Assembly (NCBI GenBank): GCA_045603785.1
Contig: JAZUMV010000001.1
Location: 9,343-73,342, forward strand
Direction of reading: 5' to 3'
Source: Candidatus Nanosyncoccaceae bacterium
GTDB lineage: Bacteria > Patescibacteriota > Saccharimonadia > Saccharimonadales > Saccharimonadaceae
Length of the DNA stretch: 64,000 bases
Shown: piece after piece, positions 1-64,000 of the stretch
Position numbering within the stretch: the stretch's first letter is position 1
How the letters are laid out: each line of letters opens with the position of its first letter
Made by a program: the position numbers and the translations under genes
Notes under the pieces: model-generated
Told to the model about the DNA's origin: nothing
What the model saw: the letters and a program-made list of their open reading frames with translations, nothing else
The model's database searches: none

Positions 1-812
1 ATTCGCCGGATGAGCCAGTAGTGGTAGATATTAAAACTGAGCCGTTCATCATGTATATTTCTGGTACAGACTCGCGTAGTGGTTTGAATGCGGTGGCTCG
101 TAGCGATGTAAATATGCTTGCAGTCGTAAATCCGAAGGCGCGTAAGATTCTACTAGTTTCAATTCCGCGCGACTATTATGTTCAGCTTCATGGTACAACT
201 GGTACAAAAGATAAACTTACACATGCTGGCATCTATGGCGTAAATATGAGCAAGACTACGATCGAAGACTTGTTTGATATCGAAATTAATTATACGACCA
301 AGGTAAGCTTTGGTACGGTTGTCTCGGTAGTAGATACGCTTGGTGGCATTGAGATTGATTCGGATTTGGAGTTTACGGCGCGCACGAATAAGAGCTGCCA
401 TATTAAGGAAGGCAAGCAGATATTGGATAGTGCTTGCGCATTGGCTTATTCTCGCGAGCGCTATGCTTATGAGAGTGGTGATCGCCATCGTATTCAGAAT
501 CAGCAGGATGTGGTTGTGGCAATTTTGGACAAGCTATCCGACCCGCATTATCTTGCAAAATATCCAAAGATTCTTGAGAATGCTAGTGGTTCGTTTGAGA
601 CGACGATGTCTTATGATGAGATTACTGGCTTCGCCAAGCATCAGCTTAGCACTTTGCAAGATTGGAAGGTTGAGCGCATTGCGGTTGACGGTTATGGTGC
701 GATGCTTCCGACCTATAGTATGGGCTCTCAGAACCTTTATGTGATGATTCCTTATGACGACACGGTTGACGCCGCAAAGGCAAAGATAAACGAAGTTTTG
801 AATGCAGAGTAG
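1..812 (+). CDS. LytR-CpsA-Psr (LCP) family cell-envelope glycopolymer transferase; 5' end lies outside the window
   Basis: The frame is open from nt 3 to the stop at 810-812; the track ORF at 21 is only the first in-frame GTG. LCP-like blocks are present: FIMYISGTDSR, LLVSIPRDYYV, ALAYSRERY. It sits directly upstream of a BY-kinase and a CpsB phosphatase, as in cps/eps loci. Confidence 0.8.
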   Translation, partial: SPDEPVVVDIKTEPFIMYISGTDSRSGLNAVARSDVNMLAVVNPKARKILLVSIPRDYYVQLHGTTGTKDKLTHAGIYGVNMSKTTIEDLFDIEINYTTKVSFGTVVSVVDTLGGIEIDSDLEFTARTNKSCHIKEGKQILDSACALAYSRERYAYESGDRHRIQNQQDVVVAILDKLSDPHYLAKYPKILENASGSFETTMSYDEITGFAKHQLSTLQDWKVERIAVDGYGAMLPTYSMGSQNLYVMIPYDDTVDAAKAKINEVLNAE

Positions 813-901
813 GGCGAAGGTTTCTATCTGTTAGCCGCTTGACTTTTAAGCGAAAAAATAATATAATAATAGGGATTATTTATTAATTATTGGGATTTTT
901 G

Positions 902-2365
902 ATGGAAGAAATTGACCTCAAGGAGTTTTTGCATTACCTCAGAAAGTATATCTGGATGATGCTTGTTGCTGCCGTCGTGCTAGTCGGCGCTGTAGCGACT
1001 TATGATTTGAACATAAAAACAAAACTTTACAAGAGTTCGGCAACGGTCGTTTTGACGAACGATAAGGAAACCAAAAATGTTCAGGAAGACCTCACTACAG
1101 TCAACTTGAATCAGAAGCTTGTTACGACCTATAGCGAGCTTATTAAGAGCCATTCCGTGCTTGATAAGACCATTAGTGATCTTAATGGCATGGAAGTCGA
1201 GGTCGGCGAGAACGAATTTAAGACAATCGAGCTTGATTATGAAAGCTTGAAGAATAGCATTAGTATTAAGAATACTGATGATACTGAGATTTTGACGATT
1301 TCTGTCGAAAATGCAACGCCTGCATTTGCTCCAATTATTGCAAATCATGTTGCCGACGACTTTAGACATGCTGTTAAGCATAAGCTTGGTCAGGAAAATG
1401 TCAAACTCTTTGACGAGGCTTTGATCTCCGAGAAGCAGAGCAATGATACGACCATGCGTGATATTGCAATCGCTGCCATGGTTGGCGTCTTTGGTGTTAC
1501 TGCGGTTGCCTTCCTTATCTTCTACTTTGATGACTCCGTCAAATATAGCAAGAATCTCGAAAAAGAACTCAACGTCCCAATCGTTGGTAAAATTGTTCGC
1601 AATGGTGCCGCAAATAAGAAGGGCGCAAGCGAGCTTGTAGTTGTAGATATGCCAAAGGCTGGCACTTCCGAAGCTATTCGCGCGCTTCGTGCGAACCTTA
1701 GCTTTTCTTCCATCGACAAAGGTCTCAAATCTCTTCTTATTAGCTCCGTAAATGCTTCTGAAGGTAAATCCTTTGTAAGTTCTAACCTCGCTACTGCTTA
1801 TGCTCAGGCTGGCGCAAAGGTTCTCTTGGTCGACTGCGATCTTCGCAAAGGTCGTCTACATCGTATCTTTGGCTTGAAGAATAAAGATGGTTTCTCAAAT
1901 ATGCTTATCGATACTCGTGCAAAGAGTTACAAGAAGTATATTAAGGATACTGACATTGAGAACTTGCAGGTCGTTACTCGCGGTACTTGCCCGCCAAACC
2001 CAAGCGAAATTCTTGGCTCCGAGCGTGCGCTCGAGGTCGTAAATGGCCTTAAGAGCAAGTATGACATTGTGATCTTTGATGGCGCACCATGCGGTGGCCT
2101 CTCTGACTCAATCGTTGCTTCGAAGTTTGCTGATTCTGTTGCTTTGGTCTGTATGGATGGTAAGACTACTCGTACCGATCTTCTCGGCGTAATCGAAGAT
2201 TTGAAGCGTGTCGATGCTCCATTTGCCGGCGTGATTATGAATAACATCAAGCACACTGGTTCGAGCTATTACAACTACTACAACTATTACGAAAAAGAAT
2301 CCGCCAAAAAAGCAAAGGGCATCAAGAAAAGTTTGCGCGCAAAACTTGCGACTGTTAGTAAATAG
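902..2365 (+). CDS. Fused Wzz-type chain-length determinant / bacterial tyrosine (BY) autokinase
   Basis: The N-terminal half has two TM segments (YIWMMLVAAVVLVGAV and IAIAAMVGVFGVTAVAFLIFYF) bracketing a Wzz-like loop. The C-terminal half has Walker A SSVNASEGKSF, LLVDCDLRKG, Walker B-like IVIFDGAP, and a terminal Tyr cluster SSYYNYYNYYEKE. ATG 902 is preferred over the TTG at 890. Confidence 0.8.
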   Translation: MEEIDLKEFLHYLRKYIWMMLVAAVVLVGAVATYDLNIKTKLYKSSATVVLTNDKETKNVQEDLTTVNLNQKLVTTYSELIKSHSVLDKTISDLNGMEVEVGENEFKTIELDYESLKNSISIKNTDDTEILTISVENATPAFAPIIANHVADDFRHAVKHKLGQENVKLFDEALISEKQSNDTTMRDIAIAAMVGVFGVTAVAFLIFYFDDSVKYSKNLEKELNVPIVGKIVRNGAANKKGASELVVVDMPKAGTSEAIRALRANLSFSSIDKGLKSLLISSVNASEGKSFVSSNLATAYAQAGAKVLLVDCDLRKGRLHRIFGLKNKDGFSNMLIDTRAKSYKKYIKDTDIENLQVVTRGTCPPNPSEILGSERALEVVNGLKSKYDIVIFDGAPCGGLSDSIVASKFADSVALVCMDGKTTRTDLLGVIEDLKRVDAPFAGVIMNNIKHTGSSYYNYYNYYEKESAKKAKGIKKSLRAKLATVSK

Positions 2366-2376
2366 GGAGGGTAGTC

Positions 2377-3105
2377 GTGAGTAGGAGGTTACCAGATTGC
2401 AGCTTTATCGATACACATGCGCATATTCTGCCAGGTATCGATGATGGCGCGGGAAATATTGCAGAATCGCGTCTTTTGATCGCACAACTGCGCAGTGAAG
2501 GCGCAAAGGCGATTATTTGTACACCGCATTTTATTCCAAATACTAAGACTTGTAGCTCAAAGGAAGATAATCTTGCGCTTTTGGACGAAGTGAAGGCGCT
2601 CGAAGCGCGCACGAAGCTTTATCTCGGCAACGAGCTATATATTGATGAGGATTTGGATGTTTTCTTGAAGAAAGGCCAGGCTAGTACCTTAGCGAGGTCC
2701 AAATATGTTCTTGTCGAGCTTCCGATGACGGGTCGTTATGGCGACTACGAAGATGTTCTTAGCTATTTGAACCATAAATATAAGGTCATTTTGGCTCATC
2801 CGGAACGCTATGAAACTTTCCAGAAAGATTTTAAACTAATTGAGAATCTTGCTGAGCTTGGTATCTTGTTCCAGTGTAATTATGGAACTTTGATGGGGCA
2901 GTATGGTAAGGCAGCAGAGAAGACTTTGAAGAAGATTCTGAAGAAGCATTATGCTTTCTGTTTTGGCTCGGATATTCATCATATTCGCGAGGATGGCTAC
3001 TATAAACATGCAATCGAAAAGTTGTTCAAAATCGTGAAGAATGAGGCCTATTTCCGCGACCTAATTTATAATAATCCGGCCAAAATCATTCTGAAAATTA
3101 AATAA
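2377..3105 (+). CDS. PHP-family protein-tyrosine phosphatase (CpsB/CapC type)
   Basis: The N-terminal metal motif IDTHAHILPGIDDGA and ILAHPERY are typical of CpsB. GTG start is preceded by GGGAGGG. The gene follows the BY-kinase. Confidence 0.8.
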   Translation: MSRRLPDCSFIDTHAHILPGIDDGAGNIAESRLLIAQLRSEGAKAIICTPHFIPNTKTCSSKEDNLALLDEVKALEARTKLYLGNELYIDEDLDVFLKKGQASTLARSKYVLVELPMTGRYGDYEDVLSYLNHKYKVILAHPERYETFQKDFKLIENLAELGILFQCNYGTLMGQYGKAAEKTLKKILKKHYAFCFGSDIHHIREDGYYKHAIEKLFKIVKNEAYFRDLIYNNPAKIILKIK

Positions 3106-3118
3106 ATAGAGTTTTACA

Positions 3119-3160
3119 ATCGGCAGTAACGCTAAATGTAGTGGTCTGTCGATTTTTTGT
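3119..3160 (+). terminator. Possible intrinsic terminator after the CpsB-like gene
   Basis: tcggcag...ctgtcga stem (7 bp, one G-T) with a ~20-nt loop, followed by tttttt. The large loop makes it weak. Confidence 0.3.
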
Positions 3161-3201
3161 TAATGTTGTAAATTTTATATGACTTTTTTGCCAAAAAAGT
3201 C

Positions 3202-3230
3202 TTGCATTCGCTGAATAAATTGCTTATACT
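3202..3230 (+). promoter_or_regulatory. sigma70-like promoter TTGCAT-17-TATACT
   Basis: TTGCAT 3202-3207, 17-nt spacer, TATACT 3225-3230. A perfect 9-bp palindrome gactttttt/aaaaaagtc (3181-3201) abuts the -35. Confidence 0.45.
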
Positions 3231-3320
3231 TAGGACAAGTGGAAAGCAAAAATAAAAATAAATAACCACTAAAACAAAAATAAAGAATTATAAAAGATAA
3301 AAAAGAAGGCAGGAACACAA

Positions 3321-3392
3321 ATGAAAAAACAAATTGCAGTTAAATGCCTTAATGGCGATACTAAAGAGTATATTCGCTTGCGAATTAAGTAA
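3321..3392 (+). CDS. Tiny ORF (23 aa, MKKQIAVKCLNGDTKEYIRLRIK), unverified
   Basis: ATG is preceded by AGGA with a 6-nt spacer. It is the only ORF downstream of the 3202 promoter in a 600-nt spacer. No recognisable family. Confidence 0.2.
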   Translation: MKKQIAVKCLNGDTKEYIRLRIK

Positions 3393-3705
3393 ACTTTTTA
3401 TAATCCATTATTTTTGGGCATTTTAACATCGCTCGAATCTGGATATCTAGGAGTTTTGGGCGCGATTGGAATTCGCGAAACAGAATTCAATAAGTACATC
3501 TCAAAATACACACCTCCCAATACAAATATATATCTCACCTCACACAAATTAAGTCTCTCAACGCCAAGAACTTATGATCGGCTATACGCTGTTCGGTTCG
3601 TGGTAAACTTTTTAATGTGTCTAGGAACAAACAAAAATCAAAAAACACAAACACCTGAAATTTCTAGATACCCAGGTTTGAGCAACAATAAGTTATAATG
3701 AAGGA

Positions 3706-4581
3706 ATGGATGAAATTCATATTCCAGTATTATTAGACGATGTCATTAACTACCTTCAGCCGAAGGAGGGTGAAACTTACCTCGATTTAACGGCTGGCTA
3801 TGGTGGTCATGCGGATAAAATTTTGGAAGTAACGCAGAATTATAATGGCGCGGTCTTAAACGACCGTGATTCTAATGCGATTAATTACCTTAATGCGAAG
3901 TACCAAAAGGTGAAGCCGGTAATTATGCATGATGATTTTTACAGTTCGGCGCTACGACTTGTGGAGAATAAACAGTCATTTGATATGATACTGGCGGATT
4001 TTGGTGTTTCTTCACCGCAGCTAGATAAAATTGAGCGCGGGTTTTCTTTTTCGAAGGAAGCGAGACTTGATATGCGCATGAATCAAGAACAGGAGCTTGA
4101 TGCATGGGCGATAGTAAATCGATGGAGCGAAAAGAAGCTTGCTGATATTTTTGAACGCTATGGAGAAGAGAAGTCTGGCAGGGCTAAAATGCTTGCGCGC
4201 GAGATTGTCTTTAATAGGCCAATCGATACGACGACGCAATTAGCAGATTTGATTAAGTCTAAGTCGCCATATTCTCATACTCATCCGGCAACGCGCATTT
4301 TTCAGGCGATTAGGATCGCTGTGAATGATGAGCTTGGCGAGATCGAAAGAACTTTGCCTTTGCTGCCTAAGTTGCTTAATAAGGGCGGTAGAGTTGCGAT
4401 TATTTCTTTCCATAGTTTGGAAGATAGGCTGGTTAAGGATTTCTTTAAGGAAGACAGTGAGCTAGGGTTAGAGTCGGAATTGAAGATTCTTACAAAGAAG
4501 CCGATTGTTGCGGACGAAAGTGAATTAGTTAATAATCCACGCGCTAGGAGTGCGAAGCTGAGGGTGGCTGAGAAGATTTAG
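3706..4581 (+). CDS. rsmH: 16S rRNA (cytosine1402-N4)-methyltransferase RsmH (MraW)
   Basis: HIPVLLDDVINYL, YLDLTAGYGGH, DFGVSSPQLD, ISFHSLEDRLVK and NPRARSAKLRV are the canonical RsmH blocks. It heads the dcw cluster. Confidence 0.92.
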   Translation: MDEIHIPVLLDDVINYLQPKEGETYLDLTAGYGGHADKILEVTQNYNGAVLNDRDSNAINYLNAKYQKVKPVIMHDDFYSSALRLVENKQSFDMILADFGVSSPQLDKIERGFSFSKEARLDMRMNQEQELDAWAIVNRWSEKKLADIFERYGEEKSGRAKMLAREIVFNRPIDTTTQLADLIKSKSPYSHTHPATRIFQAIRIAVNDELGEIERTLPLLPKLLNKGGRVAIISFHSLEDRLVKDFFKEDSELGLESELKILTKKPIVADESELVNNPRARSAKLRVAEKI

Positions 4582-4742
4582 TCTTGATAGTTGCCGAAAG
4601 CAGAACGCTTGAGGTGCTATCGTTGATAAAAACAAAAATAAAAAGGAGCCACATGGCAAAGATCATGGTGACCAGTAGGTCACGCGCCGAAAAAGTTCGC
4701 GTAACTTTTAGGTAATAAACCTCTATAAAAACATTTCCAATT

Positions 4743-4928
4743 TTATTTTGACCGATAAACTTGGATAAACATCTCTCTTAAAATTATTTTGACCGATAAT
4801 TTTAATTCTTTTTGAAGTCTCGGTTTTGACCGACCGAGCAAACAAAAGTCTTGGCCTTGACCTGCCAAGCGACACAACAGTTTATATTTGTGAAGTGTGT
4901 ATAAACTAAAACATTTTTATTTTTGACC
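4743..4928 (+). repeat. Direct repeats of TTTTGACC in the rsmH-ftsL spacer, including two exact 16-mers TTATTTTGACCGATAA
   Basis: TTATTTTGACCGATAA occurs at 4743-4758 and 4784-4799. ttttgaccga occurs at 4824-4833, embedded in the palindrome tcggttttgaccga. ccttgacc is near 4855 and ttttgacc is at 4921-4928. All copies are on the same strand. Confidence 0.6.
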
Positions 4929-4930
4929 TT

Positions 4931-4980
4931 CATTGGTCGGGTGCTGGGCACTCTCTCTCAAGCCCAGCACGCCGCCAATG
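4931..4980 (+). other. Extended GC-rich hairpin upstream of the ftsL-like gene
   Basis: cattgg...gtgctgggc-actctctctca-gcccagcac...ccaatg: a 9-bp core stem plus a 6-bp outer stem. The overlapping 68-aa minus-strand ORF looks spurious. Confidence 0.4.
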
Positions 4981-5035
4981 CTTTTGTGTCTAAAGCAAAC
5001 AAAAAACAAACAACTAGGAAAAAACAAACAAAAAC

Positions 5036-5392
5036 ATGTCAACTTATTATGCGAGTAGAAGGATGACACGGAATACGACAGCGTCTTGGTCGCGTAATCG
5101 TAATGCGATTCGCCATGATTCAAGATTATCGCTGGGACCAGTTAGTCATATAACGATTTTGGCTGTACTTGTATTACTAACCGGTTTACTTTTTACGTCT
5201 CAGAGTTCTAAAGTAACAGATTATGATTTAGCGATTGCTGAAACGAATAGTGAAATTTCGGAACTTGAGGCTTATCGGGACGCACTAGCAGTAGAGAATG
5301 CGAAGATTACTGCGGTAGCATCAGATCCTGATTCAAATGATGTTGCTTTGACGATGGTTGAAGCTAGTAGTGCGGACTTTGTAAGCGAATAA
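5036..5392 (+). CDS. FtsL-like small bitopic cell-division protein
   Basis: It lies between rsmH and ftsI. It has a basic N-terminus, one TM (ITILAVLVLLTGLLF) and a short coiled coil (EISELEAYRDALAVENAKI). There is no SD; the leader is A/C-rich. Confidence 0.5.
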   Translation: MSTYYASRRMTRNTTASWSRNRNAIRHDSRLSLGPVSHITILAVLVLLTGLLFTSQSSKVTDYDLAIAETNSEISELEAYRDALAVENAKITAVASDPDSNDVALTMVEASSADFVSE

Positions 5393-5420
5393 TTCTTGTT
5401 GTTTTTGATACAATATACTT

Positions 5421-7151
5421 ATGGTAATAAAACGCTACAGGGTGTTTTATCTAGCTATCTTTTTAATGGTGGCAATTTTTGGCGCTCGTCTGATTGACGT
5501 GCAAATTGTTCATCATGACGATTACGTCAGAGCTGCGAACTCCGTGCGTGTTAAGCAATACGAGCTTCTTGCCAAGCGTGGCGAGATTTTTATGAAGAGT
5601 GGGGCCGATGAGGTTGTGCCGCTTGTGTTGAATGAGCGTACTTGGACGATTTTTGTGGACCCGAGTTATGTTGGGAGCAAAGATAGGGTTCAGGCGAAAT
5701 TGACGGAAATTTTGGGCGATCAAATGATTCGTTCTTGGGACGAGGTTTGGTCGGATATGAGCAACATGTATGTTGAGGTCGCAAAAGGCGTGGATTATAA
5801 GACGGTTTCGGCCGTAAAAGAAGCGAATTTGCAGGGGGTAGGGCATAAGGAAACTTCGAAGCGTGTCTATCCGCGTGGCTCTATGGCGGCACAGGTTGTT
5901 GGTTTCGTGAATGCTGAAGGTGTTGGCTCTGGTATCGAAGGTTCGCAGAACGAAACATTAGCAGGCGAGAATGGCATGCTTAAGACTGTTACGGATGTTA
6001 ATTCGATTCCGTTGTCTTTAGGTGACGAAAATGTCGAGGTTCCGGCAAAGGATGGTGAATCGATTGTCTTAACACTAGACGAGAATGTACAACGCGAGAG
6101 CGAGAAGACGCTCAAAGATATTTATGAAGAATTCGATGTTTTGCACGCGAGCGTCGTGATTATGAATCCGAATAATGGTCAGATTTATTCGATGGCGACT
6201 TATCCGAGCTTTGAACCGGAGAAATATTACGAGGTCGAGGATGCGGATTTGTTTAGAAATTATCCAGCGGACAATCCTTATGAGCCGGCTTCGATTTGCA
6301 AAACCTTCACTTATGCCACAGCGATTAATGAGGGTGCGATTTCGCCGGATGATACCTATTTCAATGCGGGTAATACTCAAGTTGAGGACATTACAATTTA
6401 TAATGCGCGTCGTAGCATGATTGATTATGGTACGATTAATTTCTATACGGCCTTGAATCACTCTTTGAATACTGGTAGCGTTGAGGTCTTACGCAGGATC
6501 GGTGGTGGCTCGATCAATGATAAAGCTCGCTATACGCTTTATAACTATCTGACGGATAACTTCTCGCTAGGTAAGGTAACTGATTCTGGTCTCTATGAGG
6601 CGCCTGGCACCATTATCTCTCCTGATGAGGATGAAGGTAATGCGGTGCGTTATTCGAATATGAGCTTTGGTCAGGGCATGAACTTGACGATGATTCAGGT
6701 ATTGGCAGGGTTTTCTTCGGTCGTGAATGGTGGTCATTATTATAAGCCTACAATTATCGCTGGTAAGATGGTTGATGATGAGTTTGTGCCGAATGAAGAG
6801 CGGGGAATTGATCATGACTCAATTTCGGCCGATACGAGTGAGCAAATGCGCGAGATGCTTGAGCGTGTGCGTGGCGCGAATGGTGGTTCTGGCGATAAGT
6901 CTGGCTATAGGGTTGGCGTAAAGACTGGTACCGGTGAGACCTTAAATGACGATGGCACTTATACTTCCGACAAGACAATTGTCGGTGTGGCTGGTTATGG
7001 CATGTCTTCGCGTGAGGGATCGATGCCGGAGTATACAATCCTGGTTCGCATCGATGGTAATTCTCTCTTGTGGGGTTCGGAGGCTTTGGAAGCTTTTACA
7101 AGACTGAGCAATTATATGATAGAGTATTTAAGAATAGCACCGGGCGATTAA
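5421..7151 (+). CDS. ftsI: Class B penicillin-binding protein (FtsI-type transpeptidase)
   Basis: N-terminal TM anchor; SxxK (ASICKTF), SxN (HSLNTG) and KTG (VKTGTG) motifs. dcw context. Confidence 0.85.
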   Translation: MVIKRYRVFYLAIFLMVAIFGARLIDVQIVHHDDYVRAANSVRVKQYELLAKRGEIFMKSGADEVVPLVLNERTWTIFVDPSYVGSKDRVQAKLTEILGDQMIRSWDEVWSDMSNMYVEVAKGVDYKTVSAVKEANLQGVGHKETSKRVYPRGSMAAQVVGFVNAEGVGSGIEGSQNETLAGENGMLKTVTDVNSIPLSLGDENVEVPAKDGESIVLTLDENVQRESEKTLKDIYEEFDVLHASVVIMNPNNGQIYSMATYPSFEPEKYYEVEDADLFRNYPADNPYEPASICKTFTYATAINEGAISPDDTYFNAGNTQVEDITIYNARRSMIDYGTINFYTALNHSLNTGSVEVLRRIGGGSINDKARYTLYNYLTDNFSLGKVTDSGLYEAPGTIISPDEDEGNAVRYSNMSFGQGMNLTMIQVLAGFSSVVNGGHYYKPTIIAGKMVDDEFVPNEERGIDHDSISADTSEQMREMLERVRGANGGSGDKSGYRVGVKTGTGETLNDDGTYTSDKTIVGVAGYGMSSREGSMPEYTILVRIDGNSLLWGSEALEAFTRLSNYMIEYLRIAPGD

Positions 7152-7178
7152 ATCAAATAGAAAGGGTAACAATACGAA

Positions 7179-8213
7179 ATGATGTCAGGTTTTAACGGTA
7201 ATTTGGGCTATGAGCTTACGCTTTCTTTGGGTGCCTTTTTGCTTTCGATGTTTTTGACGCCAATTTATACGAATTTTGCTTATAAACACAAACTTTGGAA
7301 GAAGCAGAAGAGCGTGGCGGTGACGGGCGAGAAGTTGACCGTCATGAATAAGCTTCATGCGGATAAGATCAAGCGTCATTTTCCAACGATGGCTGGCGTG
7401 ATTATGTTGATTGCTGTACCGGTGACGATTTTGACTTGTCGTTGTCTAGTGCGTGGTCAGACTTGGTTGCCGCTTGCGGCCTTTGTTGGTGGTGGTTTGA
7501 TTGGTTTTATTGATGATGTTTTGAATCTTTGCGGCAAAAGTGCAGTTGCAGGTCTGCGTGCGCCGGTAAAGTTTGCAATGATTTCCGCGGTCGGTATTGC
7601 GCTTGGTTGGTTCTTTGCCTGCAAGCTCGGTTGGACATCGATTGATGTTCCGTTTGTCGGCCCAGTCGAAATTGGTTTTATTCCGATGATCTTGGTTTTT
7701 GCATTCGCAGTAGTTGCGACTGGCAATGCAGTTAATATCTCTGATGGTCTCGATGGCTTGGCGGGTGGTTTAGCAATGCTTGCCTACGGTGCGTACGGCT
7801 TGATTGCACTTTTGCAACAGCAGTGGTATCTTGGTGGTTTCTGCTTTGCGGTTGTTGGCGCGTTGCTTTCTTATATCTGGTTCAATATTCATCCAGCACG
7901 CTTCATGATGGGCGATACCGGTAGCTTTGCGCTTGGTGCGGGTCTTGGCGTGGTCGCGATGATGACGGATTGCTTCTTATTGCTTCCGATTATCGGCGGT
8001 TTGTTCGTAATTGAGGCGGGCAGCTCGTTGATTCAGATTTTGTCGAAGAGATTTTTGCATCGTAAAATCTTTATTTCGGCTCCGATTCATCACCATTTAC
8101 AGGCAAAGGGTTGGGAAGAAAGTAAGGTCGTAATGCGCTTCTGGGTAATTGGTGGCGTTTTGGCTGCTCTTGGCGTTTTCTTGGCTGTAACGGGTGGGAT
8201 GACTGGTGCGTAA
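7179..8213 (+). CDS. mraY: Phospho-N-acetylmuramoyl-pentapeptide transferase MraY
   Basis: Polytopic protein with GFIDDVLN, NAVNISDGLDGLAGG, MGDTGSFALGA and APIHHHL blocks. Confidence 0.95.
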   Translation: MMSGFNGNLGYELTLSLGAFLLSMFLTPIYTNFAYKHKLWKKQKSVAVTGEKLTVMNKLHADKIKRHFPTMAGVIMLIAVPVTILTCRCLVRGQTWLPLAAFVGGGLIGFIDDVLNLCGKSAVAGLRAPVKFAMISAVGIALGWFFACKLGWTSIDVPFVGPVEIGFIPMILVFAFAVVATGNAVNISDGLDGLAGGLAMLAYGAYGLIALLQQQWYLGGFCFAVVGALLSYIWFNIHPARFMMGDTGSFALGAGLGVVAMMTDCFLLLPIIGGLFVIEAGSSLIQILSKRFLHRKIFISAPIHHHLQAKGWEESKVVMRFWVIGGVLAALGVFLAVTGGMTGA

Positions 8214-9399
8214 ACATCGCTCGGATTTACTGCTCGTAGTTTTGGCGATTTTATTGATGGCGCTTGGTCTTTTGACGGTTTTTGCGGTTGGCCCGCGCGT
8301 GGCTCAGTTCGAGAATAGCCAGACGGGAAGTTCGTTTTCGGAGTCGTTTTTCTTTAAACATCATGCTTTATCTGTTGGCTTGTCTATTGTTTTTATGATT
8401 ATAGCTAGTAAGCTTCCATATGAATGGCTCGATAAGCATAGTATGAAGATTCTCGGGGTGGGCTTTTTCTTGTGCTTCTTGGTTTTTGTAATGGGCAAGA
8501 TTGGGAATCCTGGCGGATTGGTGACTTGCGACGAGGGCGCATGTCGCGCGTTTCACTTACCTGGGCTTGGTATTGGTTTTCAGCCGGTTGAAATCGTGAA
8601 GATTGGTGTGCTGTTTTATGTTTCTTGGTTGATTCAGACGCGAAAGAAGCAAGGCTCGCTCGGAACGCGTGAATTGTGGGTGCCGGTTGCAACTATTATG
8701 CTTTTGACGGGGGCTTTGGTAGCGTTTGGCTTGAAGGATTTCGGTAGTACGGTCGTGATTGCGGCGATGGTTTGCGCGATGTTATTTGTTGGCGGCGTCG
8801 AACTAAAGCAATTCGCAATTGGGCTTGGCGGTTTGGCGATTTTATCGGCGTTTTTGATCGTGACATCTCCGCATCGTATGGCGCGCTTAGCGAGCTTTGG
8901 CGATAGCTATCATGTTAAGAATGCTTTGATTTCGCTTGGTACGGGTGGTTTGTTTGGTGTTGGTATGGGCAACAGTATTCAGGCGACGGGTTATCTGCCG
9001 GAGGCCTTAAGTGATTCGATCATTGCGATTATTGGCGAGGTTACTGGTTTTATTGGTGCGATCGGTGTGATTATTTTGTTTGCTTTGATGCTAACGCGGA
9101 TGCTTTCAATCGCGAAACGTACGACCGATGGCGCGCAATCGCTATATGTAGTCGGTGTGACGGCTTGGATTTTTGCTCATGTTATAATCAACGTAGGGGG
9201 TATGATTGGCTTAATTCCGGTTAAAGGTATTACTTTACCGTTCTTGAGCTATGGTGGTACCGGCATGTTGTTTGTATCGTTTGCGCTTGGTACTGTTTTA
9301 CAAATATCGTCATGGACGAGAAGAGAAGTAGTAGATGAAGATAGTAGTAGTAGGCGGGGGCAGTGGCGGTCACGTAACGCCAGTCGTCGCCGTAGCTAG
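8206..9399 (+). CDS. ftsW: SEDS-family peptidoglycan glycosyltransferase FtsW
   Basis: Polytopic protein with GFQPVEIVKI, LPEALSDSIIAIIGE and the GLIPVKGITLPFLSYGG signature. GTG start overlaps the mraY stop by 8 nt. The basic C-terminal tail overlaps murG by 65 nt. Confidence 0.85.
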   Translation: MRKHRSDLLLVVLAILLMALGLLTVFAVGPRVAQFENSQTGSSFSESFFFKHHALSVGLSIVFMIIASKLPYEWLDKHSMKILGVGFFLCFLVFVMGKIGNPGGLVTCDEGACRAFHLPGLGIGFQPVEIVKIGVLFYVSWLIQTRKKQGSLGTRELWVPVATIMLLTGALVAFGLKDFGSTVVIAAMVCAMLFVGGVELKQFAIGLGGLAILSAFLIVTSPHRMARLASFGDSYHVKNALISLGTGGLFGVGMGNSIQATGYLPEALSDSIIAIIGEVTGFIGAIGVIILFALMLTRMLSIAKRTTDGAQSLYVVGVTAWIFAHVIINVGGMIGLIPVKGITLPFLSYGGTGMLFVSFALGTVLQISSWTRREVVDEDSSSRRGQWRSRNASRRRS

Positions 9400-10483
9400 T
9401 GAAATTAAGAAGCAACGCCCAGAGGCGGAGCTTGAATTTTGGACCGATAAAAAGTATTACGAAAACAGCAGGGAAGCAATTCGGGCTAACGGCCTTGAAA
9501 TGCGCGTCAGGAAGCTTTGTTCTGGAAAACTGCGTAGATATACAAATTTCGGTCTTTGGGACTATATAGCGAATTTTAAGGACCTTCTACGCAACTTTTT
9601 TGATATGTTCCGTGTCGTTGCGGGAATTTGGCAGAGTTTTTGGCGTTTCGTATTTTCTAGACCGGATGTTGTTTTTCTAAAGGGCGGTTATGTTTGTCTA
9701 CCAGTTGGAATTGCGGCGCATTGGCTAAAAATTCCTTATGTAATTCATGATAGCGATGCGGCGCCGGGTTTGACGAATCGAATCTTAGCAAAGCACGCAA
9801 CAAAGATTGCAACTGGTATGCCTCTGGGGTTTTATAGCTATCCTGAGGGCAGGGCAGTCTGGACCGGCATTCCGATTGGCGTGGATTATGTTGTTGCTGA
9901 TGCTGAAGTCCAGAAACAGGCAAAGAAAAGCCTTAGTTTTGACACGAAAAAACCTTTGGTAGTTGTGACTGGCGGTAGTTTGGGCGCAGATCATATCAAT
10001 AAGGCAGTACTAGGTATCTATGAGGATTTGATTAAGAAGGCTAATCTTGTCCTAATTTCTGGCAAGGCGAATTTTGAGGAATTGCATAAGAATGCGCCTA
10101 AGGATCCAGATCATTTTAGATTGCTAGATTTTACGAATGAATTATCTAAGTATTATGCGGCGGCCGATGTAGTGGTGGCGCGTGCTGGTGCATCAACTTT
10201 GAGCGAGCTTGCAAGTATGGCAAAAGCGGTAGTTTTGGTGCCAAATCATAAGTTGCCAGGTTTCCATCAGGTTAAGAATGCGGAATGCTATGAAAAAGAG
10301 GGCGCAGCGCTACTTGTTCGCGATTCTGAAACCGGCATCAATCAGGAAGAACTTAAGAAGGCGGTTTTCTCCTTGCTTGTAGATGAGAAGCTAAGAGAGA
10401 AGTGCTCTAAGAAATTGGCGAAGTTTGCAAAGAATAGTGCCGCTAAAGAATTGGCGGATATTGTTCTGAAGGTCGCTAGATAG
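9335..10483 (+). CDS. murG: UDP-GlcNAc:lipid I N-acetylglucosaminyltransferase MurG
   Basis: MKIVVVGGGSGGHVTP N-terminus, VVTGGSLGA, ARAGASTLSELA. Confidence 0.9.
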   Translation: MKIVVVGGGSGGHVTPVVAVASEIKKQRPEAELEFWTDKKYYENSREAIRANGLEMRVRKLCSGKLRRYTNFGLWDYIANFKDLLRNFFDMFRVVAGIWQSFWRFVFSRPDVVFLKGGYVCLPVGIAAHWLKIPYVIHDSDAAPGLTNRILAKHATKIATGMPLGFYSYPEGRAVWTGIPIGVDYVVADAEVQKQAKKSLSFDTKKPLVVVTGGSLGADHINKAVLGIYEDLIKKANLVLISGKANFEELHKNAPKDPDHFRLLDFTNELSKYYAAADVVVARAGASTLSELASMAKAVVLVPNHKLPGFHQVKNAECYEKEGAALLVRDSETGINQEELKKAVFSLLVDEKLREKCSKKLAKFAKNSAAKELADIVLKVAR

Positions 10484-10536
10484 ATTAAGCTCTTGCTAAA
10501 GGCGTCAGCTTGTGCTATACTAAGAATCACTTGGAT

Positions 10537-10612
10537 GGTCACGTCGTCTAGTGGTTAGGACTCCAGGTTTTCATCCTGGCAATCGTGGGTTCGATTCCCA
10601 CCGTGATCACCA
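10537..10612 (+). tRNA. tRNA-Glu (anticodon UUC), CCA encoded
   Basis: Hand-folded cloverleaf: acceptor ggtcacg/cgtgatc, D arm gtc-tagtggttag-gac, anticodon arm ccagg-ttTTCat-cctgg, T arm gtggg-ttcgatt-cccac, discriminator A, then cca. Confidence 0.9.
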
Positions 10613-10704
10613 TTTTTTGTTGGTTTATTGCCGCCTGATTTGGGGCGTTTTTTGTTGTCGCTCGACTGGCGGAACCACCGTAAATTATGTTAAAATATAT
10701 GGGT

Positions 10705-12141
10705 ATGAGTAAAAAACTTTTTAAACGCACCAAGATTTTGGCGACGGTTGGTCCAGCTTGTTTTAGCGAAGATAAGCTTCGCGAAATGGTCTATGCTGGC
10801 GTAAACGGTTTCCGCCTAAACTTCAGTCACGGTACTTATGATGAACGTGATGAACAAATCCGCATTATCCGCAAATACGCAGAAGAGCGCGGTAAAAATG
10901 TAGCAATCCTTCAGGATATTCAGGGCCCGAAGATTCGCTTTGGCGATCTCAAGAATGATAGCTACGATCTTAAGAAGGGTGATGAGATTATTCTCGATTA
11001 CGCTGTAAAGGAACATGATGGTGGCAATTCGCTCCCAGTTCAGTGGAACCTTGCTGATTATTGCAAGGAAGGCGAGCCAATCTCCTTCTTTGATGGCAAG
11101 ATTAAGGGCGTAGTCATTGAAGTTACTTCAAAGACTGCTATCAAGGTTAAGATTCTTAACGACGGTCATCTTCAGAGCCATAAGGGTATCAACCTTCCTG
11201 ACACCGACCTCGGCGGTAACATTATTACTGATAAGGATAAAGCCGACCTTGAGTTCGGTGCAAGCCGCGACTTTGACTACGTTGCAGTAAGCTTTATTCA
11301 GAAGCCTGAAGACATCGAAAAGGTTCGCCAGATCCTCGTTTCTAACGGTAGTCACGCAAAGATTATTGCAAAGATCGAAACCAAGAAGGCAATCGAAACC
11401 GACGAAAATCTTGAAGCTATTGTGATGGCTGCTGATGGTGTCATGGTCGCTCGCGGTGACCTCGCAATTGAGGCTGGTTATGAGGTTGTTCCTATTGTTC
11501 AGCGTAAGCTTTTGGCGTTCGCTCGCCAGAACGCAAAGCTCGTCATTGTTGCAACTCAGATGCTTGGTAGTATGGTAGATAATCCAGAACCAAACCGTGC
11601 TGAGGTTAATGATGTCGCTACGGCCGTTATCATGGGCGCTGATGTTACGATGCTTTCTGATGAGTCTGCAAACGGTAAGTATCCAATCGAGTCCATCAAG
11701 ACGATGAAGAAGATCATTCTTTATACTCAGGACCATGCAAGGATGCAGCCAATCGAAAACGATGTTACTGGTACCTATAAGAACTACGATGCAATCGCAG
11801 CTGGTGCTGTAAAGATCGCTGAAGATATTGACGCAGATTTGATTGTTGTTGCAACTCACACTGGTGAGACTGCAAACGCAATTGCCGCCGTTCGTCCAAA
11901 CATGCCAATCGTGAGCGTTACTGATGATAAGCGTGTTGCTGGCCAGTTGGCTTTGCGCTATGCAAACTCTTCCTATGTACGTGAGTTCGATCAGAATTCT
12001 GCAATCGATACGGTTCAGGACTTGAAAGCTGATGGCTATCTCAAGCTTCCTGAAGGTCAAGAAGAGTTGACGGTTGTTCTCGTTCAGGGTTACAAGAACG
12101 AAGAGGGCTCAACCAACATGATTCAGATTCGCAAGATTTAA
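10705..12141 (+). CDS. pyk: Pyruvate kinase
   Basis: TKILATVGP, GVNGFRLNFSHG, MVARGDLAIE, ATQMLGSM, MLSDESANGKYP. Start chosen at MSKKLFKRTKI (third in-frame ATG); 10687 is also possible. Confidence 0.9.
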   Translation: MSKKLFKRTKILATVGPACFSEDKLREMVYAGVNGFRLNFSHGTYDERDEQIRIIRKYAEERGKNVAILQDIQGPKIRFGDLKNDSYDLKKGDEIILDYAVKEHDGGNSLPVQWNLADYCKEGEPISFFDGKIKGVVIEVTSKTAIKVKILNDGHLQSHKGINLPDTDLGGNIITDKDKADLEFGASRDFDYVAVSFIQKPEDIEKVRQILVSNGSHAKIIAKIETKKAIETDENLEAIVMAADGVMVARGDLAIEAGYEVVPIVQRKLLAFARQNAKLVIVATQMLGSMVDNPEPNRAEVNDVATAVIMGADVTMLSDESANGKYPIESIKTMKKIILYTQDHARMQPIENDVTGTYKNYDAIAAGAVKIAEDIDADLIVVATHTGETANAIAAVRPNMPIVSVTDDKRVAGQLALRYANSSYVREFDQNSAIDTVQDLKADGYLKLPEGQEELTVVLVQGYKNEEGSTNMIQIRKI

Positions 12142-12190
12142 TAATCTTTCAGAGGAGCGCCCTAGAGGTGCTCCTCTTTAAGGAGAAGTG

Positions 12191-13264
12191 ATGGGTTTTA
12201 GGAAAAAGACGGTAGAAAATGTAGATGTAGCTGGCAAAGTTGTGCTAGTACGCGTAGATTACAATGTGCCAATGAAAGATGGCGTAGTTGTGGAGGATAT
12301 GCGCATTCGTGCAAGCTTGCCAACGATTAATTATCTGATAGAGCAGGGTGTAAAGAAGGTTGTGCTGATTTCTCATATGGGTCGCCCAGAAGGGGAAGTG
12401 AAGCCAGAATTTAGCCTTTCGCCAATTGCGAAGAGCTTAGGAAACTTGCTGGTCGGCAAAACCGTGCGTTTTTGTCCGGAGACGACTGGTGATGAAGTTA
12501 AAAGGGCAGTGGAAGACTTGCCGGACGGCGGTGTTTTGTTGCTTGAGAATCTTCGCTTCTCTGCCGAAGAAGAGAATAACTCGGATGAATTTGCGAAGGC
12601 GATCGTCGAGTCTACTGGCGCAGAATTGTTCGTTCAGGATGGATTTGCGGTAATTCATCGTGCACATGCTTCGACTGATGCAATTGCGAGAATTTTGCCG
12701 GCGGTTGCGGGCTTCTTAGTTGAAAATGAGGTTACGAAACTTGAAGGCGCAATTAAGAATCCTGAGCATCCTTTGGTTGTGATTATTGGTGGCGCGAAAG
12801 TCGAGGATAAAACTCCGATGATCGAGCAATTCTTGCCGATTGCTGATGAGATTATTGTCGGCGGTAAGATTGCGGCTGATGGCTATGAAGCAACTGATCC
12901 AAAAATTTACGTAGCGGAAGATTTTGTCGAGGACGAGACTGGTGCTAAGCTGGATGTTGGCGAAAAGACTGGTATGCATATTGTAAGTTCAGTACTTCGC
13001 GCAAAGACGGTCGTTTGGAATGGTACGCTTGGCAAGACTGAAGACGAGCGCTTCGCGAAGATTTCTACCTCTGTCGCGGCTGCCATGAGTGAATCGAATG
13101 CGACGACGATTATTGGCGGTGGCGATACGGCTGGCTTTGTCGAGGGTTTGATTCGTAAGAATCCGGATTTGCACTATAGCTTGATTTCTACGGGTGGCGG
13201 CGCTAGTCTAGAGTTGCTATCTGGTAAGAAGCTGCCGGGCTTAGAAGTTTTGCAGGACGCATAA
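12191..13264 (+). CDS. pgk: Phosphoglycerate kinase (compact, ~357 aa)
   Basis: VLVRVDYNVP, SHMGRPEG, LLENLRFSAEEE, GGAKVEDK, WNGTLG, STGGGASLELL. AAGGAG SD precedes ATG 12191 (GTG at 12188 is the alternative). Confidence 0.9.
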   Translation: MGFRKKTVENVDVAGKVVLVRVDYNVPMKDGVVVEDMRIRASLPTINYLIEQGVKKVVLISHMGRPEGEVKPEFSLSPIAKSLGNLLVGKTVRFCPETTGDEVKRAVEDLPDGGVLLLENLRFSAEEENNSDEFAKAIVESTGAELFVQDGFAVIHRAHASTDAIARILPAVAGFLVENEVTKLEGAIKNPEHPLVVIIGGAKVEDKTPMIEQFLPIADEIIVGGKIAADGYEATDPKIYVAEDFVEDETGAKLDVGEKTGMHIVSSVLRAKTVVWNGTLGKTEDERFAKISTSVAAAMSESNATTIIGGGDTAGFVEGLIRKNPDLHYSLISTGGGASLELLSGKKLPGLEVLQDA

Positions 13265-13265
13265 A

Positions 13266-13910
13266 ATGAAGATTCTGGGTGGCTATAATCAGGAAAGGAT
13301 GCAGAATAAGCGTTCTCGCGCCGAGAAGTCGGCCGAGTCTGATTTTGCTGCCCAGAGTGTTCGCTCGAATAATTACCGTATTGGTCGTACGATGGCTGGC
13401 GATGCCAAGAAGGCGCTCGAAGCAAAACGACGCCGCGCGAATGACCAACGCAAACGCAAGATAAAGATGACGGCGGTCATTTCTGCAACCTGTTTAGTTG
13501 CCTTGATTGCTTTGTTCTCGGTAATTCATATTACGATGAAGCAGAAAGCTGAGCGCGAGTTGGCCGAGGCTGAGGCGGCGAAGGTTTTTGTGAAGGAACC
13601 GACCGTGCCTGTGGTTGATGAGAACGTTGGCAATAACATTAGCCAGCGTGTCAAAGATTTTGTTTACGATTTGGAGAATGATTTAGCGCAATATAATATC
13701 GGGATTGATCATGTTAGTTTACCGCTCCAAAAAGCGCGCGAGTTAAGGGTGTTTATCATTGGGCGAAGCGAGTATTACAAGATGTCGCTTGATCGCGGTA
13801 GTGCTGTTCAGGCAGAAGATTTAATGCGTATGATGAAGTATTTGGACGAGGAAGAGGTTGAACCTGAGTATGTCGACTTGCGAGTTGCCGGGAAGGCATA
13901 TTATAAGTAA
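13266..13910 (+). CDS. Bitopic membrane protein, possibly FtsQ/DivIB-like (C-terminal domain only)
   Basis: Basic N-terminus and one TM (VISATCLVALIALFSVIHI). The C-terminus ...LRVFIIGRSEYYKMSLDRG...EYVDLRVAGKAYYK resembles the FtsQ end motif (yvDlR). The match is weak and rests on memory only. Confidence 0.35.
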   Translation: MKILGGYNQERMQNKRSRAEKSAESDFAAQSVRSNNYRIGRTMAGDAKKALEAKRRRANDQRKRKIKMTAVISATCLVALIALFSVIHITMKQKAERELAEAEAAKVFVKEPTVPVVDENVGNNISQRVKDFVYDLENDLAQYNIGIDHVSLPLQKARELRVFIIGRSEYYKMSLDRGSAVQAEDLMRMMKYLDEEEVEPEYVDLRVAGKAYYK

Positions 13911-13975
13911 GTTTTATTGGCTTTCTCTTGGCTCCGCTTCGCTCTTGACGCTAAGAGAAAGCTAACAAAACTTAC
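13907..13975 (+). repeat. Hairpin H1: 23-bp stem closing the conserved 22-nt core GCTCCGCTTCGCTCTTGACGCT (13931-13952)
   Basis: 5' arm gtaagttttattggctttctctt pairs with 3' arm aagagaaagctaacaaaacttac (one A-C mismatch, one G-T pair). The stop codon of the preceding CDS lies in the 5' arm. Confidence 0.85.
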
Positions 13976-14073
13976 ATCAAAGATTCTAGTAGTTAGGGAA
14001 GGGCGTAGCGCCCTATTTTATTTGGTGAGATTTTCTTAAGAGCAAATATAGAGCAGTATGGTGCAGGTGGGAA

Positions 14074-14143
14074 GGTCCTAACTTCCTGAGTCTAACAGCG
14101 TCAAGAGCGAAGCGGAGCTGTTAGGCTCAGTGGAGTTAGGACC
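14074..14143 (-). repeat. Hairpin H2: interrupted ~22-bp stem closing AGCGTCAAGAGCGAAGCGGAGC (14097-14118), the exact reverse complement of the H1 core
   Basis: 5' arm ggtcctaacttcctgagtctaac pairs with 3' arm gttaggctcagtggagttaggacc. The core is 22/22 identical to H1 in inverted orientation. Confidence 0.85.
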
Positions 14144-14168
14144 TAACTCCCCCTATCTGCACTACTAT

Positions 14169-14190
14169 GTTCGGTTTTTGTTCGGTTTTT
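14169..14190 (+). repeat. Tandem 11-nt repeat GTTCGGTTTTT x2
   Basis: gttcggttttt occurs at 14169-14179 and 14180-14190, exact copies. Confidence 0.7.
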
Positions 14191-14243
14191 CCGAGAGCGA
14201 TTCGTAGCGAGAAGAGGGGGTAGTCTGATTTGGGCCGTCAAAA

Positions 14244-14941
14244 ACAGGGGTAAAATCGTTTTTGATAAGGGTAGGGCCAGGGTAGTGTGAAAAGCCGAAT
14301 TTTGGGGGTTTTCACGGCGTGAAAACTGTCTGAAATGTGGAAAAATATGTCATAATATAGGAATTTACAGGGGTCGTTGCGGTTAGGTATTGTGGATCTG
14401 TCAAATTAAACCACTCCCCCAAGGTGTTATTTCGGTAGGGGGCGCATAATTTTACAACATTTATGCGTATATTCGAGCAACTTATTATGGTCAAACAAGT
14501 ATATATACATAACGACATTAGTATTTTGATCTATTTATGTAGATAGAAGTGCCGTGTTTATGTGTATTTAACAGATGAGTTTTATTATTTAGATGATTGT
14601 CTATTCATCCTGGGTTCTAATACTGTATAGTCGTAAAATATACATTGTGCGACATTCAAAATATGGACAAAAGACGATTGCTCATACGTCTAAGTTGGCC
14701 TAGTTTTTGGCCGCCTCGCGGATATTTTCTCGTATTTGCCCTGTCCTTGCGCTTCTATGAGTTTCTACGCCCGATTTCGATTCCATATACTATTTATGTT
14801 TATATTCGCATTATGGCGCGATTTGTAAGCTTGATGTTTTTGCGGTTCAGTCAAGGATTTCCGCAAAAAAATAACAGAGGTAGAACAGGGGTGAGAATAG
14901 GGCGAAAATATCTGGATAGTTACAGGGGTAGAACAGGGGTG
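14244..14941 (+). repeat. Iteron-like direct repeats ACAGGGGT (5 exact copies plus 1 variant), all on the same strand
   Basis: Exact 8-mers at 14244, 14367, 14885, 14922 and 14933; variant ACAGAGGT at 14874. Two 20-mers ACAGRGGTAGAACAGGGGTG lie at 14874-14893 and 14922-14941. They flank an AT-rich stretch (~14440-14660, about 28-30% GC in two hand-counted 60-nt lines). Confidence 0.7.
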
Positions 14942-15083
14942 GCAAAGGGAAGATTTCTGCTCTTCCCCTTCCCTATGACCTCTGTTTGTAAGCTGTTAAT
15001 TATTTTTTCAAAAAAAATAAGCGTCGGTAAAACCGGCGCTCGAAATTAGAAAAGGAAATGATAGAAATAATAATGTAAAACTG

Positions 15084-16046
15084 TTATGAAGGTGTTGAAT
15101 TAGTCTTAGCGAATTTATACCAGGCCTCGGGTTTACAGTAAAAGATGTCGCGATCGAGATGCTCAACCGCAGACACATACTGATGTCCGAAGACCATATT
15201 CTCTTCCCACGCTACCACGTCAAAACTTTGTACATTGCCGTCGTTCTGTCCGTAGTTGGCAATCCATAAGCCGTAGGATTCGGCTCGGATGGTGGAGAGA
15301 GCTTCCTGGTCGCCAGAATTGTTTAGTAGCGACTGGTAGGTATAAAGTACCGGGCGAGTGCCGGTGACTTCCTTGAATCGCCTAAGAAATGCCAGAATCC
15401 ACTCGGAATCGAGTATCCTAGGACTCCCGTCGTCGATTTCGCAATCGAGGGCGTAAACGGCGTACCCAAGGTAATCCTTCGTATTCTCAATGCACCAGTC
15501 GGCGTATTCAACTGGGTCACGAGTTCGCCAAGAGATCTGGTTTGTATAGAAATACATGCCGATCAACTTACTTTTAGACTTGGCGTAGTCCATGTATTCG
15601 TAGAACATTGTGTCGATATCGCTTCCGCATGAAAACCGCATAATAACGGCGTCAGCTTCGTCGATATGATGCTTCCAGTCGTCTCCGGATTGGTAGACGC
15701 TGATATCAATGCCTTCGAGCATAGTCTTGCCTTCAAGCTGTTCAAGAGATTTCTGTCTATACTCGAGAAAAGCCTGGTCTTCGGGTGAAAGTATAGTTGT
15801 CGTTGTGTAAGTAGTAGAAGTCGTAGTAAGAGCAGTGGTCTCTGTGGTCTGGGTCGTAGAACTTGTAGCATGAGGTATGAAGGATAAATTCGTCAGCTGT
15901 GCTTCAGCTACAGTGGTGGCCGAGACAGTGGTCTCTTCGACGTAATCGCTCTTGCCGGAGTCATGGTCCACATCATAGATGAATACTATGATTGCAATAG
16001 CGACCAGGATAATGGTGGATAGCCTGTCATAGAATTTGTTTTCCAT
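15084..16046 (-). CDS. Membrane-anchored GH25-family muramidase (lysozyme) with a Thr-rich linker
   Basis: Start taken at MENKFYDRL, preceded by AGGGAGGAA; the upstream part of the track ORF overlaps the next gene. TM is STIILVAIAIIVFIY and the linker is TSSTTQTTETTALTTTSTTYTTTT. The catalytic domain begins GIDISVYQSGDDW and contains YALDCEIDDG, both GH25-like. Confidence 0.7.
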   Translation of the reverse strand: MENKFYDRLSTIILVAIAIIVFIYDVDHDSGKSDYVEETTVSATTVAEAQLTNLSFIPHATSSTTQTTETTALTTTSTTYTTTTILSPEDQAFLEYRQKSLEQLEGKTMLEGIDISVYQSGDDWKHHIDEADAVIMRFSCGSDIDTMFYEYMDYAKSKSKLIGMYFYTNQISWRTRDPVEYADWCIENTKDYLGYAVYALDCEIDDGSPRILDSEWILAFLRRFKEVTGTRPVLYTYQSLLNNSGDQEALSTIRAESYGLWIANYGQNDGNVQSFDVVAWEENMVFGHQYVSAVEHLDRDIFYCKPEAWYKFAKTNSTPS

Positions 16047-16161
16047 AGAATTCCTCCCTAATCTGAATTTAAAAGGACTCTCGCGTGTTTCTGGGGTGGT
16101 GTTGCCAGGGACTAATGCAAGTAGTGCTATTATAACAGATAATTCTTGGAAGTCAAATGGG

Positions 16162-16761
16162 TTAGCCGTGTACCCAGAGAATAAGTAGGCCAATGACGAT
16201 TAGGAAGAAGAAGGCGTCGGTGCCGTAATTGACTTTGGCGTCAAAAATAAAGTAGCCAATAAGTAAGGCGGCCGAGAATATAACTTTGCCGAGGTGGTAT
16301 TTTTGGGCGAATTCTTTGAAGCTAAGATGATCGTGTGAAAAGAATTCTTTGATGCTCTTTTCACGGAGATCTTTAAGCTTCTTGTTCCCTATTGGCTTTT
16401 TATTGTAGTCGTCAAAAATTATAGCTTTGTGGTGATTGTGCAAATAGCTAATAAGAGTAAAAGCGAGGGCGCGTTCGCTATTCTTATTTTTTAAGAAAAC
16501 ATCGGCGCGGGCGTTGCATTTTTTAAGGGCAGCCTCGTATTTGGGGAAGTTCTCGAGAAGCTGCTTATATTCGCTGCGGTCCATTTTGCAGCTCAAAAAC
16601 TGATAGCTCTTCCCTGTTTTTTGCTCCCTAACAGAGATTTTGAGAGTGTCATCGGTGTAATCGCTATCGATAATTACATCTAGGCTGTTCTTTTGGAAGT
16701 AAGCGGCGCAGTCTTTTGGTTCGAAGTCGGAGCTGTGTTTCAGGTAGCAGTAAAAATCCAT
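16162..16761 (-). CDS. Hypothetical protein with a C-terminal double TM anchor
   Basis: 199-aa ORF, 20 nt downstream of the ATPase gene, with a GAGG SD. C-terminal hydrophobic segments VIFSAALLIGYFIF and FFFLIVIGLLILWV. No recognisable domain. Confidence 0.5.
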   Translation of the reverse strand: MDFYCYLKHSSDFEPKDCAAYFQKNSLDVIIDSDYTDDTLKISVREQKTGKSYQFLSCKMDRSEYKQLLENFPKYEAALKKCNARADVFLKNKNSERALAFTLISYLHNHHKAIIFDDYNKKPIGNKKLKDLREKSIKEFFSHDHLSFKEFAQKYHLGKVIFSAALLIGYFIFDAKVNYGTDAFFFLIVIGLLILWVHG

Positions 16762-16781
16762 TCTAAGGCCTCTAAAACGCG

Positions 16782-19571
16782 CTATTTGGCGTTTTTGTTC
16801 TGATTGTTATTATGCTTGCGGTTATTGCGATTGTTGTTCCTGTTGCGCGAATTATTGCCTTGCTGAGGCTTCTTGTCTGGGGCGGAAGTAATAACTAGCT
16901 TTTCCTTAGTGTCGATTTCTGGCTCTTTTTCGCCTTTAATGTTTGGGCTTGCTATTGCGGCTTTCTCTGCAAAGAGCTTTCCTAGGTTGCGGAGGCCGTT
17001 GCCGGCATTTTCTTCTTCGCCCTGAGCAGCATTAGGAGAGATCTTTTGCTTGCGGAACTCTTGCTGCGGAGTTGGCTGGAAGGCGAAAACCGGCTTGGAC
17101 GGCTTTGGCGCGGCTTGCATCTGGGCACCGCGTTCGCCTGCGGCGCGACCAGAGTTGGATAGATCTTCCTTAAACTTATCTGCGGCACCGATGTTGTCCG
17201 CAATGAGCTTTTCGACTTCTTCCTTAGACTTAGCATAGGTATTACGAGAGTGTTCAATAATCTGTGGCGTAAGGTCGTTCGGTGGTTTTGGAATTGAAAG
17301 AGTGGTTGCGGAGAATGCATTAGCCTTTTCGCCGTTGATAATCATGGAGATGACAAAGTGGCGGTTATTGAGGTTGAGAAGGTCCTGCGCCTCAAAGATT
17401 GGCTCGAACTGTTTAGCGAGTACTGGGGCGTCGTCGGCGGAAACGCGGAAGCTGATAGTGGTACCAACGTTACCAAAGACTGCGTCACGAACGCTATCCG
17501 TCATCTGGCTCGTATACTGGTTCGCGACAGTTAGATTAAGACCGTATTTACGAGCCTCAGAAAGAATGACCGAGAAAGAATCGGTAGCGAAGTTTTGGAA
17601 CTCATCCACATAGAGATAGAATGGGCGACGATCTTCGACACGTTCGATATCTGAGCGGGACATAGCAGCGAGCTGAACCTTGGTAACCAAGAAGGAGCCG
17701 AGGAGGCCAGCGTTATCTTCGCCGATAAGACCTTTAGAAAGGTTAACGACGAGAATCTTGCCTTCGTCCATAATCTTGCGAATATTGAAGCTAGATTTTG
17801 GCTGGCCAATAATATTACGAACGATCGGGTTTGCCGTGAAGGCACCGACCTTGTTAAGAACAGGGGCGACAGATTCGGTAACCTGTTTATCGCTCCAGGA
17901 ACCGAACTCTTTCTTCCAGAACTGAAGAACTGTAACATCCGTACAATAAGTGAGGGTTTCCTTGCGGAAGTCTGCGTCGGTGAGCATGCGGGAAATATCC
18001 AAAAGTGTCGAATTTGGACGATCTAGCAATGCGAGCAAAGTGTAGCGCAAGATGTGCTCAAGACGAGGACCCCAAGAGTCGCCGAACATGCGCTTCAAAA
18101 CACCGATAACCTCAGAAGAAATATTTGGCTTACGGGCTGGATTATCTACCTCGAGTGGGTTAAAAGCCATCGGATATTGCGTATCGGCTGGGTTGAAATA
18201 GACAACATCCTTGATACGGGATTCGGGAATAAAGCGGAGGTTATCCATCGCGAGGTCGCCGTGTGGATCGATAATACAATAACCTTGGTTATGGAAAATA
18301 TCCGAGAGGCCGAAGAGGGTTAAAAGGCCTGACTTACCAGAACCGGTCTGACCGATGATATAGATATGGCGAGAGCGGTCACGGCGATACATGCCGAACT
18401 GGTTTTTGATGCCGCGGAAATCCGTAAGGCCGAAGGCAGAAATGTTCTCATCGATGGCTGGATTGCCGGTCATGAGCGGAAGCTTTGAGGGTGGCTCAGC
18501 AGTTTTACTCGAGGCCCAAACGATGTTTGGTGTTTCAACGCTGGCGTGAGGCAAGTGGTAGACGCTCGCGAGCTCAGAGACATTCAAGACGAAGCCATCA
18601 TCTGCAAACTGGCGTTCCTTGTATTTGTTGAGTTCGTTTTTATCGAAGGTAGCCTTGGTCATTTTAAAGCCGTTGAGAGCAGTAGAGTTGTACTGTTTGA
18701 AAGTACCAACGAGAGCCTGCATATTGAGCTTGGCGTCGATTTCTTTTTCGCCAACATAAACCAAGCGAATCTTGACCTCGTAGCCAAGTTTATCACTTTT
18801 CTCTTGCGCCTTCGAAACGCGGAGCTTATCGCGTTCGCTAAGCTCTTTCTTTACATCTTTATTGAGCTCCTCCGGCTGTTTCCACAGTGCTTCGCCGAGA
18901 CTCTTCAAAAAGTCCATGCCAAAGGATAGTTTCTTGCCGTCTTTGACGCTCTTAATCCAATCTTCGCTCTTTTTGCGCCAGTCGTCGGCGATTGGGCGAG
19001 TGAGGATCTGAATCCACATCTCTTCTCCTCCAGTAGGATTAAGCTTGGCGAGAGTTGCGGTAACACCTGCGAGCGGATCAACCTCGAAGCTGTCGAAGGT
19101 CTTAATTGGCAAGGCTTGGTCGTCAGTTAAGACAATTTCGGTGCTGTAATTGACTGGATATTTTTCGCGGCGATCGACATAGTCTTCGTTCATACGATAG
19201 ATCTGCACGCTTGGATACTGCGCATAGATCTGGCCTTCAACAAAGGACTGGAAGATTTTTGGAACCCAAACGAAGAAGCGGATCTGATTGCCAGTTGATG
19301 CAATTTCGAAGGAGAGGTGCTCCTGAACGCCGCCGGTGTTTTTAAGTTCGTTGGCATCACGCAAAATACCATGTAGGGACATGAACATTTGCTCAGCACT
19401 AAGTTCGTTTTTGTCGTTGTCTTTCGGAATTTCAAGCATCAAAAGTACGCTATCGACATTAAGAACTTTCATGCGATTGAGTTTGCGATAATTGCGTACG
19501 GTTAGGACCGCCAAAAGAGTCACGATTGGAATCCAAACGATTGGCTTAAAAAGAAAGGACAAAAGATTCAT
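16782..19571 (-). CDS. TraD/VirD4/TraG-like (type IV coupling protein family) P-loop ATPase with an N-terminal membrane anchor and a basic Asn-rich tail
   Basis: N-terminal TM is IVWIPIVTLLAVLTV. Walker A is IIGQTGSGKSG and Walker B is FYLYVDEFQNF, followed by ARKYGLNLTVANQY. The C-terminus is NNSRNRNNNRNNRKHNNNQNKNAK. Confidence 0.7.
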   Translation of the reverse strand: MNLLSFLFKPIVWIPIVTLLAVLTVRNYRKLNRMKVLNVDSVLLMLEIPKDNDKNELSAEQMFMSLHGILRDANELKNTGGVQEHLSFEIASTGNQIRFFVWVPKIFQSFVEGQIYAQYPSVQIYRMNEDYVDRREKYPVNYSTEIVLTDDQALPIKTFDSFEVDPLAGVTATLAKLNPTGGEEMWIQILTRPIADDWRKKSEDWIKSVKDGKKLSFGMDFLKSLGEALWKQPEELNKDVKKELSERDKLRVSKAQEKSDKLGYEVKIRLVYVGEKEIDAKLNMQALVGTFKQYNSTALNGFKMTKATFDKNELNKYKERQFADDGFVLNVSELASVYHLPHASVETPNIVWASSKTAEPPSKLPLMTGNPAIDENISAFGLTDFRGIKNQFGMYRRDRSRHIYIIGQTGSGKSGLLTLFGLSDIFHNQGYCIIDPHGDLAMDNLRFIPESRIKDVVYFNPADTQYPMAFNPLEVDNPARKPNISSEVIGVLKRMFGDSWGPRLEHILRYTLLALLDRPNSTLLDISRMLTDADFRKETLTYCTDVTVLQFWKKEFGSWSDKQVTESVAPVLNKVGAFTANPIVRNIIGQPKSSFNIRKIMDEGKILVVNLSKGLIGEDNAGLLGSFLVTKVQLAAMSRSDIERVEDRRPFYLYVDEFQNFATDSFSVILSEARKYGLNLTVANQYTSQMTDSVRDAVFGNVGTTISFRVSADDAPVLAKQFEPIFEAQDLLNLNNRHFVISMIINGEKANAFSATTLSIPKPPNDLTPQIIEHSRNTYAKSKEEVEKLIADNIGAADKFKEDLSNSGRAAGERGAQMQAAPKPSKPVFAFQPTPQQEFRKQKISPNAAQGEEENAGNGLRNLGKLFAEKAAIASPNIKGEKEPEIDTKEKLVITSAPDKKPQQGNNSRNRNNNRNNRKHNNNQNKNAK

Positions 19572-19618
19572 GCTTATATTATACCATATTTAAACGTTAG
19601 TTTTAAGCCTGCTTCATA

Positions 19619-19647
19619 TTGACAAGATATGCTAAAAATGGTATAAT
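19619..19647 (+). promoter_or_regulatory. Consensus sigma70 promoter TTGACA-17-(TGg)TATAAT
   Basis: TTGACA 19619-19624, 17-nt spacer ending in TGG, TATAAT 19642-19647. It lies ~85 nt upstream of ATG 19733. Confidence 0.7.
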
Positions 19648-19732
19648 ATAGGCGTAGTTCGGTGCTTGCATTGAGCTAAGTATGCTACGCGCGGCAATAT
19701 AGCGCGAACTCTTCGGAGTTGGAGGAACTAAG

Positions 19733-20056
19733 ATGAGTATTGAATACATCATCAGGAATTCTCTGCTTGTCCCCCCGCTTGGTCTCGCTGTCAGTTATCC
19801 ATTTGGCGGCACAGGCATGGAGGATCTCGAGAACAAAGAGAGCCACGAAATGCAGTATTGCCAGAACGGTGGCGTTACTGGCTTTGTGTACCAAGGCAAA
19901 TATTATCTCGTTAAGGGATACGGTATTGCCCCTGCATTGGAAGAGCTTGGCTTTACCGAATCGTCATTCCCGGTGCTGCTATCATGCGGCGAAACCTTGA
20001 TGGGCCCGATGACGAAAGCGCATTGGGACGCGCTGCCTGAATTCTCGAACCACTAA
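19733..20056 (+). CDS. Hypothetical small protein (107 aa)
   Basis: GGAGG SD lies 7 nt upstream. It has its own consensus promoter and terminator. No recognisable domain. Confidence 0.55.
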   Translation: MSIEYIIRNSLLVPPLGLAVSYPFGGTGMEDLENKESHEMQYCQNGGVTGFVYQGKYYLVKGYGIAPALEELGFTESSFPVLLSCGETLMGPMTKAHWDALPEFSNH

Positions 20057-20061
20057 TGCAA

Positions 20062-20094
20062 ACCCCCGGAACTTGTGTCCGGGGGGTCTTTTTT
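20062..20094 (+). terminator. Intrinsic terminator
   Basis: acccccgga-acttgtg-tccgggggg stem followed by tctttttt. Confidence 0.8.
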
Positions 20095-20115
20095 GTTGGG
20101 CGAGTTTTTGCGGGT

Positions 20116-21870
20116 TTACCAGCCGCTACCACCGCCGCCGCCACCGCCGCCGCCTGAGGAGCCCCCCCCCCCGCCCCCGCCGCCACTGCCGTCGCCGCCT
20201 GGCGATGAGGTTGTAGTGTGACTAATTGCGCTAGTTGCATGCGTGAAGCTATCGATGCTATCGAAGCTGTTCGGGCTATTATACCAATCTGGTGGAGTTG
20301 TAATGACGTCCTTGAACTTCTTGCTAAATGCGGTATTTAGGCCAACTGCGTAGGCATAGGCGTAGTTGTAATAAAAGTAGCTGGCGCCCTGATTAGACAA
20401 AACATTAGTGCTCTTAATGGTGTCTTTATATGAAAGAGCGCGTGTATATAGGTCGTCGCCGTAATCTGTTTTCTTTCGAATAAAGCCACTGATGATAATT
20501 GCGATAAATGAGAGTGCGAGAGATAGGAACGACATAACTCCGCTAACTGCTGAAGAGATAATGCTTGCCTGAACAATTACAAGAATAAGAATCACGATCG
20601 TCATTAGAATGCTAACCGTGAGGAAGACGGCGCTTAGGACGACAGACTTGCGGTCATAGCAATCTTTCTTGATCTTTTTGTATTTGGAGGCAGCAATAAT
20701 CTTTGGTACGCTTTGGTAAAACTTATCCTGAAGGTCCCTGTCTGTAACATTTTGTCCGTCTTTGGAATAGCTAAATAATTTTTCCATGAGAGTTCGCTCG
20801 CTGGCATCTTTGCCGTCGTATTCTTTGGCTTTGCTAATCGTGAAATGCTTACCCTTTTGGTCGCTTTCGATTTTGAGGTAGCCCTTCTCTGCTAAATGAA
20901 AAACAAGGCCCATAACAGCGCTATTTGTAGAATTGCCGGCAAGGAGGCCAAACTCGAGTGGATTGAGCTCTTTTGGCGGGTCGTACTGAACGGTTTTCTG
21001 GAGTTTGTTATCTTTGCCGAAGAGTGCGAAGAGGACATAGGTTATGAGAAGGAGAACTGCACTAACGGCGATGGCAATCTGGAGCATTGGATAGCGTTCG
21101 ACGCGTGCGCCTTCGTAATAACCTTCTGGGAGGACAACGCGGATCGTAAGAGCTGTGCCGCCCGGGTAAGTTTCATTGCTAGTACCGGAAATATTGCGGC
21201 CATTGACAGTATAGGATACGTCGGCAGTCCTGGATCGGTTGATTGGACCGCTTGTGAAACCGAGGCTATTGTAATCGTAAGTGAAAGCCTTTGGTAATGT
21301 AATGTTGTAGCTAGCGTTCAGAAAGATGACATCTTTTGCCCAGTTAGAACCGATGAGGTTGAAGTAGAACTCATCGGCATCTTCGAGTTTGTCTTCGCCA
21401 TAATCATAAGTGTAACTGATATGATATTCCTTTTCCCTACTGACATAATGGTCTGGATCACCGATCTTGAGACGAAGATAGCTAAGGTTGTTCTCTCTCT
21501 CGTACATATCGCCGGAGACGCTAAGATTTTTGATGATGGCGTTGGCGGTGTAGGTGCTGCCATCATCGCGCCAGCCCTTGATCTTTTTTGGAATATCGCG
21601 ATAGATGCCGTGGCTAGTTGCTTTCGAAAAACAGACATCGTAGGTTTCGATAATATCGTAAGTATTATCAGTTTTGACGCGAATGTTAATATCATAATCT
21701 TTAATGATGTAGTCATAACTGCGCCCGTATTTTGATATGGCATTAACGCAGTCGACCGAGCCGATATCTAGATCGCTCAAATCTTGAATCGCCGATGTAT
21801 TTGTTGTGCCGATAAGGCAAATAGATAAGAAAGATAAAAAGAGTATAAATAATTTATTCAATTTGCTCAT
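20116..21870 (-). CDS. DUF2207-type membrane protein with a poly-Gly C-terminal tail
   Basis: Signal peptide (LFILFLSFLSICLIG), a large extracytoplasmic domain, several TM segments, and tail SSPGGDGSGGGGGGGGSSGGGGGGGGGSGW. This architecture is typical of DUF2207 (recalled from memory). Confidence 0.65.
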   Translation of the reverse strand: MSKLNKLFILFLSFLSICLIGTTNTSAIQDLSDLDIGSVDCVNAISKYGRSYDYIIKDYDINIRVKTDNTYDIIETYDVCFSKATSHGIYRDIPKKIKGWRDDGSTYTANAIIKNLSVSGDMYERENNLSYLRLKIGDPDHYVSREKEYHISYTYDYGEDKLEDADEFYFNLIGSNWAKDVIFLNASYNITLPKAFTYDYNSLGFTSGPINRSRTADVSYTVNGRNISGTSNETYPGGTALTIRVVLPEGYYEGARVERYPMLQIAIAVSAVLLLITYVLFALFGKDNKLQKTVQYDPPKELNPLEFGLLAGNSTNSAVMGLVFHLAEKGYLKIESDQKGKHFTISKAKEYDGKDASERTLMEKLFSYSKDGQNVTDRDLQDKFYQSVPKIIAASKYKKIKKDCYDRKSVVLSAVFLTVSILMTIVILILVIVQASIISSAVSGVMSFLSLALSFIAIIISGFIRKKTDYGDDLYTRALSYKDTIKSTNVLSNQGASYFYYNYAYAYAVGLNTAFSKKFKDVITTPPDWYNSPNSFDSIDSFTHATSAISHTTTSSPGGDGSGGGGGGGGSSGGGGGGGGGSGW

Positions 21871-21975
21871 GGTTATATAGCTATTATATCAAATAGTCGC
21901 GTTCGTTTTTTGTGAGGCTTTTAGACATTAGACGCCTAGTATTGAATAATCCCAGAACTGAAGTTCTGGGATTAT

Positions 21976-22101
21976 TCATTTTTTCTTGTCTCGTATTACG
22001 GCTTTAATGATTGCGATTATTATGCCAGCTATAAAGACATAAAATAGTATCTTTCCTGCCACTTGGCCCATATCCCAAGCCGTTGGGCTAATGTCTCTCA
22101 T
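21976..22101 (-). CDS. Possible 41-aa single-TM peptide
   Basis: MRDISPTAWDMGQVAGKILFYVFIAGIIIAIIKAVIRDKKK, preceded by GGGAGG with a 7-nt spacer. Short, so uncertain. Confidence 0.3.
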   Translation of the reverse strand: MRDISPTAWDMGQVAGKILFYVFIAGIIIAIIKAVIRDKKK

Positions 22102-22112
22102 TTTTAGCCTCC

Positions 22113-22613
22113 CTACTTCTCTGTAAATGTATTGCGGATTCGTTTGGAAACAGAGAAGTATGCTAGCCATATTGCAGATACAATTACTCCTACAAGTACA
22201 CCGCTAAATATACTCGTTTTTTGCTCTGATTTTAAAGGAAGACTACTAATTGCTCCTTGCGTTAAGAAATAATCTATTATTACGATAGTTATTCTTGCAA
22301 TAAAATAGCCTTTGACTAGATCAATGACTATTTTTTTCTTTGATGCCAATAGTAGCCCAACTACGATTATTCCGTATGCAATTAGGATAAGATTTGTGCA
22401 ATTCTCGAATTTAATTATTTCTGCAAAATTATTGGCTATATTTGGAGTGACAAGTTCTAATCTTTGCCATGTTTCTAAAGTATCTAACAAAGTATAGTTT
22501 TGATGCAGTTGATAAAAAGATTTGAATAATCCTAGAATGGACCCGATTATATAGAATAATAACCATCCACCAACCCCATATGGCTGTTTATGGTTCGTTC
22601 TGTTTGTCGGCAT
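22113..22613 (-). CDS. Polytopic membrane protein (N-terminus GGWLLFYIIG resembles DUF2569)
   Basis: 166 aa with four or more hydrophobic helices. The family assignment rests on memory only. Confidence 0.45.
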   Translation of the reverse strand: MPTNRTNHKQPYGVGGWLLFYIIGSILGLFKSFYQLHQNYTLLDTLETWQRLELVTPNIANNFAEIIKFENCTNLILIAYGIIVVGLLLASKKKIVIDLVKGYFIARITIVIIDYFLTQGAISSLPLKSEQKTSIFSGVLVGVIVSAIWLAYFSVSKRIRNTFTEK

Positions 22614-22750
22614 TTCGCTTCCCCTTTTACTATAAGTCGATGATACCGCGGGGGGGGTATGTCAATAAATGACTTTTTAATGAATAAAAAATAACCGCTT
22701 CTCGAAAGTGCTCCTCCTTTGCACTTGAGAGAAACGGTTGTTTTGTCGTC

Positions 22751-23797
22751 TTACTCTTCAACTTCTATGGTGGCGTTGCAGTAGTTTTCTTTGCCGACGC
22801 GCTTGTAGAGTTTCTTGTTCTGGAGGTTTAGAAGGACGGTGGTTTCCTTAACCTTGCGCTTCTCGAGGACATACTTGACGATGTCTTGACGAGAGAGACC
22901 TTCTGGGCCAGCCTTGGCGAGAATGCGAGTGATGATGTCTGCGACGGTTCCCTTTTCGAAGCCCCAGCTGTTCAAGGCGTAGATGCCGCGACCAATTAGG
23001 ACGAAGCGAGAATCTTTAATGAGCTCGTTGTGGATCGCCTGAACGGTGACATTCTTGCGGCGGAAGTCTGATTTGCTGATTGCCTCTGCAATTTCAGAGA
23101 AATGCATTGGGTGAAGATTTTCTTGGAGGACTACGTAAATCTTATCGCGGATATTCTTTGGATTTACGGTTGGCCACTTGGTGAGGCCCCACATATTATT
23201 AAGCGAAGTGAGCTGCTTGCTGAGGCGAGCAACTGCTTCGATGTGGCTAGGATGTTCGTAAATAAGTTTCGAATCGAGTTCGTCGAGGCTGATTGCCTTC
23301 TTGTTTTGACGAACGAGGTTGACGATTTCGTCGATGCGGCTGCGGTATTCTTTTTCGTCGCCGTATTCTGAAATGCCAATGGCGTTATAGTATTTATCAT
23401 TCTCGTTGACTACGGTAAGTAGTGGGGAGATTTCTGCAATAAAGTTAAGTTCGGCTTTTTCGCTTTCGGTAGCTTTGCGACCGTAAACCTTCTCTGCTAG
23501 CATCGAGGTGCGGGCGATGCGGCCCATTTCTGTAAGATTACGAACGAGGATTTTCTCTGCTGGAGCAAGACCCGGAATCTTGTTTTCTTCTGCAGTGATT
23601 CGTAAACGAATCAAAATTGCCTTTTCCAACTGACGGACGCGCTCTCGTGTAATGGAAAGCATTTCCCCAATTTGTTCGAGTGTTTCTTTGTGGCCGTTGA
23701 GGCCGAATCGGCGAGAAATGATTTCTTTTTCGCGATCTTGGTCGATGATTGCGAGGCTACTTTTGATAGCATCGCTAATCGTTTCCGCATAGTCCAT
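22751..23797 (-). CDS. Sigma-70 region-4 HTH protein with a C-terminal HARE-HTH-like domain
   Basis: The N-terminus REKEIISRRFGLNGHKETLEQIGEMLSITRERVRQLEKAILIRLR is a classic sigma region 4.2. The C-terminal MHFSEIAEAISKS...VQAIHNELIKDSRFVLIGRGIYALNSW resembles the RpoE-delta/HARE-HTH fold. No sigma region 2 is seen. Confidence 0.55.
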   Translation of the reverse strand: MDYAETISDAIKSSLAIIDQDREKEIISRRFGLNGHKETLEQIGEMLSITRERVRQLEKAILIRLRITAEENKIPGLAPAEKILVRNLTEMGRIARTSMLAEKVYGRKATESEKAELNFIAEISPLLTVVNENDKYYNAIGISEYGDEKEYRSRIDEIVNLVRQNKKAISLDELDSKLIYEHPSHIEAVARLSKQLTSLNNMWGLTKWPTVNPKNIRDKIYVVLQENLHPMHFSEIAEAISKSDFRRKNVTVQAIHNELIKDSRFVLIGRGIYALNSWGFEKGTVADIITRILAKAGPEGLSRQDIVKYVLEKRKVKETTVLLNLQNKKLYKRVGKENYCNATIEVEE

Positions 23798-24149
23798 TGG
23801 TCGGTTGTCCTTTAATTCTCCGGGTTAGAGTTAATATTGAAACTTATTATTATATTAACATAATAGCAGGGAGTTGTCAAACTTCTTGTCTGCTTTTACT
23901 AACTTTATTCTAGCATAATTTTGACGAGTGTTCGAAAAAAATGCATGAAACTTTAAACATTATCAATTTATGGTGTGGGTCTTTCCGCTTATGCTTTTTT
24001 ATGATGACAAGCTTGCGTGTTTCCGCTTATTGTTGCTATCCTAATGGTTTTGTGGTTTTATTGTGCTTAAGTAGGGCGCACTGCCCTACGTGTCGTTTAT
24101 AGGGTTCCGCCAGACCCTATATGTACTTTAAAAAGGAGGGTTCTTTCAT

Positions 24150-26255
24150 ATGCTTAGCTATATCATTGCTATCGCGGTGTCTCTTATTGCTCTGCTGCTT
24201 CTGTGTGTGAACTTCAAGTACACGAGAAGCCTGAGTGAAGGCACCAAGGAAATGTCGGAACTTGCGGCTACGATTCGCTCTGGCGCTAACATGTTCCTCA
24301 AGACTGAGTTCCGTATGATTGCGATTGTCGTTGCAGTTGTTGCGGTTCTCTTCTCGCTCTGCATTGAGTCTCTGAGCGGTGTGACATTTATTGTTGGCGC
24401 CTGCATGAGCTCGGCAGCTTGTCTGCTGGGTATGAAGGGCGCTACGTACTCGAATGTTCGTACAACCAATGCTGCTCGTGAGACGAAGTCTATCAGCCAG
24501 ACTGTCAGAGTCGCGCTGCGTGGCGGCAGTATTAGTGGTCTTGCCGTTCAGGCTTTTGGCCTGATTGGTCTGGTTACGATTCTGCTTGCTATGAGCAATT
24601 ATGACACTACGACTAAGGGTAGCGGTCTGCTGCTCTCGATGGAATGTAATGCGTTCTCGCTGCGTCTGACAACCTATTCGCTGGGTTGTTCGGTTGTGGC
24701 AATGTTCAACCGTGTGGCCGGAGGCAACTATACCAAGGCTGCGGACATCTCTGCAGATATTGTTGGAAAGGTTGACTTCGACCTCCCTGAAGATGACGCC
24801 CGTAACCCCTCGACGATTGCAGACTTCATTGGCGACACCGTCAATGATATTGCGGGCAACTGCAGCGATCTGCTTGAGTCGTTTGTGGCGACGATTGTTG
24901 CGTGTATTCTGATTGCTAACACGATTGCTAAGGGTCAGTCTGGGGCTTTGCTTGAAGCGACAATGTATTTCCCTGTCGTGATGGCGGCTGCTGGCCTGTT
25001 CGGTAGCGTGATTGGTATCTTTATCGTGCAGAGTTTGAAAACCGAAAGCGATAACCCGTCGAAGCAGCTGAATATGGCAACATATATCGCTGCTGGCCTG
25101 ACAATGCTGGTGGGCTGCGGGGCTTCGTGCTACTTCTTTGGTGGCATTGAGCTTTATGACAGCTTCAAACTTGGTATGTTGTCGCCTTGGGTTTCGAGTC
25201 TGCTCGGAATCGCTTCTGGTATTGCGGTTGGCAAGATTACGGAGTATTACACTTCGACTGACTTCAAGCCGGTTAAGAAGCTTGCTGGTATTTCGCCCGA
25301 AGGTGCGGCTTTCGTCGTTACCAAGGGTGATGCGGTCGGTTCTCGTTCCGTACTGCTGCCGGTGCTCGTGATCAGTATTTCTCTGCTCGTTTCCGGTCTG
25401 CTTTGTGGCGTTTATGGTATCGCGGTTTCGTCGCTCGGTATGCTTTCATTTGTCGGTGTTACGGTTGCAATCGATGCCTTTGGTCCGATTGCAGATAATG
25501 CGGGCGGTATCGCTGAAAGCTGTCATCTCGATGAAGGTGTGCGTAAGATTACGGACAAACTGGATGCGGTCGGTAATACGACAGCGGCAATCGGTAAGGG
25601 ATTCGCGATCGGCTCTGCAGCCTTCGCGACTGTTTCTCTGATTTTTGCCTATGTAGGTAACTATTCCGATGCAGCTGAGCCGGTACTGAATTTCGCTTCG
25701 TTTATTGTAATTGCCGGTGCAATTATCGGTGGCGCACTGATCGAGTTCTTCTCGGCGATGCTTACCGACAACACGATTGACGCTGCGCACGATATGGCTG
25801 AAGAAAGTATCCGTCAGCTGAAGATTCCGGGCGTGGTTGAAGGCACTGTTAAGCCGGATTATGACAAGTGTATTCAGATGGCAGCGCAGCTGGCTTTAAA
25901 GAAGATGCTTGCGCCGAGCTTGCTGGCGCTCTTTGTGCCAGTAATCGGCGGTCTGATCTTCGGCGTTGAATTCGTAGGCGGATTGCTCGTGGGTGCTACA
26001 ATCGTGGCGATTCCGCGCGCAATCTTTATGGGTAATTCCGGCGGCGCGTTTGATAACGCGAAGAAGTTTGTCGAAGCCGGGATGCTCGAAGGACACGGTA
26101 AAGGCTCTGAGGCTCACAAGGCAACGGTGACTGGCGACACTGTTGGTGACACTCGTAAGGATGTGGTGGGCGTCGCTCTGGATATCTTTATCAAGACGAT
26201 GTCTACAGTTGCCAATACGCTGGCGGGCGTATTCGCAGGTTTCCATCTGTTCTGA
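24150..26255 (+). CDS. hppA: Membrane-bound proton/sodium-translocating pyrophosphatase
   Basis: 701 aa with ~16 TM segments. Blocks GGNYTKAADISADIVGKV, DNAGGIAE, GNTTAAIGKGFAIGSAA, SGGAFDNAKK, GDTVGD. AAGGAGGG SD. Confidence 0.9.
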   Translation: MLSYIIAIAVSLIALLLLCVNFKYTRSLSEGTKEMSELAATIRSGANMFLKTEFRMIAIVVAVVAVLFSLCIESLSGVTFIVGACMSSAACLLGMKGATYSNVRTTNAARETKSISQTVRVALRGGSISGLAVQAFGLIGLVTILLAMSNYDTTTKGSGLLLSMECNAFSLRLTTYSLGCSVVAMFNRVAGGNYTKAADISADIVGKVDFDLPEDDARNPSTIADFIGDTVNDIAGNCSDLLESFVATIVACILIANTIAKGQSGALLEATMYFPVVMAAAGLFGSVIGIFIVQSLKTESDNPSKQLNMATYIAAGLTMLVGCGASCYFFGGIELYDSFKLGMLSPWVSSLLGIASGIAVGKITEYYTSTDFKPVKKLAGISPEGAAFVVTKGDAVGSRSVLLPVLVISISLLVSGLLCGVYGIAVSSLGMLSFVGVTVAIDAFGPIADNAGGIAESCHLDEGVRKITDKLDAVGNTTAAIGKGFAIGSAAFATVSLIFAYVGNYSDAAEPVLNFASFIVIAGAIIGGALIEFFSAMLTDNTIDAAHDMAEESIRQLKIPGVVEGTVKPDYDKCIQMAAQLALKKMLAPSLLALFVPVIGGLIFGVEFVGGLLVGATIVAIPRAIFMGNSGGAFDNAKKFVEAGMLEGHGKGSEAHKATVTGDTVGDTRKDVVGVALDIFIKTMSTVANTLAGVFAGFHLF

Positions 26256-26272
26256 GCCTTCTATTCTCCTAA

Positions 26273-26300
26273 GCCCTGGGTCTGCGGACCCGGGGCTTTT
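26273..26300 (+). terminator. Intrinsic terminator after hppA
   Basis: gccctgggtc-tgcg-gacccggggc stem followed by tttt. Confidence 0.75.
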
Positions 26301-26418
26301 GCATGCTCTCGATTTTTGTTTGGCATAAGCTTTGTGATACAATAGGTAAATGTTCACTTTGAAAAAATGGACCGTTTTCAGGGTGGGCTAGTACTTTTCA
26401 AAGGAGTGTATATGGACC

Positions 26419-27006
26419 ATGAAAGAAACCAAAACAAAGAGCAAGACTAAGGAGATTGCTCGAATTGCCGCTGAGGCAGTGAGGCGGGTGACGGTCTTGA
26501 ATCCCGAACTGGGCGCTCAGGTCGAAGGCGATTGTGTTGTTGTGATTGGCGTTGAACCGCTGTGTCGCAATGCGAGAGCCGAATTCGGCATGCCCCGGGG
26601 AGTGATCAAGATCGACGAGGAGTGGCTGCAGCATCCACAGAATAAGGCTGTTCGCGCGAGATGTATGACCGATGCGGTCGGAAAGCTGTTTGCTTGCTCG
26701 TGGAATGGTCGCCACCACCTCGGTATTTCCAGTTATGTAGGCAATCGTAGCTCTGGGGTAGGCAACCGTCGTGGCTGCCTGGGCTTCAATGTTCGCAGAA
26801 AGTTCGGCCTGTTTGGCTGGATGAGAAACTGGGCTCGCTGCTATGTCTCGGTATTCTGTACGTCGCTCTCTGACGAGCAGAATGAGTCGCTGGCTTGCTT
26901 TGCTGCAAGATGCCTGATGGAGCTTGCTGAACAGGAAGAAACCGAAGAAGCTGTCGCGCCGGCAAAGGTCCAAGATTCCGAACAACCGGTGAGGGTACGG
27001 TTGTAA
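26419..27006 (+). CDS. Hypothetical protein (195 aa); strand choice uncertain
   Basis: AAGGAG lies 13 nt upstream and the terminator at 27026-27053 follows. An equally long ORF (26398..26985) lies on the opposite strand. Plus is preferred because of the SD, the terminator, and a more protein-like composition. Confidence 0.45.
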   Translation: MKETKTKSKTKEIARIAAEAVRRVTVLNPELGAQVEGDCVVVIGVEPLCRNARAEFGMPRGVIKIDEEWLQHPQNKAVRARCMTDAVGKLFACSWNGRHHLGISSYVGNRSSGVGNRRGCLGFNVRRKFGLFGWMRNWARCYVSVFCTSLSDEQNESLACFAARCLMELAEQEETEEAVAPAKVQDSEQPVRVRL

Positions 27007-27025
27007 AAATAATCCCTCTTTATAT

Positions 27026-27053
27026 ATCCTCGGAGCTTGCTCCGGGGATTTTC
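27026..27053 (+). terminator. Intrinsic terminator (plus strand)
   Basis: atcctcggag-cttg-ctccggggat stem followed by tttt. Confidence 0.65.
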
Positions 27054-27061
27054 TCAGTCTT

Positions 27062-27083
27062 AAAAAACCTCCCTTTTGGGAGG
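27062..27083 (-). terminator. Intrinsic terminator for topA
   Basis: cctccc-tttt-gggagg; on the minus strand it is followed by tttttt. Confidence 0.65.
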
Positions 27084-27089
27084 CTTCTT

Positions 27090-29408
27090 TTATTTCTTTG
27101 TAGTTTTTTTCGCCGTAGTCTTTTTGGCGGTTGTTTTCTTCGCTGTGGCTTTCTTGCGGGTAGCTGGGCGACGAGTAGTTTTCTTTGGCTTATTTTCAAG
27201 CATTTCTTTTGCCTGCTCTTCCGTAATTGTCTTCGGATCCATGTCTTTTGGTATGCGGACATTATTACGGCGGCCTGGGCCTTTGACGTATGGACCATAA
27301 GCGCCGTTAATAATCTGGATGTCTCCCCAATCGGCAATGTAGCTATCACGTTTGGCAATATATAGCGGTTCGGCTTGTTCGAGTGTGATTGTGTATGGAT
27401 CGAAGGTCTCTTCGGCACTCTTCATTGGAACATTGTATTTACCGGCTTTTAGATATGGGCCAAATGGACCAGCGGCGGCAATGATTTCCATACCATCAGC
27501 AGCCTTGCCGAGTGAGCGTGGAAGCTGTGGTAGTTCGAGCTGCTTGAGGGCCTGTTCGAGCGTGACAGTCTTAACGGATTTGCGCTTTGGTAATGGCGCG
27601 AAGCGTGGTTTTTCGCCAGATTCTTTCTCGTTTTCGCCAAGTTGAATGAAGCCACCGTTTTTGCCAACCTTAGCATAGATAGTTTTGCCGGTCTTTGGAT
27701 CGTGACCAAGGACACGAGCGTTATTGTAGCGTTCAATACCTTCAGCGGCGAGGACCTCATCATTAAATGGGCCATAGAAATCTCTGAGCATCTTAACGCG
27801 GTCGAGCTTCTCTTCTGCGATAAGGTCAAGGTCCTTTTCGATATTGGCTGTAAATTTGTAGTCGACAATATTCTTGAAGTTTTCGGTTAGGAAGCCGGAA
27901 ATAAGTTCGCCGATTGGTGTTGGTAGGAGCTTGCCCTTATTGGCACCAAATTTTTCTTTGACGGCTTCTTTGGTAATATTGCTGCCTTCAAGGCGGTACT
28001 CGACAACATCGCGCTCTTCGCCTTCGCTTTCGCCCTTAACGACATAGCCTCGGGTCTGAATAGCGGTCATAATGCTTGTGTAGGTACTCGGGCGGCCAAT
28101 GCCGAGCTTCTCGAGCTCTTTAACGAGTGAACCTTCGGTGTAGCGAGCTGGAGCCTTACTGAAGGTCTGGTGTGCGGTAATTACCTTTGCTTCAACAGTT
28201 TCGCCAACCTTAAGGTCTGGCAATTCGCTTTCTTTGAGGCGGCCATAAACTTTGAGGAAGCCATCAAAAGTAACGACTTCGCCCTTCCCTTCGAAGACAT
28301 ATTCGGTTGGCGTACTGACGGTGAGTGTGGTTTTGGCAAGCTCGGCGTCTGCCATCTGAGTTGACAATGCGCGAGCGCGAATCAAGGCATAGAGATGTTG
28401 CTCGTAAGTATTCTTGCCGGCAGTTTCGACGGAAATATTGGTTGGGCGAATCGCTTCGTGTGCTTCCTGTGCACTGGCGTCTTTAGTCTTGAAATTGCGA
28501 ACTTTAAGATATTCTTTACCGTATTTATGTTCGATATAGTCCGCCATGGAAGCAATAGCCTGCTTGCTGAGGTTAAGGGAGTCGGTACGGTGATAGGTAA
28601 TAAGACCGGCCTGATAAAGTGATTGGGCGGCGGTCATGGTTGTGCGGGTCGAGTAACCGAGGCGGCTGTTGGCTTCAATCTGCATGCTTGCGGTCGTGAA
28701 TGGCGGCGCTGGTTTGCGAGTGCCTGGGGTATGGTCAACGGCGCTGACGATATATTTAGCATCAATAAGCTTTTCGAGGAAGGCTTTAACTTCTTCTTCG
28801 GTATCGAAAGAATGGTTGAGGGTAGCTGGGAAACCAAAATCGCCGACAACTTTATAAGTGTATTTACTAGTGAATTTTTCAATGCTCTGCTCGCGTTCGA
28901 CGATAAGGCGAAGGGCTGGGCTCTGAACGCGACCGGCGGAAATGGCGCCTGGGACTTTTTTACGGACAATGCCAGAAAGGTCGAACCCGACGAGCATATC
29001 TAGAGTTTGGCGGGCTTGCTGGCTGGAAACCATCGCCATATTGACCGTGCGTGGGTGCTGGATGGCGTTTTCGAGCGCGGACTTGGTAATTTCATGGAAA
29101 GTAATGCGGGCAGTATCTGTAGGAAGTTTAAGGACCTGCGTGAGGTGCCAAGAGATAGCTTCCCCTTCGCGGTCTTCATCTGTTGCGAGCCAGACTTTAT
29201 CGCAAGACTTCATGGCTTTCTTAAGATCGGCAATGATGGATTTATGACCTGGGTCAATTTCGTAGGTGACGTCAAAGGTGTTTTTGTCTACCTTAGTATC
29301 TTTGCGAATATGGCCAACGGAAGCTAAGACCTGAAAATCTGAACCGAGGTATTTCTCGATCGTGTGGGCTTTCGCAGGAGACTCGACGATAACTAAGTTT
29401 TTGCTCAT
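27090..29408 (-). CDS. topA: DNA topoisomerase I with a Lys-rich repeat tail
   Basis: LVIVESPAKAHTIEKYLG (TOPRIM), ATDEDREGEAISWH, ITYHRTDS (catalytic Tyr region), tail KKATAKKTTAKKTTAKKTTKK. Confidence 0.93.
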   Translation of the reverse strand: MSKNLVIVESPAKAHTIEKYLGSDFQVLASVGHIRKDTKVDKNTFDVTYEIDPGHKSIIADLKKAMKSCDKVWLATDEDREGEAISWHLTQVLKLPTDTARITFHEITKSALENAIQHPRTVNMAMVSSQQARQTLDMLVGFDLSGIVRKKVPGAISAGRVQSPALRLIVEREQSIEKFTSKYTYKVVGDFGFPATLNHSFDTEEEVKAFLEKLIDAKYIVSAVDHTPGTRKPAPPFTTASMQIEANSRLGYSTRTTMTAAQSLYQAGLITYHRTDSLNLSKQAIASMADYIEHKYGKEYLKVRNFKTKDASAQEAHEAIRPTNISVETAGKNTYEQHLYALIRARALSTQMADAELAKTTLTVSTPTEYVFEGKGEVVTFDGFLKVYGRLKESELPDLKVGETVEAKVITAHQTFSKAPARYTEGSLVKELEKLGIGRPSTYTSIMTAIQTRGYVVKGESEGEERDVVEYRLEGSNITKEAVKEKFGANKGKLLPTPIGELISGFLTENFKNIVDYKFTANIEKDLDLIAEEKLDRVKMLRDFYGPFNDEVLAAEGIERYNNARVLGHDPKTGKTIYAKVGKNGGFIQLGENEKESGEKPRFAPLPKRKSVKTVTLEQALKQLELPQLPRSLGKAADGMEIIAAAGPFGPYLKAGKYNVPMKSAEETFDPYTITLEQAEPLYIAKRDSYIADWGDIQIINGAYGPYVKGPGRRNNVRIPKDMDPKTITEEQAKEMLENKPKKTTRRPATRKKATAKKTTAKKTTAKKTTKK

Positions 29409-29425
29409 ATTAATTTATAATAACA

Positions 29426-29457
29426 TAAAAATATCCCCCGTTTTGCAACGGGGGATA
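29426..29457 (-). terminator. Intrinsic terminator downstream of the 29597 gene; near-identical copy at 46447
   Basis: tatcccccg-ttttgcaa-cgggggata; on the minus strand it is followed by a T-run. Confidence 0.6.
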
Positions 29458-29596
29458 ATATAGTCTAGAACTCTAGTGGATTCGGGATTGGGGTTCGCTT
29501 TCCCTTTCCTTCTTCCTATATATAAATCGCCTTGCGTTCGCTAGACCGAACGCCGCGCCTTGTACTCCGTAATGGGAGTCATATTGGAGTCAAATA

Positions 29597-30733
29597 TCAC
29601 TCCTGGTCGACGGTAGCTGGGAGATCGGGAGTGGAGTTTGCCTTAATGGCATCACTCCATCTCCTGTTCTTCTCTTGCCAGTCGTCCACAAGTCTCTTGT
29701 GGATGGCAGCATAGTCGAAGCCCTGCGCCGAAGCGGCTGCGATGCCGTTGTCGAGCCAGAGCCTGAGCGCGTCGTCGGTGTCGATCCGGCTGGAGCTGTG
29801 ATATCTCCTCGGTCGACCGAGAGAATCGAAGTCGTAGGGGTCGCCCTTGGCATACCCAGTGAAGGGGTTGTTGGGGCTAATATATACCCACTTGTCCCGG
29901 ACCATGAGCCAATCATTGGCGTCTGTAAAAAACAGGTCCATGACGCGGCTGATGCTACGTCCTCGTGTGTCGTAGAATACGACGCCGCGCTGACTCTCGC
30001 CAGCGTCATCCGTATAATCGAACCAAGAGGCTAGGATGGGCCTCAGACGTCCGTCTGCTGTCCTGCAACAGAACGGAACAAGGCTATCCTTGTCGCCGGC
30101 GGCGTTGAAGGCTCGGAGGGCCTCGCGCGCGCTGCGGGCTTCCACCGCAAGCTGGTTGAGCTGACCGACGATGCTTTCAGACTCGCAACGCAACGTATCG
30201 TATGCCGAATCGATGTCGATGCGGTTGTTGATGCTAGCGAGCTGTCCCTGCTTATCCTTGATCTCCTTGGCGAGCATCTCGTTCTCCGTCGTCAGGCGCT
30301 CATGCTCCTCGACGAGTCGCGGGATGCTCTCGTGCTTCTCCTCGATATCGATGTAGTCGTAGGCCATGCCGAGGATATCGTCGAAGCTGAGGTTCTCGCC
30401 CCGCAACTCGCGGAACAGGTCAAAAATGACCAGGTTCACGCGCATCGGGGCGGCGATATAGAACGCCGCTACCGCGCTCACGATGGTGATGGCGGCCAGT
30501 GCTACGGTGTACATCTCCATCTCCCACGTAGCGGAAACGCCCGTGTATACGAGCGTTGCGCACGCTGCGGTGGCGATGGCGCTGATCGCGCTAACGATGG
30601 TGCTGACCACGAACAGGATGTACTGCGTGTACGCAGATGTCTTGTTCAGGCGCGGGCGGGCTTCCTGTTTGGCGAACGCAAACTTGAAGCAGCTGGCGCT
30701 GTGGGGCAGGCGGACATTTTTCTTGGCGCTCAT
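29597..30733 (-). CDS. Hypothetical GC-rich membrane/coiled-coil protein (378 aa)
   Basis: Start at MSAKKNV with AAGGAG 7 nt upstream. Two TM segments (YILFVVSTIVSAISAIATAACATLVY and YTVALAAITIVSAVAAFYIAAP), a coiled coil (EEHERLTTENEMLAKEIKDKQGQLASI), and an unknown C-terminal domain. Four hand-counted 60-nt lines give about 60-65% GC. Confidence 0.6.
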   Translation of the reverse strand: MSAKKNVRLPHSASCFKFAFAKQEARPRLNKTSAYTQYILFVVSTIVSAISAIATAACATLVYTGVSATWEMEMYTVALAAITIVSAVAAFYIAAPMRVNLVIFDLFRELRGENLSFDDILGMAYDYIDIEEKHESIPRLVEEHERLTTENEMLAKEIKDKQGQLASINNRIDIDSAYDTLRCESESIVGQLNQLAVEARSAREALRAFNAAGDKDSLVPFCCRTADGRLRPILASWFDYTDDAGESQRGVVFYDTRGRSISRVMDLFFTDANDWLMVRDKWVYISPNNPFTGYAKGDPYDFDSLGRPRRYHSSSRIDTDDALRLWLDNGIAAASAQGFDYAAIHKRLVDDWQEKNRRWSDAIKANSTPDLPATVDQE

Positions 30734-30887
30734 AATATGGCTCCTTCTCTCCCGAAGTCCATCGGGTGCTGAGATGTGTAGGTTCATACAACGCGTTCTT
30801 TTTGCGAACCACTCCTTTTTATATATCTAGAGTGAATTAAAGAACGTTAGATTTAATCACCGAAACAGTGATGCGATCAATGCGCAT

Positions 30888-30916
30888 ATTATAGCATATT
30901 TGAACTCAAATGTCAA
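30888..30916 (-). promoter_or_regulatory. Perfect sigma70 consensus promoter TTGACA-17-TATAAT driving the 29597-30733 gene
   Basis: On the minus strand: TTGACA (30916-30911), 17-nt spacer, TATAAT (30893-30888). This leaves a ~150-nt 5' UTR. Confidence 0.7.
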
Positions 30917-30940
30917 TAATGTTAAGATTTTTAAGACATC

Positions 30941-31234
30941 AAAAAGCCCCAGGTAAGGGTGGGCATCACCTGGGGCTATTTGACCCTTTAACACACCTCC
31001 TAAGGCAACCGGGATAGACCCGGAGCGTGACCCACCTCACACATGGGGTCCGCCGGTTAAAGGGATTGCTAGCTCTAGAAAGAACTCTAAGTGGAGGTAA
31101 TACTTTTCACTTTAAGCGTTATAGATACTTAAAGGCTGAGTACTTTCTAAAGCACGCAACACTTGCTAGAATAATACTAGCAATGTCTATGGGTTATTTA
31201 GGTGCGGCTTTTTGATCCTTGCGGACCAAAAACT
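30941..31234 (-). ncRNA. Unclassified ~290-nt candidate ncRNA (promoter-to-terminator unit without an ORF)
   Basis: Promoter at 31241-31269 and terminator gccccaggt/acctggggc plus T-run at 30941-30976. Multiple hairpins: GCAA-capped uuuuugguccGCAAggaucaaaaa, ttgctag/ctagcaa, ctttaag/cttaaag, and a GC-rich multistem ccctttaac...gttaaaggg. The longest ATG ORF is ~14 codons and has no SD. Confidence 0.55.
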
Positions 31235-31240
31235 ACCTAG

Positions 31241-31269
31241 ATAATAGCACATATTTGCTTTTTGGTCAA
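31241..31269 (-). promoter_or_regulatory. sigma70-like promoter TTGACC-17-TATTAT
   Basis: On the minus strand: TTGACC (31269-31264), 17-nt spacer, TATTAT (31246-31241). Confidence 0.65.
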
Positions 31270-31398
31270 CACTTTTTGCAACTTTTTTCCAAAAATCAAG
31301 CGATTTTGGCGATTTTTCCTATCTGATGGCTGTTTGCTAACAGAGGTCAAAGTGCTTATTGTTATTTTTCGAAAATATTGTATAAAATTGGCGAATTT

Positions 31399-31914
31399 TT
31401 AATATTTTGCAATAAAATCGCGGATTTCGCCAAGGATTTTTGGTAGTTTTTCCTTCTCTTCCGGCGTATATTTGGACAAAACAAAGTCAACATCGCCGGT
31501 CTTGCGGCGCAATTCGTCATTAGCGGTGCCGACGCGGAGGCGTGGGAAATCTTCCGTACCAAGTTCGGCGATCATGGATTTGAGACCGTTATTGCCGCCA
31601 GCGCTGCCTTTTTCGCGGAAGCGGAGCTTGCCGAATTCCAGATTGAAATCGTCACAGATAACTAAGAAATCGTTTGGTTGGAGTTTATAGAAGTTCATAA
31701 TGGCGCGCGCGGAGCGACCGACTTCGTTATAGAAAGTCTGGGCTTTTACGAATAAGAAATCGCCTGATTTTGCGGTTTGGCAGAGGAATTTGGGAGTATC
31801 CTTCCATTCGAGTTTCTCGCATTTGGCATAAAAATCTAGCGCCAAGAAACCTGTGTTGTGACGCGTCCAATTATACTGGCTGCCTGGGTTGCCAAATCCG
31901 ATAATGACCTTCAT
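31399..31914 (-). CDS. pth: Peptidyl-tRNA hydrolase
   Basis: MKVIIGFGNPGSQYNWTRHNTGF, FVKAQTFYNEVG, GSAGGNNGLKS. Start at MKVII; TATACT lies 6 nt upstream, suggesting a leaderless mRNA. Confidence 0.9.
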   Translation of the reverse strand: MKVIIGFGNPGSQYNWTRHNTGFLALDFYAKCEKLEWKDTPKFLCQTAKSGDFLFVKAQTFYNEVGRSARAIMNFYKLQPNDFLVICDDFNLEFGKLRFREKGSAGGNNGLKSMIAELGTEDFPRLRVGTANDELRRKTGDVDFVLSKYTPEEKEKLPKILGEIRDFIAKY

Positions 31915-31928
31915 GGGGTCAGTATAGC

Positions 31929-31958
31929 AAAAAAATACCCCTGGGTCGAACCCAGGGG
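31929..31958 (-). terminator. Intrinsic terminator after the PhoH-like gene
   Basis: cccctggg-tcgaa-cccagggg; on the minus strand it is followed by tattttttt. Confidence 0.75.
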
Positions 31959-32005
31959 CCATAGCAATATATTGGTAGAAGAAGTCTTATGGAACCTGCA
32001 AATGA

Positions 32006-33448
32006 TTAGCCGAGGAACTTAGCGATCTCCTTGGATGCCTTGGAACGAGTGATCTCGCCCTCGTGCATCGTGATGATAGCTGCATACTCGGAGCCACGCA
32101 TTTTGTTGGCTGCGTAGCTGAGGCCGTTGCTCTGCTTGCCAAGGTGGCGGTTATATATCTGCTCGGGGTCGCCCATAATGAGCATCTTAGAGCCGTCAGC
32201 CTCACGCTTCATGAACTGATTCATCTGGAAGCGCTCAAATTCCTGAGCCTCGTCCAAAATGATCCACATGTTAGACAGCGAACGGCCACCCATATGAATA
32301 GCAGAAACGAACTCGAAGTATTCCTTGATGTAGTTCTCGATGTCCTTTTTGATTTGAGCGCGACCCTTGAGTGCGCCGCCCTTCTCTTTGTCGCCACGAA
32401 GTCTGAGGAAGGTTTCGAAGTTATCGATAATGGGCATAGCCTTGGCAAGAGTCTTAGCGGTTTCGTCTCCGGGCAGGAATCCGATTTCTTTTCCAAGCTC
32501 GGAGTCTCTGGGGCATACAAAGATTGCGTCGTATCTGGGTTTCTTGTCGAAGATGGTCAGCAGTACGCCGATGGCAGTAGCCAGGAAAGTTTTGCCAACG
32601 CCAAAGGTGCTCGGACAGATGACAATGGGGATTTCCTCTGCGGGAGCCATCAAGGCCTCTGCGAACATCGCCTGGCCGGCCGTGCGGAGCTGGAGATACT
32701 TCGGCAGATCATGGATGTAGTGAATCTGCTGAATAACCCATTCGTCGATAATTTCGCCGTCCTCGTTTTCTCTTTCGATGTGCTGATATCTGCCAATGTA
32801 GTAGGTGAAGTGCCTCTTTTCTGTCTCGAGATCTTCGAACGGCATAAACTCGACGAACTCATTCGGGCTGAGCTCGGGCTCGTCCGGAAATTCCGCCTTG
32901 AACATCTCTTCTGTGATGTAGCCGACTTTGCACCATTTATTCATGGAGTCTTTCGTGAGCTGCACTTTTCTGCGGCCTGTATAGACTTCCGGATTAATGT
33001 GTGCAACGTCGATGTCTTCGAGTGAGGCAAAAGCGACCAGTGTGTTGTCACCAGTCAGGATTGCCAAATTATCCTTGTCGGGCTGCTCGGAGTGCTCAAT
33101 AAACCAGCGAGCGGCTCGAACGGTAACTTCTGTCGTGCTTTTGGGTTCGCCATCGTACTCGGTCTGGAAGATGATGCGCATACCATTGTCGCAAACATAT
33201 TCCTCGCCATTGCTCTGATGGATCTGCTCGAGGATTTTGGCAAAGCTTGCGATGAGCTTCTGTGCGGCCTCGCCGCGGTTAGAGAGCTCGTCTCTGAATT
33301 GCCGGCATCGCTCGATGTAGTGCGCCGGAATGATCATCATCTCAGCCTTCTGCTTGGTCACGGCAAGAGGCGTGAGGATGTCAGGATCGCCGATAAGAGC
33401 GTCCAATCCGGGGACAATATACTTGTGTCGCTTTTCTTGATCAGTCAT
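32006..33448 (-). CDS. PhoH-family ATPase with an N-terminal PIN-like domain (YlaK/PhoH2-like, divergent)
   Basis: P-loop ICPSTFGVGKTFLA, Walker B-like WIILDEAQEF, MLIMGDPEQIYN, and the C-terminal ITRSKASKEIAKFL are PhoH-like. The ~150-aa N-terminal domain is PIN-sized. AAGGAGGG SD. Confidence 0.6.
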   Translation of the reverse strand: MTDQEKRHKYIVPGLDALIGDPDILTPLAVTKQKAEMMIIPAHYIERCRQFRDELSNRGEAAQKLIASFAKILEQIHQSNGEEYVCDNGMRIIFQTEYDGEPKSTTEVTVRAARWFIEHSEQPDKDNLAILTGDNTLVAFASLEDIDVAHINPEVYTGRRKVQLTKDSMNKWCKVGYITEEMFKAEFPDEPELSPNEFVEFMPFEDLETEKRHFTYYIGRYQHIERENEDGEIIDEWVIQQIHYIHDLPKYLQLRTAGQAMFAEALMAPAEEIPIVICPSTFGVGKTFLATAIGVLLTIFDKKPRYDAIFVCPRDSELGKEIGFLPGDETAKTLAKAMPIIDNFETFLRLRGDKEKGGALKGRAQIKKDIENYIKEYFEFVSAIHMGGRSLSNMWIILDEAQEFERFQMNQFMKREADGSKMLIMGDPEQIYNRHLGKQSNGLSYAANKMRGSEYAAIITMHEGEITRSKASKEIAKFLG

Positions 33449-33508
33449 GTCAAATTCCCTCCTTCGATTTGACGTGCGTTTGTGCTTCTACCAATGTGAA
33501 TGTTCTAC

Positions 33509-33532
33509 TAAAACAGCTCCGAGAAACGGAGC
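33509..33532 (-). terminator. Intrinsic terminator after der
   Basis: gctccg-agaaa-cggagc; on the minus strand it is followed by gtttta. Confidence 0.55.
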
Positions 33533-33577
33533 CGTTCAGTAGTGTTACTATAACACGATTTACAGATAAGACAAAGC

Positions 33578-34888
33578 TTAATCGCGATTGCGGAAGGAGA
33601 AGAAGATTGGCGTGCCGCCGAAATCGTAGGCTTCGCGGAGGCGGCGTTCGAGATAGCGCTTGTAGCTCCAGTGAAGGAGGCTGAGCTCGCTACCGTAGAC
33701 GACGAACCAAGGTGGACAAGTATCGGTCTGAACCATATAGCGGAGCTTAGGATGAGTGTTTTTGAGGCCTGCTGGTGGATGGCTGGCAATGGCGTCCTGG
33801 AGGAGTTTGTTGAGGTCGGAGGTTTTGAGTTCGGCGTGGCGTGATTTATTAATATTCTGGGCAAGTTCGAAGATCTTTATGACATTCTTGCCGGTTTTGG
33901 AGCTAGTCATGACGACTGGAGCATAAGGAATGAAGTTGAAATCATAAGTGAGATTGTCGAGGATGTTTTCAGCGCCATCGTTTTCGAGATCGGTTTTGGT
34001 GACGACGAGGATAATTCCTTTACCTGCTTTGATGATTTCGCCAGCGAGGGTCTGGTCGAGCTTGCAATGTGGCTCAGTGCTATCGACGAGCATGCAGCAG
34101 ACATCGGCTTCTTCAATAGCGGCAAGGGTGCGGAGGGCTGAGAATTTTTCGATGCCAACTTCCCTCTTGCCTGGACGGCGAAGACCGGCGGTATCGAGAA
34201 TCTCGATGCTCTGGCCTTTGTATTTGATAGTCGTGCGATTAATGTCGCGGGTGGTGCCTGCAAGGTTGGCGACGACGGCCTGCTGCTTTTTGGCGAGAGT
34301 ATTAAAGAGAGAGCTCTTTCCTACATTTGGGCGACCAATGAGCGCGAGCTTGAGAGTGTTTTTGCTGTCCTCTAGCTCTTTCTTGCTTGGGGTTTTGAAG
34401 CCGGCATCGTCAAGTTTGCGTGTAATGCGATCGCGGAGATTGTTGAGATTGAGGCCAGTAGTGGCAGAAACGCGGACCATTTCCTTGACGCCAAGCTTAT
34501 AGAATTCTTCGACCGGAAGAGCTTCGCCGAGGTCGGCTTTGTTGAGAAGAAGCAGAACTGGCTTGCCGCTCTTGAGAGCTTTCTTGGCAATGAGCTTGTC
34601 GTCTTGGTTTGGATATTTGGTGCTATCTACAGCAATAAGAATAAGGTCGGATGCGTCGACGGCGTCTTCGATTTGATCTTGAATATGAGATTCGAATTCG
34701 TCTTCGGCATCCTTGAGACCAGCAGTATCGATAAGAGTATAGCGATCGTCTACCCTGCCCATGACATTATCGCGGGTGGTACCTGCTTCGCGCGCAACAA
34801 TAGCCTGCGACTTGCGAACGAGGCGATTAAAGAGGCTAGATTTGCCTGCATTTGTTTGGCCAATAATGGCAACGACGGGTAGACTCAT
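33578..34888 (-). CDS. der: Ribosome-associated GTPase Der (EngA)
   Basis: Two tandem G domains (GQTNAGKSSLFN...DTAGL and GRPNVGKSSLFN...DTAGL) plus a KH-like C-terminus. Confidence 0.92.
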   Translation of the reverse strand: MSLPVVAIIGQTNAGKSSLFNRLVRKSQAIVAREAGTTRDNVMGRVDDRYTLIDTAGLKDAEDEFESHIQDQIEDAVDASDLILIAVDSTKYPNQDDKLIAKKALKSGKPVLLLLNKADLGEALPVEEFYKLGVKEMVRVSATTGLNLNNLRDRITRKLDDAGFKTPSKKELEDSKNTLKLALIGRPNVGKSSLFNTLAKKQQAVVANLAGTTRDINRTTIKYKGQSIEILDTAGLRRPGKREVGIEKFSALRTLAAIEEADVCCMLVDSTEPHCKLDQTLAGEIIKAGKGIILVVTKTDLENDGAENILDNLTYDFNFIPYAPVVMTSSKTGKNVIKIFELAQNINKSRHAELKTSDLNKLLQDAIASHPPAGLKNTHPKLRYMVQTDTCPPWFVVYGSELSLLHWSYKRYLERRLREAYDFGGTPIFFSFRNRD

Positions 34889-34910
34889 AGTGGTTCTATT
34901 GTAGCAAAAT

Positions 34911-34939
34911 TGACAAAAAGTGTAAAGTGTGGTATAATG
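34911..34939 (+). promoter_or_regulatory. Perfect sigma70 consensus promoter TTGACA-17-(TGg)TATAAT with no downstream CDS
   Basis: TTGACA 34911-34916, 17-nt spacer, TATAAT 34934-34939. It points toward the 3' end of the pilin operon. Confidence 0.65.
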
Positions 34940-34945
34940 ATTATA

Positions 34946-35018
34946 TCCTGTTTAAATTGAATTTTTGTGCTCGTGTAGAGCAAGAAAAACAGCCCCTTTG
35001 AGAGAGGGCTGTTTTTGT
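34946..35018 (+). ncRNA. Candidate ~73-nt sRNA
   Basis: It runs from the predicted TSS (~7 nt past the -10) through hairpin tgctc-gtgta-gagca to terminator cagccc...gggctg plus ttttt (34991-35017). No ORF. Confidence 0.45.
34991..35017. terminator. Bidirectional intrinsic terminator (pilin operon on minus, sRNA candidate on plus)
   Basis: The cagccc/gggctg stem is flanked by an A-run and a T-run. Confidence 0.75.
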
Positions 35019-35028
35019 TAGTTATAGG

Positions 35029-35634
35029 CTATTGGTTGTCGCCACAGTAGACGGCGCCACCTTCGAGTTGGTACTCTAGCGAGATATTTGCTTCGCCATC
35101 TAAGTAATCCGTAGTGCCTTCATTTCCACTACATTTTGAATGAATGCGATAAAGGATGCTGTGAGCTTTTTCGGTTAATATTAAAACCTCATATGTACGA
35201 GTTCGATATTCATACAAATAACCGTTTGTCGGGGCATTGTTTGATCCTACGAAAGGCATTGTAGAGTAATACATTGGAATCTTATATGGCGTTCCGTCAG
35301 GGTCGCAGAATTGGTCGCTATAACACTTCGTCTGCGCAATATGCCAAGCATCACTGGCGGGATTTGGGTCACCGTCAGACTCACTTGTGCCCATTACGTA
35401 TTTTTTAACAAAGTTGCTCACTTCTTGTGCGGTACTAGGCATTGCCCCGTTGTTGTTGCTTTGGTACTCGGTGAAAGCGCTGAGAATGCGTGCCATATCT
35501 GAACGTCTACGCGTATTGCGCTGACTCCTTTGTAACGCTGGCAATGCGATGAATACCATCAGGAAGATGAGGCCTGCAATTGCGAGGACGAGGACAACCT
35601 CAATAATTGTGAAACCTTTTTTAGATTTAGTCAT
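35029..35634 (-). CDS. Type IV pilin-like protein (paralog 1)
   Basis: Prepilin motif KKG/FTIIEV followed by the hydrophobic helix VLVLAIAGLIFLMVFIALPAL. Shared blocks QRSQRNTRRR.DMARI, DQFCDPDGTPY, and C-terminal LEGGAVYCGDNQ. Start at MTKSKKGF. Confidence 0.85.
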   Translation of the reverse strand: MTKSKKGFTIIEVVLVLAIAGLIFLMVFIALPALQRSQRNTRRRSDMARILSAFTEYQSNNNGAMPSTAQEVSNFVKKYVMGTSESDGDPNPASDAWHIAQTKCYSDQFCDPDGTPYKIPMYYSTMPFVGSNNAPTNGYLYEYRTRTYEVLILTEKAHSILYRIHSKCSGNEGTTDYLDGEANISLEYQLEGGAVYCGDNQ

Positions 35635-35647
35635 TTTTTCTCCCGTA

Positions 35648-36193
35648 TTATTGGTTGTCGCCACAGTAGATTGCTCCGCCCTCAAGAGCGTAGATTAATG
35701 TGATTTGGTTTTGCCCGGCTCCTACGAGAATATCGCCCTCTTCGTTGCCGCATTTTGCGCCACGGTTGTAATAAATCTGATGGTCAAATGTAATGTTTGC
35801 GTATTCGACGTCGTTATCGAGAGGAAATCTTGCGCTCGTGGTACCATCGTCGCCGGCGCTAGTAGGGGAGCTTCTGTAGCTAGCTGTAATGAATGAATAT
35901 GGAGTCCCGTCTGGATCAGTGAAGGCGTCGTCGTTTCCTGCCTTGATATATTTATCCACGAATCCGCCTGCCTCTTCGACTTTGGCTTTGTTTGGCATCA
36001 CGCCGTTTGCTGCCTGATAGTCATTGAACGCGCTTAGGATGCGCGCCATATCTGCGCGTCTGCGGGTGTTTCTTTGACTTCTCTGCAATGCCGGCAATGC
36101 GATGAATACCATCAAGAAGATAAGACCTGCGATTGCTAGTACGAGGACGACCTCGATGATCGTGAAGCCTTTTTTATTATTTGCTTTTGTCAT
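35648..36193 (-). CDS. Type IV pilin-like protein (paralog 2)
   Basis: MTKANNKKGFTIIEV..., FTDPDGTPY, C-terminal ALEGGAIYCGDNQ. Confidence 0.85.
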   Translation of the reverse strand: MTKANNKKGFTIIEVVLVLAIAGLIFLMVFIALPALQRSQRNTRRRADMARILSAFNDYQAANGVMPNKAKVEEAGGFVDKYIKAGNDDAFTDPDGTPYSFITASYRSSPTSAGDDGTTSARFPLDNDVEYANITFDHQIYYNRGAKCGNEEGDILVGAGQNQITLIYALEGGAIYCGDNQ

Positions 36194-36231
36194 AGCTTTT
36201 ATATAACTCCATTAAGCTTATGTTTAAGGAT

Positions 36232-36260
36232 ACTATATCATAGGATTTTCATGAGGTCAA
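36232..36260 (-). promoter_or_regulatory. Promoter TTGACC-17-TATAGT for pilin paralog 2
   Basis: On the minus strand: TTGACC (36260-36255) and TATAGT (36237-36232). The leader ...TAATGGAGTTATATAAAAGCTATG is shared with paralog 3. Confidence 0.6.
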
Positions 36261-36289
36261 AAAAGGAGCCTTTTGAGCCCCTTTGTTTT

Positions 36290-36862
36290 TTATTGATTAT
36301 CTCCGCAGTAGACAGCACCGCCTTCAAGGGCATATAGAATTGAAAAATTATTAATTCCTGCCGTTTCTTTGACGGGATTATTCTCGTTGCTGCTGCATGA
36401 ACTATTTTCGACAGCCATAATAGCGTGTTCTTTGCCAGTATCAGTGGGCAGTCCACCGCCCAAATATGACTTGCTATGATAGTATAAGAATCTATAGCTT
36501 GTTCCGTCGGGATCACAGAATTGGTCAGAGCAATTTCCATCCTTATAATAGCCATTTCTAGAACTGTCGAAAGTGTAGCTATTGTCTCCGATGATGTATC
36601 TTTGGACTAGATCGTCAGTATTAATCGTTGCCCATGAATCACTGCTAGCCTCTTTAATCCATGGCATTTTGCCGGTGTTCGATTGATAATCGGTAATTGC
36701 TGTAATGATTCTCGCCATATCCTGCCTGCGACGAGTATTGCGCTGAGAGCGTTGCAATGCTGGCAATGCGATGAATACCATCAAGAAGATAAGACCTGCG
36801 ATTGCGAGTACTAAGACAACTTCAATAATCGTGAAGCCTTTTTTATTATTTGTTTTTGTCAT
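36290..36862 (-). CDS. Type IV pilin-like protein (paralog 3)
   Basis: MTKTNNKKGFTIIEV..., DQFCDPDGTSY, C-terminal ALEGGAVYCGDNQ. Confidence 0.85.
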   Translation of the reverse strand: MTKTNNKKGFTIIEVVLVLAIAGLIFLMVFIALPALQRSQRNTRRRQDMARIITAITDYQSNTGKMPWIKEASSDSWATINTDDLVQRYIIGDNSYTFDSSRNGYYKDGNCSDQFCDPDGTSYRFLYYHSKSYLGGGLPTDTGKEHAIMAVENSSCSSNENNPVKETAGINNFSILYALEGGAVYCGDNQ

Positions 36863-36904
36863 AGCTTTTATATAACTCCATTATTTAAGCTTATGCTTAA
36901 TGGC

Positions 36905-36933
36905 ATTATATAATGTTTATGATTTTATGGCAA
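36905..36933 (-). promoter_or_regulatory. Promoter TTGCCA-17-TATAAT for pilin paralog 3
   Basis: On the minus strand: TTGCCA (36933-36928) and TATAAT (36910-36905). Confidence 0.65.
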
Positions 36934-36934
36934 A

Positions 36935-37366
36935 TTAGTGTTTCTTTATGATTTTTCTACGTTTAATAAAGCAGAAGATAGTAATAAAAATGCAGATACC
37001 TGTAATTGCGCCAAGACTATCTATGACAACATCAGTAAAGTTGCCATCTCGGCCAAAAATGAAGTTCTGGTGATATTCGTCTATGAGTGCATAAACGACA
37101 GCAGGCAGTAGTGACAGTGCTGCTGTTACGATAGTTGGAAACTTCTTATTGATGCTTCTGAAGAAGTTTGCCCAAGAAAGACCTAACAAGGCATAGATAG
37201 TAAAGTGAGCAAGCTTGCGTACGACATGATTTGTGAGGCCGAGTTTTTCTGCTAGAGGGATTGATATGCCATCCGATTCAAAGCTGTTTTGCGCGGAAAA
37301 ATTCCAGATGATAATCATGATAATTATTGGGAAAATGATCTGCCAGTAGCGTTTTATGTATTTCAT
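36935..37366 (-). CDS. VanZ-like membrane protein
   Basis: Start at MKYIKRYW; the longer track ORF runs through the tRNA gene. VRKLAHFTIYALLG and IDEYHQNFIFGR are VanZ-like blocks. Four TM segments. Confidence 0.65.
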   Translation of the reverse strand: MKYIKRYWQIIFPIIIMIIIWNFSAQNSFESDGISIPLAEKLGLTNHVVRKLAHFTIYALLGLSWANFFRSINKKFPTIVTAALSLLPAVVYALIDEYHQNFIFGRDGNFTDVVIDSLGAITGICIFITIFCFIKRRKIIKKH

Positions 37367-37453
37367 CTCTACTATTCTAGACCATTGTTTGAGTAGAGGC
37401 AAAGCCCATGCTTTACAGATAATCTGTTTTCTGTTAAACTTAAGGACATAAGT

Positions 37454-37530
37454 GGTCCCGTCGTCTAGTGGTCCAGGACGTCTGGTTCTCATCCAGAAAA
37501 TCAAGGGTTCGACTCCCTTCGGGATCACCA
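37454..37530 (+). tRNA. tRNA-Glu (anticodon CUC), CCA encoded
   Basis: Hand-folded cloverleaf: acceptor ggtcccg/cgggatc, D arm gtc-tagtggtccag-gac, anticodon arm tctgg-ttCTCat-ccaga, T arm aaggg-ttcgact-ccctt, discriminator A, then cca. Confidence 0.9.
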
Positions 37531-37593
37531 TTTTGAAGTTAAAATAGCCCGGTTGGGCATTTTTCTTGCTTGCTCATTGTTTATCTCCCTTCT

Positions 37594-37602
37594 TGATATA
37601 AT
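37594..37602 (+). promoter_or_regulatory. Extended -10 element TGATATAAT placed 6 nt before ATG 37609 (leaderless mRNA predicted)
   Basis: TATAAT is at 37597-37602 and the A of ATG is 7 nt downstream. There is no room for an SD. Confidence 0.55.
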
Positions 37603-37608
37603 AAGCTT

Positions 37609-38772
37609 ATGAATAATCCAGAAACCTTATCTTCTGCCGAGGCTATAGATTTGCCCGAAGGGTTGGCTCCGATTCGAGCCTTTACGCTCGAGGAAGATGA
37701 GTATTACGGAGATTATCCTGAGCAGCGCGAGAGCGAGGCTTCGATTTTGGCTTTTGAACTACCTAAAGAATTTCAAAGCAAATATGCTGAGCTTTTGCGA
37801 GATTTGCCGGAAGGTGCCGCGATTATTGGAGGTGCCGCAAGGAGTGCTGCGCGCAAGCTTATAACCGGAGACGATGAGCCGGTGCGCGATATTGATTTGG
37901 TTTCTCTGACTGACGAGGATGGTGATCCTTTAGTCGATGACGATACATGTTGGGATCTGTCTCGCAAATATATGCCTGATGATACTGAGAATGGTCACTC
38001 AATGTCTTGTCGTTCGATTGAATCATGCTTTTTGGGCTGTGATGTAACTGTAAATCAGTGTGCAATTATTGATGGTCAGCTACTAATCAGCGAAGCGGCG
38101 GTGCGAGATTTTCAGAACGATACGATTCGTCCTAGTACGATGGAACTAGATTGGAGTTATGATGGCGATGGCGCAATCAAGAGTCGATTGGCTATGCGTA
38201 TGCTTACAATGAAAGCTTCGATGGAGGTAAGGACTGGCAGAACTTTTAAGCTTGAGGGTTATAATCCGCGTAGCATTTTTAATTTCGATGTTGCGATTGC
38301 ACTCAATAAAGCTATGAGCCGTGGTCGTAGTGAAGCTGAGAGCCTTTGTCTGATTATGGAGCAGTATGATGTAATCCCGACTGGTTTTAACGGTGATGCG
38401 ATTGAGCTTGCTTCGTTTTTGTTAAGAACGGGCGCGGTGACGGATTTTGAATTCCGTCAAAATACCGCTGAAGCTTTCATGAAGGAAGATGAGCCGTATA
38501 CTATTGCGATTAGAGCTTTGTCGAGATATGGGCATGGTTCGCCGGAAGTACGTGATGCAATTTCTGAATACGATGACTTCCCTACTTCTAAGTATTTTAG
38601 TCCGGCGGAATATGCAAAGATTAACGCAAATTGTCGTTTCTCTTGCTTTGATGAGGAGGAGTATGAATATGAAGAAGATGACGATTCGGGCTGGGACGAT
38701 GACTATGATGAGCCTGACGATGAATATGGCGAGCCAGATGATGAATATGATGAGGGCGATGAAACAGAATAA
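37609..38772 (+). CDS. Hypothetical protein with a Pol-beta-type nucleotidyltransferase head motif and a poly-acidic tail
   Basis: IIGGAARSAARKLITGDDEPVRDIDLVSLT resembles the GGxVRD...DxD head of CCA/poly(A) polymerases (from memory). The C-terminus is EEEYEYEEDDDSGWDDDYDEPDDEYGEPDDEYDEGDETE. Confidence 0.5.
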   Translation: MNNPETLSSAEAIDLPEGLAPIRAFTLEEDEYYGDYPEQRESEASILAFELPKEFQSKYAELLRDLPEGAAIIGGAARSAARKLITGDDEPVRDIDLVSLTDEDGDPLVDDDTCWDLSRKYMPDDTENGHSMSCRSIESCFLGCDVTVNQCAIIDGQLLISEAAVRDFQNDTIRPSTMELDWSYDGDGAIKSRLAMRMLTMKASMEVRTGRTFKLEGYNPRSIFNFDVAIALNKAMSRGRSEAESLCLIMEQYDVIPTGFNGDAIELASFLLRTGAVTDFEFRQNTAEAFMKEDEPYTIAIRALSRYGHGSPEVRDAISEYDDFPTSKYFSPAEYAKINANCRFSCFDEEEYEYEEDDDSGWDDDYDEPDDEYGEPDDEYDEGDETE

Positions 38773-38809
38773 AAAAGACTAGGTCTAAAGCCTAGTCTTT
38801 TTTGATGCT

Positions 38810-39820
38810 TTATCCAAAGATACTAATTAATGGGCCTTCCCTGTCGTCTTCGACTGGCTGAGTGAGCTCTGGATTGAGCTGCTGATTTTCGCCAGGAAGC
38901 GTGTCGCCTTGAGTCGCGGCGTCTCCGCCTTCTGTTGGTGTGCCTTCTCCGCCTTCGGCTGGAGCGCCTAGGAATTCTGCGGTTGGCTGAATATTCGGTG
39001 AGCCTTCGATTTGGATTTCGTCCTTTGTCTTCATCTCTTCTGCTTGCTGCTCAGCTTCGCTTGCGGCTTGCTGTAGGTCGGCTTTTGCGTCTGCGACCAT
39101 GTCCTGAGCCTGATGAGCCATATCCTTTGCGGTTGCGGCTAGCTTTGAATCGTTCTCGACGGCGCGAGCAGCGTCTTCGGTTTCTTGGGTTAGGGTCTCA
39201 ATTTGCTGTTGAGCTTTCATGAGCTCTTGTTCGGCAGCTGCGAGGCCGCTCGTATCACCAGTGTTCTCGATCTTTTGCTGTGCTTGCTCTGCGTTAGCCT
39301 TAGCATCGAATGCGACCGTGGCTGCGCTTGCGGCTAAATCGTGAAGATCGCTTTCGATTTGGTCCTTTGCGATTGGGGAGTTGTCTCCGAAGTTTTCTTC
39401 GAGTCCTTGATTTTCGTTAACTACCGCGCCGACGGTATTTGTCCTTTGAATATCTGCAATGGCTGGCTCGGCCTTGTCTGCTAGCTGTTGAACTTGTGTG
39501 CTGGTGATATCTCCACGAGCATCGGCATAGGCGGATTCTAGATTCGTACCGCCGTTGCCAGTATTCCAGCTACCTTCGATTGCGTTTGTGACTTGGTTGC
39601 TGGTATTGCGTAGCTGATTTGGGTTATTTGCGCTCATGTCTACTGGGTTATCTTCTGGTGTACTAGCTGATGCATTCTCAGAGCCTTCGGCCGACCATGG
39701 GTTTGGCTCGTTTGGGAAACTCTCTGCCCACTTTGCTGCGCGATCGGCCTGAACTTCGTCTAGTTCTTTTTTGGCTGCGCCTGGCATTTGCTCAAAACCT
39801 GTATTTCCGTCGTTAAACAT
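38810..39820 (-). CDS. Acidic, Ala/Gln/Glu-rich low-complexity protein (336 aa)
   Basis: AAGGAGG SD. The central region is coiled-coil-like (AQQKIENTGDTSGLAAAEQELMKAQQQIETLTQETEDAARA). No TM segment or signal peptide is evident. Confidence 0.55.
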   Translation of the reverse strand: MFNDGNTGFEQMPGAAKKELDEVQADRAAKWAESFPNEPNPWSAEGSENASASTPEDNPVDMSANNPNQLRNTSNQVTNAIEGSWNTGNGGTNLESAYADARGDITSTQVQQLADKAEPAIADIQRTNTVGAVVNENQGLEENFGDNSPIAKDQIESDLHDLAASAATVAFDAKANAEQAQQKIENTGDTSGLAAAEQELMKAQQQIETLTQETEDAARAVENDSKLAATAKDMAHQAQDMVADAKADLQQAASEAEQQAEEMKTKDEIQIEGSPNIQPTAEFLGAPAEGGEGTPTEGGDAATQGDTLPGENQQLNPELTQPVEDDREGPLISIFG

Positions 39821-39831
39821 TTTCCTCCTTA

Positions 39832-41175
39832 TTACTCCCAGTTTACAACATTGCCGCTTGGGTAGATACTAATCCAGACTTGGCCGCGGTTTAAGGCTAT
39901 TTCTTCGTCTGAACTATCGTAAAATTTGAGCTCGCTGTCTTCGTCGGCTCGTTTCCAGGTAGCGGTGATGACGGTACCGTTTTGGAAAATCACGGCGTCA
40001 CCTTCGCCAGTCGTGCGGTAATCTGCGTAGCCTTCGGCGGAGCCGCTGCGCGCAACTGCGTCGGTTTCGAGCGCGATAACGACGTCTGGCGCGAGCTGGG
40101 TGGTAGTGCCGCCCTCGCTGATAACTTCGTGTGGGCCGCCCCATTCGAAGCTGCGCTTGTAGTTGTTCTCGTCTTCATCGTATTCGTACATTACATTGTA
40201 TGTACCGGTCGACATCTGAATATAGATATTGGTAACTGGGTTGGATTTTGTTTCGATATCAGAATCTGGACGGACACGCTTGAAACCTTCGAATTCGGAG
40301 GTTGTATAACCCTTACCCTGATTGAGAGAGTCTAGTGAATTAAAGCTCGTGTAGACATTATGCGGTGCCCAGCGCGAAGAAATGCGCCAGTAGCTTTCAT
40401 CGTTGAAGAATTGATCGATGTCTCGGAACTCGTTGTTATCACGGACGAGATTAAGAGCGTTGTCTGAACCGCCAACATGGGCGATACTACACTGGTATGG
40501 TTTGGCAAATTCGGCATAGGTCATGCGAAGGCTGCGGACTGGGCCAATATATTGTGGCTTAGCTTCCTGAAAGACTGCCATGAAGCGCGTAATGCCACCT
40601 TCGGCGATAGCTTCATATACAATACCAGCTTCGTCGAGACCAGATTGTGGACGGGCATCTGGGCTATTCTCGATCATAATACAGGTTGCGGCGGCATTGA
40701 CCTTATCTTTGCTGACTTCTCTACCAGTAAGGTGGGAGTAATAGATTTCGTCTGGTTTGGTGCCGGCAATATCTGTTTCGGTGGTGTTTTCGTTCAAGAT
40801 TGGACGGAATAGCAAAAAGCCAAGCACGCCAAAGACGCCGAGAATAACAACTGTGACGGTTAGGCGCTTAATAATACGGCTGGCCTTGCCGGTCTTTTCG
40901 CGCTTCTCTTTTTTAGGCTTTTCTTTCTTTTGCTTCTTTTCTTTTGGCTTTTTCTCTTTTTTGGCCTTCTTTGGCTTTACTTCTTCTTCGTCATCAACAA
41001 GGCTGGCGACAGATTTGGCTTGATTCTCGACCTTGTCGTCTTTTGGTTTTTCTGCCTTGTTTGAGAGTTCGCTCTGTTCATAGAGCTTAATAAGAGTATC
41101 GTCCTGCTCAACTTTGGCTGGTTTCTTTTTGAGCTGAAAACCGGCCTTTGGGAGCTTATGCTTCTTATTATCCAT
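39832..41175 (-). CDS. DUF3048 (YerB-like) membrane-anchored protein with a Lys-rich N-terminal region
   Basis: Start at MDNKKHKL avoids overlap with gltX. TM is VTVVILGVFGVLGFLLF. IENSPDARPQSGLDEAGIVYEAIAEGGITRFMAVF is the DUF3048 core (from memory). Confidence 0.65.
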   Translation of the reverse strand: MDNKKHKLPKAGFQLKKKPAKVEQDDTLIKLYEQSELSNKAEKPKDDKVENQAKSVASLVDDEEEVKPKKAKKEKKPKEKKQKKEKPKKEKREKTGKASRIIKRLTVTVVILGVFGVLGFLLFRPILNENTTETDIAGTKPDEIYYSHLTGREVSKDKVNAAATCIMIENSPDARPQSGLDEAGIVYEAIAEGGITRFMAVFQEAKPQYIGPVRSLRMTYAEFAKPYQCSIAHVGGSDNALNLVRDNNEFRDIDQFFNDESYWRISSRWAPHNVYTSFNSLDSLNQGKGYTTSEFEGFKRVRPDSDIETKSNPVTNIYIQMSTGTYNVMYEYDEDENNYKRSFEWGGPHEVISEGGTTTQLAPDVVIALETDAVARSGSAEGYADYRTTGEGDAVIFQNGTVITATWKRADEDSELKFYDSSDEEIALNRGQVWISIYPSGNVVNWE

Positions 41176-41215
41176 ATTATTAGTGTAACACGATAATAAT
41201 GGATTATGGTAAAGC

Positions 41216-42664
41216 TTAGTCGCGACCGTAAGCGGCAATGACGGCGCGGATGCGCGCGAGGGTCTTTTCGCGACCAAGAACACTCAAAGTGTCATGAAGG
41301 GCTGGGCTAAATGGCGCAAAGCTGACGCTTAGACGGATGAGGCCGAAGAATACGGCTGGCTTTTGGCCGGATTTTTCGAGGAGCTCGTTGAGCTTGGCTT
41401 GGAGCATTTCGGCGGTCCATTCTTTTTGCTCGGCGAGTTCGGTGGCGGCGAGATGCAGAATGTCGCAGATTTCTTTTTCGCTGAGTTTCTTGAGGGCTTT
41501 ATTAGATTCGATCATGCTCATATCTACGGTTGGGTCTTCGAAGAAGTAGCTGGTCATAGTTTTGAGGTCGCCAAGAGTTTTGAGGCGGTCGTAAATGATA
41601 CGGAAGACCTTATATTTCTCATCGTCGGAAACATTCTGGGCAATTTCTGGCCAGAAATCTTTGGTGCGTGCGAATAGTGCCTTGGAATCTTCGGCGAAGA
41701 GGCGGCGAATCCATTGACCGTTGAGCCAGATGAGCTTTTGTTCGTCGTAACGAGCGCCGGCACGCTGGACGCGATCGAGGCTGAACTTTTCGATGAGGTC
41801 TTGCTTGCTATAGATTTCGTCTTCGGTACCGTCGTTCCAGCCGAGGCAAGCAAGGAAGTTAAGCATGGCTTCTGGTAAGATACCGTCAGTGCGGTAATCT
41901 ACGGCAGATTTAGCACCGTCGCGCTTACCGAGTTTCTTGTTGCCGGTCGGGGCAAGAATGTGCGGCAAATGAACAAACTTTGGCGTCTCGACTTCGAGAG
42001 CTTCATAAAGGGCGAGATAGTTACCCATGCTAGGCAGGTATTCCTGGCCGCGGAAAATATGAGTAATGCCCATAGTAGCGTCGTCGACAATATGCGCGAA
42101 ATTATAGGTCGGTAAACCGTCAGCCTTGATAAGGATGATGTCGTCCTGAGTTTCTGGGCCCATGTGAAGGTCGCCAAATACTTCGTCGTGATAGTCTCGA
42201 TCTTTTGGATCGGCTTTGAAACGGAGCGGCATGCCTGGTTCCCATTCTGGGGTATTTTCTGGGCGGTAGTTACGATACAAGAAAGCTTTCTTTTCTTTGC
42301 TGGCTTCTTCGCGGTATTTTGCGACCTGCTCGCTTGGAGTTGGGTCTGCATAAGCGCGACCTTTAGCGATGAGCTTCTTGGCCCATTCGATATAGATTTC
42401 TTTGCGCTGAGTCTGGAAGTATGGGCCATGTTCGCCACCCTTCTCTGGGCCTTCGTCCCAATCGAGGCCAATCCATTTCATGGTATCCATGATAAGTTCG
42501 GTTGCGCCTTCGACATAACGAGCCTGGTCGGTATCCTCAATGCGTAAAATGTAGCTACCTTCATCGTTCTGCTTTGCAAGAAGATATGGATAAATTGCCG
42601 AGCGAAGATTACCAATGTGAATATAGCCGGTCGGCGACGGCGCAAAACGTGTAACTACTTTCAT
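41216..42664 (-). CDS. gltX: Glutamyl-tRNA synthetase
   Basis: Start at MKVVTRFAPSPTGYIHIGNLRSA (HIGH motif). KMSKS-like KLGKRDG. TATAAT lies 7 nt upstream of the ATG (leaderless-like). Confidence 0.92.
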   Translation of the reverse strand: MKVVTRFAPSPTGYIHIGNLRSAIYPYLLAKQNDEGSYILRIEDTDQARYVEGATELIMDTMKWIGLDWDEGPEKGGEHGPYFQTQRKEIYIEWAKKLIAKGRAYADPTPSEQVAKYREEASKEKKAFLYRNYRPENTPEWEPGMPLRFKADPKDRDYHDEVFGDLHMGPETQDDIILIKADGLPTYNFAHIVDDATMGITHIFRGQEYLPSMGNYLALYEALEVETPKFVHLPHILAPTGNKKLGKRDGAKSAVDYRTDGILPEAMLNFLACLGWNDGTEDEIYSKQDLIEKFSLDRVQRAGARYDEQKLIWLNGQWIRRLFAEDSKALFARTKDFWPEIAQNVSDDEKYKVFRIIYDRLKTLGDLKTMTSYFFEDPTVDMSMIESNKALKKLSEKEICDILHLAATELAEQKEWTAEMLQAKLNELLEKSGQKPAVFFGLIRLSVSFAPFSPALHDTLSVLGREKTLARIRAVIAAYGRD

Positions 42665-42697
42665 AGGTGTTATTATATAACATTTTGACTGTTTCGC

Positions 42698-42726
42698 AAA
42701 AAGGAAAGCCCCGCGGTGCGCGGGGC
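42698..42726 (-). terminator. Intrinsic terminator after the 42733 gene
   Basis: gccccgcg-gtg-cgcggggc; on the minus strand it is followed by tttccttttt. Confidence 0.7.
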
Positions 42727-42732
42727 TTCTTG

Positions 42733-43050
42733 TTACTCGAAGTATTTGCTGAGCTCGTACGCCCACTGTCCGCGAACGGACTCCACTTCTGCGGCGGTCG
42801 TACCGTAGATGAGGGCGATTTCTTCGGGCTTTTTGCTGCTGTCGAGATAGTCTACGCAGAACTTGATGACTGCTTCTTCGATGTCCATCTCTGCGAAATG
42901 GCTATCAGCTTCCAGACTGTGAGGTGCGAGGATGGGCAGTGATCTAACATAATGCTCGGGGAATTTTGCCCCGAAGGTTTTGTCAAAACATGCCCTGATA
43001 ACTTTCTTCATATTCAGCTTGCGCTGATATGTCTTGCTCTTGTCTCTCAT
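42733..43050 (-). CDS. Hypothetical protein (105 aa)
   Basis: The ORF has an AGGAAG SD-like element and its own terminator. No recognisable domain. Confidence 0.45.
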   Translation of the reverse strand: MRDKSKTYQRKLNMKKVIRACFDKTFGAKFPEHYVRSLPILAPHSLEADSHFAEMDIEEAVIKFCVDYLDSSKKPEEIALIYGTTAAEVESVRGQWAYELSKYFE

Positions 43051-43135
43051 GAGACCACTTCCTTTCTGAGCAATATGGTGAGTATATTATATCATAAAAT
43101 GCCTATGCTTGTCAAGGTGGTGATAGAATGAAGGT

Positions 43136-43978
43136 ATGATTGAATCTATTCAGAATTGGTTAAATATTGAGCAAATTGATTGGTGGAAGGTCGTCATGCC
43201 TTTTATTGTCATTTTGGCTGCGATTATTATATATACAATTGCTAAGAGTATTACTAAGGGGATTTTTGAGCGTTCGAGTAAGCATCTGGGCGTGCAGCGT
43301 CGTCAGCGCGTCGATACGGTTCGAACTCTGGTTGTAAATATTGAGAAATACCTTGTAATTATTGTTGCTTTGATTATTATTCTTTCAATCTTTGGTGTAA
43401 ATGTAACATCGATGGTAGCTGGGCTTGGCATCATGACTGCGATTATTGGTCTTGCTTTTCAGGATCTTGCCAAGGATATAATTGCGGGGATTTCGCTTGT
43501 GACTGAGAATCAGTTTGATGTTGGGGATAATGTTGAGATTAATGGCTTCCGCGGTAATGTGATTGAGCTTGGTCTTAAGACGACGAAGCTGAAGAATTAT
43601 AAGGGTCATATTAAGTGCATTGCCAACCATGCAATCACTGAGGTAACGAATTACACGGACAACAAAGACGCTTTGGCGGAAGTGAATGTTGGCGTGTCGT
43701 ATAAGCATAAATCCGAAGAAGTCGAGAAGGCTCTGGATCAGGTACGCTTGAATTTGCGCTTGTCTGACAAAATGGATGATTCGCTCGGCGATTTGATCGT
43801 GAATGGCATTACGGACTTTGCTGATTCGGCAGTCGTGTGGCGCGTTTCGATGCCCTGCAAACCAAATACTGCAGTTGGCGTTGAACGCGCGATTAGACGC
43901 GAAGTAAAGGCCGTCTTCGATAAAGAAGGCATTGAGATTCCATTCCCTCAGGTTGTAGTTTCGAACGCGAAGAAATAG
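43136..43978 (+). CDS. Small-conductance mechanosensitive channel (MscS family)
   Basis: Three TM segments, then GLGIMTAIIGLAFQDLAKDIIAGISLV and the beta-domain FDVGDNVEINGFRGNVIELGLKTTKL. Confidence 0.85.
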   Translation: MIESIQNWLNIEQIDWWKVVMPFIVILAAIIIYTIAKSITKGIFERSSKHLGVQRRQRVDTVRTLVVNIEKYLVIIVALIIILSIFGVNVTSMVAGLGIMTAIIGLAFQDLAKDIIAGISLVTENQFDVGDNVEINGFRGNVIELGLKTTKLKNYKGHIKCIANHAITEVTNYTDNKDALAEVNVGVSYKHKSEEVEKALDQVRLNLRLSDKMDDSLGDLIVNGITDFADSAVVWRVSMPCKPNTAVGVERAIRREVKAVFDKEGIEIPFPQVVVSNAKK

Positions 43979-44069
43979 TTTTTCTCTGTTGCTCCCCTGT
44001 TCCGAATGATATAATGGCTTTAGGTTTTTGTTCCTTAAAACCATACATTTTAAGAGAGGGGGCGTTCGT

Positions 44070-44432
44070 ATGAACGAGGTATGCTATCTGGTTTTCGGAA
44101 CTGACGGTATCGTGACTTTGCGTGGCTATGATATTCCATTGCCGAAGCGCTTCTGGGGCTATCCGGTTATCCGCATTAAGGACTCGATTTACAGGGTACA
44201 GATCAACACTTTAGTGATTGAGAATGACGATGTGCGTGAAATGATGCGCGCGTGTATTCTTCAGGCGTTCAAAGACTTTAGTGAGTATGGTGCTGTGAGA
44301 GTCGAGTTCCCGGCGTGGTATATCATGCATATCTATGCCGTCGAGCGTTCGGCAGCCGAAGAGCCGTATTGGGATTCCGAGCAGCTCGTTGATAGCTTCT
44401 TGAGTCTGCGTGGGCCCGAAATGATTCTGTAG
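44070..44432 (+). CDS. Hypothetical protein (120 aa), tandem paralog A
   Basis: Start at MNEVCYL, preceded by GAGGGGG. The C-terminus EEPYWDSEQLVDSFLSLRGPEMIL matches the C-terminus of the next ORF. Confidence 0.5.
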   Translation: MNEVCYLVFGTDGIVTLRGYDIPLPKRFWGYPVIRIKDSIYRVQINTLVIENDDVREMMRACILQAFKDFSEYGAVRVEFPAWYIMHIYAVERSAAEEPYWDSEQLVDSFLSLRGPEMIL

Positions 44433-44444
44433 GGGGGTGTCGTA

Positions 44445-44882
44445 ATGGATGTACAGTTTTTCGCGAGAGGTTTTGCAAATGCGGATGTCGAGGCGGTATT
44501 TACTTGCTTCTATTCCGGCATCCGCATTATGCAAGGCACTGTTGGTGCTTATGTAGGCAAGGTTTTTAGCGGCAAGTTGGATTTTCCGTTTGTGTTACAA
44601 GCCGAAGATGGATGCCTTGCGGTTGGCGGCGTGATTCCGTCATCTAACAAGATCTTCAAGAATTATGCAATCGGCGCAGTGGTTAACGCTGCAAAAAAGA
44701 TTCATGCGGACGGAATGCATTGTTCGGTCGTTTCAATGTTTGCGGGTGCGCGTAACACTTCTTTACTAATCGTTTGTCCAGTTGGAGCTGAAGGCGATTT
44801 GCACGATAGCGAAGAGGATTACGCGAAACTTGAAACTTATGTGAGCGACTGGATTGAACTTCGTCCTGGGATGTATGTGTGA
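44445..44882 (+). CDS. Hypothetical protein (145 aa), tandem paralog B
   Basis: GGGGGG SD-like element. The C-terminus is SEEDYAKLETYVSDWIELRPGMYV. A terminator follows. Confidence 0.5.
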   Translation: MDVQFFARGFANADVEAVFTCFYSGIRIMQGTVGAYVGKVFSGKLDFPFVLQAEDGCLAVGGVIPSSNKIFKNYAIGAVVNAAKKIHADGMHCSVVSMFAGARNTSLLIVCPVGAEGDLHDSEEDYAKLETYVSDWIELRPGMYV

Positions 44883-44887
44883 TATAA

Positions 44888-44915
44888 AGCTCAGCCGAAA
44901 GGCCGGGCTTTTTTC
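44888..44915 (+). terminator. Intrinsic terminator
   Basis: agctcagcc-gaaa-ggccgggct (one internal mismatch) followed by tttttt. Confidence 0.65.
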
Positions 44916-44921
44916 TTATGC

Positions 44922-44950
44922 TTGAAATGTTGAGATGAATAGCTTAGTAT
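44922..44950 (+). promoter_or_regulatory. Promoter-like TTGAAA-17-TAGTAT
   Basis: TTGAAA 44922-44927, 17-nt spacer, TAGTAT 44945-44950. Confidence 0.4.
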
Positions 44951-44956
44951 AAGAGA

Positions 44957-45401
44957 TGTATACGAAATCTCGTATAGGACATTAGGAGTTTACGCTAGCT
45001 GGCTGCAACTTCGACATCTAAGCTTATGCACAACCCGGCAATTCCAGGCATATTTGAGTTCGAACCTATCCTTAATATGGGCACGCCTGCCGAGTAGTGG
45101 CGAGCGAAAAAGTAGGCTTTTATAGCCAAGTGCTCAGGCGAATACCGAAATTCAGGCTACAGTGAAAATCGAGTTCTTTCAATTTGGCCACGCCACGGGT
45201 GGCCACCTTTCTGGCGGCCAATGTTGGAAATCTATGAGCTTTTCTCTTGGGTAAGAGAAAGCTATCGATCAACCTCTTGGTCATAGAATCGTCCCTTGTG
45301 GGACACATTTCCAAAAGCATCCAGTCACCACCAAATTTAATGTCCAAACCTAAGCTAGCTAGCATTGCTCCCCCGCCCCCGGCAACAGTCGGGGGCTTTT
45401 T
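44957..45401 (+). ncRNA. Candidate ~445-nt noncoding transcript (unclassified)
   Basis: Bounded by the 44922 promoter-like element and a strong terminator (gcccccg-gcaacagt-cgggggc plus ttttt, 45375-45401). No plus-strand ORF of 60 aa or more. Contains hairpins tggccac/gtggcca and the core-less stem at 45237-45263. Confidence 0.4.
45237..45263 (+). repeat. Core-less paralog of the hairpin H1 stem (agcttttctctt-GGGT-aagagaaagct)
   Basis: It shares gcttt(t)ctcttg and aagagaaagcta with the inner stem of H1 (13919-13964). The loop is 4 nt instead of the 22-nt core. Confidence 0.6.
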
Positions 45402-45409
45402 CATGGTTC

Positions 45410-45488
45410 CTCGTTAGCTGTTTTAGTCTCACTCCTTAGCTCCACTTCGTTCTTGACGCTAAGGAGTAAGACTAAAACGGCTAACGAG
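45410..45488 (+). repeat. Hairpin H3: 29-bp stem closing core GCTCCACTTCGTTCTTGACGCT (45439-45460)
   Basis: 5' arm ctcgttagctgttttagtctcactcctta pairs with 3' arm taaggagtaagactaaaacggctaacgag (one G-T pair, one C-A mismatch). Confidence 0.85.
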
Positions 45489-45570
45489 ATGATCTATCTA
45501 AAACTAACCTCTGATCGGGCATTAATTATAGGCTTGGGCTTTGAGCTAAAGAATGACTATGATATTTTTT

Positions 45571-45649
45571 GCTAATTGCAACTTGACTTTATCTCTCAGC
45601 GTCAAGAACGTAGTGGAGCTGAGAGATAAAGCTCAAGCTTGCAATTAGC
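45571..45649 (-). repeat. Hairpin H4: interrupted ~21-bp stem closing AGCGTCAAGAACGTAGTGGAGC (45598-45619), the inverted core (21/22 versus H3)
   Basis: 5' arm gctaattgcaacttgactttatctctc pairs with 3' arm gagagataaagctcaagcttgcaattagc (11 bp, internal loop, 10 bp). Confidence 0.85.
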
Positions 45650-45715
45650 TTATTACGATATTATAGTTTCCATTACGAAGCATTCGCTTTGAACTTTACA
45701 AGGGAGGTTTTATGC

Positions 45716-46438
45716 ATGGAATTATATTTTCTCGGACGCGGTAGCGCCTTCTTTACTGAGGAAGGTAATACCTCGGCGTTCTTTATCGAGAAAGAGGCTA
45801 TGTTTCTGATCGATTGCGGTGAGTCGGTTTTTAAGAAGATTCGGGAAGCTCGTCTGCTAGAATTGGCTCAGATTAAGGAGCTGTATATCTTCATTACTCA
45901 CATGCATGACGATCATGTCGGCAGTCTCGGCAGTCTTGTATCTTACTGTCGGTTTGGTCTTCCAGAAGGAAAGGAAATTAGGTGTCATCTCGTTTGCGCT
46001 CCGGCGCTCGAGACCTTGCTCTATAACAAGGTTTATGGTGCGGGATGTGCGGCGCATTGCGATTTTATTACTGCCGAGGCTTTGGACGGTCAGTTCAGAT
46101 ATTTCCGGAGCATGAGGTATATTCGCACGATTCATCAACCGCATTTCCCCGCTTTCTCGATCGAGTTCAATACTAATGTTGGCAAGGTTTTCTACTCTGG
46201 CGACACTCAGGATGTTGATATGGTTGAGGCCTATGCGAAGCAGGATGATATCTCTCGGCTTTATCTCGAGGTTTGCTCCGAAAGATATCCGGACAATGTC
46301 CATCTGCCTCTTGAAGATCTGGATCGTATTATTCCGATGGGACTCCGCTACAAAACTTATCTAATGCACTTCGATAACTATAAATGTATCGAGCGTGCGA
46401 AGAAGCTCGGCTTTCAGATTGTTGAGCCAATTCACTAA
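45716..46438 (+). CDS. MBL-fold metallo-hydrolase
   Basis: Start at MELYFLGRGSAF after GGGAGG. The HxHxDH motif is ITHMHDDHVGS. The substrate class cannot be assigned. Confidence 0.7.
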   Translation: MELYFLGRGSAFFTEEGNTSAFFIEKEAMFLIDCGESVFKKIREARLLELAQIKELYIFITHMHDDHVGSLGSLVSYCRFGLPEGKEIRCHLVCAPALETLLYNKVYGAGCAAHCDFITAEALDGQFRYFRSMRYIRTIHQPHFPAFSIEFNTNVGKVFYSGDTQDVDMVEAYAKQDDISRLYLEVCSERYPDNVHLPLEDLDRIIPMGLRYKTYLMHFDNYKCIERAKKLGFQIVEPIH

Positions 46439-46446
46439 GCAAATAT

Positions 46447-46475
46447 CCCCCGTTTTGCCAACGGGGGTATTTTTA
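46447..46475 (+). terminator. Intrinsic terminator; sequence twin of 29432-29457
   Basis: cccccg-ttttgccaa-cggggg followed by tattttt. Confidence 0.75.
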
Positions 46476-46492
46476 ATATAATCATAAGTAGG

Positions 46493-47257
46493 ATGGCTAG
46501 GAAAAGTGCGCAGAAGCAAGATCGAAAAGTTAACAAGATTTTAATCGCCTTTTGTGGCGGTTTCTTTTTAGTTTGTTTGTTGATTGGCTTGTATTTGGCG
46601 AGCTATTACCGGGCTGGAGATGTTGCATTTAATAGTTTAATCTCAAACACTATTGTTTCTGTCGAGAAATATGATGACGAGATTTGGTTTACGAATACGG
46701 AAGAAGAATCGCATGATTTGCTGGTATTTTACCCTGGTGCAAGAGTAGACTACAGGGCTTATGCGCCGCTTATGGGGCGTCTAGCGAAGAATGGCTTGGA
46801 CTGCGTGATTATAAAAATGCCGTTGAACTTTGCAATTCTTGAGCAAAATGCGTTTGATAAGGTTACGGATAGGCTTGGCGAGGGACATAGGCTATACACG
46901 AGGCTGTATATCGGTGGTCATTCGATGGGTGGCGCAATGGCGGCGAGTTATGTTGCGGAGCATCCTAATCAAATTGAGGGCTTAGTGATGCTTGGCGCTT
47001 ATTCTGCTAAGAAGTTACCCGAAGAGCTGAAGACGTTAGAGATATACGGCTCGGAAGATAAGGTTATAAACCGCAAAAAGCTGGAAGAAAATACTAAGTA
47101 TTTACCCTCGGGAGCGATTGTTTACGAGATTCCTGGTGGCAATCATGCGCAATTCGGGGATTATGGTAAGCAAAACGGGGATGGCGAGGCTGCGATTAGT
47201 TCTGAAGAACAGTGGGATATTACCGCGAGATATATTCTTGAGTGGGCAAATTTGTAA
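46493..47257 (+). CDS. Membrane-anchored alpha/beta-fold hydrolase
   Basis: N-terminal TM is ILIAFCGGFFLVCLLIGLYLA. The nucleophile elbow is IGGHSMGG, and GGNHAQF lies near the C-terminus. Confidence 0.7.
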   Translation: MARKSAQKQDRKVNKILIAFCGGFFLVCLLIGLYLASYYRAGDVAFNSLISNTIVSVEKYDDEIWFTNTEEESHDLLVFYPGARVDYRAYAPLMGRLAKNGLDCVIIKMPLNFAILEQNAFDKVTDRLGEGHRLYTRLYIGGHSMGGAMAASYVAEHPNQIEGLVMLGAYSAKKLPEELKTLEIYGSEDKVINRKKLEENTKYLPSGAIVYEIPGGNHAQFGDYGKQNGDGEAAISSEEQWDITARYILEWANL

Positions 47258-47279
47258 GTATTGACAATAGCAATAACAT

Positions 47280-47301
47280 CCCGCTCTCGTAGCGGGGTTT
47301 T
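47280..47301 (+). terminator. Intrinsic terminator between convergent genes
   Basis: cccgct-ctcgt-agcggg followed by gtttt. Confidence 0.6.
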
Positions 47302-47311
47302 CATGTCTTTT

Positions 47312-49282
47312 TTATTTGTGTTCGAGTGCAGCTTTGATATCTTCGATTTGGTCGCGAAGTTCGGCTGCCTTCTCGAATTCTAGGTTAGCGGCAGCAAGTT
47401 GCATCTGTGAGCTGAGCTCCTTAATAATCTGTGGATATTCTTCGCGTGGGATTTTCTTGAGATTGAGCTTATTGCTTTTCTCTTTTTGCGGAATGATGGC
47501 GCGGAGGCCTTGCGAAATTTCTTTAGCGACCGAGTGTGGCGTGATGTTGTGTTTTTGGTTGTAGTCTTGCTGGATTTCGCGGCGGCGGTAGGTTTCTTCG
47601 ATTGCGCGATTCATACTACCAGTCATGTTGTCTGCGTACATGATAACCTTGCCCTCTTCATGACGAGCGGCACGACCAATAGTCTGAATCAAAGCGGAGT
47701 CGCTGCGAAGGAAGCCTTCTTTATCCGCATCAAGGATGGCGACGAGGGAGACTTCTGGCAAATCCAAACCTTCGCGTAGGAGATTGATGCCAACAAGCAC
47801 GTCATAAACGCCGGCACGAAGGTCATGCAAAATATCTCCGCGCTCCATCGTGTCGACATCGGAGTGAATATATGCGGTTTTGATGCCGAGCTCAATGAGG
47901 TGCTCTGATAAATCTTCTGCCATGCGCTTCGTAAGCGTCGTAACGAGGACGCGCTGATTCTTGGCGATGCGCTGGTCGATTTCTTCAACCAGGTCGTCAA
48001 TCTGGTTTTCGCTTGGGCGGACTTCAATTTCTGGATCGAGAAGGCCAGTCGGGCGGATTACCTGCTCTGCTACGCCCGCGCTATGCTCCTTTTCGTAATC
48101 GCCAGGAGTTGCAGAAGTATAGATGACTTGATTGATGTGACGGTCGAATTCGACGAAGGTCAGTGGGCGATTATCGAGGGCGCTTGGCAGGCGGAAGCCG
48201 TATTCGACAAGAGTCTCTTTGCGAGCGTGGTCGCCATTGTACATGCCGCGAACTTGTGGCAGAGTCATATGAGACTCGTCGATAAGCATTAAGAAATCTT
48301 CTGGGAAATAGTCCAAGAGGGTTGCTGGTGGCTGACCGAGCTTGCGGCCTTCGAGATGGCGCGAGTAATTTTCGATGCCTTTTACGAAGCCGGTTTGCTC
48401 GAGCATCTCTAGGTCATAATTAATGCGTTGGCTGAGGCGCTGCGCTTCGAGGTATTTGTGCTGGTTATTGAAATGTTCAAGGCGAACCTTGTACTCAGCG
48501 CGAATACGATCAATGGCGGCATCAAGATCTTCTTTTGGTGTGGCATAGTGGGTATTTGGGAAGATGCCAATTTCTTCTGGCGTAGCCAAAACTTCGGCCG
48601 TGAGTGGGTCGATAACCTTGATCTTTTCAATTCCATCGAAGCCAAACTCGATGCGATAAGCGCGATCGCCTGAAGCTGGGAAAATATCTACGACATCACC
48701 ACGGACACGGAAATTGCCACGCTCGAAGGCGATATCATTGCGATGATACTGAATCTCGGTGAGCATGCGAATGAATTCGTTAAGCTCGCGCGCTTCTCCT
48801 TTGGCGACACGGATGGCCATTTGCTTGTAGTTCTCTGGCGAACCGATGCCATAAATACATGAAACTGATGCAACGATAATGGTGTCGCGGCGCGTAAGAA
48901 GCGCTTCAGTTGCAGCATGGCGGAGACGATCGATTTCTTCGTTAATAGCCGAGTCTTTTTCGATGTAAGTATCTGTGCTGGCGATGTATGCTTCTGGCTG
49001 ATAGTAATCGAAGTAGGAGACGAAATAGTGGACCTCGTTTTCTGGGAAGAATTCGCGAAACTCGGAATAAAGCTGAGCTGCAAGAGTTTTGTTATGCGCA
49101 AGAACAAGCGTCGGGCGATTGTATTGCTCGATAATATTAGCCATCGTAAAAGTCTTGCCAGAACCCGTTACACCGAGCAAGGTCTGCTCGCGCTTACCTT
49201 GACGAAGGCCATTAAGAAGAGTCTGGATAGCTTGAGGCTGATCGCCAGTTGGCTCGTATTTGCTATGCAGCTTGAAATTCAT
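47312..49282 (-). CDS. uvrB: Excinuclease ABC subunit B
   Basis: [31 protein letters not shown], and the C-terminal UVR motif [13 protein letters not shown]. Confidence 0.95.
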
Positions 49283-49324
49283 GCCTAATATTATATCATC
49301 CTTGGTATTTTGCTGTTATGTTGG

Positions 49325-50017
49325 CTAATAGCTTTTTCCGTAGGACTCTAGTATATATTCTAATTCTTTAGGATCCTCTTTGCTCGCAAGAGAGACGTAA
49401 ATAAGGTCATGATCGTAGTTCCAGAAAATGTAGTCACATTGATTATAGCTGGTAGATTTGTCGTGATAACAAATGCGTCGCGGGAATAATGATTGGGTTC
49501 CGTTTATGATAATGCTGTTGACTGGGCCAATTTCTTCTACGTTGCTGTCTTCTCTGAGAGTTTTCTCTAGTGAGGATATGGCTTGGTCTGGAGTTGTATA
49601 TGAAGAAGAATCGAGAGTGGTAGCATATAGCGCGCTAGTGTCGTTTCGGAACGAGTAGGATTGTAATGGATAATTGGAGCCAAGGAGATGTTCTGACCAA
49701 TCGATTGGGACGTTAAGATATCCGACTACGTCGTTGCCGATCGTGCGAGTGCTGTTTTCTAGATTTTCTAGATTGATGGACTCTATTCTGTCGATATTCT
49801 TTTCTTGCTTGAGCCCCCATAGGTTGCTGTCCGATTCGTTTTCGGCTTCGTTGATTATGTTTGCGAAAAACTCCTTTGCCTTGTCGAAAAAATCTGTATT
49901 ATTTGAGCCGATATAAACAAGGATACCAATTGGAAGCAAAATAAAGATTGCAATAATTAGAAAAATCTGGAAAGGGTTAGCGCCTGGTTTTTCCCTATAA
50001 GACGGCGTTTGATTCAT
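49325..50017 (-). CDS. Hypothetical membrane-anchored protein (230 aa)
   Basis: N-terminal TM is FQIFLIIAIFILLPIGILVYI, followed by a soluble domain of unknown family. Confidence 0.5.
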   Translation of the reverse strand: MNQTPSYREKPGANPFQIFLIIAIFILLPIGILVYIGSNNTDFFDKAKEFFANIINEAENESDSNLWGLKQEKNIDRIESINLENLENSTRTIGNDVVGYLNVPIDWSEHLLGSNYPLQSYSFRNDTSALYATTLDSSSYTTPDQAISSLEKTLREDSNVEEIGPVNSIIINGTQSLFPRRICYHDKSTSYNQCDYIFWNYDHDLIYVSLASKEDPKELEYILESYGKSY

Positions 50018-50032
50018 ATTTTATTAAGAATA

Positions 50033-50575
50033 TTAGGCTTGATCGCCATTGACCCAAGGGTCGGTTTTGCTTTCGGAGTTTGCGCTGTTGGTTTGCGCTG
50101 TGTTTGTGTTAGTATTTGGTTCGTCTCCATTCAAGAACGAGAAGCTATTACGGTCGATTTTTGATGGGTCGTAAACGCTGCTGCCGAAGGAAAGGATGGC
50201 CATGAAAATTGGAGAAAGGAGGAGGAGCCCAATGGCGAAGCCGGTATCTTTGCCGAAGGCTTGGCTGAGGCGAATCATCATCGCGATAGCAATAATAAGG
50301 TTAAGAATAGGAACTACGGAGCCCAAGATCCAAATTGGGTTCATGCCGATTTTTTGCATTAGGACGATATAGTTGTAAATTGGGACAATGCTTACCCAAC
50401 CTGGTTCGTTCATTTTGTTGAAGAGCTTCCACATCACAACAATAGCGAAGATGGTAAAAGCAAGCGAAAACAAGGCAGCAATGGCCATGAAAACAAAGAT
50501 GGCGCTAAGGGCTACTCCTATGTCGGTATACATATGAGAGTTTCCGGCTGCGAAAGTGGTTAATGTGTTTAACAT
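50033..50575 (-). CDS. DUF5684-like small polytopic membrane protein
   Basis: WKLFNKMNEPGWVSIVPIYNYIVLMQKIG...FGKDTGFAIGLLLL resembles DUF5684 (from memory). Start at MLNTLTTF has AGGA 5 nt upstream; 50587 is the alternative. Confidence 0.55.
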   Translation of the reverse strand: MLNTLTTFAAGNSHMYTDIGVALSAIFVFMAIAALFSLAFTIFAIVVMWKLFNKMNEPGWVSIVPIYNYIVLMQKIGMNPIWILGSVVPILNLIIAIAMMIRLSQAFGKDTGFAIGLLLLSPIFMAILSFGSSVYDPSKIDRNSFSFLNGDEPNTNTNTAQTNSANSESKTDPWVNGDQA

Positions 50576-50634
50576 ATTAATCCTCATTAAATTGTTATCT
50601 TTATGATAGTTAAAAACTTTGGCTATTGCAAACC

Positions 50635-51921
50635 TTAAGCGGTTTTATGCTCTTGGATCTTCTTGATGTAGTCTTCGCCGCGTTCGACAAAGTTTTTATA
50701 AAAGCCATAGCTTGCGGCGGCTGGTGATAGGAGACAGATTTTACCCTTTTCTGTCTCTTTAAAGGCGATGCTTACGGCTGCTGACATATCTTTTGCCGAA
50801 AAGAGGCGTTGCTTATAGCTGGAAGCATTAAATAAATCCATGAAGCGTTTAGCAGTGTTTGGTAGAAGGATGACATTACGAACGCTGCTGTCGCGGAGGA
50901 AATCTACAAGATGTTCGTAGTTGATACCGCGATCCATACCGCCGAGAATAAGTGTGTTGACATCGCCGAGAGCTTGTACGGCATTGATAGTAGCTTCTTG
51001 GGCGGTTGCGATGGAATCGTTATAGAAAGTAATGCCTTCGTATTCGCCGACATATTCAAGGCGATGCGGCAGGCCGCGGAAGCTTTTGACGGCTTCGAGA
51101 CACTGCTGTTTGCTGAGACCGAAGCCTTGGCAGGCGCGAACGGCGGCGCGGATATCGTTGTAGTTGTGTTCGCCAAGCAAAGTCGTTTCGATTTCGTCAT
51201 CTTTGATTGGGATTGTTGAGATTTCGATAGTCTCTGCATCGAGCGCAGCGATTTCTTCTCTGCTCGTGTGTTCGAAAATGTCGCCATAGATGAGAATGTC
51301 TTCGCTGGTTTGAAAGCGATAGATGTTTTTCTTGGCTCGGAAGTAATCTTCTGGCGTAGCATAATGGTCGAAATGCTCTTCGTAAAGATTGAGCAATATC
51401 GAAATGTGTGGGCTTGCTTTAACAAACTCGAGCTGATGACAACTCAGTTCAAAAACGACAATTGTTTCGTAGTCTAGTTTATCGATAACGTCGAAGCAGG
51501 GCTGGCCAATATTGCCTGTCAAAACGGCGTTTTTACCACAGGTCGTAAGAATGTGATAGATGAGCGAGCTCGTGGTGCTCTTCCCCTTAGTGCCAGTAAT
51601 ACCGATGATGGGATTTTGGCAGAAACAAAGGAAGAGGTCGCTGAGCGATGTAATTTTTTCTTTATCTTCTTCACTGATGAGATTTTTGATTTCTACACCT
51701 GGGGATTTGATAATAACATCGAAATCGTGACAATGACGGAGGTAGTCTGCGCCAGAAAAACAGAGTACGCCATCGATCGAAACTGGCGCTTTGTCTGCGA
51801 CGGCAACGGCGTTGTCTGGCAGGTTTTCCTGAATAAACGCAAGCGCGCTTTTGCCCTCTTTACCGTAGCCGAGGATTAGGATGCTTTTATTGCGTAAGTA
51901 TTGGATGATGTCGTTTTTCAT
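50635..51921 (-). CDS. murD: UDP-N-acetylmuramoyl-L-alanine--glutamate ligase (MurD family; D- versus L-Glu specificity unresolved)
   Basis: ILILGYGKEGKS, GITGTKGKSTTSSL, and the Mur ligase central and C-terminal domains. The start overlaps the upstream gene's stop (ATGA at 51918-51921). Confidence 0.85.
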   Translation of the reverse strand: MKNDIIQYLRNKSILILGYGKEGKSALAFIQENLPDNAVAVADKAPVSIDGVLCFSGADYLRHCHDFDVIIKSPGVEIKNLISEEDKEKITSLSDLFLCFCQNPIIGITGTKGKSTTSSLIYHILTTCGKNAVLTGNIGQPCFDVIDKLDYETIVVFELSCHQLEFVKASPHISILLNLYEEHFDHYATPEDYFRAKKNIYRFQTSEDILIYGDIFEHTSREEIAALDAETIEISTIPIKDDEIETTLLGEHNYNDIRAAVRACQGFGLSKQQCLEAVKSFRGLPHRLEYVGEYEGITFYNDSIATAQEATINAVQALGDVNTLILGGMDRGINYEHLVDFLRDSSVRNVILLPNTAKRFMDLFNASSYKQRLFSAKDMSAAVSIAFKETEKGKICLLSPAAASYGFYKNFVERGEDYIKKIQEHKTA

Positions 51922-53294
51922 AGACTTTGCAAAAGGTTTAGGTATTCTTCTGGGATGCTGTGTTCTGGGTTGAAATAATTTGGAATGTCTTCGGTGTAAA
52001 CATTTTTGCCATAGACATTAGCTTGGTATTGCTGAAGTAGTTTTGGAAGATTCTCTGGGTTTTGGTTCTGAACGGCGAGATCGAGCGAATAACAGATTTC
52101 CGCTTTTGTGCCGACACACTCGAACGGCTTGATGGTTTCTGGGAAGACGAGGCCGTTGAAGGTGTCAAAGAGAGTCTCGTCGTCGAGTAGGTCGTGACCG
52201 AAGATTTGTTGGAGTGTGGTCTTCTCGACCCAAGGATAAAGCATGATGTAGACATAGAGGCACTTTGCGCAGTGACCGCACCACTTGTTCTCTTTCATAC
52301 CGACATTGCAGCTGCGGAAGTATGGTAGGTATTGCGGGAATTGGAGGAACTTCTGACAGATTGTATATTCGTTCCAGCAGCGTAAGAGGCTGAAGTAGTG
52401 GATTTTATCGGTAAGGTAGTAACTAGCGTAGTTCTGAAAGTCTTTTTCGAACTCGTAACTCTTGGAATACTGATGATTAATATTCGTGCCGGCAACATTA
52501 GCTTCGTTGGCGCTAGCTTCGTTCGAGACCTCGATATATGCCTTGTTGTTGAGGTAGGCGACAATCATAGCGGCAAAGGCGAGCGTGGACGAGAATGGAA
52601 TATGGCCGTTATAGAAGCCTTGTTTATTTAGCTCAAGCATGTGTTCGTCGAAGCTAAGATTGAAGTTGCGTATATCGCTTAAGCTATAGCCAGCTTCGTC
52701 GATGCAGCTAAGTGCGGCACGATCTTTTGGATAGAGGCTACGATTAAACTGTAGGCAAAGGCTATCGTTATGCATTGGTTGAAGCGCCTCGAGCGTAACG
52801 ACCGAATCTTTGCCGCCACCGACTGGAATGAGGTTACCGTGCAAATCGTCGCCGATGCTGAAGAGTTCGCGTGGAGCTCCGGTGTGGTTCTTGCGTTCTT
52901 CAGAAGGCTCGATGCATTCGATTTGCATGAAGGTGTCGAATTCGAAGTCAAGCTTATTGACGAACATGAATTCGCCGAGGCCGTTAAAGAAGAGCTTGCG
53001 GAAGAACATTTTCTGGTTGTCATCGATATAGCCGGCTTTGATGATGAATTGTGGTGCGCAAGTGAGCTTGTAGTAGCTAATAGCATTAATGATACCGAAG
53101 TTGAAGAAGAGTTCGTTTAAGAACTTTTCGTCGATGTCATTGTTGGTAATTTCGGTTTTTGGAATAGAGACGGTCGGATTGAAGCTATGTTCGCCGAGAC
53201 GGTAGTGGTAGGTTACAACGAGTTCGCTGGCGTCTTTGTTGATATCAAAAGATTCATATACGAATTGTTGGTATAACTCGCGTAGATTTGTCAT
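51918..53294 (-). CDS. PP-loop-like ATPase of unknown name; candidate MurL-type UDP-MurNAc-L-Ala-L-Glu epimerase
   Basis: 458 aa with IPVGGGKDSVVTLEAL (SGGKDS-like PP-loop) and a Cys cluster (WCGHCAKC). It is translationally coupled to murD. The MurL assignment is an inference from context and size. Confidence 0.4.
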   Translation of the reverse strand: MTNLRELYQQFVYESFDINKDASELVVTYHYRLGEHSFNPTVSIPKTEITNNDIDEKFLNELFFNFGIINAISYYKLTCAPQFIIKAGYIDDNQKMFFRKLFFNGLGEFMFVNKLDFEFDTFMQIECIEPSEERKNHTGAPRELFSIGDDLHGNLIPVGGGKDSVVTLEALQPMHNDSLCLQFNRSLYPKDRAALSCIDEAGYSLSDIRNFNLSFDEHMLELNKQGFYNGHIPFSSTLAFAAMIVAYLNNKAYIEVSNEASANEANVAGTNINHQYSKSYEFEKDFQNYASYYLTDKIHYFSLLRCWNEYTICQKFLQFPQYLPYFRSCNVGMKENKWCGHCAKCLYVYIMLYPWVEKTTLQQIFGHDLLDDETLFDTFNGLVFPETIKPFECVGTKAEICYSLDLAVQNQNPENLPKLLQQYQANVYGKNVYTEDIPNYFNPEHSIPEEYLNLLQSL

Positions 53295-53300
53295 AAAAAT

Positions 53301-53330
53301 ATTATATCATCTTAGAATATCAGATATAAT
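53301..53330. promoter_or_regulatory. Back-to-back divergent -10 elements in a 44-bp intergenic region; both mRNAs near-leaderless
   Basis: On the minus strand, TGATATAAT (53309-53301) lies 6 nt before ATG 53294. On the plus strand, TATAAT (53325-53330) lies 8 nt before ATG 53339. Confidence 0.55.
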
Positions 53331-53338
53331 AGTAAGAT

Positions 53339-56197
53339 ATGGATGGAGACGCAATCAGGATTCGTGGTGCGCGTGCGAACAATCTTAAGAACATCGACAT
53401 AGATATTCCGCGCGATAAATTAGTTGTTATGACGGGGCTTTCTGGTTCCGGTAAATCTTCGCTTGCGTTTGATACGATTTACGCCGAAGGCCAGCGTCGT
53501 TATGTTGAATCTTTATCTTCTTACGCCCGTATGTTCCTCGGTGTGATGGATAAGCCTGATGTTGATACGATTACGGGTCTTTCTCCAGCGATCTCGATTG
53601 ATCAGAAGTCGACTTCGCGCAACCCTCGCTCTACGGTTGCGACTGTTACGGAAATCTACGATTACTTACGTCTGCTTTTTGCGCGCATCGGCGTGCCGCA
53701 TTGTCCGATTTGCCATAAGGCGGTTGCGAAGCGCACGGTTCAGGATGTGATTGACCAGGTTTTGACTTGGCCAACTGCTTCTAAGTTAATGGTGCTTGCG
53801 CCAATTGTTACTCATAAGAAGGGTTCATTCTCGCATGTTGGCGAGCAGTATCAGGCGAAAGGTTTTGCGCGTGCGCGTGTCGATGGCATTGTTTATGCCC
53901 TTGATGAGTGGCCGGAACTAGATAAGAATCTTTATCACGATATCGAGATTGTCGTCGATCGTTTTGTGATGGCGCCAGATATGGAAAGCCGTATTTCGGC
54001 TTCAGTTGAGCAGGCTTTGTCGCTTGGCGATGGCATTATGAAGATTCTCTGCATCAAAGATAATTCGACCGCGCTTGGTAGTAGTCACATCAATACGCTA
54101 GATGCGGAAGTCGTGACTTATTCACAGCGTTATGCTTGTCCAGATCATCCAGATGAATTAATACCGGAGCTTGAACCGCGTCTCTTCTCTTTTAACCAGC
54201 CGCAGGGCGCCTGTCCAGTTTGTACTGGTCTTGGTACGCGTATGGAAATTGATCCTGAGCTAGTTTTGAATCCAAATCTGACGATTGCTGAGGGCGGTAT
54301 TCGTCCATACAACCGTATTAATCAGGATTCTTGGTGGCTAAAGCGTTTGTCGGCAGTTGGTGAGCGTCATGGCTTCTCGGTGCGCGAACCGATTGGTCTA
54401 CTCTCGGATGAGGCTAAGCAGATTATTCTTTATGGTACAGGCGACGAAAAGTATCATGTTAAGCTAAGTAATGGCTATGAATATGACTCGGTTTATGAAG
54501 GTGTAATTCCAAATCTTGAACGCCGTCATAAGGAAACCGAATCAGAGTTCATTCGTAAAGATATCGAGCGCTTTATGCGTGAGAGGGTTTGCCAGTCTTG
54601 TCACGGTGCGCGTTTAAAGCCGGTGGTTTTGGCGGTTACAGTTCATGATCTTAATATTATGGATATGTGCTCGATGGATGTCGATCAGACGCTCGATGTA
54701 TTGAGCGGCGACCTTGGTCTAACTGAAAATGAGCAGATGATTGCTGGTCCGATTTTGAAGGAGATTAAATCTCGTGTTGGTTTCATGAAAGACGTTGGTC
54801 TTAACTATCTTGAGCTTTCTCGCTCGGCAGCCACCCTTTCTGGTGGCGAGGCGCAGCGTATTCGTTTGGCAACCCAGATTGGTTCTGGCCTTCAGGGCGT
54901 TTTGTATGTACTTGATGAGCCTTCGATTGGTTTGCATCAGCGCGATAATGACCGTTTGATTGCGACTTTGAAACATCTCCGGGATTTGCATAATACTGTG
55001 ATTGTGGTTGAGCATGACGAAGATACGATTCGTGCGGCAGATTATCTTGTAGATATTGGTCCTGGTGCGGGCGTTAAAGGTGGCGAAGTGGTTGCTGCTG
55101 GCACGCCTGAAGAAGTTGCAAAAAATAAGGATTCGATTACTGGCCAGTATCTTTCTGGTAAGAAAAAGATTGATGTACCAAAGAAGCGTCGCAAACCAAG
55201 TGGCAAGTATTTGGAGGTAATTGGCGCTCGCGAGAATAACTTGAAAAATATTGATGTAAAGTTCCCACTTGGTGTCATGACGGTTGTTTCTGGTGTCTCT
55301 GGTTCGGGCAAATCTACGCTCGTGAATGGTATTGTAGCGAATGAGCTTTTGGCTCGCCTACACCGCGCGCAGACGGTTCCTGGGGCGCATGAACGCATTG
55401 ATGGCATTGAGAATCTTAATAAGGCAATTGTGATTGATCAGTCTCCGATTGGCCGCACGCCGCGTTCGAATCCGGCGACCTATACTGGAGTCTTCAATTA
55501 TATTCGTGAATTATTTGCGAATCAGCCAGAGGCGCAGGTGCGCGGCTATGGTCCTGGTCGCTTCTCTTTCAATGTTAAGGGTGGCCGCTGCGAAAACTGT
55601 CAGGGCGACGGTGTGATTAAGATCGAGATGCACTTCTTGCCAGATGTGTTTGTAACTTGCGATGTCTGTCATGGCAAAAGATATAACCGTGAGGCGCTCG
55701 AGGTGCGCTATAAGGGTAAGACGATTTCTGATGTGCTTGAAATGACGGTTGATGAGGCGCTTGAATTCTTTGAGAATATCCCTGTAATTGCGAACAAGAT
55801 GAAGACTTTGCAGGAAGTTGGCCTTGGCTATATTCGCCTTGGTCAGCCAGCAACGACTTTCTCTGGCGGCGAGGCTCAGCGTATTAAACTCGCAACCGAG
55901 CTCGCGCGTCGTTCGACCGGTAAGACCTTGTATATTCTCGATGAGCCAACGACCGGTTTGCATACAGACGATGTTGGGCGTTTGCTTTCGATTCTTCAGA
56001 AGCTCGTCAATGGCGGTAACTCAATGATTATTATTGAGCATAATCTCGATGTAATTAAGAGCGCTGATTATATTATCGATATGGGACCAGAAGGCGGTCA
56101 AGGTGGTGGTAGAGTCGTGGCGGTTGGTACACCGGAAGAGGTTGCAAAGAATCCGAACTCGGTTACGGGCGAATATCTAAAGAAGCTATTGAAGTAA
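53339..56197 (+). CDS. uvrA: Excinuclease ABC subunit A
   Basis: Two ABC modules ([12 protein letters not shown] and [11 protein letters not shown]), LSGGEAQRI twice, and zinc-finger Cys pairs ([25 protein letters not shown]). Confidence 0.95.
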
Positions 56198-56202
56198 CAA
56201 AA

Positions 56203-56230
56203 AATCTCCTGAGAAATCGGGGGATTTTTG
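56203..56230 (+). terminator. Intrinsic terminator after uvrA
   Basis: aatctcc...ggggatt stem followed by ttttt. Confidence 0.6.
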
Positions 56231-56313
56231 TTAGCATAAGCTCTTCTCTGTTTACTAGGGGTGATAAATGGTTTAGAATATACCTATAAAGGTTAATTTA
56301 GGGAAAGAAAATC

Positions 56314-56991
56314 ATGAGTGAAAGTTCATTGAATCTCGCAAAACGCGAGCTTACCGGAAAGAAAGCAAAATCCCTCCGCGAACAAGGTATTATTCCTTCT
56401 GTCGTATTTGGTGGTAAGGAGCCGATTTTGACTCAGTCCGAGTATGTTGAAACCGATAAGGCTGTCCGTGCTGTTGGCTATCATTCCCCAATCGATTTGA
56501 TGATTGATGGCAAGAAGCAGATGGCAATGGTTAAAACTGTTGACATGGATCCAGTCAAGCATTTGATTCGTAATATTGAATTTCAGGCAATTAAGGCTAG
56601 CTCAGTCGTTGAAGCGACTGCTCCAATTACGCTTGTAGGCTTTGAGGGTTCTGAAGCAAGCAAGGCTCATCTCGAAGTTTTGCGCGTGCTTGAAGAAATT
56701 GACGTTAAGGCAAAGCCTGCCGCTCTTCCAGAGGCAATCGAAGTTGATGCTTCAAAATTAGCCGCTGTTGGCGATAAGCTAACCATTGCAGATATCGTCT
56801 TGCCAAATGGTGTCGAATTCGCCGATAAGGAAATCGATACTGAAGCTGTAATTGCTAATGTCTTTGATCCTGCTGCTGAAGCCGCTGAGCGCGAAGCAAA
56901 GGCCGCTGCAGACAAGGAGGCTGAAGAGGCTCGTGCTGCTGAGGCCGAAGCTGCTGTAGAAACTCCTGCTGAAGAAAAGAAAGAAGCCTAG
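56314..56991 (+). CDS. rplY: Ribosomal protein L25/Ctc form with an Ala/Glu-rich tail
   Basis: RELTGKKAKSLREQGIIPSVVFG, and HLIRNIEFQAI in the L25 beta-barrel, plus the Ctc C-terminal domain. The tail is AEEARAAEAEAAVETPAEEKKEA. Confidence 0.85.
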   Translation: MSESSLNLAKRELTGKKAKSLREQGIIPSVVFGGKEPILTQSEYVETDKAVRAVGYHSPIDLMIDGKKQMAMVKTVDMDPVKHLIRNIEFQAIKASSVVEATAPITLVGFEGSEASKAHLEVLRVLEEIDVKAKPAALPEAIEVDASKLAAVGDKLTIADIVLPNGVEFADKEIDTEAVIANVFDPAAEAAEREAKAAADKEAEEARAAEAEAAVETPAEEKKEA

Positions 56992-57002
56992 TTTTAAGAA
57001 CG

Positions 57003-57072
57003 AAAAAGCGCATATTAAACTTCCTCAAGAGCTAAATAGGGACGCTCTCTCGGAAGATAGTATGCGCTTTTT
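57003..57072. terminator. Long composite hairpin between convergent genes (bidirectional terminator)
   Basis: The aaaaagcgcata/tatgcgcttttt outer stem (12 bp) encloses cttcc/ggaag and agagc/gctct. Confidence 0.6.
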
Positions 57073-57095
57073 GCTTGAATTGTTTTTGAAATGCG

Positions 57096-57707
57096 TTAAC
57101 TATTATCTACACAATAGGCTGCCCCACCCTCCAAGACATATCTTAGAGCGAAGTCATTGGCGCCATCGGTTGCTATAACCTGTGCATTTGGGTTATCATG
57201 GTCGCATTTTGCGTGAGTGTGTGCGAAGATGATGTGGCTAGTTCTCGCGATTTCTGCAAGGTTGAATACCCAAACACTGCCTGCAACTTGGTATTCGTGA
57301 TCGAATTTATATGCAAGGACATATGGCGTGCCGTCTGGATCGCTGAATTGATCGCCGCAAGATTCGTATGTGATGTTTGGCGAATAAGTATAGTCTCCGA
57401 TTTCTACGTTCTTTTTAATATTTGTACAGCTTTCGTCGATATAATGCGAGATGAACCCTTCGTCTAATTCTAAGTCTGCTGGATTGGTGCTATTTTTGAC
57501 TTTGTTTCGGAATGGAAGTCGGTTATTTACTGCTTGATAATTAGTCGTAGCGGTAGCTATTCTTGCCATGTCCGAACGGCGGCGTGTATTTCTTTGGCTG
57601 CGCTGTAATGCCGGCAAGGCAATAAAGACCATCAAGAAGATAAGTCCTGCTATGGCTAGAACCAGTACAACTTCGATTATTGTAAAGCCGTGCCGGTTAT
57701 TACGCAT
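57096..57707 (-). CDS. Type IV pilin-like protein (paralog 4, unlinked)
   Basis: MRNNRHG/FTIIEVVLVLAIAGLIFLMVFIALPALQRSQRNTRRRSDMARI is identical to the cluster paralogs through this region. It also has DQFSDPDGTPY and the C-terminal LEGGAAYCVDNS. Confidence 0.85.
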   Translation of the reverse strand: MRNNRHGFTIIEVVLVLAIAGLIFLMVFIALPALQRSQRNTRRRSDMARIATATTNYQAVNNRLPFRNKVKNSTNPADLELDEGFISHYIDESCTNIKKNVEIGDYTYSPNITYESCGDQFSDPDGTPYVLAYKFDHEYQVAGSVWVFNLAEIARTSHIIFAHTHAKCDHDNPNAQVIATDGANDFALRYVLEGGAAYCVDNS

Positions 57708-57709
57708 GT

Positions 57710-59563
57710 TTAGTCCTTCTTGGTTAATGCTTCAGTATTGGCGATTAGCCTTTGGCGGAAGCCTTCGCGAGCGGCGTCGGCGTTATTATTGTCACCCTTC
57801 CAAGCATTTAATGCTGGATCTTGCAGAGCGCGAGCGAAGCTGAAAGTGACTGGCCATGGGAACGGGCCATTGTTTGTGACTTCCTGGAGATTCTCAGTTG
57901 CTTGCTCGACGCTTTGACCACCGCTTAGGAAGACGACGCCCGCAAGTTTTTCTGGGACATGCTGTTTGAGAACATTGGCGGTAGCTTTACCGACTTCTTG
58001 TGGCGTAGACTGAACTGCTTGCTTTTTGCCGGCTAGAACCATATTAACCTTAAGAATGCAGCCTTCGAGATCGATAGCCTTCTTGCTGAGCTCTTCAAAT
58101 AGAACATCAAGAATTTTGCTGGTCGTGTCGATATTCTGCTGAAGCGTGTAATCTCCGTCGTAAACCAATTCTGGTTCAACGATTGGAACGATATTGGCGT
58201 TCTGACAATCTAGGGCGTACTGCGCGAGAATTTCGGCGTTCTTGCGAATTGCCATATCGCTTGGGCTATGGTCGGTTAACTCAAAAGCGGCACGCCACTT
58301 AGCGAAGCGAGCGCCCATATTGTAGTATTCTTTGAGTCTGTCTGGGAGCCCATCGAGGCCTTGAGTATATTTTTCATCGGAGTTTTCGAAGTTGACGAGG
58401 CCTTGGTCTACCTTGATGCCGGCGATGATGCCTTTGTTTCGGAGGTAGGAAACGAAATCTTTGCCATCGTCTGCTTTCTGACGAGCGGTTTCATCGAAGA
58501 GGATAACGCCACTAACGTATTTTTCGATGTCTGGGGTTGTGAAGAAGAGGTTGCGATAGTCGCGGCGATGCTGCTCATCGTCCGGAATATTCATGCTCTC
58601 GAATTTCTTGTGAATAGAGCCACCAGATTCATCGGCGGCGAGAATGCCCTTGTTTGGTGCAAGGAGTTTCTTTGCATTTTCTTCGATTTCGGTCATTTTG
58701 CGTTGTTCCTCGTGTTTTTCTACTCTTTCAATGAGATATTCTTCGTCGATAACTTCCTGGTCGAGCTTGGAAAGATTGCTGGTGCTGCCAAGGCGAGATT
58801 CCTCGACATTCTTGCGAGCGAGCATCAAGCAGCGGCTGACGGTTTTGCCCTTGAGGATTGCGCCAAAAACAGTCGCGGCGACGGTAAGGTTAATGCTGAG
58901 GCGTGTAAGTAAATCTTTTGAGTTAACATTAAGCGGAGCTGGAATACGACGGCCTTGGAAGATGATGTATTTGTCTGTAATCGTGACGGGATTCTTGGCT
59001 GGATAGTTAAGCTTAGTGTCCGTCAGAATGAGACTGGCGCGCTGCAAAAGTTTTTGCATATATTTGGCGTTTTGATTGCTGCGCTTGTTGATAAAGATTG
59101 CGAGGCGAGTCTTCGTGTTGAGCGTGAGATACTCAAGGATCTTATTGCCAAGATTCGGCGTAATGTTGGCACTGCGATCGATATATAGCCAATCTGGGGC
59201 AGAGATTGGATTGGACCAAGCAGATTCGCGATAAGTGCTTGGGGTCAAGAACGAAATGCTATCGTCGTGGCAAAGGATGTAACGATAGTCGATTTGTGAT
59301 TCGTTGGCAAAGAATTGGCCTTCGATGAAGCGGGCTGGCGTATTGACGATTTGTGCATCAATACCAAAGCGTGTTAGGACTTCAAGACTAATGCTGGCGC
59401 CGCCATAGATTGAGGCGCGTGAATAGTATTTGCGCGAAGAATGATTAAATGGGATGTCTAGCCAGCTTACGCCATTCTGGTCTAGCTCGAATTTATTGAG
59501 ACGGTTATCCATGCGTAGATAGACGTCTTTTGTAATGTTGCCCACGATTAAGACTTTTGCCAT
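57710..59563 (-). CDS. Fusion protein: N-terminal PfkB/ribokinase-like domain plus C-terminal class I fructose-bisphosphate aldolase
   Basis: The C-terminal ~330 aa carry GILAADESGGS, GIKVDQG and the Schiff-base region CILKVNMV. The N-terminal ~290 aa carry VLIVGNITKDVY and GGASISLEVLTRFG (PfkB signature-1-like). The DTxGAGD motif appears replaced by LTVAATVFGA. Confidence 0.75.
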   Translation of the reverse strand: MAKVLIVGNITKDVYLRMDNRLNKFELDQNGVSWLDIPFNHSSRKYYSRASIYGGASISLEVLTRFGIDAQIVNTPARFIEGQFFANESQIDYRYILCHDDSISFLTPSTYRESAWSNPISAPDWLYIDRSANITPNLGNKILEYLTLNTKTRLAIFINKRSNQNAKYMQKLLQRASLILTDTKLNYPAKNPVTITDKYIIFQGRRIPAPLNVNSKDLLTRLSINLTVAATVFGAILKGKTVSRCLMLARKNVEESRLGSTSNLSKLDQEVIDEEYLIERVEKHEEQRKMTEIEENAKKLLAPNKGILAADESGGSIHKKFESMNIPDDEQHRRDYRNLFFTTPDIEKYVSGVILFDETARQKADDGKDFVSYLRNKGIIAGIKVDQGLVNFENSDEKYTQGLDGLPDRLKEYYNMGARFAKWRAAFELTDHSPSDMAIRKNAEILAQYALDCQNANIVPIVEPELVYDGDYTLQQNIDTTSKILDVLFEELSKKAIDLEGCILKVNMVLAGKKQAVQSTPQEVGKATANVLKQHVPEKLAGVVFLSGGQSVEQATENLQEVTNNGPFPWPVTFSFARALQDPALNAWKGDNNNADAAREGFRQRLIANTEALTKKD

Positions 59564-59590
59564 GCTTTTAGTATAGCATAAACAGAATGG

Positions 59591-59713
59591 CTATTGCTTC
59601 TTGGGTGGGGTCCACTCGATGTGCTTGTTACAATGCTGGCACTTCGTAACGGTGCCGATAGCCTTGTTGGAATGATCTTTTTTGATACTAGCTTGCGTTT
59701 TGGTTGTGTTCAT
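59591..59713 (-). CDS. Possible 40-aa basic peptide with a CxxC pair (MNTTKTQASIKKDHSNKAIGTVTKCQHCNKHIEWTPPKKQ)
   Basis: It fills the gap upstream of the aldolase fusion on the same strand. No SD and no recognised family. Confidence 0.25.
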   Translation of the reverse strand: MNTTKTQASIKKDHSNKAIGTVTKCQHCNKHIEWTPPKKQ

Positions 59714-59763
59714 GTTTTAATATAGGAAGCGAGCGAATGTGTTCTCAGAAGGAGGATGAGAAT

Positions 59764-60285
59764 ATGAGCACATTAAAGAATATTGGAAAGGTTTTCGTTG
59801 TTTTCTTGGCCATCATCGGCCTGCTGTTTCTGCCTAAGATGGTATTTAAGGGAACGGTGATTCATGTGACGACTAAGGCTCTTGAGGAAGAGGAAGCACG
59901 GTCGAATAACTTTGAGGACCATCTTTGGAATGCTAAGGAGTTGGTCGCAAAGGAGCTTAACTATGAGGGGTCTCTTGATCGTCTCGAACTGTACACGGCT
60001 GGTGGCTGCTATAGCTATAAGCTTTTGACAGATGAAGGATATGAATCAGGGTCCTTTAGTGACAAGAACGCAAAGGCCGAGCTCGATAAGGCAGTCTCGT
60101 ACGGCGATAATCATGCGGGTTTCGTGGACGCTGCCGTCGCGGGTGCTAATGGCCTTGAGTCCGGCGTGATTCTCGGTTTTATTGCTGCAGCTTTGGTGGC
60201 TGCTGTGATTATCGGAATTGCCTATTTCTGCGTGAACTGGCTTGAGGATTTCGATATGACTGAACTGTTGAGAAGAAGGACGTAA
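59764..60285 (+). CDS. Hypothetical bitopic/two-TM protein (173 aa)
   Basis: Start at MSTLKNIGKVF after AAGGAGG. N-terminal TM is VFVVFLAIIGLLFL and C-terminal TM is VILGFIAAALVAAVIIGIAYF. Confidence 0.55.
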   Translation: MSTLKNIGKVFVVFLAIIGLLFLPKMVFKGTVIHVTTKALEEEEARSNNFEDHLWNAKELVAKELNYEGSLDRLELYTAGGCYSYKLLTDEGYESGSFSDKNAKAELDKAVSYGDNHAGFVDAAVAGANGLESGVILGFIAAALVAAVIIGIAYFCVNWLEDFDMTELLRRRT

Positions 60286-60342
60286 ATATAGTCACGGTCA
60301 TTCGGTATGAACCAAAAAGCTCGCTAAAAAACTTGCACCTTA

Positions 60343-60365
60343 TGCACCGCTTCGGCGGTGCTTTT
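60343..60365 (+). terminator. Intrinsic terminator with a UUCG tetraloop
   Basis: gcaccgc-ttcg-gcggtgc followed by tttt. Confidence 0.8.
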
Positions 60366-60383
60366 CTTTTGCTCTCTGCTGCA

Positions 60384-60412
60384 TTGACAAAAACGCCTAA
60401 ATCTGATATAAT
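60384..60412 (+). promoter_or_regulatory. Perfect sigma70 consensus promoter TTGACA-17-TATAAT
   Basis: TTGACA 60384-60389, 17-nt spacer, TATAAT 60407-60412. A ~145-nt structured leader follows. Confidence 0.7.
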
Positions 60413-60562
60413 ATAGACATATACGTTTTTTGTTGCTCTTTTTTATCTGTTGTTGACGGAGTGGGGGTGTTGTTATGGCACCTCTTCTATGGACACTCCC
60501 ATCCCGTCAATAACAAACGACGGTGACAAACCAATCCGCCATATCGTAGAAAGGAAAAAGCT

Positions 60563-61303
60563 ATGAGTATTTCTATTTCAGACATCCGTACCGCCGTCCC
60601 TGCCATGAGCGAGGACTTCTATGTGCTCGCTGAGTATTACATCGCGGCTCTCAATGGTCGCACTAATGCTTCGGCTGGCATGCTGACTCTCATCGGAGTC
60701 GTGGATGACCTCGAAAAAGGTCGTTGCGGCTTCGCGCAGAAGATCGATATCCCTAAGGCCTTCATCGAGCGCCGCGACTATGTGAAGGGTCAGCTCCCTA
60801 ACCTGGTCTATCTCTGGGATAAGTTCTTCCCGGATGAGGCCGAGCAGTTCCGCAACGGCATCGCTTTGACTTTCAAGTGGGATGTTCCTCCTCTGCAGGA
60901 GGCGAAGGTTTCCGAGGATGAGCTTCCCTATGTGAAGGCTGCCGTGGAGTGGTGGCTGAATCAGGTTCAGCACCCTTCCCAGGACAACGGCGAGCCTGAA
61001 TTCGCGTTTGTGTTCCTGTTGCTCGGGAACACAATGCGCGCTAAGCTCGATGAAAGTCAGGCGAAGCGCTTCGTCGAGATGCTCTCCGAAGGCATCAAGA
61101 AGGAGCTCGAGGAGCGTGATGAGGTCTGGCTGGACGTTGACTACGGTCCTTGTGAGTTGCTCGCGAAAGTGGGCGAAGAGCTTGAGATCGATGGCTTCTC
61201 CTGGCCTTGCAAGACCTCGATGAAAGTCTCGGCTAAGAAGGTCGAGGTCTCTTGCGGCTACTGTAGTCCGTGGGAAACGCTCTGGGAGGCTCCGGCTGAG
61301 TAA
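60563..61303 (+). CDS. Hypothetical GC-rich protein (246 aa)
   Basis: GAAAGGAAAAAG SD region. Followed by the terminator at 61326-61352. The longer antisense ORF 60578..61411 is judged an artefact. No recognised domain. Confidence 0.55.
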   Translation: MSISISDIRTAVPAMSEDFYVLAEYYIAALNGRTNASAGMLTLIGVVDDLEKGRCGFAQKIDIPKAFIERRDYVKGQLPNLVYLWDKFFPDEAEQFRNGIALTFKWDVPPLQEAKVSEDELPYVKAAVEWWLNQVQHPSQDNGEPEFAFVFLLLGNTMRAKLDESQAKRFVEMLSEGIKKELEERDEVWLDVDYGPCELLAKVGEELEIDGFSWPCKTSMKVSAKKVEVSCGYCSPWETLWEAPAE

Positions 61304-61325
61304 TGTGTAACCGTCGCCAAAAATC

Positions 61326-61352
61326 CCCCGCCTGTAATGGGCGGGGCTTTTT
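61326..61352 (+). terminator. Intrinsic terminator
   Basis: ccccgcc-tgtaatg-ggcgggg followed by cttttt. Confidence 0.75.
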
Positions 61353-61410
61353 GATGCCTTTTTGATGCCTTTTTTGGTGCTTTTGGGGTTTGATTTTTTG
61401 AACGAATACA

Positions 61411-61441
61411 AAATAAGCCCGTCCTTTATAAGGGCGGGCTT
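61411..61441 (-). terminator. Intrinsic terminator after purE
   Basis: aagcccgtcc-tttataa-gggcgggctt; on the minus strand it is followed by a T-rich run. Confidence 0.65.
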
Positions 61442-61450
61442 ATCTGTGAG

Positions 61451-61939
61451 TTAGGAAAAATTGCCGCTGATTGCCTCATCGTCCTCGTAGACCTTGCTGG
61501 ACATGACTGCGCGCTCCTCGCTGAGTTTCTCTCGGATGTTTTCGTCCTGGAGTGCGAGGATCTCACAAGCGGCGATGGCTGCGTTTTTGGCAGCGTCGAG
61601 TCCGACCGTGAGCACTGGAATGCCGGGCGGCATCTGGAGCATAGACAGGATTGAGTCCTGCAGGCCATACTTGCTGCTTAGCGGCAGGCCGATGACGGGT
61701 TTTGTCGTGACGGCGGCGAGGCAACCGGGCAAAGCGGCGGCCATGCCGGCGGCGGCGATAAAAATTCGAGCGGACGGAACTTCAGCGATGTGCTTGACGA
61801 GCTCCGGTGTGCGATGGGCGCTGGCGATGTGGACGCTGAAAGATATTCCCTTTTTCTGAAGATACTCGATTGCGGGATAGACCTTCTCTTTGTCGGATTT
61901 GCTGCCCATTACGATGGTAATTTCGGGTGTAGCGCTCAT
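61451..61939 (-). CDS. purE: PurE-family (N5-CAIR mutase-like) protein
   Basis: IVMGSKSD, ASAHRTPE, AAAGMAAALPG and PVIGLPL blocks of the PurE fold. AAGGAGG SD. Confidence 0.8.
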   Translation of the reverse strand: MSATPEITIVMGSKSDKEKVYPAIEYLQKKGISFSVHIASAHRTPELVKHIAEVPSARIFIAAAGMAAALPGCLAAVTTKPVIGLPLSSKYGLQDSILSMLQMPPGIPVLTVGLDAAKNAAIAACEILALQDENIREKLSEERAVMSSKVYEDDEAISGNFS

Positions 61940-62061
61940 GGATTATTCCTCCTTTTTGAAAATAGCGAAACGGCCCGTGTGGCCGTTTTATACTTATAGT
62001 TATATCATATAATCAATATTTTGCAATAAGAAGACTTTTTGTATGCCTAAGGCAAGGCATG

Positions 62062-62092
62062 AAAAAGCCCCCTGCCGTAAAGACTGGGGGCT
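62062..62092 (-). terminator. Intrinsic terminator after the 62168 gene
   Basis: agccccc...gggggct; on the minus strand it is followed by ttttt. Confidence 0.7.
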
Positions 62093-62167
62093 TCATGAAG
62101 AGATTAAGTAATGGAGCGTTCGCATAACTCCTGAACATACCTATCCGGAAGGATTGTTTGCTCTTGT

Positions 62168-63340
62168 TTACTTTTCCGTCAGAAGTGCTTCGGCGGTGAA
62201 CAGCTCGTTGTCTTTCGCAACGATTTCCTCGAGCTGCTGCTGCGTTTCATTGAACATCGCCTCGAGTTTCTCTGCGAGCTCTTGGGCTTTTGCACCCTTA
62301 TTCCAGCCGCAGGCCTGGTGCCAGGTTTTGGCCTGGCTCGAGGCGATCATAATGTTGACTTTGCATCCACACTTGATCATTTTTTTGCCGATCGTGACGC
62401 TATTTCTATTTTCGTCAATCTCGATGTCGTTGGTGTCTCTTGCGAGTAACACAACTTGCGCTGGGTGATGCTTGGCAATATCGCCTTCAAGTCGTGCGAT
62501 TTCCCCCTCGGCGGCCTCATCCTCAATGAAGATGCCGTACGCTTCGGGAGCGGTACTGGAGTAGGAATAATAACTGCGACGTAACGCGTCTTCCGAGTAT
62601 GCGTTTGCGATGGGATATCCGAAAAGGATATTTCCATCATCGCTAAAACCAACGAATATAAAATTGGTTTGCTCGGTGCAGAGGCGTTTTTCTCCCCATT
62701 CGGGCTCATTGTTCGAAAGCGTGTAGAACACGCTCTTTGCAATATGCCCCGTTTTCTTCGTGGCCTTGATCTGCTGTTGAAGCAGCTTAATCTTCGCCTG
62801 AAGGCTATCCGTGACTGCTTGCGGTCTAAGGATTCCATTTACAGCCAGGAATTCGTCCTTGGTGGCTTTCAGCGTGTCTTCCGCCTCGCTGATGGAGGAT
62901 TTGATGGCCTCCAGCTGAGCTTTGGCGTCAGCTATTTTAGCTTCGGCTTCGACTTCGGCTGCTTTGTTTGCTTCGACGGTCTGCTCCAGTACGTCTTTGG
63001 CGGACTGAATCTGTTTCTTGAGGTCCTCGGTTTTGGCCCAGGCCTCATCATAGCAACCATTTGCTTTTTTAAGCTCGCTAAATTCATACTCGAGTCTTTT
63101 GGCTTCTTCGGTCTTTTCTCGTAATTCTTTTTCAAGACGAGATGAGCGAGAGGTTGCTTTTTCCAGCTTCTGGCTGAATTCGTCTGTGAGCTTTTCCTTT
63201 TCTGCGACGAGCATGCTTTCGGCTGCCTGTGCATCTGCTGCGGACTGCTTTTTGCTCGCAACGGTTTTGCTGAGGTAGATTCCTTCGACAACAGCGGTGA
63301 TTATCGCAATAATTGCGATGACGATAAGAATGGTATTCAT
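62168..63340 (-). CDS. Hypothetical N-terminally anchored long coiled-coil protein with an unknown C-terminal domain (390 aa)
   Basis: Start at MNTILIVIAIIAIITAVVEG after AGGAGG. About 190 aa of heptad-like Glu/Lys/Ala-rich sequence follow, then a Cys-containing globular region (KCGCKVN...WHQACGW). Confidence 0.6.
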   Translation of the reverse strand: MNTILIVIAIIAIITAVVEGIYLSKTVASKKQSAADAQAAESMLVAEKEKLTDEFSQKLEKATSRSSRLEKELREKTEEAKRLEYEFSELKKANGCYDEAWAKTEDLKKQIQSAKDVLEQTVEANKAAEVEAEAKIADAKAQLEAIKSSISEAEDTLKATKDEFLAVNGILRPQAVTDSLQAKIKLLQQQIKATKKTGHIAKSVFYTLSNNEPEWGEKRLCTEQTNFIFVGFSDDGNILFGYPIANAYSEDALRRSYYSYSSTAPEAYGIFIEDEAAEGEIARLEGDIAKHHPAQVVLLARDTNDIEIDENRNSVTIGKKMIKCGCKVNIMIASSQAKTWHQACGWNKGAKAQELAEKLEAMFNETQQQLEEIVAKDNELFTAEALLTEK

Positions 63341-63494
63341 TAGCTTTCCTCCTAGAATAAGGGACATACCTCTATATGCGAACAATGAATCTCTTCATTT
63401 ATAAAGGTACGTCCGTAAAGTATTTTCCTTTCCGGATATGCTTATATTATACCATAATTAGTGCAAAAAGTCAATCCGGATTTGGGTTAAATAT

Positions 63495-63528
63495 AAAAAA
63501 TAACCCGCTCATGTGGCGGGATATTTTT
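63495..63528 (-). terminator. Intrinsic terminator after polA
   Basis: The cccgc-tcatgtg-gcggg stem is flanked by A6 and T6 runs. Confidence 0.7.
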
Positions 63529-63533
63529 TGTGC

Positions 63534-64000
63534 TTACATTTCGCCCCAGTTATTGGCGACTTTGATGTCGACGGCGAGTTTAACTTTAAAATCTGGCGCG
63601 ACGTTTTCCATCTTGTCTTGGAGGATTTTAGCAACTTCCTCGGCTTGGTTTTTATCACATTCAACCATGAGGGAGTCGTGGATTTGCAATACGAGCTTAG
63701 CGCCTTCTGGGAGGGCTTTGTCGACTTCAAGCATGGCGCGCTTCATGAGGTCGGCCTCTGTGCCCTGAATTGGCATATTGGCGGCAGCGCGTTCAGCGGC
63801 AGCACGGACTTGGAAGTTTGGTGCAGCTAGATCTGGAGTTGGGCGACGGCGGCCAAAGAAGGTTTCGACATAGCCGAATTTGCGGCCATGTTCGAGCTGG
63901 GCCTTGAGGAAGTCTGCGATTGGCGCGCGGAGTTGCATGTATTTATCTATGAAGGTTTTGGCTTCGTGGAAGGTCATGCCGGTGCCGTCGGCGAGGCTTT
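63534..64000 (-). CDS. polA: DNA polymerase I, C-terminal (palm/fingers) end; the rest lies beyond the window
   Basis: GRRRPTPDL, ERAAANMPIQGTEADLMK (motif B) and LQIHDSLMVE (motif C). The ORF is open at the right edge. Confidence 0.9.
   Translation of the reverse strand, partial: SLADGTGMTFHEAKTFIDKYMQLRAPIADFLKAQLEHGRKFGYVETFFGRRRPTPDLAAPNFQVRAAAERAAANMPIQGTEADLMKRAMLEVDKALPEGAKLVLQIHDSLMVECDKNQAEEVAKILQDKMENVAPDFKVKLAVDIKVANNWGEM

Follow-up and report, generated by a model that had tools for sequence, protein, structure and literature searches.

Four hairpins in a 64-kb stretch of DNA (the window, meaning the whole stretch that was analysed) are, in our judgment, probably copies of a single palindromic intergenic repeat, which is non-coding, restricted to its lineage and of a new REP/MITE-like kind, although we hold this view with some reserve. 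The hairpins form a repeat family whose units are gained or lost between relatives and in which a unit can stand alone. Their arms covary, mirror-image indels included, and the apex is conserved where its surroundings have diverged. Among the three readings offered in an earlier note on this DNA, that of a REP/MITE-like family fits best, given four copies at two loci, presence or absence among relatives, and an unpaired copy in one of these (L034). The hairpin pair is probably not a DNA switch.

Two hairpin pairs with a common apex

The window comes from an ordinary Candidatus Saccharibacteria chromosome; the hairpins have housekeeping surroundings, and no gene of a mobile element was detected. 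At the end of the pyk-pgk-ORF214 operon (locus 1), the earlier note had described two hairpins tipped by exact reverse-complement 22-nt cores with centres 166 nt apart, and both exact matches of GCTCCGCTTCGCTCTTGACGCT were located, one on each strand (Table 1). No match like this pair appeared in 100 dinucleotide shuffles. The 22/22 identity stands, but the loops had been taken as too long: pairing within the 22-mer is limited to the first two and last three bases, and the true loop has 17 nt, closed by A-T, G-C and C-G pairs. Identity between the two cores of locus 1 is complete in the window strain only, being 21/22 in the relatives L031 and L032 and 19/22 in L030.

Table 1. Hairpins, core copies and transcription signals at the two loci, in window positions.
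Feature	Position	Strand	Description
H1	13907..13975		23-bp stem, core in C orientation; DNA fold -18.5 kcal/mol, z = -6.5
Core copy 1	13931..13952	+	GCTCCGCTTCGCTCTTGACGCT; unpaired loop 13933-13949
Intrinsic terminator of the pyk-pgk-ORF214 operon	14000..14023	+	14000-14014 plus T-run
H2	14061..14162		bulged stem, ~40 bp, core reversed; DNA fold -31.4 kcal/mol, z = -7.6
Core copy 2	14097..14118	-	+ strand reads AGCGTCAAGA-GCGAAGC-GGAGC
H1'	45410..45488		31-bp stem, core in C orientation; z = -8.8; absent in L034
Core copy 3	45439..45460	+	GCTCCACTTCGTTCTTGACGCT, A6/T12 variant; 2 mismatches
H2'	45571..45649		~30-bp stem, core reversed; z = -9.2; orthologues in L033 and L034
Core copy 4	45598..45619	-	+ strand reads AGCGTCAAGA-ACGTAGT-GGAGC; 3 mismatches
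Promoter-like site TTGCAA-17-TATAGT	45639..45667	+	metallo-beta-lactamase-fold gene, ATG 45716

H1 was recovered with the span and stem length previously given, two of its stem positions being non-Watson-Crick. The unit had been said to start inside the preceding stop codon; the left arm does span the TAA of the 214-aa ORF (13266-13910), but its first base is the third position of the last sense codon. H2 is real but larger than the ~22 bp assigned to it, and bulged. The terminator reported between the two hairpins was found as well. Judging from the relatives' sequences, it is probably the ancestral one, since relatives without hairpins carry GGGCT..AGCCC-TAT at the same place. As RNA, positions 13895-14160 fold with -112.9 kcal/mol (z = -7.8), and the minimum-energy structure keeps both local hairpins and does not pair the cores with each other. 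As DNA, the four hairpins reach z values of -5.7 to -10.1 on either strand.

A second pair, built like the first and spaced by 159 nt, is found at locus 2. The window thus holds four core copies at two loci, where none is expected by chance, and the core is borne by each of its four hairpins with a loop of at least 17 nt. The transcription context is unlike between the loci: H1' and H2' both follow a strong terminator and precede the next promoter, whose -35 box lies within the right arm of H2' (a site conserved in L034), and no promoter was detected in the core-to-core segment of locus 2. The arrangement is the same at both loci and the spacing near-equal, which independent insertion does not predict. 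The locus-2 pair is absent from the earlier note.

Variation in the loop is confined to one R:Y pair, which is G-C or A-T and covaries, and to the middle base of a triloop, which is free. The resulting mini-hairpin motif, RCGNAGY (G..C or A..T outside, CG kept), is present in all 10 copies from the window and relatives, with a GNA triloop (GAA, GTA or GCA) in nine and AAA in the remaining one. Within the loop, GCGAAGC overlaps GCGGAGC; both GCGNAGC and GCGGAGC are known to form DNA mini-hairpins of great stability and occur in the phage G4 origin, RSF1010 ssiA and the N4 virion RNA polymerase promoter (PMC13037366). The earlier statement that the core is no described motif therefore needs qualification: it contains this known mini-hairpin, but it has no match in Rfam, where the hairpins reach no family gathering threshold (the two tRNAs of the window are the only features above it) and at E <= 10 match generic microRNA-precursor models only, far below threshold. 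The N4 P2 promoter hairpin was also considered as a counterpart of GAAGCGGAGCT; the literature supports the GCGGAGC mini-hairpin only (PMC13037366), and we treat the likeness as a common 7-nt motif.

Beyond the window, the relatives' orthologues were found, but the search for the core that the earlier note had put forward gave no palindromic copy elsewhere. Scanning with GCTCCNCTNCGNTCTTGACGCT returned 8 stretches in the GTDB representatives (185,579 genomes), 14 in the JGI metagenomes and 0 in IMG/VR, none of them in a local palindrome and none a true copy. In the Ktedonobacteraceae matches the region reads as coding, and one match identical to the window core precedes a 158-aa ORF on a GC-rich soil contig and has TTGACG where a -35 box would be expected. 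All of these matches are taken as chance. A covariance model, likewise proposed beforehand, recovered only the four copies and their orthologues, and the locus had no blastn match in collections of phages and plasmids. Within the window, matches to 9-11-mers from the core, such as a guide or template RNA would have, stayed at chance level, and none lay in neighbouring non-coding regions. Since no true core copy was found in public collections, mobility rests on presence and absence at the two sites.

Relatives and covariation of the arms

At locus 1, both hairpins are present in the same orientation in L030-L032 (~95% nucleotide identity), and six relatives (L023-L028; ORF214 protein identity 70-79%) have neither of them, the interval from the stop codon to GTTCGGTTTTT holding only a short terminator hairpin. 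At locus 2, L034 (76% identity) has H2' only, with a single core. Presence/absence polymorphism at orthologous sites is thus found for locus 1 across relatives and for H1' in L034. The contigs of two relatives end at these hairpins.

The alleles of locus 1 separate apex and surroundings. H2 and its left spacer (~14015-14060) exist as a window allele and as an allele of L031 and L032, which are only 50-57% identical. Both H2 alleles are self-complementary despite this divergence, and inside the same block the core is 24/25 identical. The ends of the block do not coincide with the two cores. L030 looks chimeric, with the left arm of the window allele and the right arm of the other allele, as if a crossover had taken place inside the core, and cores within a locus are more alike than cores across loci. 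That resident orthologous copies keep their apex points to a role in the host more than to a purely selfish element, and this weighs against our preferred reading.

Across the copies, 96.7% of the cells in the stems pair, versus 70% in shuffles and 33-50% in slid controls, and both sides have changed in 12 of 15 stem pairs. Between the window and L034, H2' shows three adjacent changes that are mirrored in both arms. The arms of H1 and H1' show weak similarity over their length and have a 3-nt indel that is mirrored, and they probably belong to the element, to judge from this alignment. The distal arms are unrelated or weakly similar across copies, with the ends GTAAGTTTTA, CTCGTTAGCT, GCTAATTGCA and GTGCAGG; comparisons of arms from non-orthologous copies gave p values from 0/500 shuffles to 0.54, most pairs not being significant, and no GTAG is common to the arms. 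Weak flanking direct repeats can be picked out by eye at H2' (GATATTT / GATATTA, 6/7, in the window; GGTATTA / GATATTA in L034) and at H1' (ATGGTTC / ATGATCT, 5/7), with at most 4/7 at H1 and H2.

Two other origins of the arms were considered and set aside. The presence of GTTTTATTGGCT after the stop codon, resembling L025 and L027, had prompted the idea that one arm was already there as ancestral flanking sequence and that insertion made the other as its inverted copy; this is weakened by the similarity of the H1 and H1' arms and their mirrored indel. Insertion of the core into the loop of a pre-existing hairpin was rejected, as relatives have no 23-bp hairpin there.

Proposed mode of action and alternative readings

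We propose that the unit is a quasi-palindrome of 70-105 bp with an asymmetric apex which, being conserved, would be the recognised part, the arms being free to change so long as they stay complementary. Units sit in either orientation, and so two of them in one intergenic region give reverse-complement loops; no dedicated pairing or inversion function would be required for these. We infer that a folded single strand, most likely of DNA, is handled by a factor encoded outside the window, and that this putative factor would read the apex and not the ends. Arm complementarity may be renewed by copying one arm off the other, through quasi-palindrome template switching or snap-back synthesis, though slow compensatory selection alone could suffice. 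Effects on the host (a strong 3'-UTR hairpin, the ORF214 stop codon and the -35 box of a promoter) would be incidental.

Alternatively, the hairpins may serve the host as a cis element in RNA, be it a 3'-UTR stabiliser or processing site, a site for a loop-reading RNA-binding protein, or loops that kiss within or between transcripts; we regard this as unlikely. H1 does lie inside the pyk-pgk-ORF214 transcript, where it directly follows the stop codon and precedes the terminator, the covarying stems make very stable RNA folds, the loop is conserved in orthologous copies, and several stem mismatches on the + strand are G-T. However, H2 stands behind the terminator and the locus-2 hairpins between terminator and promoter, which leaves three of the four copies without an obvious transcript and makes the kissing of two loops in one RNA, as suggested in the earlier note, unlikely. 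In addition, both orientations occur, and in RNA these would give different loop sequences. RNA hairpins that bind proteins seldom have stems that pair perfectly over 23-40 bp, and no Rfam family matches. As for kissing, the single hairpin of L034 means that it is not required in cis, and the minimum-energy fold retains the local hairpins instead of core-core pairing. The strand bias of G-T versus A-C mismatches, tried as a test of RNA against DNA, was not significant in a hand tally and is confounded by GC/AT skew.

A mobile or self-renewing palindrome defined by its apex is a reading that we consider doubtful. Here, an enzyme would read the 17-nt loop on folded single-stranded DNA and transfer the loop together with one arm, the second arm being rebuilt by snap-back copying. 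This would explain why the arms are near-perfect within a copy yet different between copies, as well as the mirrored indels, the unconserved ends and the L030 chimera, which is joined exactly in the core.

It is improbable that the hairpins are initiation signals or hairpin promoters, in which an extruded or single-stranded apex shows GCGAAGC/GCGGAGC to a primase or RNA polymerase. The two mini-hairpin motifs overlap, covariation preserves the first of them, and both are shared with the phage and plasmid signals named above. A pair places the motif on opposite strands, and RSF1010, with ssiA and ssiB, has one signal per strand. The likeness is nonetheless limited to a 7-nt motif, and the A/T variant weakens a GCGGAGC-type helix. 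Moreover, GC skew shows neither origin nor terminus in the window, neither a plasmid nor a phage context was found, the ORFs scanned there include no cognate primase or single-subunit polymerase, and the two signals, oriented as described, would fire in converging directions.

Inversion is a very improbable explanation. It would make the 22-bp cores the inverted repeats that bound a segment of 144 bp at locus 1 and of 137 bp at locus 2, with a recombinase encoded elsewhere and the locus-1 terminator switched on and off. The 22/22 repeats do enclose a short segment that holds an orientation-dependent terminator, one repeat is used at two loci, as in global-invertase regulons, and both the greater likeness of cores within a locus and the crossover-like L030 would agree with it. 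Yet the window, L030, L031 and L032 assemblies all have the same orientation, L034 has a single core at locus 2, the L030 cores are just 19/22 identical, and the divergent allele block does not match the core-to-core segment, which tells against the invertible 144-bp segment of the earlier note. The locus-2 segment has no detected promoter to switch. Flipping would also destroy both hairpins, whereas the conserved feature is the hairpin pairing, and the arms are not explained by inversion at all. That no recombinase, transposase or RT is encoded in the window, as had been noted earlier, holds for every ORF scanned, and RAYT, integrase and Rep/HUH genes are likewise lacking among these.

An integron attC-like site, recombined as a folded single strand with the intervening segment as cassette, is very improbable as well: the hairpin is kept with poor sequence conservation and has a fitting size (70-105 bp), L030 is chimeric at the core, and the window H2 allele has GTCTAAC and GTTAGGC beside the core, which we take to match the attC inverse-core/core consensus RYYYAAC / GTTRRRY, but these boxes are not at the stem base and are missing in other copies, the conserved part is the apex, which varies in attC, no integrase, attI or cassette ORF lies between the sites, and the divergent block does not span core to core.

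The repeat-family reading bears on the biology of the host group. The genomes of Saccharibacteria and other CPR bacteria are small and streamlined; they hold few repeats and little mobile DNA, and these have received little study. A structured repeat that varies between close relatives would mark strain-level genome dynamics, is a likely cause of metagenome contig breaks in these organisms, and may supply regulatory parts, as it does here with a stop codon, a hairpin in a 3' UTR and the -35 box of a promoter. Of wider interest is the fixed apex on a free stem, the reverse of the usual pattern, as it implies that a single-stranded tip is recognised and possibly that a copying step renews the palindrome. 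If a cognate enzyme exists, it would have a new structure-specific DNA- or RNA-binding activity.

Comparison with known repeats and hairpin systems

The closest parallels are the REP, BIME and REPIN sequences of Proteobacteria, which are associated with RAYT Y1 HUH transposases, whose genes often have REPs at their flanks. They too are short, non-coding, hairpin-forming intergenic repeats, often right behind stop codons, frequently in inverted pairs, lineage-specific and strain-variable, and they are recognised as folded single strands, which for the present hairpins would follow from our proposal. However, REP sequences conserve the stem and a 5' GTAG, whereas here only the apex is conserved; their stems measure ~10 bp as against 23-40 bp; and the copy density is low here, with four in 64 kb and no RAYT gene in the window, where REP sequences number tens to hundreds of extragenic copies per genome. 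MITEs with long terminal inverted repeats (for example Correia, ERIC/IRU, RUP and Nezha) are similarly small, non-autonomous insertions that fold into long hairpins, are polymorphic between relatives and can donate promoter boxes, terminators or stop codons, and possible short direct repeats flank two of our copies. In MITEs, though, the termini, being transposase binding sites, are common and the middle varies, while in the present family the invariant part is the centre, and the termini of different copies have little or nothing in common; the target duplications are not convincing either.

The otherwise rare pattern of a conserved loop on a stem that need only pair is shared with the origins of CRESS-DNA viruses and rolling-circle plasmids, which differ from the window hairpins in that the latter have no Rep/HUH gene in the window and no episomal context, far longer stems, and a 17-nt loop without a recognisable nick motif. 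Invertons (Hin/Gin, Fim, Bacteroides Mpi-type) likewise have inverted repeats of ~20 bp around 140-230 bp, and one repeat can serve several loci, but no inverted form occurs in the four assemblies, a single-copy orthologue exists, and each repeat here tips its own conserved hairpin, which inversion would break. Finally, in the GCGNAGC mini-hairpins the closing pair covaries and the middle base is free, as the known tolerance of the motif predicts; the 7-nt motif alone is held in common, the functional and genomic context being different.

Long hairpins sharing a 22-nt apex

The 22-nt core GCTCCGCTTCGCTCTTGACGCT occurs in two orientations, (+) and (-), both at locus 1, located behind a 214-aa open reading frame (ORF214) of a pyk-pgk-ORF214 operon, and, with mismatches, as a pair at a second locus, all four copies forming the tips of long hairpins (see the table). 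The reverse-complementary loops reported for locus 1 in the earlier note are thus real, and 100 dinucleotide-preserving shuffles gave no match to the core. At both loci the arrangement is the same and the spacing of the paired cores nearly equal (166 nt and 159 nt). On both strands, folding energies are far lower than in shuffled sequence (z between -5.7 and -11.2), and a scan of the window returned seven long hairpins in all, with the core present in every one having a loop of at least 17 nt. The true loop is 17 nt long, the first two and last three bases of the 22-mer pairing together. The 23-bp stem first described for H1 stands, while that of H2 proved longer than described. As had also been noted, a terminator lies between the two hairpins and the unit overlaps the preceding stop codon: the first base of H1 is the third base of the last sense codon of ORF214 (13266-13910), whose TAA lies within the hairpin.

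Coordinates of the hairpins, cores and neighboring signals in the window
Feature	Position	Description	Locus
H1	13907-13975	23-bp stem	1
Core (+)	13931-13952	exact	1
Terminator between H1 and H2	14000-14014	followed by T-run	1
H2	14061-14162	pairing once bulges are allowed; ~26 bp as first described	1
Core (-)	14097-14118	exact	1
Strong terminator	45375-45396	followed by T-run; upstream of both hairpins	2
H1'	45410-45488	31-bp stem	2
Core (+)	45439-45460	2 mismatches	2
H2'	45571-45649	~30-bp stem	2
Core (-)	45598-45619	3 mismatches	2
Promoter of next gene	45639-45667	TTGCAA-17-TATAGT; -35 box inside H2' right arm	2
Recurrent promoter-like boxes	19570-19653, 30880-30902, 34909-34938, 60383-60412, 63438-63460		

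The surroundings are those of an ordinary Candidatus Saccharibacteria chromosome (UvrB 93% identical to proteins so named, GC content ~46%, GC skew positive throughout), with housekeeping genes (mraW, a penicillin-binding protein gene, mraY, ftsW, murG, pyk, pgk, topA, pth, der, gltX, uvrA, and uvrB) next to pilin-like genes, a GH25 lysozyme, and a TrwB-like ATPase. Consistent with the earlier note, no recombinase, transposase, or reverse transcriptase was detected among the ORFs of the window, several of which have no family assignment, and no HUH protein either. An Rfam search of both loci gave no family at threshold. The pilin-like paralogues carry an N-terminal methylation motif and form an array (35029-36883) with a fourth copy 21 kb away (57096-57734), appearing as repeat families D1-D3 and D6. 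Promoter-like boxes (ATTGACAA..TATAAT and ATGCTTATATTATACCATATTTA) recur in several intergenic regions.

Gain and loss of units in relatives

Comparison with relatives shows that units are gained and lost. The pyk-pgk-ORF214 order is kept in six contigs with ORF214 70-79% identical, in which a TAG stop is followed by ~50 nt with a small GGGCT..AGCCC hairpin and then directly by the conserved GTTCGGTTTTTGTTCGGTTTTT; neither core nor long hairpin was found at locus 1 of these six. In three close strains (L030, L031, and L032; DNA ~95% identical), H1 and H2 are both present in the order and orientation of the window, and a fourth contig of this type stops 7 nt past the ORF214 stop codon, at the foot of H1. 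Since the terminator between the hairpins (GGGCG..CGCCC-TAT) resembles the small hairpin of the relatives, H1 and H2 would best be seen as two separate additions flanking an ancestral terminator. The ORF214 stop is TAA, within the H1 stem (GTAAG/CTTAC), in H1-carrying strains and TAG in 6/6 hairpin-less relatives (L023-L028).

At locus 2, H2' is present in a 98% identical relative (L033), and a further one (L034; neighboring gene 76% identical) has H2' and lacks H1'. A lone unit can therefore exist, the basic unit being one hairpin and not a pair.

The H2 copy of L030 (positions 2340-2420 of this Logan contig) joins, exactly in the core, a left arm of the window type (allele W) to a right arm of the type found in L031 and L032 (allele M), with no pairing between the two arms; either crossover took place naturally within the core, or the assembly is a chimera. 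In close relatives, contigs end or start at the H1 foot (end of L029), within the H2' left arm (start of L033), and in a GTTCGG repeat (end of L023), which makes the hairpins and this repeat possible breakpoints in short-read assemblies from this lineage.

Two non-coding stretches adjoin the loci. Common to all relatives fetched (L023-L032), the conserved region 14166-14480 begins with a tandem GTTCGGTTTTT (two copies), holds a TGTCATAATAT box and a CCCCC..GGGGG hairpin, had no Rfam match, and could encode a small RNA or have a regulatory role. The ORF-free unit 44922-45402 (~440 nt; promoter-like TTGAAA-17-TAGTAT, strong terminator, 23S-like string GAGTAGTGGCGAGCGAAA) is also conserved in L034 (3940-4425), where an internal hairpin shows a compensatory change; it had no Rfam match even at E <= 10 and is probably an undescribed non-coding RNA. 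Within it, the hairpin 45240-45266 (GCTTTTCTCTT-GGGT-AAGAGAAAGC) has a stem nearly that of H1 and a 4-nt loop where H1 has the 17-nt core loop; in its L034 counterpart, both arms changed together.

Covarying stems and a constrained apex

In a gap-free alignment of nine copies on the core, with 12 stem pairs outside the three closing pairs, standard pairs fill 96.7% of cells versus 70% when shuffled and 33-50% with partners slid, and both sides changed in 12 of 15 stem pairs. This covariation is more than a contrast between unrelated stems, given the orthologous H2' of the window and L034, in which three adjacent changes are mirrored in the opposite arm (ATCTCTC/GAGAGAT versus ATTCTTC/GAAGAAT), and given the two H2 alleles. 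W and M are only 50-57% identical over a block that begins with the 3' half of the terminator and closes with H2 (flanks 90-97%), yet each allele pairs with itself, down to a single-base indel that is mirrored in the outer stem. Within this divergent block, the core is 24/25 identical: the stem is free and the apex constrained.

Weak similarity links the arms of H1, H1', and H2' (p from 0 to ~0.1 by pair, each tested against 500 shuffles), which have a common GCTTT-TCTCTY tract beside the core; H1 can be aligned lengthwise with H1', a 3-nt indel appearing as a mirror image in the two arms. No relation of the H2 arms to those of other copies was detected. As the distal arm ends differ between copies, a transposase acting on conserved terminal repeats seems unlikely. 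Flanking direct repeats are suggestive at H2' (GATATTT/GATATTA in the window, GGTATTA/GATATTA in L034) and H1' (ATGGTTC/ATGATCT) and unconvincing at H1 and H2. In the window allele, the H2 core is bordered, within 14090-14125, by GTCTAAC and GTTAGGC, which match the integron inverse-core and core consensus, with a second CCTAAC/GTTAGG pair further out; these boxes are not common to other copies.

Periodic copying of one arm from the other would be expected to yield mirrored indels and stems that stay nearly perfect as copies diverge, and quasi-palindrome template switching is an established process of this kind. The same pattern could arise from selection that favors pairing over long periods. 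An arm-symmetrising process cannot keep an asymmetric loop, so the conservation of the loop needs its own explanation, namely recognition. Regular variation among ten loop copies is confined to position 9 and to the linked positions 6 and 12 (G6 with C12 at locus 1, A6 with T12 at locus 2). On the opposite strand, the loop reads AGCGTCAAGA-[R-CG-N-AG-Y]-GGAGC, a two-pair mini-helix closing a GNA triloop with A, T, or C in the middle (AAA in one copy). The R:Y covariation is suggestive and, resting on a single difference between the loci, not proof. GCGNAGC, with any N, is a documented, extraordinarily stable DNA mini-hairpin, and GCGGAGC, which overlaps it within the core loop, is that of the phage N4 virion RNA polymerase promoter (PMC13037366).

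Mode of action and known systems

Among the readings of the earlier note, a new REP/MITE-like family agrees best with the copy pattern, the gains and losses, and the intergenic site directly after a stop codon; it also accommodates the stop codon and promoter box that the hairpins supply. Kissing of the two complementary loops in RNA is unlikely: a terminator separates H1 from H2, H1' and H2' lie between a strong terminator and the next promoter, and the minimum-energy fold retains the local hairpins. Under the family reading, the loop complementarity needs no special explanation, being that of one asymmetric apex in two orientations. Nothing supports flipping of the core-flanked 144-bp segment (13953-14096), considering the same orientation in 4/4 assemblies, an orthologue with a single core, L030 cores just 19/22 identical, a divergent block that does not run from core to core, and the breakage of the conserved hairpins that flipping would itself cause.

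On balance, we lean towards a lineage-restricted structured repeat whose apex would be read, in folded single-stranded form, by a factor encoded elsewhere, whose arms would be kept complementary by copying or selection, and whose effects on neighboring genes would be by-products. Established are the repeat family itself, the gain and loss of its units, the lone unit, the stem covariation, and the constraint on the loop; we infer that it acts as single-stranded DNA rather than RNA, with a cognate protein and a step of arm renewal. A more exciting possibility, resting on few copies, would be a palindrome that is defined by its apex, renews itself, and has its own enzyme.

In the searchable literature, no element of this kind was found described for Saccharibacteria, and the core was absent from the representative genomes, metagenome and viral contigs, phages, and plasmids searched. 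An attC site was rejected, since its apex is the variable part and that of the hairpin repeat the conserved one. Origin hairpins of rolling-circle replicons likewise keep the loop while the stem varies, but nothing of their context is seen around the repeat. Although it has neither the conserved stem with GTAG that defines REP/REPIN elements nor the conserved termini that define MITEs, the hairpin repeat works most like these two.

Follow-up and report, generated by a model that had tools for sequence, protein, structure and literature searches.

The closest described counterparts of the locus reported here are the Xer/dif systems (XerCD-dif, XerS-difSL, XerH-difH and archaeal XerA-dif), in which a site of 28-30 bp is composed of inverted arms around a 6-bp centre, occurs in one copy and is conserved across a phylum-level group. 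In the case of xerS, xerH and xerA the recombinase gene is adjacent to the site, and sites of this type are exploited by integrase-less phages. The canonical FtsK-dependent dif is located at the skew-defined terminus; in cer and psi, an Xer core is joined by ∼180 bp of accessory sequence to which PepA binds together with ArgR or ArcA. Xer-exploiting elements (IMEX), such as CTX-phi, VGJ-phi and TLC-phi of Vibrio and dif-integrating inoviruses, carry Zot and a rolling-circle Rep and no integrase, and a full site together with a half-degenerate site of identical centre is their hallmark. The CPR/Patescibacteria account for a large share of bacterial diversity, and to our knowledge their chromosome-maintenance sites are essentially uncharted. 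The locus described here looks like a chromosome-resolution (dif-type) site that had not been described before in these ultrasmall bacteria, and we consider it, with moderate confidence, a conserved cis-acting recombination locus in which an Xer/dif-type core is combined with lineage-specific accessory repeat arms.

The window, i.e., the whole stretch of 64 kb that was analyzed, belongs to a Saccharibacterium (CPR). Its largest gene-free gap extends from position 13911 to 15083 (1173 nt; median gap 74 nt); the gene desert proposed by an earlier, sequence-only reading is indeed free of genes but longer than the ∼940 nt given there. Convergent genes flank the gap: on its left an FtsQ-like gene stops at 13910, and on its right a minus-strand gene for a GH25 hydrolase has its end at 15084. 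The FtsQ-like gene (13266-13910) encodes a membrane protein and lies downstream of ftsW-murG; as it carries no DNA-processing signature, its candidacy as a relaxase or Rep was rejected. The first ∼250 nt of the gap belong to a hairpin-pair element (13898-14150) that is specific to the window and missing in relatives. Just two ORFs of appreciable size occur in the gap, at 14645-15049 (+) and 14312-14518 (-). Neither has a match in Pfam, the 134-aa ORF has an in-frame ATG at 14663 that is replaced by ATA in locus L001, and no gap ORF is common to the relatives in both position and strand. Coding sequence was therefore rejected, in agreement with the earlier view that no credible ORF is present, and the degraded CDS named there as a refutation was not found. 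A blastn search of the whole gap against plasmid and phage DNA, which the same reading had proposed for its repeat, revealed no similarity, and a relation to cyanobacterial HIP1 was dismissed since no enrichment was observed.

The 8-mer ACAGGGGT occurs five times in the window, always on the plus strand (14244, 14367, 14885, 14922, and 14933), so that all copies of the 64 kb fall within 14244-14940. Shuffled sequences contained 0.46 copies on average and three at most, which bears out the claim that five same-strand copies by chance are implausible. The variant ACAGAGGT is present at 14874 as described, with one further, unrelated copy at 31340. Likewise, the two 20-mers reported 48 nt apart were recovered as right-arm pair 1 (14874-14893, plus strand; ACAGAGGTAGAACAGGGGTG, two 8-mers with an 11-bp period) and right-arm pair 2 (14922-14941, plus strand; ACAGGGGTAGAACAGGGGTG), and no other match was found at up to three mismatches. 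The reported tandem at 14169-14190 is GTTCGGTTTTT x2 on the plus strand with an 11-bp period. It forms the left boundary of the repeats, is the sole such tandem in the window, and its TGTTCGGTTTTTGTTCGGT is invariant in relatives.

Together these elements form a conserved non-coding module of ∼1 kb, shared by 23 or more related genomes and contigs, with the order GTTCGG tandem, one to two ACAGGGG copies, a 24-bp imperfect palindrome, and two to five ACAGGGG copies at multiples of ∼11 bp. Conservation in relatives, on which the sequence-only reading had made its proposal depend, was assessed in a full-module set of 23 unique loci with at least one left and at least two right repeat copies. In these 23 loci the repeats keep their position and strand (119 copies on the plus strand vs 10 on the minus strand), and their spacings cluster at 11-12, 21-24, 32-33, 43-48, and 56-57 bp. 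The GTTCGG tandem is found at -385 to -562 from the core palindrome in 23/23 loci, and a second one lies at ∼+335 to +630 in 7/23. Given this constancy of position and strand and the spacing at multiples of ∼11 bp, the gap is better described as a protein-binding-type DNA module than as a gene. To this extent the earlier interpretation as a cis-acting, protein-binding-type module holds, whereas its assignment to replication or partition does not.

In the left arm, the first ACAGGGGT copy (14244-14251, plus strand) lies at -386 from the core and is followed by an inverted repeat, GTGAAAAGCC..GGGTTTTCAC and then CGGCGTGAAAAC (14287-14326; repeat search and alignment), whose CGTGAAA..TTTCACG pair is kept in relatives according to the alignment. 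An extended -10-like promoter element, TGTCATAAT (TGTTATAAT in relatives), faces the core at 14348-14356 (plus strand), and its TATGTTATAATATGTGATTTTACAGGGGT is nearly invariant in 22 loci. The second ACAGGGGT copy (14367-14374, plus strand; -263) begins ∼10 nt past this element, and a hairpin CTCCCCC..GGGGG(CG), read by eye, is located at 14414-14444 (plus strand). The stem letters of this hairpin differ in other subclades (CCCCCG/CGGGGG, CACTTCC/GGAAGTG). The conserved promoter-like element suggests that part of the module may be transcribed, which counts against our main interpretation, and the hairpin may serve as the terminator of a short transcript. On either side of the core lies a CGATTGT direct repeat, with the left copy GATGATTGT (class I consensus GaTTgtttaTatat) at 14592-14600 (plus strand; -38) and the right copy GACGATTG at 14673-14680 (plus strand; +43), the latter inside a conserved AAAAGACGATTG..CGTC block. 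The right arm ends with a closing hairpin, GGCAAAGGGAAGA..TCTTCCCCTTCCC (14941-14973, plus strand; inverted repeat and alignment), and at this position relatives show a hairpin followed by CTTCCCT.

These features raise the question of a non-coding RNA, either ∼600 nt long or a short RNA starting from the promoter at 14348-14356, in which the palindrome would be an RNA hairpin. The nearly invariant -10-like element directly ahead of ACAGGGGT, the hairpin ∼100 nt downstream with its subclade-specific stem letters, and the better hairpin that the palindrome would form on the plus strand (owing to a U-G pair) are all in line with this explanation. However, Rfam gave no match, neither at the gathering score nor at E≤10, and none was obtained in 20 diverse loci. 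RNAalifold with 38 sequences detected no helix beyond the invariant palindrome (covariation term 0) and no consensus structure in the promoter-proximal region, and the GACG/CGTC pairing near the core showed no covariation. Moreover, the variant in locus L264 converts the U-G pair to C-A, and the core serves prophages as a DNA junction. Since neither a known family nor covarying helices were found, we consider it unlikely that a non-coding RNA explains the module. A short RNA inside the left arm is possible and would be compatible with a recombination locus.

The most conserved part of the module is the core GTCGTAAAA-TATACA-TTGTGCGAC (14630-14653, plus strand), a 9-6-9 imperfect palindrome that we propose to be an Xer/dif-type site. 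Its wider consensus is 12-6-12 (AATGTCGTAAAA-N6-TTGTGCGACATT), which accords with the form of such sites, two inverted recombinase-binding arms of ∼11 bp around a centre of 6-8 bp and 28-30 bp in total. Among 22 PGK-anchored relatives with 63-77% PGK identity the arms are invariant, and the 6-nt centre alone varies. The core occurs once in the 64-kb window at up to six mismatches, once per 21-kb relative locus, and once in each of at least 120 metagenome stretches, including contigs of 600-956 kb; among the metagenome stretches listed, its flanks are otherwise unrelated. It is found in many CPR lineages across CPR phyla, and gene pairs converge on it in ∼70% of loci. Extra half-sites near the core are ∼2-fold enriched at one mismatch, a signal too noisy for use, and L119 shows clear extra half-site copies. 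Architecture, copy number (per contig or stretch) and phylum-level conservation are those of Xer/dif sites, but the arm sequence is new, and we found no paper presenting the core sequence in a relevant context. The core half GTCGCACAA-TGTATA resembles what we take to be the E. coli half GCGCATAA-TGTATA, and the likeness is limited to that half. The asymmetric arm positions are inner in the CPR core and, presumably, outer in XerCD dif; this likeness is only partial and weighs against the proposed kinship.

A link to the recombinase was observed in both directions. Seven motif-selected loci have a gene for a XerC/D-type recombinase (Pfam Phage_integrase plus SAM) ∼1 kb from the core. Conversely, starting from four XerD-annotated Patescibacteria proteins chosen on the protein alone, a core-like site was found 1.0-1.8 kb upstream of xer in 6/6 loci. 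In Microgenomates the core is located 1-1.8 kb from a XerD-type recombinase gene, so that in some CPR lineages, as with xerS, xerH and xerA, site and recombinase gene are neighbors. No xer gene is present within the 64-kb window, which counts against our interpretation.

Comparative evidence on the use of the core by mobile elements comes from 17 IMG/VR contigs, in which host murG and an FtsQ-like gene, in the same synteny as in the window, are followed by the core and by inovirus genes encoding Zot, a rolling-circle Rep and small proteins. When these prophages were searched with an HMM built on Xer, no tyrosine recombinase was detected. A second site is found 5.1-5.9 kb downstream of the core, with a degenerate left arm and an identical centre and right arm. 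In six contigs the two sites share the centre GATATA; in L222 the shared centre is GGTATA, and in L202 it is CGGACA. Further prophage sequence past the second site suggests tandem prophages. In addition, the homology between L178 and L145 ends exactly at the core. A recombinase-less element bordered by one full host site and one defective one corresponds to the situation in IMEX, including the insertion point, the shared centre and the probable tandem arrays; the differences are the CPR hosts, another target sequence and the presence of the site in tailed-phage contigs. On this comparative evidence (prophage junctions and the break in L178), strand exchange would take place at the core.

In total, 60 viral contigs carry the core. 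In tailed-phage contigs of 43-48% GC, ACAGRGGT is located at ∼-24 and/or +32 from the core start, and its density close to the core is 23 times that in the remainder, so that this motif accompanies the core in chromosomes and phage contigs alike. The layout, in which conserved, phased repeats flank the core and the same 8-mer stands at fixed offsets in phages, recalls that of cer/psi; the CPR arms differ in being two-sided, longer (∼±450 bp), chromosomal and composed of phased ACAGGGGT and GTTCGG tandems. The arrangement in phage contigs also recalls a lambda-type attP, with a core between short repeated sites at fixed offsets, but there is no adjacent integrase, and the arms are present on the chromosomal copy too. 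An integrase accounts for one of 52 mid-size proteins in the tailed-phage core loci, and a PDB sequence search with the proteins adjoining the core in these contigs gave no match. The 18-mer ACAGGGGTAGAAYAGGGG had one unrelated match in viral contigs, without a core.

In several tailed-phage contigs the core, flanked by ACAGRGGT, is a neighbor of genes for the small or large terminase. In these contigs it may have a packaging role, which counts against our interpretation. Together with the abundance of viral copies, this could mean that the module is phage-derived, either a cos/pac-type packaging signal or an old, decayed integrant with no host function. Such an origin is quite unlikely in our view. 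The module is syntenic and strongly constrained across species at the PGK distances given above, the core is conserved across CPR phyla, the inoviruses, which have no terminase, carry it at the host junction, and contigs end near the core, not inside it.

Regarding its chromosomal position, GC skew and GC3 skew were positive on both sides of the site and kept the same sign throughout the 64 kb (-14.6/+49 kb of the site), and in all class I relatives they were likewise positive on both sides, with no sign change at the site. The site is hence not the skew extremum that the sequence-only reading had suggested looking for. Five low-GC loci and the surroundings of the Microgenomates sites do show a change from plus to minus; in these cases, however, gene orientation is a confounding factor. 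Since Saccharibacteria are reported to show bidirectional replication and normal skew (PMC6031116), the constant sign places the site off the skew-defined terminus. Both this position and the ∼1 kb of conserved repeat arms around the core distinguish the Saccharibacteria site from known Xer/dif sites.

The same data bear on the earlier proposal of an iteron-type origin or partition site, in which a Rep or ParB-like protein would recognize the repeats and the AT-rich block would be the region that melts. As with iteron origins, short direct repeats are in helical phase (∼11 bp), the element is present in single copy, and the AT-rich block in its middle is real (29.9% GC at 14440-14660 vs 46.3% in the window). 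However, besides the missing skew switch, no rep, par or dnaA gene is found in the whole window, which extends the earlier remark that none is adjacent; inspection by eye for DnaA boxes yielded only one weak, non-conserved TGTGGATCT; and the blastn search had produced no plasmid or phage match. The AT-rich stretch is mostly poorly conserved, except for its right-hand end, where the supposed unwinding region turns out to contain the invariant 24-bp palindrome, which has the behavior of a target for site-specific recombination. The centre-sharing prophage junctions point to strand exchange rather than initiation, and we regard replication or partition as highly improbable.

Short G-rich 8-bp motifs are also known to load translocases, namely the TRS (clt) repeats for Streptomyces TraB and KOPS for FtsK. 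The module could accordingly be an oriT/clt-like transfer site for a neighboring VirD4-like coupling ATPase, with its phased, G-rich 8-bp repeats loading the translocase, as a T4CP-like gene (∼900-1180 aa) ends beside the module in 30 loci. Against this, the ACAGGGGT copies to the left and to the right of the core all point the same way, in contrast to KOPS; many lineages carry the core beside unrelated genes and with no T4CP next to it; a consistent link to a translocase, as for KOPS or TRS, is missing outside Saccharibacteria; and phage contigs carry the core with ACAGRGGT but no T4CP. The 64-kb window contains no relaxase. CPR T4SS clusters in general mostly lack relaxases, and their T4CP genes are usually far from virB4 (bioRxiv 10.1101/2025.01.22.634366), which likewise speaks against a transfer site. 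Such a function is very unlikely.

Returning to the Xer/dif-type interpretation, we propose that a host Xer-family tyrosine recombinase would target the 24-30-bp palindrome (14630-14653), which would make it the equivalent of dif in CPR. With two protomers of the enzyme seated on the invariant arms, strands would be exchanged across the variable centre of 6 bp, and integrase-less mobile elements would insert at the core through the same reaction. We infer Xer as the acting enzyme and chromosome-dimer resolution as the host function. In the Saccharibacteria lineage of the window, one or more accessory or architectural proteins would bind the phased ACAGGGGT copies, the GTTCGG tandems and the CGATTGT repeats over ∼1 kb; the role of the repeats as accessory sites is as putative as the identity of these proteins. 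They may shape the synapse and set the timing and direction of recombination, as at cer/psi or attP arms. By analogy with cer/psi, a core with flanking accessory DNA could impose directionality without FtsK, and such FtsK-independent directionality would explain the position off the terminus.

A more far-reaching version of this proposal is that the Saccharibacteria chromosome is resolved or rearranged at an off-terminus Xer site, with direction given by the two-sided scaffold and not by FtsK, and that phages copy its sites. The scaffold would consist of the phased ACAGGGGT arrays, the GTTCGG tandems and the promoter, bound by a putative factor. We advance this version tentatively and think it rather doubtful; if true, it would represent cer/psi-like chromosomal Xer control in a new architecture common to host and virus.

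A single-copy recombination site would serve as a marker when CPR genomes are closed and checked. The core would explain where integrase-less filamentous phages insert in CPR hosts, and the shared site would tie phage contigs to these hosts. In the few tractable Saccharibacteria, among them the naturally transformable Southlakia epibionticum and TM7x, it may be put to use for excising markers ("Xer-cise") or for integration at a defined site. Finally, the repeat arms and the position off the skew switch raise the question of how Xer recombination would be controlled in these bacteria without the usual terminus and FtsK logic.

The window comes from the chromosome of a saccharibacterium (CPR/Patescibacteria) whose closest genomes are ruminant-gut Saccharibacteria/Nanosyncoccaceae MAGs with a PGK identity of at most 77%. 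Its largest gene-free gap spans 1173 nt (13911-15083; the median gap is 74 nt), so that the gene desert noted in the sequence-only reading is real but longer than the approximately 940 nt assigned to it. The genes bordering the gap converge on it: mraW, ftsI, mraY, ftsW, murG, tRNA-Glu, pyk, pgk and the gene of a 214-aa, FtsQ-like membrane protein (ending at 13910) follow one another on the plus strand to the left, and a GH25 hydrolase, a 199-aa protein and a VirD4-like coupling ATPase are encoded on the minus strand to the right. The remainder of the window consists of housekeeping genes. The start of a 198-aa ORF on the minus strand (36935-37531) is probably over-extended, since a plus-strand tRNA-Glu(CTC) gene (37454-37530) overlaps its 5' end.

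Across its 64 kb, the window has five copies of the repeat ACAGGGGT, on the plus strand only (14244, 14367, 14885, 14922 and 14933), whereas dinucleotide-preserving shuffles gave a mean of 0.46 copies and a maximum of 3, in agreement with the earlier view that these same-strand repeats are not due to chance. The variant ACAGAGGT at 14874 (a further, unrelated copy lies at 31340), two copies of the 20-mer ACAGRGGTAGAACAGGGGTG 48 nt apart, the tandem GTTCGGTTTTT x2 (14169-14190) and the AT-rich block (14440-14660; 29.9% GC vs 46.3% window-wide) were all found as described; a search at up to 3 mismatches returned no further match to the 20-mer. The interval 13898-14150 contains two long hairpins (fold z-score -7.8) whose 22-nt loops match each other exactly in reverse complement: GCTCCGCTTCGCTCTTGACGCT is read at 13931-13952 from the plus strand and at 14097-14118 from the minus strand. 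A second loop pair with 2-3 mismatches shows the same inverted layout (45439-45460 and 45598-45619); conservation between the two loci is limited to the loop segments, and the stems differ yet still pair. The first pair, which none of the relatives has, could represent a hairpin-pair element of a small mobile or REP-like kind, or else an RNA motif.

Inside the central block lies a 9-6-9 imperfect palindrome, GTCGTAAAA-N6-TTGTGCGAC (14630-14653; the core), whose arms are invariant in 22 relatives, variation being confined to the six central bases (TATACA, TATGCA, TCTGTA, TCTATA and GGTACA). A metagenome scan with fixed arms and a free centre retrieved at least 120 core-bearing stretches from many different metagenomes, with one copy in each of those listed, including contigs of 609, 775 and 956 kb. 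Sorting yielded 46 Saccharibacteria-like sequences (class I). Outside this class the flanks of the core have nothing in common, and the element universal to core-bearing sequences is a 30-bp site, aatGTCGTAAAA-N6-TTGTGCGACATT; genes converge on the core in ~70% of loci. The 775-kb metagenome contig L119 contains two extra core-like sites at -99 to -30 from the core, one direct (GTCGTAAAA..CTGTGCGAC) and one inverted with a longer spacer (GTCGCACAG..TTTTACAAC).

The surrounding module is conserved as well. In PGK-anchored loci of related species, a ~1-kb non-coding gap again follows the 214-aa gene and copies of ACAGGGGT recur on the same strand; gene content beyond the gap varies. Alignment of the relatives revealed near-invariant blocks, namely TGTTCGGTTTTTGTTCGGT, an inverted repeat CGTGAAA..TTTCACG, TATGTTATAATATGTGATTTTACAGGGGT with an extended -10-like element, GTCAAAT, a central block GACGATTG..TATAGTCGTAAAATATACATTGTGCGACATT..AAAAGACGATTG..CGTC and a 3' cluster of ACAGGGGTAGAAYAGGGG. 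A survey for the motif ACAGRGG, covering every locus that extends 700 nt or more on both sides of the core, gave 23 unique loci with at least one copy to the left and at least two to the right; their copies number 119 on the plus strand and 10 on the minus strand. A left GTTCGG tandem is present in all 23, and several species have a second one at the right end of the module. Successive right-hand ACAGRGG copies are separated by 11-12 (21 times), 21-24 (22 times), 32-33, 43-48 or 56-57 bp, multiples of one helical turn, as is characteristic of proteins that line up along the same face of the double helix.

Repeats bracketing an AT-rich block had been read as an iteron-type replication or partition site, and the absence of an adjacent rep or par gene had been noted; in fact, no rep, par or dnaA gene was found anywhere in the 64-kb window. 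GC skew is positive throughout the window, so that the site is not an extremum, and it is positive on both sides of the site in all class I relatives. Third-codon-position GC skew, expressed for the plus strand, is ~0.3-0.6 in minus-strand genes and lower, mostly positive, in plus-strand genes across all 64 kb. The minus strand is the apparent lagging strand, yet it carries ~70% of the genes right of 15 kb. Since bidirectional replication of the ordinary kind, with normal skew, is reported for Saccharibacteria (PMC6031116), the lack of a sign change indicates that the site is neither an origin nor a skew-defined terminus, and we regard an iteron origin or partition site as highly improbable.

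Two observations speak against a gene or a degraded coding sequence: no ORF in the module is common to the relatives in both position and strand, and in relative L001 ATA stands in place of the ATG (14663) that lies in frame inside a 134-aa ORF. The feature picked out in the sequence-only reading is real and non-random, and that reading was right to see a cis-acting DNA site in it. The conserved promoter-like element may drive a short transcript ending at the hairpin at 14414-44, whose stem sequence differs between subclades; this would be compatible with a recombination site. That the module encodes a non-coding RNA is unlikely: it had no match in Rfam even at E<=10, and RNAalifold on 38 class I sequences recovered only the invariant palindrome with zero covariation. 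No structure was predicted for the promoter-proximal part, and the GACG..CGTC pair did not covary.

The explanation we favour, with slightly better than even confidence, is an Xer/dif-type recombination core with accessory repeat arms. Seven motif-selected metagenome loci encode, ~1 kb from the core, a tyrosine recombinase that has the XerC/D pair of domains. Its family is very conserved (~60-65% identity among the best 120 matches), and its members, from Patescibacteria and Shapirobacteria, are labelled XerD or tyrosine recombinase by their sources. In a reverse test, four family members were chosen from the protein alone and their contigs fetched; in all six loci a site resembling the core lay upstream of xer at a distance of 1.0-1.8 kb, for example AACGTCGCAAAA-GGTTTA-TTGTGCGACGTT, with outer bases altered symmetrically on the two arms. 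The 64-kb window itself contains no xer gene.

The core was also found in 60 IMG/VR contigs. In 17 low-GC IMG/VR contigs, host murG, the FtsQ-like gene and the core, in the order seen in the window, are followed by filamentous-phage genes, including those of a Zot-type assembly ATPase and a G2P-type rolling-circle initiator; an Xer-based HMM search detected no tyrosine recombinase in these inovirus-like contigs. In those of sufficient length, a second site lies 5.1-5.9 kb downstream, with a degenerate left arm and with centre and right arm identical to the first (common centre GATATA in six contigs, GGTATA in L222, CGGACA in L202), and more prophage sequence beyond it suggests tandem prophages. 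Elements such as CTX-phi, VGJ-phi and TLC-phi (IMEX) exploit host Xer at dif, and the inovirus junctions at the core have the same layout. In class I contig L178, homology with relative L145 ends exactly at the core. The integrase-less prophages, ~5.3 kb long and from low-GC CPR-like hosts, often form tandem arrays of different phages downstream of murG and the FtsQ-like gene (inovirus-like contigs L203, L208, L210, L212, L217, L224, L225, L233-L235, L249, L251, L254, L256, L202, L215, L222, L230).

Tailed-phage contigs that have a GC content of 43-48% and encode terminase, portal and helicase (L209, L237, L241, L243, L248, L250, L255, L259 and others from IMG/VR), probably of Saccharibacteria phages, carry the 24-bp core with ACAGRGGT at about -24 and/or +32 from its start. 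Where the motif occurs on both flanks, its two copies lie on a common strand, in either orientation with respect to the core, and its density between -80 and +100 bp from the core is 23 times that in the rest of these loci. The 8-mer is directly adjacent in phage DNA and lies at ~-230 to -460 and +200 to +610 in chromosomes; its tie to one core in both supports a common function in a recombination complex, with a putative binding protein. Integrase is almost absent from the fetched DNA (one of 52 mid-size proteins). The core lies between divergent early genes in some of these contigs and beside small or large terminase genes in several, as would suit a packaging role in phages, but the module is syntenic and constrained across species, and its derivation from a phage cos site or remnant appears rather improbable.

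The module might instead serve as oriT or clt for the neighbouring T4CP, which adjoins it in 30 loci; the core also occurs without a T4CP and relaxases are mostly missing from CPR T4SS, making this very doubtful. The genes of the VirD4-like ATPase (929 aa; 16782-19571, minus strand) and of its conserved ~200-aa partner (199 aa; 16162-16761, minus strand; no family match) end beside the module and also follow the core as a pair in distant Saccharibacteria-like contigs (e.g., L156, L173). The window contains neither virB4 nor relaxase genes.

For the Xer/dif-type core, we propose that an Xer-family host recombinase would bind the two invariant arms and exchange strands across the 6-bp centre, most likely for chromosome-dimer resolution, and that integrase-less phages would integrate through the same reaction. 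In the window's lineage, architectural or activating factor(s) may bind the accessory DNA around the core, which comprises phased arrays of ACAGGGGT, tandems of GTTCGG, a core-facing promoter-like element and CGATTGT repeats at -38 and +43. Against a dif reading stand the position off the terminus and the lack of an xer gene in the window, and the core resembles what we take to be canonical dif only partly in sequence; unlike KOPS, the repeat copies of the module all share one orientation. Because the skew does not switch at the site, the idea that accessory arms exert control is attractive, and these could be likened to cer/psi, where accessory sequences take over the role of FtsK. An annotated ftsK in TM7x (PMC10768705) tells against assuming that the site works independently of FtsK. 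Taken together, the module most likely serves site-specific recombination and not replication or partition. The core would represent a new Xer/dif-type site for CPR bacteria, novel also in its 1-kb two-sided repeat scaffold and its non-terminal position, and could help assign hosts to phage contigs.

Follow-up and report, generated by a model that had tools for sequence, protein, structure and literature searches.

The window, by which we mean the whole 64-kb stretch of DNA analyzed here, is an ordinary Candidatus Saccharibacteria (CPR) chromosome. The best named homologues of its PGK are found in Saccharibacteria, and its genes are housekeeping genes (PGK, pyruvate kinase, GluRS, UvrA, UvrB, topoisomerase I, Mur ligases, and pilins); no transposase, recombinase, HUH nuclease, or reverse transcriptase, and no Y1 transposase (RAYT), is encoded within the 64 kb. 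GC skew is positive across the whole window, and therefore the two loci described below lie on one replichore, with the + strand as the leading strand. At locus 2, a strong intrinsic terminator (45375–45401, + strand) belongs to an upstream conserved noncoding transcription unit, is kept in the relatives L046 and L047, and ends 8 nt before hairpin H3 (45410–45488), as the initial annotation of this DNA had noted. A spacer (45489–45570) and a second hairpin, H4 (45571–45649), follow, and then comes an MBL-fold hydrolase gene (45716–46438, + strand; 240 aa), with a ribosome-binding site, AAGGGAGG, at 45700–45707. The predicted sigma-70 promoter of this gene (45639–45667, + strand; TTGCAA-17-TATAGT) has its −35 box inside the H4 right arm, so that transcription is predicted to start beyond H4. 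Between H4 and the ATG there are 66 nt rather than the 67 nt first counted, and the stretch 45716–47257, which had been taken as a single MBL gene, holds in addition a separate alpha/beta hydrolase gene (46493–47257).

Both hairpins of locus 2 lie where they were originally placed. H3 consists of a left arm (45410–45440), a loop that is the core (45441–45457, TCCACTTCGTTCTTGAC), and a right arm (45458–45488); the 31-nt arms form 29 Watson-Crick pairs, one G.T pair, and one A.C mismatch. H4 has its left arm at 45571–45600, its loop at 45601–45617 (GTCAAGAACGTAGTGGA, the reverse complement of TCCACTACGTTCTTGAC), and its right arm at 45618–45649, the outer part of which, TTGCAATTAGC, contains the −35 box. 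Its stem, at first described as 11 + 10 bp, is longer and comprises 30 pairs (14 + 5 + 11) with two bulged C residues in the 3′ arm. Locus 1, 31 kb away, is built like locus 2 around a common core, in keeping with the initial description. There, H1 (13907–13975; loop 13933–13949, TCCGCTTCGCTCTTGAC) and H2 (14073–14144; loop 14100–14116, GTCAAGAGCGAAGCGGA, which includes GCGAAGC) carry 17-nt loops that are reverse complements of each other, within an inverted core that matches perfectly over 22 nt. The last base of the final codon and the TAA stop of a gene for a 214-aa protein form the beginning of the H1 left arm, and H1 is positioned in the 3′ UTR ahead of an intrinsic terminator in the locus-1 spacer (14000–14020, + strand; AGGGCGTAGCGCCCT plus a T-run), with H2 after it. 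Three of the four hairpins occupy the interval from a terminator to the next promoter, a region in which one expects little transcription. The H3–H4 spacer can be aligned in part to the sequence of L046 (which lacks H3) and is nonhomologous to the locus-1 spacer.

The two modules share a strict geometry. In each of them a core in the + orientation is followed by an inverted one (head-to-head), with core-to-core distances of 167 and 160 nt at the two loci, and each of the four loops is exactly 17 nt long and is closed by GC...GC. H1–H4 are the only long hairpins in the 64-kb window with exactly 17 nt between the arms. A degenerate form of the core matches exactly at three of these sites and with one mismatch at H4; allowing up to three mismatches gives five matches in the window versus 0.55 expected, the fifth of which (59244–59260) lies within an aldolase coding sequence, is consistent with chance, and was set aside. 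Folded as single-stranded DNA, H3 has a minimum free energy of −28.9/−29.1 kcal/mol (z −8.8/−10.1), and over H1–H4 and both strands z ranges from −5.7 to −10.1, with 0/200 shuffles folding as well. The stems had been called unrelated in sequence, which holds for most of their length; their innermost 8–9 bp, however, share a pyrimidine-rich ...YAGC / GCTR... pattern. A separate 9-bp perfect palindrome (GGAGTTAGG-A-CCTAACTCC) at 14132–14150 overlaps the outer right arm of H2, so that CCTAACTYCC occurs three times around this hairpin, a repetition that suggests nested rounds of inverted duplication.

What all copies have in common is a 23-nt tip only, (A/G)GC-TCCRCTNCGYTCTTGAC-GCT. Just three of its core positions vary among six copies, namely R..Y (G-C or A-T) and N; the previously noticed difference between the loci, two transitions that give G..C at locus 1 and A..T at locus 2, was confirmed across the copies, as was the extra change in H4. 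One strand of the core carries the heptamer GCGAAGC, ACGAAGT, ACGTAGT, or ACGCAGT, that is, RCGNAGY. Here R and Y vary together (G...C to A...T) as the outer pair of a 2-bp mini-stem, and N, which on the GNA strand of the six copies is A, A, A, T, C, and C, is the middle base in its 3-nt loop. The tip strand that reads GTCAAGA-RCGNAGY-GGA thus includes a d(GCGNAGC)-type mini-hairpin. With any base at N, d(GCGNAGC) folds into a DNA mini-hairpin of extraordinary stability that contains a sheared G-A pair, and such GNA mini-hairpins have been described in phage G4 single-strand priming sites, RSF1010 ssiA, and N4 promoters (PMC13037366). The RNA version on the opposite strand, RCUNCGY, has no special stability and makes only a weak 2-bp triloop. 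The concerted core variants may therefore amount to one compensatory change within a motif that is meaningful as DNA, a pattern that is suggestive only, because it is one event; the mini-hairpin in the tip points to recognition as single-stranded or cruciform DNA. The core offers no promoter, since none of the four arms holds a −10 box suitably spaced from the TTGAC of the core.

To place the hairpins in the context of related genomes, we fetched orthologous loci using the MBL protein (locus 2) and PGK (locus 1) as anchors. H4 is present in L045 (98% MBL identity) and in L046 (76%), the latter of which has nothing at the place of H3, and the sequence of the MBL promoter is identical in both. 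L047 (61%) has neither hairpin and conserves the terminator, the promoter, and the gene; its terminator is followed after ≈10 nt by the promoter TTGACA-18-TAATAT, the positional homologue of that in the window. The locus-1 module is missing from L128, L132, and L135 (82–86% PGK identity), in which ≈45 to 65 nt separate the stop codon from a conserved ATGTTCGGTTTTTGTTCGG versus ≈255 nt in the window. Searching the window and its relatives with a covariance model of the six hairpins turned up no additional copy, so the copies counted are four in 64 kb of the window and none in 69 kb of relatives. Because relatives differ in which of H1–H4 they carry and the database scans described below are negative, the sequence comparison indicates that the hairpin element is young, was gained piecemeal, and is restricted to a narrow lineage of Saccharibacteria, although at H3 it could be that L046 lost the hairpin rather than that the window lineage gained it. 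The core loop is conserved between orthologues and paralogues, whereas the adjacent spacers have diverged beyond alignment.

Two further observations concern palindromes in these genomes. First, short-read contigs from close relatives stop inside the hairpins: one (L134, 4160–4166) ends 7 nt into the H1 left arm and another (L045, 1–16) begins inside the H4 left arm, and thus palindromes break short-read metagenome assemblies exactly at the arms. An assembly or adapter artifact, in which a missed hairpin adapter leaves an insert, the adapter, and the inverted insert, was rejected as the source of the hairpins themselves, as the arms are only ≈30 bp long and H4 is found in two independent metagenome assemblies. 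Second, L047 harbors a lineage-specific hairpin at 2017–2117 with 39-nt arms, perfectly paired over their innermost 19 bp, around a 23-nt loop, TCCGTCGTGAAAATGACTTATCT, upstream of an MscS-like gene; neither the window nor L046 has it at the corresponding site, and its presence suggests that this clade has gained long palindromes more than once.

The origin of the stems bears directly on how their pairing should be read. The initial annotation had taken the unrelated stems around one core as the covariation expected of a selected structure, and indeed 96.9% of cells are paired in the paralogous stems and 12/16 pairs are changed on both sides. However, the host-side arm is on the TCC side of the core in H1, H3, and H4 (3/3), so the GAC-side arm looks like an inverted duplicate, and because one arm looks like an inverted copy of the other, this paralogous "covariation" is automatic and provides no evidence of selection. 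It is mainly by position that the TCC-side arms appear to be native. The inner left arm of H1, GGCTTTCTCTT, matches GGCTTTC(A/G)CTT at the same place in relatives (p ≈0.02–0.06); the −35 box in the H4 right arm is positionally homologous to the TTGACA of L047; and the H3 left arm adjoins the terminator and loosely resembles the L046 sequence there. Overall, the similarity of the arms to the preinsertion sequence of relatives is weak (p 0.02–0.45) and mostly not significant. With L046 taken as the empty site for H3, deleting the core plus the right arm scores best (63.5 versus 59 and 50.5), a margin that is not decisive.

In the comparison of orthologues, by contrast, pairing does turn out to be maintained. 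The H4 region differs between the window and L046 at 14/79 positions, about as much as the neighboring promoter region does, and these include eight differences in 25 scored stem pairs, all 25 of which remain standard; three pairs are changed on both sides and two have become G.T. In the three orthologues of H4, 64/64 cells are standard pairs. When random substitutions were simulated, pairing was maintained to this degree in 2/200,000 trials, and when transitions alone were allowed, in 1.5%, so that, as judged from these alignments, H4 pairing has been maintained since the split of the window lineage from L046. Selection for a hairpin or cruciform and template-switch correction of the palindrome would each explain this. 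Mismatches read on the + strand are more often G.T (7) than A.C (2), an excess that a C-to-T mutation bias on the leading strand can explain.

Database searches failed to connect the element to a described family. The 44 matches listed for the core GCTCCNCTNCGNTCTTGACGC in GTDB representative genomes and the 66 listed in JGI metagenome contigs are all chance occurrences with no flanking arms, as are, in IMG/VR, the 14 matches listed for the shorter pattern GCTCCNCTNCGNTCTTGAC and all those for the pattern TCCNCTNCGNTCTTGAC among the 120 loci listed; the matches listed from GTDB, JGI, and IMG/VR are ordinary sequence and mostly G+C-rich. BLAST of the core and the module against plasmids and phages gave chance-level matches or none, and the initial concern that the cores might be fragments of a larger known repeat or IS end found no support in the GTDB, JGI, plasmid, and phage searches. 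At the gathering score, Rfam 15 matches in the window are two tRNAs only; in E-value mode the hairpins draw only generic microRNA-precursor models for long hairpins, at 20 to 40 bits against thresholds of 60 to 150, and H1–H4 thus match no curated structured-RNA family (riboswitch, leader, sRNA, or ribozyme) in that release. A scan for intrinsic terminators recovers 45375–45401 and 14000–14020 and none of H1–H4, whose 17-nt loops and lack of a T-run differ from the 3- to 8-nt loop and subsequent T-run that a terminator has in addition to its G+C-rich stem.

We also compared the hairpins with the defining features of known classes of repeats. A MITE was rejected: inverted cores are present, yet the interiors of the two loci are nonhomologous, which means that the module is not a 190-bp MITE, no direct duplication flanks the cores, and the L046 copy is a single unit. 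Integron attC sites have conserved R″/R′ core sites at the stem base, a variable center, and an adjacent integrase and cassette array; in H1–H4 this conservation is reversed, with a conserved center and a variable base, no integrase is encoded in the window, and an attC identity was likewise rejected. The conserved stem of REP/BIME/REPIN sequences is lacking, as the stems share only the weak YAGC/GCTR inner pattern and it is the loop that is conserved. Viewed as an inverton, the element is seen in one orientation in three assemblies, with no recombinase encoded within the window; viewed as a rolling-circle, HUH, or ssi signal, it has a conserved loop with the GNA mini-hairpin motif and no cognate gene in the window.

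Taking these data together, we tentatively favor, at slightly less than even confidence, the interpretation that H1–H4 are copies of a lineage-restricted, DNA-level palindromic insertion element with a conserved tip and a stem copied from the host flank, and on this best reading they are not a conserved riboregulator or a switch for the hydrolase gene. A tip would be inserted, or copied from a nearby tip, at an intergenic site beside an AGC; its ...GCT, as the new 3′ end, would then snap back onto the AGC and copy the host flank, yielding a long palindrome with the tip as its loop. The GAC-side arm would in this way be an inverted copy, 26 to 31 bp long, of the chromosomal TCC-side arm. The palindromes may subsequently be kept perfect by template-switch correction within the palindrome or by hairpin or cruciform recognition by a putative trans-acting protein. 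Bacteria are known to carry out such snap-back or template-switch synthesis at quasi-palindromes. Effects on neighboring genes would be side effects of where the arms happen to lie, H1 enclosing a stop codon and H4 the MBL −35 box. By itself, an insertion element leaves unexplained the head-to-head arrangement at ≈160 nt and the locus-specific core variants; local copying of the tip from a neighbor, or occasional core–core recombination, would explain both the pairs and their shared variants, and homogenization or inversion between the two cores of a locus is possible. Counted against an insertion element are that only four copies are known and that the window encodes no mobility enzyme.

A bolder form of this proposal, which we consider unlikely, is that the hairpins represent a new kind of mobile DNA, a 23-nt "hairpin-tip" recognized through d(RCGNAGY) as single-stranded or cruciform DNA, which inserts beside AGC and acquires its stem by snap-back synthesis. 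Within this bolder form, the loop would be common to all copies and the stem unique to each, and the head-to-head pairs might serve to signal priming or nicking on a specific strand.

An alternative is that the inverted cores are crossover sites at which a recombinase encoded elsewhere flips the intervening 131- to 144-bp segment and keeps the cores identical. The core inverted repeats measure 22 bp (100% match) and 23 to 29 bp (90–96%), with 144 and 131 nt between them, the two loci share a core consensus, and the core variant is the same within each locus; an orientation-dependent intrinsic terminator is present in the locus-1 spacer and a perfect TATAAT, on the minus strand, in the locus-2 spacer. 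The repeats and their spacing resemble invertons such as the Mpi-dependent promoter switches of Bacteroides fragilis, where ≈20-bp consensus inverted repeats flank 130 to 200 bp at several loci of one genome. In known invertons, however, the repeats do not sit within long local palindromes, the promoter is normally part of the segment that flips, and read data show both orientations. Here the MBL promoter lies outside the invertible segment, the orientation of H4 is the same in all three assemblies (window, L046, and L045), the L046 core stands single with no partner, and the position of the core at the tip of a 26- to 31-bp palindrome goes unexplained. Recombinase sites, moreover, normally have conserved arms and a variable center, the reverse of H1–H4, and with no recombinase gene in the window we regard inversion as distinctly improbable.

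We assign a similarly low likelihood to the hairpins being a pure mutational by-product, in which a local seed grows arms by quasi-palindrome template switching and neither mobility nor function is involved. The L047 hairpin with its unrelated loop shows that long palindromes arise independently of the core, and nested palindromes flank H2. H1–H4 in general have counterparts in snap-back and quasi-palindrome template-switch rearrangements (Ripley-type mutations; Salmonella tandem inversion duplications), which likewise place an inverted copy of the adjacent sequence around a short asymmetric center and turn imperfect palindromes into perfect ones. Those rearrangements, though, are sporadic and share no center, whereas H1–H4 have the same 23-nt center at four sites. 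The recurrence of this tip at two loci 31 kb apart in unrelated surroundings, and its conservation next to spacers diverged beyond alignment, argue against a by-product.

Very unlikely, in our estimation, is that the hairpins are functional single-stranded DNA signals, that is, ssi-like sites at which a primase or HUH enzyme would prime or nick once the hairpin is extruded or the DNA becomes single-stranded. A conserved loop on varying stems is the signature of hairpin-nicked or hairpin-primed origins, the two units of a module lie on opposite strands, and a head-to-head pair could serve both strands, like ssiA and ssiB in RSF1010 oriV, which also face each other on opposite strands. The TCTTGAC of the core resembles the CTTGAT nick motif of pC194/phiX174-type origins, and we counted it in favor of such signals. 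The loop has the GNA mini-hairpin, d(C-GNA-G), that is part of the hairpin determinant in the G4 complementary-strand origin, ssiA, and the N4 early promoters (PMC13037366). The known signals, however, lie in plasmid or phage origins beside their cognate primase or Rep genes and have conserved stems, whereas H1–H4 are chromosomal, flanked by ordinary housekeeping genes, and dispensable in close relatives, which live without them; they have no known partner enzyme, neither locus adjoins a gene for a Rep, relaxase, or primase, and nothing similar appears among the matches listed from plasmids, phages, and viral contigs.

No more probable is a structured RNA, in which the hairpins would act in transcripts, through loop–loop kissing or protein binding, to terminate, stabilize, or gate the MBL operon. 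The hairpins are very stable, their pairing is maintained, the two loops of each module are complementary, H1 is in a 3′ UTR ahead of its terminator, and G.U-compatible mismatches are commoner on the + strand, the sense strand for the genes on either side. H2 and H3, on the other hand, come after terminators, no T-run follows any of the four stems, and Rfam offers only microRNA-precursor models far below their thresholds; the loop occurs in both orientations, so that two RNAs would show different sequences, and RCUNCGY would add only its weak triloop. The initial annotation had proposed that the module gates the MBL gene. Such gating at the RNA level is unlikely because H4 lies upstream of the predicted transcription start; H3 sits between terminator and promoter, and relatives that lack H3 (L046) or both hairpins (L047) keep the same gene and promoter.

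To return to the favored insertion element, its nearest counterpart in behavior among known systems is the REP/BIME/REPIN group of Enterobacteria and Pseudomonas. These are short intergenic palindromes, often just after stop codons, that occur in head-to-head pairs with a spacer, vary in presence between close relatives, and act as DNA with incidental effects on mRNA ends. They are mobilized by RAYT, a Y1 HUH transposase, and reach tens to hundreds of copies per genome. H1–H4 are not REP/BIME/REPIN sequences proper because the stem is not conserved: in REP the stem is conserved and the loop variable, whereas H1–H4 have a conserved loop and, at each site, a different and apparently flank-derived stem; no GTAG motif or RAYT gene was seen, and the copy number is so far very low. 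In H1–H4 we consequently see what looks like a small palindromic insertion of an undescribed kind. Few mobile elements have been recognized in the tiny, gene-dense genomes of Saccharibacteria and other CPR bacteria, and to our knowledge little has been learned of how their intergenic DNA turns over. A repeat whose loop stays fixed while its stem is drawn from the flank reverses the usual logic of REP, MITE, and attC; if confirmed as a family, it would point to an unrecognized DNA transaction, either tip-seeded snap-back synthesis or an enzyme that reads a GNA mini-hairpin. Hairpins that copy their flank can mimic covariation-supported RNA structures in comparative screens, and recognizing them prevents false riboregulator calls.

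Finally, this analysis brought to light several other features of the window. A 929-aa protein with a TrwB/VirD4-type coupling-protein ATPase domain is encoded at 16782–19571 (− strand), 2.6 kb from locus 1, and is probably unrelated to the hairpins because it is conserved in relatives that lack them. Just 5′ of H3 lies the ≈440-nt conserved noncoding transcription unit mentioned above (44922–45401, + strand; orthologues at L046 3985–4428 and L047 4012–4434), with a promoter (TTGAAA-17-TAGTAT), a closing helix (GGACATTAGG...TTTAATGTCC), and the strong terminator. It has no match in Rfam even at E ≤ 10, and among the 98 pairs that RNAalifold predicts from the three orthologues, 14 show compensatory changes; AGTAGTGGCGAGCGAAA and GACATCTAAG in this unit resemble 23S rRNA domain I motifs. 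The unit is a candidate new Saccharibacteria ncRNA. Beyond H2, a second conserved noncoding stretch (14145–15083), 3′ of the gene for the 214-aa protein and ≈0.9 to 1.3 kb long among genomes, has counterparts at L128 11727–12780, L132 3384–4688, and L135 3286–3658; it contains no ORF and no Rfam match, opens with TGTTCGGTTTTT repeated in tandem, and shares several conserved blocks with its counterparts. Between two minus-strand genes, at 21943–21978, lies a palindrome, perfect over 17 bp around a 2-nt center (TGAATAATCCCAGAACT AG AGTTCTGGGATTATTCA), that could be an operator or a bidirectional terminator.
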